Shown: piece after piece, positions 1 through 16,787 of the stretch | How positions within the stretch are numbered: position 1 is the stretch's first letter | Layout: each line of letters begins with the position of its first letter | From: Elusimicrobiota bacterium | Lineage (GTDB): Bacteria; Elusimicrobiota; Elusimicrobia; UBA1565 | Length of the DNA stretch: 16,787 bases | Assembly: GCA_043819795.1 (NCBI GenBank) | Contig: JBDREN010000072.1 | Span: 1 to 16,787 of the forward strand | Reading direction: 5' to 3' | Made by a program: the position numbers and the translations under genes | The notes under the pieces: generated by a model | What the model was told of the DNA's origin: nothing | Databases searched by the model: none | The model's input: only the letters and a program-made list of their open reading frames with translations

Positions 1-35
1 CACGTCCAACGAGTGAATCGGCGCGGGAACATCCT

Positions 36-49
36 GGGCCCATGGGCCC
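36..49. promoter_or_regulatory. Perfect 14-bp palindrome GGGCCCATGGGCCC abutting the -35 box of gene 1; candidate regulator-binding site
   Basis: Read directly and self-complementary. TCCTGGGCCCATGGGCCC (32-49) recurs as TCCTGGGTCCATGGGCCC (3091-3108) upstream of gene 2. Function is inferred. Confidence 0.55.
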
Positions 50-78
50 TTGCCCGAATAGGAGGTGTCTGTTACACT
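50..78 (+). promoter_or_regulatory. Putative sigma70-type promoter: TTGCCC (50-55) - 17 bp - TACACT (73-78), with extended -10 TG
   Basis: Canonical 17-bp spacing and TGn directly before the -10. The same architecture recurs at 12628-12656. Confidence 0.6.
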
Positions 79-87
79 AAGCTCACT

Positions 88-2958
88 ATGATCACGCCGA
101 CCCCTCTGCGTGGCGGACTCCGGTCCGTCGTATCCGTATTCCTGACATCCATCCTCGCCTTCGCGCTCGTTTCCAGCCAGGCTCACGGCGGACAGCGAGG
201 AAGCGCTTCCGAGGAGCTCCGTGGCCGGGAGGTCCAAGAAACCTACGAGGACAACAGCCCCCTCGCGCGCGTCGCGGAGAGCCTCGACCTCGACGATCAA
301 GGGCAGTGCGACCGCGTGGCCGAGCGGCTCATGGAGTTCGCCTGGCCGGAAAGCGGCCGCAAGAAGTCGTTCGTCTCCGAGGAGGCGCGCAAGCACCCGG
401 ATGTGCGAGCAGTGGATTTCCTGCAGGCGGTCAAGGGCTGGGTCGAGAGCAATCAGGCGCAGGCCAAGGTGATCTACTACGTCCTGGGCCCGGGAGACAT
501 CGCTCCGGGCCGGTACTTGGTGCGCGAAGAGGACCGCCAGGATGAAAGGCTACGGGATTTCGAGGCGAAGCTGGCCGACTGCCTGGACCCGTGGGCGGGC
601 GGCTCGTCGGAGACCCGGCCCGAGGACTGCTTCAAGGCGAAGCAGCCGAGCGAGCAGCAACCCCGGCCGCTGGAATCGAATAAGGAGGATTCGTGGGTCA
701 AGGCCTTCTTCACGGACGCCTTCGCCGAGGCGAACGCTCTCCTTTTCCCCCTGGACCTGGACAAGGAGGTCGCCGAGGATATCGGCCGGAATGATCGGCC
801 GGACATCGTCCTCGGCGGCACCTCGCCTGCGGACGTCCCCGGGGACGGCGGCGCCGCCCCCAGCGAGGTATTCGGCGCGGGGGAGCTCTTCGCGGAGTTG
901 AACCGCGACCGGAACGCCTTTCAGCTCGGCGGGCGCAACTTCGCCCTCGTGATCCGGACCGTCCCGACCTTCGAGGGGGAGGACGGCGAGCGCCGCCTGG
1001 TCATGAAGGACCAGGTGGGCCTCTACGATATCTCGAAGAAGACCGACATCTACGGCCGGCGTTTCGATCTGAACAACTTCGATGAGCAGAAGTTCTCTCT
1101 GAAGGCGGGGGGGTTCACCTACACGCTCAAGCTGGTCCCGGGAGAGAACGATACGCGCATCGAGTTCTCCCGCGAGGGGGAGAAGATCATATTCGGGGTG
1201 GACGGCCAGGACCGGCTCCCCAGCGTGAACGAGCTCTACCAGATCCGGGCCAAGAAGGCGCTCGAGAGCGGCAACGAGGTCGAGATGGGGGGCAAGCGCT
1301 ACAAGGTCACCGGCGAGGCGTCCACCACGGGCAAGCTCCTCTTCTGGGACAAGGAGAAGCTCGAGAAGGCCAGCCGGGCGATCAAGGGCGGAGGCCCCGG
1401 CCTGGATGCGCGCGACTGGCGCCCGGAGATGGCGGCCGAGGTCAACGAGATGAGGGACGCCAGGCCCGTGAACCTCGAAGGGCCGAGGTACATGGGCAAG
1501 GTAGGGGACGATTGGTACGCTCTCAAGTGGAACGCGGCCGATGGCGTGTTCGAGCCCGTGAACATGGGAAAGAAGGAGCCCGCCGCCACCGAGATCAAGT
1601 CGGCGGCGACCACCGAAGACGGCTCCGGAGGGCGGGCGGGCGACGACAAGGGCTCTTCCGAGAAGAAGGGCGGGGCGGACGGGAATCCGGTCGACGCGGA
1701 CGGCTTCCCGAGACTGTCCGATTACACCCCGGATCATAAGGACGCGGCGGCGCTCAACGAGCAGCTCTCTCCCGAGCTCAAGAATAAGATCCGCTTCTAC
1801 GGGAACGCCAAATTCGAGGAGGGAGGCGCGCGGGGCAAGGAGAGGATCCTGGCGGTCGTCGAGTCCGAGGGCAAGAAGGCGCTGGAGAACCAGGTGTTCC
1901 CCTTCCACCTCGGGAGGGGCGTCGAGAAGGTCTGGATAGCCCAGAAACGCTACCTCGTGACGCAGGGGGAGGAGGGCTACCGCTACTACGATCTGAGCAC
2001 GTTCGGGGCCCGCCTGAACTCCCTGGCCCAATCCTCCACGGCGGCCGGCTATTGCGACGCGAGCAATGGACAGGCCGCGATAGGCGTCGGCTTCAGTAAA
2101 GAGCAGGGCGGCGGGCGCAAGTCCGACGAGGACGTCCTCAAGCTGGCGCTGGCGGACGCGGGCTACGCGGATTCGGTCACCACGATCATCAAAAGCCTCA
2201 GGGATGCGGCCAAGAGCCACGACGGCGACAACAACTGGATCGTCGAGGGTTGGGCGGCTTCCGGCGCGAAGACGCGCCCGCCGGCGGGGAAGCCGTGGCT
2301 GGTGGCCAGATTCGGCGCGGACGTCATCGGCCTTTATCCCAAGGACTTCGCGGGCAGGAACGACGTCGAATGGAAGGGCGCCTCGGCGGCGCCGAAGGCC
2401 AAAGGAAAGGACGGCAGCTACTCGGGAGTGACCGAGCCGGAGCGCCGGCAAGAGAAGCTCCAGGCCTTCCATGGGTTCGGCGAGACCCATCCGATCGACG
2501 AGGAGAGGACCGGAGTAAAGGAGACCGAGATCACCGGCGAACACGCGGCCCTCTACAAGTACGAGAAGGACGGCAAGACCTCCTGGTATCTGGCCCTCAG
2601 GGTCTGGGCCCAGGACCTCGCCAAGGCGCGGCTGCACGAGCCCTTCCTGGCCTTCCAAGACCCGTACGACCTGAAGTACCCCTTGCCGAAGAAGGACCCC
2701 CGCGGGATCCGAGGGCTCGATCTGAATGGGAAATTCCCCGATAATCTCCAGTTCCACTGGAAGCCCTGGAAGGGGGAGAACCTCAAGGACGCGGGCTACA
2801 TCGCCGCCTACTCCGCTCCCAAAGGCAAGGACGAGAACTGCGTCGGCGTGGTGGCCTGGTGGGGCGTCGAGAAGGACGACGTCTGCAAGGCCTGCGGCGC
2901 GGACTGGATACCCGCCAAATGGTGGGGCTGGACGGGAGCAGGCAAGTGCAGCTGGTAA
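88..2958 (+). CDS. Large secreted hypothetical protein (~956 aa) with N-terminal signal peptide and Cys/Trp-rich C-terminus
   Basis: Long ORF with strong GC3 bias. From ATG 88 it reads MITPTPLRGGLRSVVSVFLTSILAFALVSSQAHG (basic residues, hydrophobic core, A-H-G cleavage-like site). The track's GTG at 13 lies upstream of the predicted promoter. No family recognised. Confidence 0.85.
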   Translation: MITPTPLRGGLRSVVSVFLTSILAFALVSSQAHGGQRGSASEELRGREVQETYEDNSPLARVAESLDLDDQGQCDRVAERLMEFAWPESGRKKSFVSEEARKHPDVRAVDFLQAVKGWVESNQAQAKVIYYVLGPGDIAPGRYLVREEDRQDERLRDFEAKLADCLDPWAGGSSETRPEDCFKAKQPSEQQPRPLESNKEDSWVKAFFTDAFAEANALLFPLDLDKEVAEDIGRNDRPDIVLGGTSPADVPGDGGAAPSEVFGAGELFAELNRDRNAFQLGGRNFALVIRTVPTFEGEDGERRLVMKDQVGLYDISKKTDIYGRRFDLNNFDEQKFSLKAGGFTYTLKLVPGENDTRIEFSREGEKIIFGVDGQDRLPSVNELYQIRAKKALESGNEVEMGGKRYKVTGEASTTGKLLFWDKEKLEKASRAIKGGGPGLDARDWRPEMAAEVNEMRDARPVNLEGPRYMGKVGDDWYALKWNAADGVFEPVNMGKKEPAATEIKSAATTEDGSGGRAGDDKGSSEKKGGADGNPVDADGFPRLSDYTPDHKDAAALNEQLSPELKNKIRFYGNAKFEEGGARGKERILAVVESEGKKALENQVFPFHLGRGVEKVWIAQKRYLVTQGEEGYRYYDLSTFGARLNSLAQSSTAAGYCDASNGQAAIGVGFSKEQGGGRKSDEDVLKLALADAGYADSVTTIIKSLRDAAKSHDGDNNWIVEGWAASGAKTRPPAGKPWLVARFGADVIGLYPKDFAGRNDVEWKGASAAPKAKGKDGSYSGVTEPERRQEKLQAFHGFGETHPIDEERTGVKETEITGEHAALYKYEKDGKTSWYLALRVWAQDLAKARLHEPFLAFQDPYDLKYPLPKKDPRGIRGLDLNGKFPDNLQFHWKPWKGENLKDAGYIAAYSAPKGKDENCVGVVAWWGVEKDDVCKACGADWIPAKWWGWTGAGKCSW

Positions 2959-2982
2959 GCCGGCCGCGCCTCCTTCCCTAAG

Positions 2983-3011
2983 GGCTCGCTACGAAATAAG
3001 CGGCCGTTTTT
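2983..3011 (+). terminator. Possible intrinsic terminator after gene 1
   Basis: GGC-T-CGCT / AGCG-GCC stem with an 8-nt loop followed by GTTTTT. An alternative pairing is CGGCCGC 2961-2967 with GCGGCCG 3000-3006, directly before T5. Confidence 0.4.
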
Positions 3012-3092
3012 GGACGTCGATGCATCCCGTCTGGCTGCTAGTATAGAGATCCGTCCCCGTACCCGGCGCGACATTCCCTCATCGCTCGGTTC

Positions 3093-3147
3093 CTGGGTCC
3101 ATGGGCCCAGATCCCTTGGGCCAACGAGGCCCGCGGATTCTGGGCCC
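3093..3147. promoter_or_regulatory. GGGCCC-box cluster upstream of gene 2, including near-perfect 18-bp palindrome CTGGGTCCATGGGCCCAG (3093-3110)
   Basis: Exact GGGCCC at 3103 and 3142; near matches at 3095, 3118 and 3127. Confidence 0.5.
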
Positions 3148-3198
3148 TTTCCCACTGGCCAAGATAGGCCTTTTCGGGTAACCTTAGTCTAGGGAGAC

Positions 3199-6100
3199 AT
3201 GGTCAAGAAGCTCATAGCCTGCCTGCTCTCGGTGTGCCTCGTGGCGGCGTGTCCGGGCCTGCCGTTTTTGGGCTCGACGCTGGCGCGCGTGCACGCGCAG
3301 GAGCCCGCGAAGGCGGGCGCGCAGGTCGCCGCGGCGGTGGACCCGAAGGCGGCCATGGACCTCTTCGACGGGCACGGAGTGTTCACCGGCCCGGACGACC
3401 CGATGCGCAGCTACGTCTTCGACGGCGAGTCGGGCCGCCTGTCGGTGATCGGGGAGATCCTCTACAAGTACTACAAGGCCGACCCGGACCGGGCCCAGGA
3501 TTTCAAGCAGAACTTCCGGCAGCTGCGCGAGGCCGGGCCCATGACCTACAAGCAGAAAGAGGCCGCGGTGGGCGCCATGATGGCCGTGGACGCGGAGTTC
3601 AACGACCTCTTCAAGCTCTACGACAGGAAGGTCAAGGGCGAGCAGAACGCGTTTCAGATGGGGGCGATGCTGAGCGCGGCCTTCGACGGCGCCGCTCGCG
3701 CCGCGCAGCCCTTGGCCGACCTCAAGCAGGTGGACACCCAGGACGGCTTCGTGTTCGTGGACGGCGACGGCGAGGTCGCGATCCGCATGACCAAGAACAT
3801 GGCCTGCCGCCACATCGACTGGGCCGAGAGCGCCGAGCCGGTCGAGATGTCCTTCGAGGAGTTCCGGGATTTCGAAGCCAAGCGCAAGTCCGCCGGAGAT
3901 TCGAAGAGCTGGACCTGCGGCGAGGTCGGCGGGGTGACGGTCTTCAACCGCGAGCTCCAGAACAACCAAAAGAAGATGAACCGGGCCCCGGGCCTGCCCG
4001 CCTGCGCGCCCAGCATCCCGGAGAACGGCCGCTACAACTACGAGATGCTCGCCTACACCTACTGCCTGGTGGAGACCGACGTCAGGCGCGCGGAGCAGGC
4101 CTACCGGATCGACCTCATGGTCCGCCTCTCGCAGCTCCTCGGGCAGTTCTACCAGGACGACCAGTACCTCAAGGACGACGAGAACGGCAACCCCGTGCTC
4201 AAGAAGCTCCTGAAGCTGGCCGCGGAGAAGAAGCTCGACAAGTACGACAGCGTGTGCGACAAGACGGTCGAGACCGTCCTCGAGCTGGCCGAATGCAAGC
4301 TGGCCAAGCGCAAGGAATACATCGACAAGGCGGCGGAGCTGCTCAAGGGCTTTCAGCGGCGGGTCGAGGGCTACAAGGACCGGCAGGTCATCACCGAGGG
4401 TGATGTCGGCGAGCTTCAGGGAGACGAGCAGCACATCAAGAAGTACCTGATGCTGGGCTACCTGCAGACCCAGATCAACCAGACCATGGGCAGCCTCGAG
4501 GGGATCAGCTTCGAGGTCATCGAGCGCCACGGGGACCTGGTCGTCCGGGCCGTGGAGGACTCGCCCGACTCCGAAAGGCTGCGCAAGGCCATCGAGGAGG
4601 GCGCCTACAGCGAGCACGTCAAGAAAGACTACATGAGGCGCGCCGGGATGCTCGCCGAGCGCCTGCGCCGGCTGCTCCTGGTCTACCGGCGGCTCGAGGA
4701 CAACCTGCTCGCCGCGGACCACACCTCGCCTCTCGGACGGCTCCAGGCGGCCCTCTTCTCCACCCAGAAGGACCTCGGCGAGGTCGGCCTCGACGTGCGC
4801 ATCTTCTCCACCATCCCGCCCGTCGTCAACCTCGGCAGCAAGGAGCACGAGGGCAAGGTGCGCGGCGGGTATCGCAACATCGCCTGGTTCTTCAACAAGG
4901 TGAGCGGCGGCAGTTGGGCGTCCGGCTACCTGGAGAACCGCGACGTGCTCGAGCGCAGCCTGCCGGTGCTCAAGGGAGCGGCGGCCAGCATCGCGGACGG
5001 GGACTTCGACGCCGCGCGGGAGCAGATACTCACGCTCGCCCCGGACGCGCTGAGGACCCATTGGCAGATCGGTTCGGGGGCGGGCCCGGGCGACGATCCC
5101 AACCGCATGCAGAAGGTCGACGTCGTGCTCCGCCAGACCAACGCGGCCATGGGCCAGCTCATGAAGGCCCATTTGGTCGCCGACATCGCCAAGGACCTGG
5201 CGATCTCGTTCGTCGTCGGGGCGGTCGCGGCTCCCTTCATAGGCGCGGCGGCGCACGGCATCGCGACGGCCTGCTTCAAGTTCGCGACGGCCGCCGCCAA
5301 GCTCGGCAGGGCCGGGAGGGCTATGGCGACCATGGCGCGCGTGGTCGGCGGCATCTTCGAGCATACGGCTCACCGCATGCATACCCTCGGCCCGGCGGCG
5401 GACAAGGTCCGCGGACAGACCTGGCTGCAGCAGCAGGCCTTCAAGGCCCTGGTACGCGGGGTTAACACCGGAGCCCGCGTCGGGTCCTTCTCGCTCGGCC
5501 TCTCCGGCGGGCTCTCGGGCACGCTGAGCGGGCTCTCGGTCGTGAAGGCCAAGATCACCGGCGACAAGACCGTCCCCCACGCCAGCGTCGCCGCCGCTGT
5601 CAAGCAGGGCTACCTCCAGGGCGCGAGCTGGGGGGCCAAGCACGGGTGGATCCTTTTCGTGGGCAACGCCGCGAGCGCTTACGAAGGGACCGTCGTCTAT
5701 CCCGCCGCCCAGTCTTTGGCCAACCGGGGAGTCATCGGCAACGCCGTGGGCATGGGGCAGTGGGCGCTGGGCAAGGTGGGCATCAAGACCGGGGCGAACC
5801 TCATGGACCGCGGTCTGCAGTGGGTGACCACCCGCGGCGGGCTCGTGGGCGGGGTCGGGACGGCCGCGGCCATGGCCGACCACATAATGAAGTACATGGC
5901 GGTGGGCCACGGCGCGGGCTGGGTGGCCCAGAACCTCAGCTTCCGCTTCAACACCCTCGACCGGGACAACCTCGAGCGCAAGTACAAGCGGGCCGAGTCC
6001 GAGAAGCGCGAGAACATGGAGCGCAAGTGGTGGCTGCTCATGCCGCAGTTCTCGGCGAAGTCCCAGGGCCAGGTGGAGGCCATGCAGCGCGCCCGCGAGG

Positions 6101-9100
6101 GCTTGAAGCAGTACGAGAAGTCCGGCGAGCTTCACCGCATCGCCAACGGCGCGGCCGACATCACCGAGCTCCCGCTCAAGGCTCCGGTCAAGAAGCCCTT
6201 CATGCAGAAGTTCTTCGACCTGGGCTGGCTGCGCGAGTCGGGCGAGCACGGGACCTTCAAGTTCGGCAAGGAGATGAAGTACGAGGCCATCCGCAAGGAG
6301 CTCGCGCGCACCGCCGACGCCGAGCGCGCCTCGATGATGAGGCACCTGGGGCGGGGCCGCGGGCCCGGTCCGGCGGCCAAGGGGGCGGCGCCTCCTTCCC
6401 GGTTCAGCCTGAGCAACCTGTTCAAGTTCAGGACGTTCCGCAATCCGAAGGTGGCCGGCGGGAAGCAGGCGCCCGCGCGGGCGGGAGAGGCGGGCAAGGC
6501 GAACCAGGTATACGAGGGGAACGCCTTCAAGGCGAAGCGGTACTTCGAGGTCAGCCGCAAGCAGAAGGGCATGTCCGGGCGCCTGCACATGTCCGACGAG
6601 GTCCGGGACCAGGCCCAAGGGCTCTTCGAGTCTACGGTCCTCAAGAGCGGCAAGCTGGCCCAGCGCATCCTGGGCGCCAAGCCGGGCACGACCGTCAAGG
6701 GCTTCGGGCGCGTGAGCATCGGGTCCCAGGAGGAGGTGGCCCGCATCCTCATCAAGGCCCACGCCAGCGGAACGCGCGTCTCGAGCGCCCGCCTGGCCGC
6801 GAGCCAGAAGATCCTCAAGCCGTACATCGAGTCCGAGAAGATCGTGGCCGACAGCGCCAAGGACCTCCTCAAGTCCTTGAAGGCGAACAAGACCCCGTCG
6901 AAGGTGTTCCAGGAGACCGTCGACGGCTTCCTGAAGAAGACCACGACGTGGAAGAACGACCCCGGCGTCCAGAAGCAGAAGACCTACAAGAACCTCGTCC
7001 AGGAGTTCCGCAAGGACGCGGCCGGGCAGAAGGGCATGAGCGCCCAGGAGAACGCCGTCCTGACCAGCATGCTGGACTACCTGGAGGCGATCGACAAGCG
7101 CTTCAACTACTTCAACCGCGCGGGCACGGCCTCCTCGAGGGCGGACCGGGCCTTGAGCGCGATCCGGGCCGAGTACCGCGGCGGCGGCGCGCCGAACAAG
7201 ACCGTCATCCAGATGCTCGACAAGATGATGAAGCAGGTCCACAATTGGCGGGCGGCCCAGAGCAGCCTCGATGCCCCGGTCGGGAAGTCCTACCGCGACA
7301 TGGTCGGCACGCTCAGAAAGCAGGTGGAGGGCCACGAGGCGAGCCTGACGAGCTCCGATTTCGAGGTCCTGCAGACGGCCGTCAAGGAGCTCGAGGCCGC
7401 GCCGTGGCTGCTGCGCGACTCGAAGGGAACGAACCTGCCCGGCTGGCGGCCCGCGCAGTTCGAGGGCCTCATGCACTTCCTGCGCTCGATCTCGGCCGAC
7501 GGGGCCGAGGCCTCGGACGTCATCCGCACCTTCCTGCTCATGAAGACCGGGACCGGCAAGACCCTGCTTTCCTACGAGGGGCTGCTGCCGATCGCCCAGG
7601 CGGACTCGAAGGCGCGCAAGCTCAAGACCATATTCCTCACCGTGCAGTCGAACCTCGAGTCCCAGGCGCGCATCGAGTTCCGGGCGATGAAGAAGCTCAC
7701 CGACCTCAAGATCGACACCTGGGAGGGCTTCAAGTCCAAGATCGCGCAGAGCAAGCTGGAGTGGAAGGGAGGCGCGGAGGATTACTGGATATTGGGAGAC
7801 GAGATGGACGGCGCGGCCCTGCAGCCCGCGCTCACCATCGGCGAGCAGACGGCCTCTATCTCCAAGGATAACGCGGGCTACCGGCTGCTCAAGCGCATCG
7901 GCAACCGCATGAATGAGATCCTCAACCGCGGGCCCGCCGAGGTGGGCAAGCGCCTCGACGTCCAGATCCGCCGCCAGCAGGCGGCTCTGGACTCGCTGGA
8001 TAGCCGGGGCGCCCACGTGAGCAAGCTCCGGGAGAGCCCCCAGGGCCTCATCAAGCTCTCGAAGAACCTCACCCAGCTCAAGCAGCGCTCCTTCAAGCCC
8101 TCGAGCGGGAAGATGGACGCTTTGCGCCGCGCCGAGGGCATGATCCGGAACCTTTCCACGGGCAAGGCCGCCCCCAGCAACGCCGCGACCGTCAAGAAGC
8201 TCAAGAGCCTGGTCGGCGAGCTCAAGAAGGCCGACGGGGCCGGGGCCCAGCAGGCCGTGAGCCGCGTGGACGCCCAGCTGCGCGAGGCTTGGACGCGCGG
8301 CCACGCCCAGTCCATCAAGCGCGTGACCGGCCGCATCCGCACTATCGTGGACGCGCAGATGAAGACGCTCGACGCCAGCGGCTCCCTGTTCAGCAAGGCC
8401 GACAAGGCCGTGCTCAAGCAGTTCCGGGAGGCGGGCGGCAAGATCAAGCAGACGGCCAGGCAGCACAATGCCGTGGGCAAAGGGGACCTGGACCTGAGCG
8501 TGCAGCAGATCCGCGACATGATGCGCGAGCAGAGCTCGATCTTGAACCAGACGGCTCCGGCCAATCGCGGCGCCGCGCGCAGCCTCAAGCGCATGGCGCG
8601 CACGGCCCGCCGGTCCGGGAACGTGATCGAGGCCAAGAAGCTGGAGGCCCAGGCCCGCCAGGTCCTGAGCGGGAGCAAGCAGGCCCGCGCCGGCCTCGAC
8701 GCCAACTCCCGGGACATCCTCAAGACCCTCAAGGAGGGCAAGCCGGGCTGGCAGGGCAGGGTCCGCGAGCTCGCGCAACAGCGCGAGGGTCTCGTCGAGC
8801 GGGCCGTGGTCAAGAAGAACCCGATCTACGAGATCTTCCGCAACATGCGCCAGGACATGTATTCGCTGGTCCGTTCGCAGACGCGCGTCACCGACACCCG
8901 CGAGGTGCTCGACGCCGCGCCGGCCAAGGCCGGGGAGACGCTCAAGCAGGCGGGCCGGGGGCTCACCAAGGACCTCGTGTCCCTCGTCCGGCGCTATCGC
9001 GAGATCGTGAAGTCCGGCAAGGGCGGGCCCCAGGCGCGCAAGATGCTCCAGCGCGCCGAGAGCCTCCTGAAGGAGGGCCGGACCCAGCGCAAGGCCTGGC

Positions 9101-11064
9101 ACTCGAAGTCCCAGGACTTGAGCCGCCTTCTCGACAAGCCGAGGACCGCCAAACAACAGGCGCTCTACGACGCTCGGGATAGGGCGACCATGGACCTGGC
9201 CAAGGCCGAGAGCGACCTGAGCGCGGTCCGCGCCGATCTCAAGAAGGCGGACGCGGCCTCCCGCCAGGCGGTCCAGCAGCGCCTGCGCCAGGCCGAGCAG
9301 ACCGTGCAGCAGAGCTCGACGAAGCTCAAGGACGTGCACCGGAGCCTGCGCGAGTTCGAGAAGCCGCAGGCCCAGCTCATACAGAGCGCGCTGCGGGACA
9401 TGCAGGCCGACGCCGGAAGGCTTTCGAAGTCCTGGAAGCAGAAGCTGGCCGGTTTCGATGGCCCCGAGGCCGACGTTCTTCGCTCGCGGATGGGCTCGCT
9501 AGAGCGCTCCTGGCAGAGCCAGACCCAGAGGCTCGACTGGACCCCTGAGCGGGCGGTGGAGGTCCTGCACCGGCGCATCAGCGGCGTCGGCACGGCGGAG
9601 CTCGCCACCCGCTACGCCCTGAAGTACACCGGCGCGCGGGCGCTCTTGTCCAAGGTGCCCGGCCTCAAGGGGAGCAGATGGGCCAAGCCCCTCACGCCCC
9701 ACGACGTGGGCCTCACGCGCACCTACGCCAGGCAGCTGCTCAAGAACTTCATGAACGATCCCTTCATCCCGCCGGAGGTGCGCTGGAAGATGCTCTGGAG
9801 CATCGGGCCCTCGGCCCTCTGGCCGCGCGGCGTCACGGGCAAGGGCTCGAGCTGGGTGATGACCGAGCTCTTCAACCTGGCCCGGGGCTACACGGACAAC
9901 CCGGCGAACATACGGATCGACAACATCACCGGCAGGATCAACGTCATCCACAACGGCCAGTGGTTCGAGTCCATGGACACGCCCACGCGCCGCTACTGGG
10001 AGCTCGAATACAACAGCGACCTGACGCTGCCCTACGAGCACAAGACGATCGTCACGATGAACGATTTCGTCAAGGACAACTTGAACGTGCGCATCGTGGG
10101 ATTCTCGGGGACGTCCGGCCCGGAGCACACCTCCTACATAAAGAGGGGCGGGTTCCGGGTCGCGGGCGTGGGCTCGCTCAGCGCCAAAGACGTCCCGATC
10201 GAGATCCACCAGAGCGCGACGGGCAAGTTCAAGTCCATCAGCAACGCCCTGCGCGACGCGCGCGTGCACGACGCGGCGCGGGTCAAGGCGGGCAAGCAGG
10301 CCGACTCCCTCGTCGTCCTGAGCCTGCCGGACACGCAGATGGTCAAGGCGGTGCGGCGGTACCTGATCAAGACCGGGATGATCAAGCCCGGCGAGATCGC
10401 CTCGGTGTTCTCGGACGCCGAGCTCCTGCGCCTGAACCGCCCGCAGGCCCAGGTGGGCAAGCAGATGAACCTGGGCGCGCTCACGCAGGGCAAGATCAAG
10501 CTGCTGATCCTGGACACGCGGGTGGGCGGGCGCGGCCTCGACCTCAACTTCAAGGGCCCCCGCAACGCCGGCCCCGAGGCCTTCCAGGGCTACAACGAAT
10601 TCATGATGCTGCTCGTGGACCCGCAGCAGGCCTCGGGGGCCCACTTCATCCAGGCGCAGGGCCGCATCGACACCGGGCGTATCCCTAAGGGAGCGGTGCG
10701 CCGCTTCAAGATGGTCATGGACCTCCAGGGAGCGGCCAAAGACCCGGTCTTCCGCCGAATGCTGAGCGAGGAGCCCTTGTTCCATCAGCTGCGCCAGCAC
10801 CCGGACGTGGTCCGGGTCGCCATGAAGAACGGCCGCTTCACGGCGAACTGGAGCGACATCCACTCCACGGTCATGGATTTCAAGGGCAAGGGCAAGCAGG
10901 GCCACATCACGGATCGCTACCAGAAGGTCGTCGAGAAGTATCTCGTCGAGAAGCAGCTGACCGTGGAGAAGGACCAACTGCGCTCCGCCAGCGTCCTCCA
11001 GGACGCCGCCACCTTCGATCCCGCCATGCGGGGCCTCAACCCGGTCAGCGTCCCCGGACGATAG
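3199..11064 (+). CDS. Giant 2621-aa signal-peptide/membrane protein with a C-terminal divergent SecA-like (SF2 DEAD motor) ATPase
   Basis: SecA-type motifs in order: MKTGTGKT (7540-7563; SecA MxTGEGKT), IFLTVQSNL (SecA VVTVNDYL), ILGDEMD...PALTIG (DEMD 7798-7809; SecA IVDEVD...PLIISG), IDNITGR...W...WELE (SecA VDEFTGR...W...IEAKE), VGFSGT (SGT 10105-10113; SecA AGMTGT), TRVGGRGLDL (GRGLD 10528-10542; SecA TNMAGRGTDI), QAQGRIDTGR (10651-10680; SecA QLRGRSGR). It also has an N-terminal signal sequence and a hydrophobic Gly/Ala segment at ~5197-5940. It is not the housekeeping secA, so no symbol is given. Confidence 0.85.
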   Translation: MVKKLIACLLSVCLVAACPGLPFLGSTLARVHAQEPAKAGAQVAAAVDPKAAMDLFDGHGVFTGPDDPMRSYVFDGESGRLSVIGEILYKYYKADPDRAQDFKQNFRQLREAGPMTYKQKEAAVGAMMAVDAEFNDLFKLYDRKVKGEQNAFQMGAMLSAAFDGAARAAQPLADLKQVDTQDGFVFVDGDGEVAIRMTKNMACRHIDWAESAEPVEMSFEEFRDFEAKRKSAGDSKSWTCGEVGGVTVFNRELQNNQKKMNRAPGLPACAPSIPENGRYNYEMLAYTYCLVETDVRRAEQAYRIDLMVRLSQLLGQFYQDDQYLKDDENGNPVLKKLLKLAAEKKLDKYDSVCDKTVETVLELAECKLAKRKEYIDKAAELLKGFQRRVEGYKDRQVITEGDVGELQGDEQHIKKYLMLGYLQTQINQTMGSLEGISFEVIERHGDLVVRAVEDSPDSERLRKAIEEGAYSEHVKKDYMRRAGMLAERLRRLLLVYRRLEDNLLAADHTSPLGRLQAALFSTQKDLGEVGLDVRIFSTIPPVVNLGSKEHEGKVRGGYRNIAWFFNKVSGGSWASGYLENRDVLERSLPVLKGAAASIADGDFDAAREQILTLAPDALRTHWQIGSGAGPGDDPNRMQKVDVVLRQTNAAMGQLMKAHLVADIAKDLAISFVVGAVAAPFIGAAAHGIATACFKFATAAAKLGRAGRAMATMARVVGGIFEHTAHRMHTLGPAADKVRGQTWLQQQAFKALVRGVNTGARVGSFSLGLSGGLSGTLSGLSVVKAKITGDKTVPHASVAAAVKQGYLQGASWGAKHGWILFVGNAASAYEGTVVYPAAQSLANRGVIGNAVGMGQWALGKVGIKTGANLMDRGLQWVTTRGGLVGGVGTAAAMADHIMKYMAVGHGAGWVAQNLSFRFNTLDRDNLERKYKRAESEKRENMERKWWLLMPQFSAKSQGQVEAMQRAREGLKQYEKSGELHRIANGAADITELPLKAPVKKPFMQKFFDLGWLRESGEHGTFKFGKEMKYEAIRKELARTADAERASMMRHLGRGRGPGPAAKGAAPPSRFSLSNLFKFRTFRNPKVAGGKQAPARAGEAGKANQVYEGNAFKAKRYFEVSRKQKGMSGRLHMSDEVRDQAQGLFESTVLKSGKLAQRILGAKPGTTVKGFGRVSIGSQEEVARILIKAHASGTRVSSARLAASQKILKPYIESEKIVADSAKDLLKSLKANKTPSKVFQETVDGFLKKTTTWKNDPGVQKQKTYKNLVQEFRKDAAGQKGMSAQENAVLTSMLDYLEAIDKRFNYFNRAGTASSRADRALSAIRAEYRGGGAPNKTVIQMLDKMMKQVHNWRAAQSSLDAPVGKSYRDMVGTLRKQVEGHEASLTSSDFEVLQTAVKELEAAPWLLRDSKGTNLPGWRPAQFEGLMHFLRSISADGAEASDVIRTFLLMKTGTGKTLLSYEGLLPIAQADSKARKLKTIFLTVQSNLESQARIEFRAMKKLTDLKIDTWEGFKSKIAQSKLEWKGGAEDYWILGDEMDGAALQPALTIGEQTASISKDNAGYRLLKRIGNRMNEILNRGPAEVGKRLDVQIRRQQAALDSLDSRGAHVSKLRESPQGLIKLSKNLTQLKQRSFKPSSGKMDALRRAEGMIRNLSTGKAAPSNAATVKKLKSLVGELKKADGAGAQQAVSRVDAQLREAWTRGHAQSIKRVTGRIRTIVDAQMKTLDASGSLFSKADKAVLKQFREAGGKIKQTARQHNAVGKGDLDLSVQQIRDMMREQSSILNQTAPANRGAARSLKRMARTARRSGNVIEAKKLEAQARQVLSGSKQARAGLDANSRDILKTLKEGKPGWQGRVRELAQQREGLVERAVVKKNPIYEIFRNMRQDMYSLVRSQTRVTDTREVLDAAPAKAGETLKQAGRGLTKDLVSLVRRYREIVKSGKGGPQARKMLQRAESLLKEGRTQRKAWHSKSQDLSRLLDKPRTAKQQALYDARDRATMDLAKAESDLSAVRADLKKADAASRQAVQQRLRQAEQTVQQSSTKLKDVHRSLREFEKPQAQLIQSALRDMQADAGRLSKSWKQKLAGFDGPEADVLRSRMGSLERSWQSQTQRLDWTPERAVEVLHRRISGVGTAELATRYALKYTGARALLSKVPGLKGSRWAKPLTPHDVGLTRTYARQLLKNFMNDPFIPPEVRWKMLWSIGPSALWPRGVTGKGSSWVMTELFNLARGYTDNPANIRIDNITGRINVIHNGQWFESMDTPTRRYWELEYNSDLTLPYEHKTIVTMNDFVKDNLNVRIVGFSGTSGPEHTSYIKRGGFRVAGVGSLSAKDVPIEIHQSATGKFKSISNALRDARVHDAARVKAGKQADSLVVLSLPDTQMVKAVRRYLIKTGMIKPGEIASVFSDAELLRLNRPQAQVGKQMNLGALTQGKIKLLILDTRVGGRGLDLNFKGPRNAGPEAFQGYNEFMMLLVDPQQASGAHFIQAQGRIDTGRIPKGAVRRFKMVMDLQGAAKDPVFRRMLSEEPLFHQLRQHPDVVRVAMKNGRFTANWSDIHSTVMDFKGKGKQGHITDRYQKVVEKYLVEKQLTVEKDQLRSASVLQDAATFDPAMRGLNPVSVPGR

Positions 11065-11069
11065 ATGTC

Positions 11070-11102
11070 AGCGCCGGTTGCGCGCAGCGCCAACCGGTCG
11101 CT
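11070..11102 (+). terminator. GC-rich hairpin just after the gene 2 stop; possible terminator or mRNA-stabilising stem
   Basis: AGCG-CCGGTTG (11070-11080) pairs with CAACCGG-t-CGCT (11091-11102). There is no real U-tract. Confidence 0.35.
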
Positions 11103-11169
11103 TCTGCCGCTGGGTTATCAAGGGATCGTCCGCCGAAGGCGGGCAAGGATTCCTGAGAGAGCAGAGGTC

Positions 11170-11194
11170 CAAGCGCTTCAAGCGCTTCAAGCGC
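11170..11194. repeat. Tandem 9-bp repeat CAAGCGCTT x ~2.8
   Basis: CAAGCGCTT CAAGCGCTT CAAGCGC; each full unit contains the palindrome AAGCGCTT. Confidence 0.8.
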
Positions 11195-11215
11195 GAGGCG
11201 TTTAAGGCGCTGACA

Positions 11216-11303
11216 ATGGGCCCATAAAGCCCTGGGCCCATTACCTGCCCCGCGCTGACCGAAAGACTCAACCCGCTCGCGGGCATCCCGCTATCCTATT
11301 GAC
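11216..11303 (+). promoter_or_regulatory. Promoter region of gene 3: ATGGGCCCAT (11216-11225), TGGGCCCATT (11233-11242), and -10 TATCCT (11292-11297) 6 nt before the GTG
   Basis: Colinear with the gene 5 upstream region and shares TATYCTATTGAC-GTG. No Shine-Dalgarno. Confidence 0.55.
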
Positions 11304-12569
11304 GTGCCACGCCACGAGTGGGCGAAACGCCATGCGGCCGCGACGCTTTGCGCGGCCTTGACCCTGAGCGCTCCCGGTCCGTGCGTCTACGAGGCCTGCG
11401 CCGCGCAGATCGCGGGCGCGCTCAACGCGGGCGCTGGGCAGGCGGGGTTCGCGTCCGGCGCGGCCGCCGGAGCCGGCGCACTCGTCCCGGGCTCGATCAG
11501 CGCTCCCCTTGGCGACGTCTATTCCGCGCCAAAGGCCCTGCGCAGCGGCCTGCCGGCCGCCTCCGCTGTCGACGTCACGATTTCTCCCGTCGGAGCCCCG
11601 GCAAAAGCCGCGCGCCCCGCGGCACCGGCCGCCAACGCCGCTCCGAAGGGCGTCCGGCACGGCGCCCCCGCCGGGGTCGACGCCGGCAGGATCGGGAAGC
11701 CGCTGCTTGAACGGCGCGCGGGCGCCGAGCAGGCTCCCGGAGAATTCCTCCGCGTCCTGCGCCGCCGGATGCGCGCCGGACCGGCTTCCAGTGCGGCGCC
11801 GGCCTCCAATAGTCCCGGCGGCCGTTCCGCGGAGACGCCCGAGAGATGGCTCACTCCCTCGGCCGAGACCCTCGGCTCCGCCTCCGCCTCCAAGGAGTGG
11901 GGCCGGCGCAGCTTCGCGGCGCTGAGGGGGGAGAATACCGGCGCGAGCCGGGGACCGGCGGCGACTGTTGACGCGCGTTCGGTTCGAGCTTCCGCGAGCG
12001 TCCGGAGATTCTCGTCGCTGAGACCCGCGCCGGCCGCCAAGGCCGCTCCCGTCGAGGACGCGCCCACGGTGCGGGTCGACGATGCTCCGGTGCGGACCGC
12101 GTCCGCGGCGAAGAAGCTCCCGTCCCTCATGAGCAAGGAGAGCCTGATCCCCGCCGCCGCGTCGATCGGCGTCTTCCTGCTTTTGAAGCTCGGGGTGGGC
12201 GCGGGCATGCTCGCCCCCGTCGCCACGACGTGGCCGGTCCTGCTTTCGGTCAACCTCGTCGTCGGGATCGGGGTGCGCATCGGACTGAAGCTGTGGAAGA
12301 AGCGGCAGGCCGGGAATGAGGAGAAGGGCGACGACGCGCCCGCCGATCTTTCTCCAGTGACCCTGGAGCCGGCGGCGGCGGCCGAGCGGCTCGCCGCGCT
12401 CCCGAAAGGCAAGAAGCCGGCCGAGGTCTCGGTATTCGATTTCGGGTACGCCGGGTTCAGGAGCTTGCCGGTCACCGACGAGCTCATCGAGCAGGTACGC
12501 GCCGGGCTCTACAGCGTCACGACCGACGATACCGGCGTCTTCTACCTCGTCCCCGCGACGGCTTCCTAG
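11304..12569 (+). CDS. 421-aa hypothetical membrane protein; N-terminal ~210 aa paralogous to gene 5
   Basis: Signal-like N-terminus (LCAALTLSAPGPCVYEACAAQ), Ala/Pro-rich linker, hydrophobic hairpin at 12144-12296 followed by WKKR, and a small C-terminal domain. The start and frame are supported by homology to the 13882 ORF. Confidence 0.8.
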   Translation: MPRHEWAKRHAAATLCAALTLSAPGPCVYEACAAQIAGALNAGAGQAGFASGAAAGAGALVPGSISAPLGDVYSAPKALRSGLPAASAVDVTISPVGAPAKAARPAAPAANAAPKGVRHGAPAGVDAGRIGKPLLERRAGAEQAPGEFLRVLRRRMRAGPASSAAPASNSPGGRSAETPERWLTPSAETLGSASASKEWGRRSFAALRGENTGASRGPAATVDARSVRASASVRRFSSLRPAPAAKAAPVEDAPTVRVDDAPVRTASAAKKLPSLMSKESLIPAAASIGVFLLLKLGVGAGMLAPVATTWPVLLSVNLVVGIGVRIGLKLWKKRQAGNEEKGDDAPADLSPVTLEPAAAAERLAALPKGKKPAEVSVFDFGYAGFRSLPVTDELIEQVRAGLYSVTTDDTGVFYLVPATAS

Positions 12570-12581
12570 GCCCTTCGTCCC

Positions 12582-12597
12582 GGGCCCGCGCGGGCCC
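12582..12597. promoter_or_regulatory. Perfect 16-bp palindrome GGGCCCGCGCGGGCCC (two GGGCCC boxes) upstream of the RAYT-like gene promoter
   Basis: Read directly. It could also act as a hairpin after the gene 3 stop. Confidence 0.45.
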
Positions 12598-12627
12598 AAA
12601 GACCGCCCGACGCCTCCCCAAAGGCCC

Positions 12628-12656
12628 TTGCCCCCAAGACCGGGCTTTCGTACCAT
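12628..12656 (+). promoter_or_regulatory. Putative sigma70-type promoter TTGCCC - 17 bp - TACCAT
   Basis: Same GGCCCTTGCCC-N17-TACnnT layout as 45-78. Downstream SD AGGAGAGG (12705-12712) precedes ATG 12718. Confidence 0.6.
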
Positions 12657-12669
12657 GCCTCTACATTAG

Positions 12670-12685
12670 GTGTCAGGCATTTAGA
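12670..12685 (+). repeat. Left copy of a 16-bp inverted repeat flanking the RAYT-like gene (GTGTCAGGCATTTAGA)
   Basis: 14/16 identical to the reverse complement of 13769-13784 (GTGCCAGGCTTTTAGA). Confidence 0.7.
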
Positions 12686-12717
12686 TTTACACATTTCGAG
12701 CAATAGGAGAGGCCGCC

Positions 12718-13635
12718 ATGGGTCGTCCGCACCGCATCCAGTTCCCGGGAGCCTGCTACCACGTCGTGCTCCGGGGCAACAACCACCGGGACATATTCCT
12801 CACGAACCAGGACAGGCGCTGCTTTCTCTCGCTTTTGCGCGGGTACAAGGACCGCTACCGGATCAAGGTCTACGCCTACTGTCTGATGCGGGGCCACGCG
12901 CAGCTGCTCCTGGAGACGGCCGAGTCGAACCTCTCGAAGGTCATGCAGGGCTTCAACACGGCGTACACGAAGTACTTCAATCAGCAGCACAACACCGCGG
13001 GCCACGTGTTTTCGGGCCGTTACAAGGCCTTGCTCGTCGACAAGGCCAACCACCTGCTCCAGCTGACGCGCCATATCCACCTCGCTCCAGTGCGCGACGG
13101 CCTTCGGGATAAGCCCTGGCGCTACCAGTGGTCCTCGTGCCCGGCTTATGTCGAGGCGGAGAGCCGCGAGCCTTTCGTGGACTCTGAGGCGGTCCTGCGC
13201 GCCTTCGCGCGCAACCGCTTGAAGCAGTCGGTCCGGTACCTGCAGTACGTCAAGCGGCGTCCGAAACGGACCGAGGCCGAGCTCCCGCTGGTGAGCGGCC
13301 TTTTCGTGGGGAGCCGGGAGTTCGCCGAGTCCGTCCGGAAGCGCTCCGGGTCCTCCGGCGGCGCGGCCGGCGCCGGGACGGACAGCTCGCGGTCCGCCGC
13401 GGACGCGAAGGCGATCCTGGCCGAGGTCTCGAAAAAGCACGGGATAGACCAGGAAAAGCTCTTCGGCCGCGGCCAGTGGCGGGAGGTCTCAGCGGTCCGC
13501 AAGGAAGCCATCTACCGCATGTGGAAGGAGGCCGGGATGGGGGTCACGGAGATCGGGCGCATCTTCAAGCGCACCCCCTCGGCCGTGAGCCAGCTCATCC
13601 GGTCCATGGAAGTCTCCCGCGTCTCCCGGAACTGA
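12718..13635 (+). CDS. REP-associated tyrosine transposase (RAYT, Y1_Tnp/IS200-like HUH fold) homolog with C-terminal DnaA-domain-IV/TrpR-like HTH; predicted catalytically inactive
   Basis: Family-typical segments MGRPHRIQFPGACYHVVLRGNN..DIF, AYCLM, YFNQQHNTAGHVFSGRYKALLVD, Y.WSS. HUH site reads GHAQLL (normally NHxHLL). Catalytic helix reads RHIHLAPVRDG (normally RYIHxNPVRAG). The C-terminal ILAEVSKKHGI...RKEAIY...MGVTEIGRIFKRTPSAVS (from ~13405) matches the DnaA C-terminal HTH pattern. Good SD. Confidence 0.9.
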   Translation: MGRPHRIQFPGACYHVVLRGNNHRDIFLTNQDRRCFLSLLRGYKDRYRIKVYAYCLMRGHAQLLLETAESNLSKVMQGFNTAYTKYFNQQHNTAGHVFSGRYKALLVDKANHLLQLTRHIHLAPVRDGLRDKPWRYQWSSCPAYVEAESREPFVDSEAVLRAFARNRLKQSVRYLQYVKRRPKRTEAELPLVSGLFVGSREFAESVRKRSGSSGGAAGAGTDSSRSAADAKAILAEVSKKHGIDQEKLFGRGQWREVSAVRKEAIYRMWKEAGMGVTEIGRIFKRTPSAVSQLIRSMEVSRVSRN

Positions 13636-13768
13636 CCGGCGTCCGCGCGCGCAATCCGGCCGGAGCCCTCCTCATAGGGCTTTCCGCGGCCTTTCCGAGC
13701 TCGCTGGGGGGCTCGCGGAATCGCGGCATGCCTCCGACGAGAAAACGCCTTAAAATAGAGTCTTAATC

Positions 13769-13784
13769 TCTAAAAGCCTGGCAC
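13769..13784 (-). repeat. Right copy of the 16-bp inverted repeat flanking the RAYT-like gene
   Basis: TCTAAAAGCCTGGCAC on +; its reverse complement matches 12670-12685 at 14/16. Confidence 0.7.
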
Positions 13785-13786
13785 TT

Positions 13787-13881
13787 GGGCCCTTGGTCCC
13801 ATATCAATATGGGCCCATTTTTCAACAAAAAATGACCTTATGGCTCATCCCCTCCGACGGGGTTGGTGGTATTCTATTGAC
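13787..13881 (+). promoter_or_regulatory. Promoter region of gene 5: GGGCCC (13787), ATGGGCCCAT (13809-13818), and -10 TATTCT (13870-13875) 6 nt before the GTG
   Basis: Colinear with 11216-11303. No Shine-Dalgarno. Confidence 0.55.
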
Positions 13882-16787
13882 GTGATACAGAACGCGCGCG
13901 TAAAAAAGGCCGTCGCCACCGCGATCTGCGCCGCTCTGTTCTTTACAGCTCCCGGCCTTCCCGTCTACCAGGTCCTCGCCGCCCAGGTCACCGCGGTCAA
14001 TGTCGCCGCGCCGCAGGGCAGCTCGATCCCCGGCGCGGTCTCCGGCGCCCACATCCAGTCGATCGGCTCCATCAGCGCCCCCATCGGCGGCCGCGTCTCG
14101 GCGCCCGGCGCGCTGCGCAGCAGCCTCCCGGACGCGGCCTCCATCGGCGTCGCGATCTCCCCCGCGCAGGCCGCGCCCGCTTCGCTGCAGGCGGCGTTGG
14201 AGCCGGCGCTCCTGAGCGGGCGGGTCGGCAAGGCCATCCTGGAGCGGGCCGCGAAGGCCGAGGATGCGCCCCAGGGCCTGTTCCAGATCCTGCTCCACCG
14301 GGTGCGCGGCAGCCAGGCCGGACAAGCCGCGGCCACGCCCGCGGAGCACGCCGCCATCGGGGCCGCCGAAAAGTGGCTCGCGCCTTCGGCCAAGACTCTC
14401 GGCTCCGCCTCCTCCTCCAAGGCTTGGGGACTGAGGAGCTTCTCGGAGCTGCGCGGGGAGAGCGTGCACGCGGCCGCTTCCCGCGGCGCGCTCCCCGTAT
14501 TCGCGGGCTCGGCGCGGCAGGCCGGAGCCCTGAAGCCCGCACCGGACGCCGGCGGGATGCGGAAGGCCGGCGACCACGTGGCCCGCGGCTACGCCAAGTT
14601 CCCGGTCCGGGCCCGCAATATGACGCCCGAGAGCATGCTCGCGGGCAAGGCCAAGGCCCGGAAGCATGCCCGCAAGATCGCTCGTGACGCGCGCCTGGTG
14701 CGGGTCTCCATCAACCTCGACAGCTCCAAGGCCCGCTGGGTCTACCTCTTCCACTCCCGCGAGAAGGGCAAGGTCATCACGGTCTACTCCAACGGCGAGA
14801 CCAAGGTCCGCGGCGACCGCAGGAGCCAGAAGGGCGCGGCCGGCTCCAAGAACCTGACCCCGCTGCGCACCTCCCAGACCCTCTGGAACGCGCGGCTGGC
14901 CAAGCTCGGCGGGCTGCAGGAAGCCTACAACCAGCTCAAGGCCGAGACGCATTGGTTCCGGCCCGTGCGCGTCTCGATCGTCTCCAAGTGGCACAGCGAC
15001 CCGGTGTTCGCCTTCATCGACGCCGGCGGACGCGTGCGCGAGATCGCGGCCGTGAAGCCCCGGTCGCCCGCGGCCGCGGCTCCCGCGAAGGGCGCGGCGG
15101 ACGCGAAGGCGCCCGGCGAGGTCGCGCCTCCGGCCGAGCGGCCGGCGCCTCCGGAGGCCCGGGCGCCTCCGGGGGGTGAGGGCCGGCAGGCCTCCAAACC
15201 CGCCAAGAGCCGTCCTCACCTGGTTGAGGACTTTTTCGGTTTTAGGAGGGTCCGCGGCTACAAGCACGACTCCTCGCTCAAGCGCCTTCCCCACGACGCG
15301 GACACCGCGCGGATCATCGACCAGATCGCCAGGCAGTTCAACATCGACCGCGCCCGCGTCCTCGATCTCGGCGAGCGCTACGCCCTGAGCGCCGCCTCCG
15401 ACCGGAAGTCCTGGCTCGCGGTCTACGAGCGCCTGCAGCGCGAGAACCGGGCTGAGCGCGACCACCTGGACCAGAAGAAGTACCAGGGCAGCCTCCTTGG
15501 CGAGGCCCTCAGCCGCCTGTTCGTCCGGCTGGGCTGGAGGAAGAAGGTCTCGGAGGCCGGCTTCCGCAAGCTGGAGAACCGGCGGTATCCCGAGGGCATG
15601 AAGGGCCTGCTGATCCGGGCGCTCGAGGTGCACAAGCACGCCTTCGGGATGTTCCGGTTCGTCTACCACGTCTTCGACGCATTCTTCTTCGGCTACTTCC
15701 GCCGCTCATCCTCCTTCGAGCTGCTCCACAGCACCGAGGACTACCTGACGCTGCGCGCCGACCTGGTCCGGGACAAGGCCCTCGCCGATGGGCGCATGAG
15801 CTCGCTGTTGGAGGAGGAGCTTCCCACGGCCGAGAAGTCGCTGGAGGCGGCGCTGAGCGTCCAGTTCCATCGCGGGCTGAGCTTCTCGGACCGGGTGAAC
15901 GCCTCCGCGATCGGCCGCTGGACCCGCTACCCGGTGCGGCTCGTGCTCGCCCCCCTGACCCAGTTCGTGTGGCGCCGCGCCACCCTGGCGCTTTTCAGCG
16001 CCGTGGCCATGGGCCTGGTGGCGGGCCTGGTCCCTCTGCCGTTCTTGTCGATCCACCTGACGGCGCTGCCGGTGCTCGGCCCCGCGCTCGAGGGCCTGGC
16101 CCACGGCGCCCCGATGCTCGCCTCCCAGGTCCCCTTCATCGGCGGGTCCTTGGCCAACATCACGGGCAGCGCCCTCAACGCCCTGGTGGAGGGGCTCTCG
16201 GTCGGGTCGCTCGTCCAGACCTTCACGCTCTCCTCCATGCTGACCTTCCCGGCCGCCGTCAAGCAGCGGCTCATGGAGCGGCGCGGCTTCAACCTGCGCA
16301 CGCCGCATGCGCTGAGCCGGGCGTTCTTCACCGGCGTGCTCGGGACCGCGGTGAGCTGGACCTTCTGGGCGCAGAACCTGAAGTCCTTCTTCGGCCTGAT
16401 CGTCATCGGCGCCGAGATCGAGGGCGTCATGACCTACGCGGCCGAGACCGACGCCTTTATCAGCCCGGCCTACCAGGCCCTGACGGGGCACCAGTTCAAG
16501 CTCTTCGAGAGCATCGGCGCGGCCATCGAGCGCCCGCAGGGCCGGAGCCCCATCCCCTTCGGCGGCGCGATCACGTGGGGCAACGCCCTCATCTACAAGC
16601 TTCAGAACCTGATCGGCTTCAACCTGACCGACGAGGTCTACCGGATCGTCCACGGCGCGGCCTACGGCTCCTATGACGGCGCGGTCTCGGAGGCGATGGT
16701 CCAGGCGCGCCACGCGGCGCCGGGCGCGTCCCGCGCGAACGCGGGCGCGTCGGTGGTGGCCGGCGTCGTGGGCGCGGCCGGCCACAC
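13882..16787 (+). CDS. Large (>968 aa, 3'-truncated by the window) signal-peptide, multi-pass membrane hypothetical protein; absent from the supplied ORF track
   Basis: Hand-translated from GTG 13882 (MIQNARVKKAVATAICAALFFTAPGLPVYQVLAAQV...) with no stop to the window end and strong GC3 bias. The N-terminus is paralogous to gene 3. Two PepSY-like units at ~14620-15055 and several hydrophobic segments at ~15940-16420. Confidence 0.9.
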   Translation, partial: MIQNARVKKAVATAICAALFFTAPGLPVYQVLAAQVTAVNVAAPQGSSIPGAVSGAHIQSIGSISAPIGGRVSAPGALRSSLPDAASIGVAISPAQAAPASLQAALEPALLSGRVGKAILERAAKAEDAPQGLFQILLHRVRGSQAGQAAATPAEHAAIGAAEKWLAPSAKTLGSASSSKAWGLRSFSELRGESVHAAASRGALPVFAGSARQAGALKPAPDAGGMRKAGDHVARGYAKFPVRARNMTPESMLAGKAKARKHARKIARDARLVRVSINLDSSKARWVYLFHSREKGKVITVYSNGETKVRGDRRSQKGAAGSKNLTPLRTSQTLWNARLAKLGGLQEAYNQLKAETHWFRPVRVSIVSKWHSDPVFAFIDAGGRVREIAAVKPRSPAAAAPAKGAADAKAPGEVAPPAERPAPPEARAPPGGEGRQASKPAKSRPHLVEDFFGFRRVRGYKHDSSLKRLPHDADTARIIDQIARQFNIDRARVLDLGERYALSAASDRKSWLAVYERLQRENRAERDHLDQKKYQGSLLGEALSRLFVRLGWRKKVSEAGFRKLENRRYPEGMKGLLIRALEVHKHAFGMFRFVYHVFDAFFFGYFRRSSSFELLHSTEDYLTLRADLVRDKALADGRMSSLLEEELPTAEKSLEAALSVQFHRGLSFSDRVNASAIGRWTRYPVRLVLAPLTQFVWRRATLALFSAVAMGLVAGLVPLPFLSIHLTALPVLGPALEGLAHGAPMLASQVPFIGGSLANITGSALNALVEGLSVGSLVQTFTLSSMLTFPAAVKQRLMERRGFNLRTPHALSRAFFTGVLGTAVSWTFWAQNLKSFFGLIVIGAEIEGVMTYAAETDAFISPAYQALTGHQFKLFESIGAAIERPQGRSPIPFGGAITWGNALIYKLQNLIGFNLTDEVYRIVHGAAYGSYDGAVSEAMVQARHAAPGASRANAGASVVAGVVGAAGH

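Follow-up and report, generated by a model that had tools for sequence, protein, structure and literature searches.

A signal-peptide-bearing protein with a SecA-like motor in Elusimicrobia and a tentative case for its delivery into other cells

A gene from an Elusimicrobiota bacterium encodes a 2621-aa protein in which a probable SecA-derived motor, lacking the scaffold with which SecA docks onto SecY, follows a predicted signal peptide. The reading favored here, at a probability of roughly 0.4, is that the protein is exported to another cell, where it would insert into a membrane and pull in tagged cargo. Delivery into other cells is suggested by the co-occurrence of the motor with a class of proteins sharing a leader, and by three relatives with toxin-like ends. 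The window, meaning the whole stretch of 16,787 nucleotides that was analyzed, is an entire contig (C72) of the genome G000. Its features are listed below; several of the 41 loci used for the neighborhood counts stop at contig ends.

1..2958, + strand: upstream partner, signal-peptide-like, without a Pfam match; 37 of 41 loci have it upstream in the same orientation.
3199..11064, + strand: gene encoding the 2621-aa protein, with its signal peptide and SecA-like motor (ORF call; 81 further homologues; single copy in its own genome).
3199..3297, + strand: predicted signal peptide, aa 1-33, of the 'KKxLAxxxxxxLxxxxPG...AxA' leader type (iterated leader profile, E 5.9e-8, with this protein taken into the seed set as the iterations proceeded; reversed-sequence controls reach E 0.68 at best).
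3298..5103, + strand: N-terminal domain, aa 34-635, mainly helical, pI about 5.5 (AF2 model, pLDDT 87).
5104..5949, + strand: long Gly/Ala-rich helices, aa 636-917, a candidate membrane-inserting region (AF2 model, hydropathy).
7390..7866, + strand: first part of NBD1 with Q, motif I (Walker A, K1454), Ia, II (DEMD, 1534) and the strand leading into the insert (alignment).
7867..9690, + strand: insertion of ~600 aa after motif II, basic and poorly conserved, at the site where SecA carries its preprotein-binding domain (alignment).
9691..10068, + strand: PPXD-like conserved segment preceding motif III (profiles, structure alignment of a homologue).
10069..11061, + strand: motif III, NBD2 (IV, V GRGLD, VI QAQGR) and a short helical tail, without wing domain, two-helix finger or zinc finger (motifs, structure alignment of a homologue).
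11304..12569, + strand: 421-aa protein with the shared leader and a cysteine-free mature part (ORF, leader profile).
12718..13635, + strand: Y1_Tnp (RAYT-like) and HTH gene (Pfam); downstream in 19 of 41 loci.
13840..16787, + strand: large protein bearing the leader and free of cysteine, truncated by the contig end to its 5' part; homologues at 15 of the 41 loci.

The ORF contains no internal stop. A preliminary description of this DNA had reported a giant ORF with SF2 motifs I, II, III, V and VI in order, and all of them lie where they had been placed: KTGTGKT at residue 1449, with K1454 as the Walker A lysine, DEMD at 1534, SGT at 2303, GRGLD at 2444 and QAQGR at 2485. Motif VI is followed by 136 residues, close to the ~130 estimated earlier. 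These motifs are not a chance occurrence, because they form the best-conserved columns in an alignment of 40 motor-family members. Invariant across the family are the Q, GKT, DExD, the S of motif III, the RG of motif V, and QxxGR with a further R. The ~600-aa insertion is much shorter in some homologues.

The motor family is small and lineage-limited. Searching with the C-terminal 452 aa brought up 82 proteins, the query among them; those with a named source all belong to Elusimicrobia, and so do nearly all titled records of a further homologue search. The C-terminal part was matched in 52 of 61 related genomes and the motor profile in 67 of 401 genomes of the phylum. By family, the motor occurs in 10/11 (f1), 48/51 (f2) and 1/3 (f3) genomes of the three families of this order; outside the order it was found in 3/4 genomes of f8, in the single genome of f11 (1/1) and in three borderline matches, with 0/123 in f4 and 0/55 in f5. 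Besides G000, 59 of 65 sampled same-order genomes carry it, usually in single copy. Across 1.84 billion representatives, the motor profile found 155 sequences at E <= 0.001, 96 of these at E <= 1e-30. Members are mostly 2,000-3,400 aa long, natural compact versions have about 2,000 aa with a motor of roughly 720 aa, and in most of them the motor is the only recognizable enzyme. Canonical secA is present in 121/121 phylum genomes. The separate housekeeping secA that the preliminary description had proposed to look for exists at two canonical loci in G000, which are the only two that PF07517 finds.

The motor gene closes a conserved cluster with Tad-like pseudopilin genes. Ahead of the upstream partner, an N-anchored protein of ~850 aa is encoded in 23 of the same 41 loci, and TadG-like and TadE-like genes lie further upstream (weak Pfam matches, E 0.046 and 0.007). 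The cluster also encodes an FtsH-like AAA+/M41 protein, together with three to six membrane proteins that are Gly-rich and about 500 aa long. Contigs C60 and C93 carry these upstream genes in G000, and C216 has a Tad locus comprising an ATPase, a secretin and RcpC. The possibility that the Tad-like cluster as a whole goes with the motor alone was considered and rejected, because the TadG-like gene also occurs in 10 tested motor-less genomes; this gene is more widely spread than the motor (21/31 genomes). The cluster without the motor is seen in two f4 genomes and in G048, where it reaches the partner gene with no motor after it.

The motor is accompanied by a class of leader-bearing proteins. 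An iterated leader profile, biased to G000 in that 17 of its 20 leader rows come from this genome, matched 24 G000 proteins with reversed-sequence controls no better than E 0.68. These include the 2621-aa protein and both downstream neighbors. The neighboring large proteins had been proposed earlier as clients of an export motor; the likely clients extend beyond them to a genome-wide leader-tagged class. In the other 23 leader proteins, which contain 3 Cys in 19,844 residues, the first 50 residues are almost uncharged and are followed by a spacer rich in Ala/Gly/Pro/Ser/Arg. The 2621-aa protein is without the long Ala/Pro spacer. Domains recognized among the leader proteins are MscS, ABC-exporter, MFS, PQ-loop, M48, M50, Rce1, S8, ABC1-kinase, ATP-grasp, amylase and HEAT.

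Cysteine is also nearly absent from the motor. The 2621-aa protein has none past C692, over 1,929 residues, and motor halves from 62 proteins have 0.01% Cys in 78,827 residues. By crude gene calls, Cys makes up about 1% of 278 cytoplasmic-like and 66 P-loop proteins of G000, and 1.08% of its ordinary signal-peptide proteins. Because the latter have normal Cys, the loss marks the leader/motor class but does not name a compartment.

Among 56 hand-picked genomes, which are kin and so not independent, the leader was found in 24/24 motor-positive genomes (2-24 matches) and in 2/32 motor-negative ones. The two leader-positive genomes in which no motor was found (G005, G020) are 85% and 88% complete. 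The informative cases are four genomes of the same order (G018, G036, G038, G048), 90-97% complete, which have neither motor nor leader and have kept the TadG-like gene. Within the motor family, 31 of 113 full-length members match the cargo leader profile at E < 0.01. This link between motor and leader is new.

A few relatives end in toxin-like domains. The G044 protein (genus g23) carries a C-terminal CdiA_C domain (E 3e-21), as does that of G409 (E 5e-20). The G044 tail matches PDB 4G6V at E 3e-23, a toxin described as a tRNA-Ala nuclease with E187, D214, D223 and K242 (PMC9086364), and all four catalytic residues align, by eye, to identical residues in the CdiA_C tail. A 138-aa gene, for which PDB and Pfam searches gave no match, begins 5 nt downstream of this tail. 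Between G409 and G044, the motor is 35% identical, the last 100 aa 78% and the downstream 138-aa gene 71%. The G377 motor is 85% identical to that of G044 and bears a different tail with colicin-D-like features (Atlas 0.93, a lead only), with no downstream partner gene seen, and P0085 has a 72% identical motor and no tail. From these alignments, tail swapping among the four appears to follow the cassette exchange pattern of polymorphic toxins. Since a tRNase needs a cytoplasm, the tails provide the best hint that the C-terminal end of the family reaches another cell. They are found in 3 of 138 proteins reaching the profile end (a set that holds redundant entries), all from one genus, and 123 of the 138 have a tail of < 25 aa. 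A metagenome scan gave three loci, two of them near-copies of G044. The 2621-aa protein itself has no toxin tail.

The N-terminus of the 2621-aa protein has the shape of a signal peptide, as the preliminary description had noted, with KK, a hydrophobic stretch at aa 5-23 (Kyte-Doolittle 2.27) and V-H-A before Q34. A signal-peptide-like N-terminus runs throughout the motor family, a departure from canonical SecA, which has no signal peptide. Only aa 5-23 and aa 667-685 form hydrophobic windows above KD 1.3 in this protein. The second (KD 2.13, insertion score 1.93) is a fair transmembrane candidate here and could be an ordinary anchor. Across the family, the membrane segment claimed earlier is marginal, with 30% of 80 members having a segment of KD >= 1.6 past the signal peptide. 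On a crude insertion score, which combines Hessa 2005 scale values with our own window weighting, the best segment has a family median of 3.05 (n=80); by comparison, eight membrane proteins encoded in the cluster score -1.8 to +0.9 and a ninth 2.1. Judged by these scores, a firm Sec anchor does not appear to be conserved across the family.

The N-terminal domain (aa 34-635) holds six of the seven cysteines of the mature part. The AF2 model of aa 34-1233 is confident and mostly helical (pLDDT 87). As a single 1,200-residue query it gave no match in the PDB at E <= 0.001 and matched no known fold, pore-forming toxins included; its best VIA Z is 9.7, to helical bundles. A search of the ESM Atlas brought no usable match for the N-terminal domain.

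The membrane-tethered export motor, one of two options in the preliminary description, is kept as the main rival. Its N-terminal domain would be periplasmic and its motor would remain in the producer's own cytoplasm, acting as a SecA2-like exporter or inserter of leader-tagged proteins across the inner membrane. We regard this as rather less than probable, although much agrees with it: aa 667-685 of this protein have sufficient hydrophobicity, an acidic N-terminal part with cysteines stands against a basic C-terminal part (pI 5.5 vs 10.3), ATP is at hand, and leader co-occurrence fits equally well. In addition, about eight motor-family members end in a hydrophobic hairpin, a possible second anchor. 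However, the anchor is weak in most of the 80 homologues, and the arrangement leaves unexplained both the loss of cysteine from a cytoplasmic ATPase and the presence of a tRNase with its partner gene at the motor C-terminus of two divergent carriers. Moreover, the modeled motor is without the two-helix finger, the part with which SecA pushes chains into SecY. The other option, an exported effector, is the one from which the favored reading grows, and it gains from the weak hydrophobicity of the family, the lack of cysteine in the motor half, the leader found on other proteins as well, and the toxin tails. A motor held in the producer's own membrane is also how the giant proteins of Omnitrophota have been viewed (West-Roberts et al., 10.1101/2023.11.21.568195).

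How SecA-like the motor is depends on the method. Pfam and NCBIfam searches of the 2621-aa protein, the HMM check suggested in the preliminary description, returned no SecA match; the only Pfam matches, at about aa 1413-1511, are ResIII (E 2.5e-6, above cut-off) and DEAD (E 0.004). PDB sequence searches with the whole protein and with pieces gave no SecA match either. Motor-family profiles placed DEAD-box helicases first in the PDB (best E 3.6e-5), with weak matches to DEAD-box, Dicer, Ski2 and HsdR helicases and SecA at E 2.5. Against one SecA of its own genome, the family profile scored E 1e-4 and 0.11. A compact-motor profile did not separate SecA from other SF2 proteins among the G000 ORFs, and reached at best E 0.03 against 11 SecA_DEAD-positive giant ORFs of the phylum, giving no sequence bridge to SecA. 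Profile-profile comparison with 24 SecA sequences gave a best match of E 2e-4, spanning the PPXD end and motif III.

Because SecA likeness was not visible at this level, the motor of the compact homologue P0034 was folded. This motor is 43% identical to that of the 2621-aa protein and lacks the 600-aa insertion, and the structure searches pertain to it rather than to the 2621-aa protein itself. The AlphaFold model has pLDDT 85 and pTM 0.83. Among the Foldseek matches listed, SecA/SecA2 alone appear down to rank 26, with 5eul as the best (E 6e-12) and the first non-SecA match at E 3.5e-7. VIA-align gave Z 18.3 to Bacillus subtilis SecA and superposed 491 residues onto SecY-engaged SecA 6itc at rmsd 5.1; 486-491 residues aligned to SecY-bound SecA vs <=341 for the non-SecA matches listed. 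A Foldseek-independent search also placed SecA first (Z 16.8; FANCM 15.7). The margin of SecA over non-SecA SF2 proteins is ~1 Z in both VIA searches. Motif order in the motor is that of the SecA from its own genome, and this extends to the strand that follows motif II and the segment ahead of motif III, which in the side-by-side alignment frame the preprotein-binding domain of SecA.

Motif conservation and the P0034 model thus agree on two RecA-like domains with SF2 motifs I-VI. The aligned length and the weak profile match of the homologue suggest a preprotein cross-linking domain in NBD1 between motifs II and III. The alignments to SecA stop near B. subtilis residue 598, where the scaffold begins, and with 136 aa past motif VI, the helical scaffold, wing domain and two-helix finger are absent. 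The earlier proposal that this region had been lost is therefore borne out, as far as a homologue's predicted structure can speak for the protein. The claim of a SecA-like motor holds in the structure searches on P0034, which rank SecA first, but not in profiles, Pfam or NCBIfam. Overall, we consider SecA ancestry of the motor probable, with good confidence. Going by the model, the motor would at best work like that of SecA, and the protein would not be a SecA member because scaffold, wing and two-helix finger are missing.

The same searches bear on whether the motor is instead an SF2 nucleic-acid translocase or helicase, exported as an effector on target DNA or RNA. The profile matches to DEAD-box, Dicer, Ski2 and HsdR helicases, the ResIII match above cut-off, the very basic motor half and the non-SecA SF2 folds within about 1 Z agree with such an activity. 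Yet all three structure searches put SecA at the top, the alignment gains about 150 residues from the insert between motifs II and III against SecA only, and the best profile-profile match to the 24 SecA sequences falls on the PPXD end and motif III. Moreover, several of the remote matches among 1.84 billion representatives lie as domains in other giant proteins, and one of these also fits the SecA profile. A nucleic-acid motor is therefore judged unlikely.

Two further proposals are less credible still. The whole protein might reside in the producer's periplasm and run on ATP exported by the cell, for example to drive cargo across the outer membrane; with a signal peptide and no strong anchor, the periplasm is the default location, and there are two weak TLC-family matches, but these are partial (E 1e-7 and 6e-4), and a tRNase tail, ABC exporters and MFS carriers would be useless there, which makes this location improbable. 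Equally improbable is a toxin carrier that translocates itself into targets, its link to leader proteins reflecting shared lifestyle ancestry, since toxin tails in one genus, f8 motors followed by 1,100-3,000 aa of further domains (e.g. ClpB-like AAA+, PPDK, M50) and the non-independence of kin genomes are countered by the 123/138 members that lack C-terminal cargo, yet keep the catalytic motifs and cluster position.

The favored reading, delivery of the motor into another cell, can be laid out in four steps. The SF2 motifs are kept intact family-wide, and the predicted fold is of the SecA type with a preprotein-binding insert. The predicted signal peptide would export the protein through Sec, and the Tad-like cluster encoding the motor might bring it to a target cell. 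There, the Gly/Ala-rich helices at aa 636-917 would enter the inner membrane of the target, so that the motor half, basic and cysteine-free, would come to lie in the target's cytoplasm with access to ATP. Finally, the motor would ratchet in cargo that bears the leader and is free of cysteine, namely transporters, intramembrane proteases and ATP-using enzymes; the motor of one genus would also pull in the toxin fused to its own C-terminus. The broader claim of a previously undescribed protein-delivery pathway, in which a SecA-derived motor placed in the target membrane spends ATP of the target on importing dozens of transporters, membrane proteases and enzymes that are leader-tagged and cysteine-free, is put forward with considerable doubt; on that account, a translocase may operate in the import direction inside a foreign cell. 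If delivery proves true, it would be a new bacterial means of placing proteins in other cells and would suggest a predatory or parasitic lifestyle for free-living Elusimicrobia.

Literature searches found no account of the motor family, its cluster or its link to the leader, with the qualification that bioRxiv supplements may hold Elusimicrobia sequences. In the main text of an Elusimicrobia genomics preprint (10.1101/765248), a term search for SecA, Tad, signal peptide and secretion gave 0 occurrences. SecA-like domains in giant proteins of uncultured lineages, mentioned in the preliminary description, are indeed on record: such modules without scaffold and wing are described from Omnitrophota and Actinobacteriota (10.1101/2023.11.21.568195; 10.64898/2026.06.07.730766). 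As far as the accessible text of the former preprint goes (West-Roberts et al., 2023), its giants resemble the present protein in having a SecA motor without scaffold or wing in a large membrane-associated protein, with normal secA elsewhere, and in lying near pilus/secretion genes. They have >10,000-30,000 aa, many TM helices and multiple enzymes, and are detected by Pfam SecA_DEAD, whereas the 2621-aa protein is well short of 10,000 aa and has one marginal hydrophobic segment, and its family is usually single-copy, syntenic, invisible to SecA_DEAD and weakly hydrophobic. Elusimicrobiota are named in that text for gene-size counts and methods only.

Canonical SecA and SecA2 (5eul, 6itc, 3jv2, 6t4h, 4uaq) share with the motor the two RecA folds, an insert between motifs II and III, the motif order and several motif residues. 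They differ in sequence (9-13% identity) and in lacking a signal peptide and a 1,400-aa N-terminal part; the insert of the motor is larger by about 600 aa, and wing, two-helix finger and zinc finger are missing from it. Kamneva et al. (PMC4452313) describe secondary SecA_DEAD proteins encoded next to type-I-secretion-like genes; these are likewise extra SecA-type ATPases in a conserved non-Sec gene module of Gram-negative bacteria. As described in the available part of that paper, they are recognized by SecA_DEAD and have T1SS-type neighbors, while the Elusimicrobia motor is found with TadE/G-like pseudopilins, an FtsH-like protein and Gly-rich membrane proteins. A report on Omnitrophota ties Tad systems and giant ORFs to predation, and SecA goes unmentioned in its accessible portion (PMC10066038).

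Polymorphic toxins offer the remaining comparison. SecA-like domains are reported from Amoebophilus effectors (PMC3482391), and giant actinobacterial toxins combine SecA-like ATPase and MFS domains (PMC8195603). To the extent these sources are available, the likeness lies in a SecA-like ATPase within proteins aimed at other cells and, for three members of one genus, in what may be an exchangeable C-terminal toxin, with a downstream partner gene in two of them. In contrast, most motor-family members are toxin-free, and their gene belongs to a conserved cluster and not to a variable toxin locus. Among the giant proteins of uncultured bacteria with SecA-like domains, the motor family is the smallest and most regular example found. 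Its single conserved gene, compact versions, confident ~720-aa fold, candidate clients and toxin fusions make the question of location testable, with the natural toxin fusions serving to report where the C-terminus of the motor ends up.

Downstream of the gene for the 2621-aa protein with the predicted SecA-like motor (the motor gene), the proteins encoded by the window include:
12718-13635, a RAYT-like Y1_Tnp domain with a DnaA-type HTH
13840-16787, a leader-bearing protein truncated by the contig end

In 19 of 41 loci, the Y1_Tnp-HTH gene is found on the 3′ side of the motor gene; synteny as stable as this suggests that the gene is not a mobile element but a domesticated regulator. Relatives of the truncated protein (genomes G044, G003, G377, G042 and G050) apparently reach ~5,000-5,800 aa, as judged from open-frame lengths, and the scanned parts of this large protein and its relatives have no Pfam matches.

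The Tad-like part of the conserved cluster encodes paralogous, Gly-rich membrane proteins of ~500 aa, three to six per cluster (loci L068-L071, L073 and L074; contig C93 of the source genome, G000). These proteins carry a basic, ‘KKEKERKKGG’-like N-terminal motif and have zero Pfam matches; their genes follow those for TadG/TadE-like proteins and an FtsH-like AAA+/M41 protein. Elsewhere in G000, paralogues of the TadG-like gene (C90:22788-24149 and C226:35981-37012) adjoin or sit near genes for leader-bearing proteins.

G000 also holds two copies of canonical secA (L001 and L002, on contigs C122 and C180). Around residue 580, not far from where the contig stops, the C122 copy ceases to follow the SecA frame, which may reflect misassembly, contamination or a paralogue.

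The motor itself varies within its family. In genome G055, which includes a 3.1-Mb contig, two overlapping frames make up the motor gene (L056), and the break falls between motifs I and II. One subclade (L046, L048-L050 and L054; P0053-type proteins) has a ~110-aa insertion ahead of motif I and an altered Walker A loop that retains GKT. About eight members end in a hydrophobic hairpin and a Pro-rich tail, at the site where other members bear toxins:
loci L062, L099 and L093; proteins P0110, P0118, P0132, P0136 and P0141

In family f8 of the phylum (L088-L092 and L103), the motor is contained in giants of 4,000-6,000 aa, where it is followed by ClpB-like AAA+, PPDK/PEP-utiliser, M50, M14 or GH15 domains. 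Giant ORFs of 3,000-11,000 aa in other Elusimicrobiota families (L236-L246) also encode SecA-like domains, which range from near-canonical to barely detectable.

What the first reader, a model, noticed from the sequence alone, without database searches (positions are those of the whole stretch)
12718..13635. Catalytically dead RAYT transposase with intact ORF and HTH: candidate domesticated transcription regulator
Seen: substitutions concentrate on the active site. NHxH becomes GHAQ (H60-A-Q62, 12895-12903) and RYIHxNP becomes RHIHLAP (His119, 13072). The rest of the fold, the reading frame, SD, promoter and C-terminal DnaA-IV-like HTH are intact. Established: Y1 HUH enzymes need the HUH metal ligands and the Tyr nucleophile; HUQ alone is tolerated in some Rep proteins, but loss of the Tyr should abolish strand transfer. 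Inference: selective loss of chemistry with binding retained points to exaptation as a DNA-binding regulator of this secreted-protein locus, plausibly acting through the flanking inverted repeat or the GGGCCC boxes.
Basis: partly seen in the sequence, partly recalled or inferred. Interest (0 to 1): 0.8.

Follow-up and report, generated by a model that had tools for sequence, protein, structure and literature searches.

The report
Dead transposase regulating via transposon-end operators
A transposase gene that has lost its DNA-cutting residues is kept as one conserved copy across an order of uncultured Elusimicrobia, and copies of its old transposon end sit at conserved positions in its own and several distant promoters, so it likely became a transcription factor whose binding sites are former transposon ends.

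Summary
Observation confirmed; interpretation partly supported. The ORF is a TIRYT-type Y1 transposase with a DnaA-like HTH. It is single-copy in 44 of 401 sampled Elusimicrobiota genomes (own order plus one other genome), its tree largely follows host taxonomy, dN/dS is 0.04-0.35, and it sits in a conserved locus. None of 63 orthologues keeps HxH or the YxxxN asparagine, against 189 of 197 more distant homologues with all four residues. Tyr-to-His is not clade-wide (Tyr in 41 of 63): the shared lesion is metal-ligand loss. The HTH helix is more conserved than in intact relatives. The flanking inverted repeat is the retained transposon-end tip (TWAAGYCTGRCAC). The same tip recurs at unlinked orthologous promoters: a PfaA-like fatty-acid synthase (14 of 15 promoters, 9 genera), a secreted-protein gene (twin sites, 19 of 20 in one genus) and hpnJ (16 of 30). 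The GGGCCC boxes are a real genome-wide element but abound in genomes lacking this gene, so they are likely another factor's. Binding is untested; co-occurrence has exceptions. This scan earlier reported four similar dead TIRYTs on other DNA; their summaries mention no unlinked sites.

The parts
12718..13635 (+). Catalytically dead TIRYT-derived gene (305 aa; Y1/HUH fold 1-145, linker, DnaA-C-like HTH 228-299)
12895..12903 (+). Degenerate HUH motif, H60-A-Q62
   Evidence: no orthologue of 63 has both histidines
13072..13086 (+). Degenerate YxxxN motif, H119-I-H-L-A123 (nucleophile and third metal ligand positions)
   Evidence: Asn in 0 of 63, Tyr in 41 of 63; ligand roles from PMC3479197 and PMC6006769
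13570..13593 (+). Predicted recognition helix region RTPSAVSQ, nearly invariant in the clade
12669..12682 (+). Left transposon-end tip GGTGTCAGGCATTT, 12 bp behind a candidate -10 (TACCAT 12651-12656); predicted autoregulatory operator
   Evidence: promoter position inferred from sequence
13772..13785 (+). Right transposon-end tip AAAAGCCTGGCACT, directly ahead of the promoter of the downstream giant gene; predicted operator
12705..12712 (+). Shine-Dalgarno AGGAGAGG
13786..13817 (+). GGGCCC box (palindrome TRGGYC-N4-GRCCYA plus an inverted half-site); class-wide promoter element, likely bound by a different factor
13868..13884 (+). Candidate -10 TATTCT six bases before the GTG start (likely leaderless transcript)
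   Evidence: same spacing in orthologous loci
13882..16787 (+). 5' part of a giant membrane/secreted protein gene (K0; open frames of 3,400-5,300 aa in relatives), conserved downstream neighbour
   Evidence: no Pfam match
3199..11064 (+). Giant signal-peptide protein with a weak ResIII (helicase-like) match (K2), frequent upstream neighbour
11304..12569 (+). Short paralogue of the K0 N-terminus
   Evidence: repeats D2, D3; cluster K0

Best explanation
This is a TIRYT-type transposase that lost its metal-binding residues and has been kept as a single host gene across one order of Elusimicrobia; it likely acts as a transcription factor that binds the retained tip of its own transposon end at its own promoter, at the neighbouring giant membrane-protein gene, and at distant promoters for envelope and lipid genes. 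Shown: loss of the ligands, single copy, vertical-looking tree, purifying selection, synteny, extra conservation of the HTH, and conservation of the tip at fixed promoter positions. Inferred: that the protein binds the tip; that paired tips (52, 64-66, 74-80 or 97 bp apart) are bridged by an oligomer, as a transposase would pair two ends; that it represses where the tip lies after the -10 (own gene, hpnJ) and activates or modulates where it ends 6-11 bp before the -35 (fatty-acid synthase). The sign of regulation and which domain reads the tip are not determined.
For: Dead: 0 of 63 orthologues with HxH or Asn123 versus 189 of 197 more distant homologues with all four residues. Immobile: exactly one match at E<1e-50 in each of 44 of 401 genomes, none with internal stops; genera g2, g3, g7, g8, g11, g17, g26 and family f2 are each grouped in the tree. 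Selected: dN/dS 0.037-0.352 in 22 pairs. Synteny: K0-cluster gene first downstream in 40 of 52 loci with a called neighbour. HTH frozen: for pairs matched at 55-72% core identity, HTH identity 58% and helix identity 76% in the clade versus 28% and 35% in outgroup pairs. Tip retained in 90 of 113 flanks (shuffles 2.4%) and equal to the tip of intact TIRYT ends in the same genome. Unlinked sites: PfaA-like synthase promoter, 14 of 15 loci with at least one site, 13 with two or more, 9 genera; 0 of 10 loci of a paralogous synthase; shuffles 0% above 12 bits. Secreted-protein gene: twin sites 64-66 bp apart in 19 of 20 genus-g17 loci with upstream DNA, the one lacking them being G381, which has deleted the gene. 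Loss together with the gene: G401 and G044 keep K2, K0 and the GGGCCC box but have neither gene nor tip; G018 lacks the gene and has no site at the synthase operon promoter. Exact-pattern count 2.9 per genome with the gene (n=50) versus 1.05 without (n=19).
Against: No binding, expression or genetic data. Sites persist where the gene was not found: G020 (88% complete; K0 and K2 also not found) and G009 (80%) at the synthase promoter, G033 at two promoters (its contig breaks just before the locus), and G381 keeps both tips at the emptied home locus. hpnJ site is missing in 8 gene-bearing genomes and the secreted-gene twin site is confined to one genus, so the regulon is lineage-specific. Intact TIRYTs and their miniature elements share nearly the same tip and are abundant, so some sites may be insertion relics and intact paralogues could also bind them. 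The window's own genome lacks the synthase and its sites; it has six exact extra tips, of which one (C167) lies between a -10 and a start. Genome counts are not independent and include the home-locus sites. The weight matrix was trained on the gene's own flanks.
Confidence: 0.68

Rival explanations
1. The protein is domesticated but has another target (single-stranded DNA, RNA, nucleoid or replication role); the promoter tips are read by another host factor or by intact TIRYT paralogues.
For: The Y1 core, which in known relatives binds single-stranded hairpins, is as conserved as the HTH; sites survive in G381, G020, G009; intact paralogues with similar tips are in most genomes.
Against: Intact paralogues are 28-44% identical to the query with variable HTHs and their own subterminal repeats, a poor match for sites fixed across 9 genera; the exact tip pattern is rare in other families of the class (mostly 0-1 per genome); the tip is kept on both sides of this gene in either orientation.
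Confidence: 0.15
2. The protein is a guardian that occupies the ends of active TIRYT elements and their miniature derivatives and dampens their movement; promoter sites are incidental.
For: The window's genome holds four intact TIRYTs and dozens of ends with a near-identical tip.
Against: It does not explain twin sites at a fixed distance from the -35 of a fatty-acid synthase in 9 genera; active ends carry 9-bp subterminal repeats that the dead gene's ends lack.
Confidence: 0.1
3. The protein keeps some nicking activity through a rearranged metal site.
For: Tyr119 survives in 41 of 63 and His62 in 21 of 63 orthologues; His121 is invariant.
Against: Positions 60, 62, 119, 123 vary freely (11, 9, 7 and 12 different residues) and helix D of this protein holds no Tyr; the gene has not moved or multiplied.
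Confidence: 0.04
4. The protein is the factor that binds the GGGCCC boxes and runs the secreted-protein regulon.
For: The boxes precede four genes of this window and about 40 promoters of the genome.
Against: The box pattern is found in 98 of 118 f4 and 42 of 47 f5 genomes, 5 of 5 g15 genomes and G020 (30 copies), none of which had a match to this gene; some had no candidate homologue at all; box stays when gene and tip are lost.
Confidence: 0.03

Closest known systems
TIRYT / TIRtron (Di Nocera et al. 2013, PMC3733652) = TnpA-REP subclass 2.1.2 (Quentin et al. 2018, PMC6006769)
   Same: Y1 core plus C-terminal Bac_DnaA_C-like HTH, about 300 aa, terminal inverted repeats with a GG-GTCAG-type tip; nearest intact homologue P0006 is 47% identical.
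   Different: No HxH, no YxxxN; single copy, vertically kept, fixed locus; repeats cut down to a 14-bp tip that also occurs at unlinked promoters. Both papers describe catalytically complete proteins; Quentin et al. removed proteins lacking the motifs.
E. coli TnpA-REP / RAYT (YafM; PDB 4ER8; NF047646; PMC3479197)
   Same: Same fold (best Foldseek match); also a host-retained transposase.
   Different: RAYT is an active nuclease flanked by REP hairpins and has no HTH; score here is below the NF047646 cut-off (58.8 versus 80).
TldR, nuclease-dead TnpB repressors (PMC10705468, PMC13622181; abstracts' openings seen in search listings only)
   Same: Transposon-encoded nuclease loses catalysis and becomes a bacterial transcription factor.
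   Different: TldR comes from TnpB (RuvC) and is RNA-guided; this comes from the HUH transposase itself and its predicted sites are transposon ends.
Eukaryotic transposase-derived transcription factors such as FHY3/FAR1 and THAP proteins (recalled, no call)
   Same: Transposase becomes a regulator, with dispersed transposon ends proposed as ready-made binding sites.
   Different: DDE-type enzymes in eukaryotes; here a bacterial HUH/Y1 enzyme.

Membership tests
TIRYT / TnpA-REP subclass 2.1.2 | Y1 (PF01797) core domain | tested here: met
   Pfam 46.3 bits over cut-off 23; fold match to 4ER8
TIRYT / TnpA-REP subclass 2.1.2 | C-terminal Bac_DnaA_C-like HTH | tested here: met
   PF08299 E 2e-6 but 28.3 bits, under the 31.5 cut-off; structural match to 3PVP, rmsd 1.8 over 76 columns
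TIRYT / TnpA-REP subclass 2.1.2 | Flanking terminal inverted repeats | tested here: met
   14-bp remnants at 12669-12682 and 13772-13785, same tip as intact elements; upstream copy is in direct orientation in 35 of 49 orthologous loci that have one
TIRYT / TnpA-REP subclass 2.1.2 | HuH motif | tested here: not met
   H-A-Q here; 0 of 63 orthologues
TIRYT / TnpA-REP subclass 2.1.2 | Catalytic Tyr in Y---NP | tested here: not met
   H---AP here; Asn in 0 of 63, Tyr in 41 of 63
RAYT / REPtron (E. coli type) | NF047646 curated cut-off | tested here: not met
   58.8 bits versus 80
RAYT / REPtron (E. coli type) | Flanking REP hairpins with GTAG-type tag | tested here: not met
   Flanks of the orthologues show the TIR tip and the GGGCCC box, no conserved tagged hairpin (read by eye)
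Domesticated transposase-derived transcription factor | Single copy, vertical inheritance, fixed locus | tested here: met
   one f3 sequence (G026) nests among f1 rows
Domesticated transposase-derived transcription factor | Purifying selection with catalytic residues lost | tested here: met
Domesticated transposase-derived transcription factor | Conserved candidate operators at promoters | tested here: met
Domesticated transposase-derived transcription factor | Operators present only where the gene is | tested here: inconclusive
   co-loss in G401, G044, G018 and at remote sites of G381; sites without a found gene in G020, G009, G033 and at the home locus of G381
Domesticated transposase-derived transcription factor | Direct DNA binding and effect on transcription | not testable with these tools
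   needs EMSA, DAP-seq, reporter assay

The most novel reading that the evidence does not exclude
A bacterial HUH transposase became a DNA-looping transcription factor and built a regulon out of its own transposon ends: paired end-tips, spread by related mobile elements and then fixed at promoters, put a PfaA-like fatty-acid synthase, a hopanoid-modifying enzyme and giant envelope proteins under its control. With the scan's other cases, TIRYTs would be a recurrent source of new bacterial transcription factors.
Probability: 0.5. Interest if true: 0.88.

Novelty: new variant of a known kind. Interest (0 to 1): 0.76.

Why it matters
Transposase-to-regulator conversion with transposon ends as ready-made operators is a familiar idea in eukaryotes (recalled), and in bacteria the described case is RNA-guided TnpB. 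Here the ancestral element family, the dead derivative, the retained ends and unlinked conserved sites are all visible, so one EMSA or DAP-seq run tests the idea. It also names a candidate regulator and targets for giant envelope proteins and lipid synthesis in an uncultured lineage, and shows that proteins annotated 'transposase' in these genomes include host regulators.

Tried and rejected
Recent decay or sequencing error: rejected. Tyr-to-His as the clade's defining lesion: rejected. GGGCCC box as target: disfavoured. A diverged dead orthologue hiding in gene-less genomes: 10 such genomes searched with the clade alignment gave 13 matches, all with Y---NP and 12 of 13 with HxH (one is cut at its N-terminus). 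Sequence search of solved structures: no hit at E 0.1. Homodimer prediction: no answer, score 0.00, not evidence either way. Careful tree did not finish; the quick tree (SH-aLRT only) was used and monophyly was not AU-tested. Helical phasing of twin sites: spacings are 4.95-9.24 turns, most within 0.3 of a whole turn, one at 7.62; not tested statistically. Pfam found nothing in K0. Literature: eight searches found no description of dead TIRYT regulators; subscription papers are not covered, and the supplements of PMC6006769 and PMC3733652 were not read.

Full report
1. Observation. The ORF at 12718-13635 is open and encodes 305 aa. Codons confirm H60-A-Q62, H119 and A123. Pfam gives Y1_Tnp (13-120, above cut-off) and Bac_DnaA_C (231-295, under cut-off); NCBIfam gives REP_Tyr_transpos under its cut-off. 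An AlphaFold model (pLDDT 87) has TnpA-REP 4ER8 as best match and also matches the DnaA DNA-binding domain. In passages read from PMC3479197 and PMC6006769, the metal ligands are the two histidines and the Asn four residues after the catalytic Tyr, and Y1 proteins with a DnaA-like HTH form subclass 2.1.2, probably the TIRYTs of PMC3733652 (passages). So the HTH is ancestral, and this protein lacks three of four catalytic residues.

2. A clade, not an accident. Among 60 relatives, 42 have one match at 51-72% identity with E below 1e-80. Every such hit with a named record is titled Elusimicrobia or Elusimicrobiota, apart from one titled Endomicrobium. In 401 genomes of the phylum, 44 have a match at E<1e-50, always one copy, none with stops: f1 9 of 9, f2 33 of 48, f3 0 of 2, f11 1 of 1, all other families 0 (three further f3 genomes matched). 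Of 63 distinct clade sequences, 0 have both histidines, 0 have Asn123, 41 keep Tyr119; of 197 more distant homologues 189 have all four (that group still held two clade members). Thus the shared lesion is loss of metal ligands; Tyr loss is sporadic. Other losses fall on H15, R19, M57 and N59, while R3, R6, Y14, G20, D32, G95, G100, R101, W138 and S140 stay fixed. A quick tree of 100 rows groups genera g2, g3, g7, g8, g11, g17, g26 and family f2 (support 99); f1 (91) includes one f3 row; the intact P0006 is sister to the clade. dN/dS is 0.037-0.352 in 22 pairs (Nei-Gojobori, high GC makes dS rough). For pairs matched in core identity, HTH and recognition-helix identity are 58% and 76% in the clade but 28% and 35% among outgroup pairs: specificity looks frozen.

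3. Locus. In 40 of 52 loci with a called downstream gene, the next gene belongs to cluster K0 (single linkage, may include paralogues); K2 lies upstream in 16 of 57, often with a TrkA-type channel between. K0 frames reach 3,400-5,300 aa and were not found in 10 genomes of other families. Giant membrane proteins with SecA-like domains are described mainly for Omnitrophota (10.1101/2023.11.21.568195, passages); the link to K2 is only a weak ResIII match.

4. The inverted repeat. Intact TIRYTs of the same genome end in a GG-G-CAGGC tip followed by family-specific 9-bp repeats, and dozens of miniature elements share these ends. The dead gene keeps only the tip: consensus TWAAGYCTGRCAC, found in 90 of 113 flanks (shuffles 2.4%; matrix trained on these flanks), upstream in either orientation (35 direct, 14 inverted) next to the gene's promoter, downstream just ahead of the K0 promoter. 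A 14-bp end kept while synonymous sites have diverged implies function.

5. Unlinked sites. I fetched 40 extra exact matches picked from the first 150 listed of about 300; all 40 were outside called genes, and one neighbour recurred in eight genomes: a 2,750-aa KS-AT-ACP3-KR-DH synthase, best NCBIfam match PfaA below cut-off. Of 20 orthologous loci, 15 have the synthase behind its own promoter; 14 of these have a site, 13 have two or more, in 9 genera; in nearly all, a site ends 6-11 bp before a TTGAC -35 (read by eye); 0 of 10 paralogous synthase loci have one. In the other five the synthase follows fabI; upstream of fabI, G020 has a site and G018 has none. A secreted-protein gene has twin sites 64-66 bp apart in 19 of 20 genus-g17 loci with upstream DNA and in none of 9 loci from other genera; hpnJ has a site between -10 and ribosome site in 16 of 30 loci.

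6. Does the site follow the gene? For: G401 and G044 keep K2, K0 and the GGGCCC box but lose gene and tip; G018 as above; G381, which deleted the gene, is the only g17 genome without the twin site, and G381, G058, G054 lack the hpnJ site; exact counts are 2.9 versus 1.05 per genome (n=50, 19; not independent). Against: G381 keeps both tips at the emptied locus; G020 and G009 have synthase sites without a found gene (88% and 80% complete); G033 has sites but its contig breaks before the locus; 8 gene-bearing genomes lack the hpnJ site. The window's genome lacks the synthase and its sites.

7. GGGCCC boxes. They form a palindrome TRGGYC-N4-GRCCYA; a matrix finds 47 hits at 18 bits or more against 11 in shuffled DNA, 43 of 48 listed outside called genes, many 70-120 bp before genes whose products begin with signal-peptide-like sequences (read by eye). 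The exact pattern occurs in 98 of 118 f4 and 42 of 47 f5 genomes, which have no match to this gene. It is likely the site of an older, unidentified factor; the tip often sits beside it, which suggests co-regulation.

8. Mechanism. Shown: dead, immobile, selected, syntenic, HTH conserved, tip conserved at promoters. Inferred: the protein binds the tip in double-stranded DNA (orientation is free at its own promoter), pairs of tips are bridged as in end synapsis, and the effect depends on position: repression after the -10, activation or modulation before the -35. Confidence: domestication about 0.95; tip-binding regulator about 0.68.

9. Novelty. It descends from TIRYTs but fails their catalytic criteria; it works, by inference, like TldR or eukaryotic transposase-derived factors. 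Eight literature searches found no such case; a review of mobile-element exaptation has no occurrence of 'RAYT' (PMC8987985, term search). This scan's earlier notes list four similar dead TIRYTs in other genomes (unchecked, seen after my analysis), and five dead-looking distant homologues appear in my own outgroup, so the conversion may be recurrent. What this case adds is order-wide depth and conserved sites at unlinked promoters.

Noticed in passing
window 3094-3109, 11217-11240, 12581-12601, 13786-13817; about 40 promoters in G000: Palindrome TRGGYC-N4-GRCCYA with extra half-sites upstream of many signal-peptide genes, present across much of class Elusimicrobia (f1, f2, f3, f4, f5, f8, f11) and nearly absent elsewhere in the phylum; binding factor unknown.
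   Followed up: partly
G000 C198, C140, C96, C102 and many intergenic elements (e.g. C24:2448-2533, C107:12596-12679): Intact TIRYT ends and 70-120-bp miniature elements carry two to three 9-bp subterminal repeats that differ by family (one is TTATGCAAC, resembling a DnaA box); candidate targets of the DnaA-like HTH, which PMC6006769 thought had no matching site.
   Followed up: partly
window 13882-16787 and L208-L218: K0 is a giant (3,400-5,300 aa) protein with signal-peptide-like start and hydrophobic segments, no Pfam match, found only in this order among genomes tested.
   Followed up: partly
window 3199-11064: 2,621-aa signal-peptide protein with a weak helicase-like (ResIII) match, reminiscent of SecA-like domains in giant proteins.
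   Followed up: partly
window 13868-13884, 11290-11306 and orthologous K0 promoters: -10 hexamer sits 6-7 bases before the start codon, suggesting leaderless mRNAs for secreted proteins.
   Followed up: no
L206:992-9241 (G001), L207 (G020); G000 C44:766-1229: PfaA-like 2,700-2,900-aa synthase with fabI and a carboxyltransferase; in G000 the synthase and its operator-like sites are missing between the flanking genes.
   Followed up: partly
P0012, P0056, P0064, P0121, P0130: Further full-length TIRYT-like proteins with degenerate catalytic motifs outside the clade; possibly independent domestications.
   Followed up: no
L320:2540-2640 (G381, reverse strand): The gene is deleted while both end tips remain 85 bp apart.
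   Followed up: yes
G000 C101:1905-1943, C153:9826-9865, C192:443: Three solitary tips share a 24-bp hairpin-forming extension; perhaps a small repeat or RNA family.
   Followed up: no
window 11304-12569: Short paralogue of the K0 N-terminus with a similar promoter, inserted between K2 and the dead transposase in this genome only among loci seen.
   Followed up: partly
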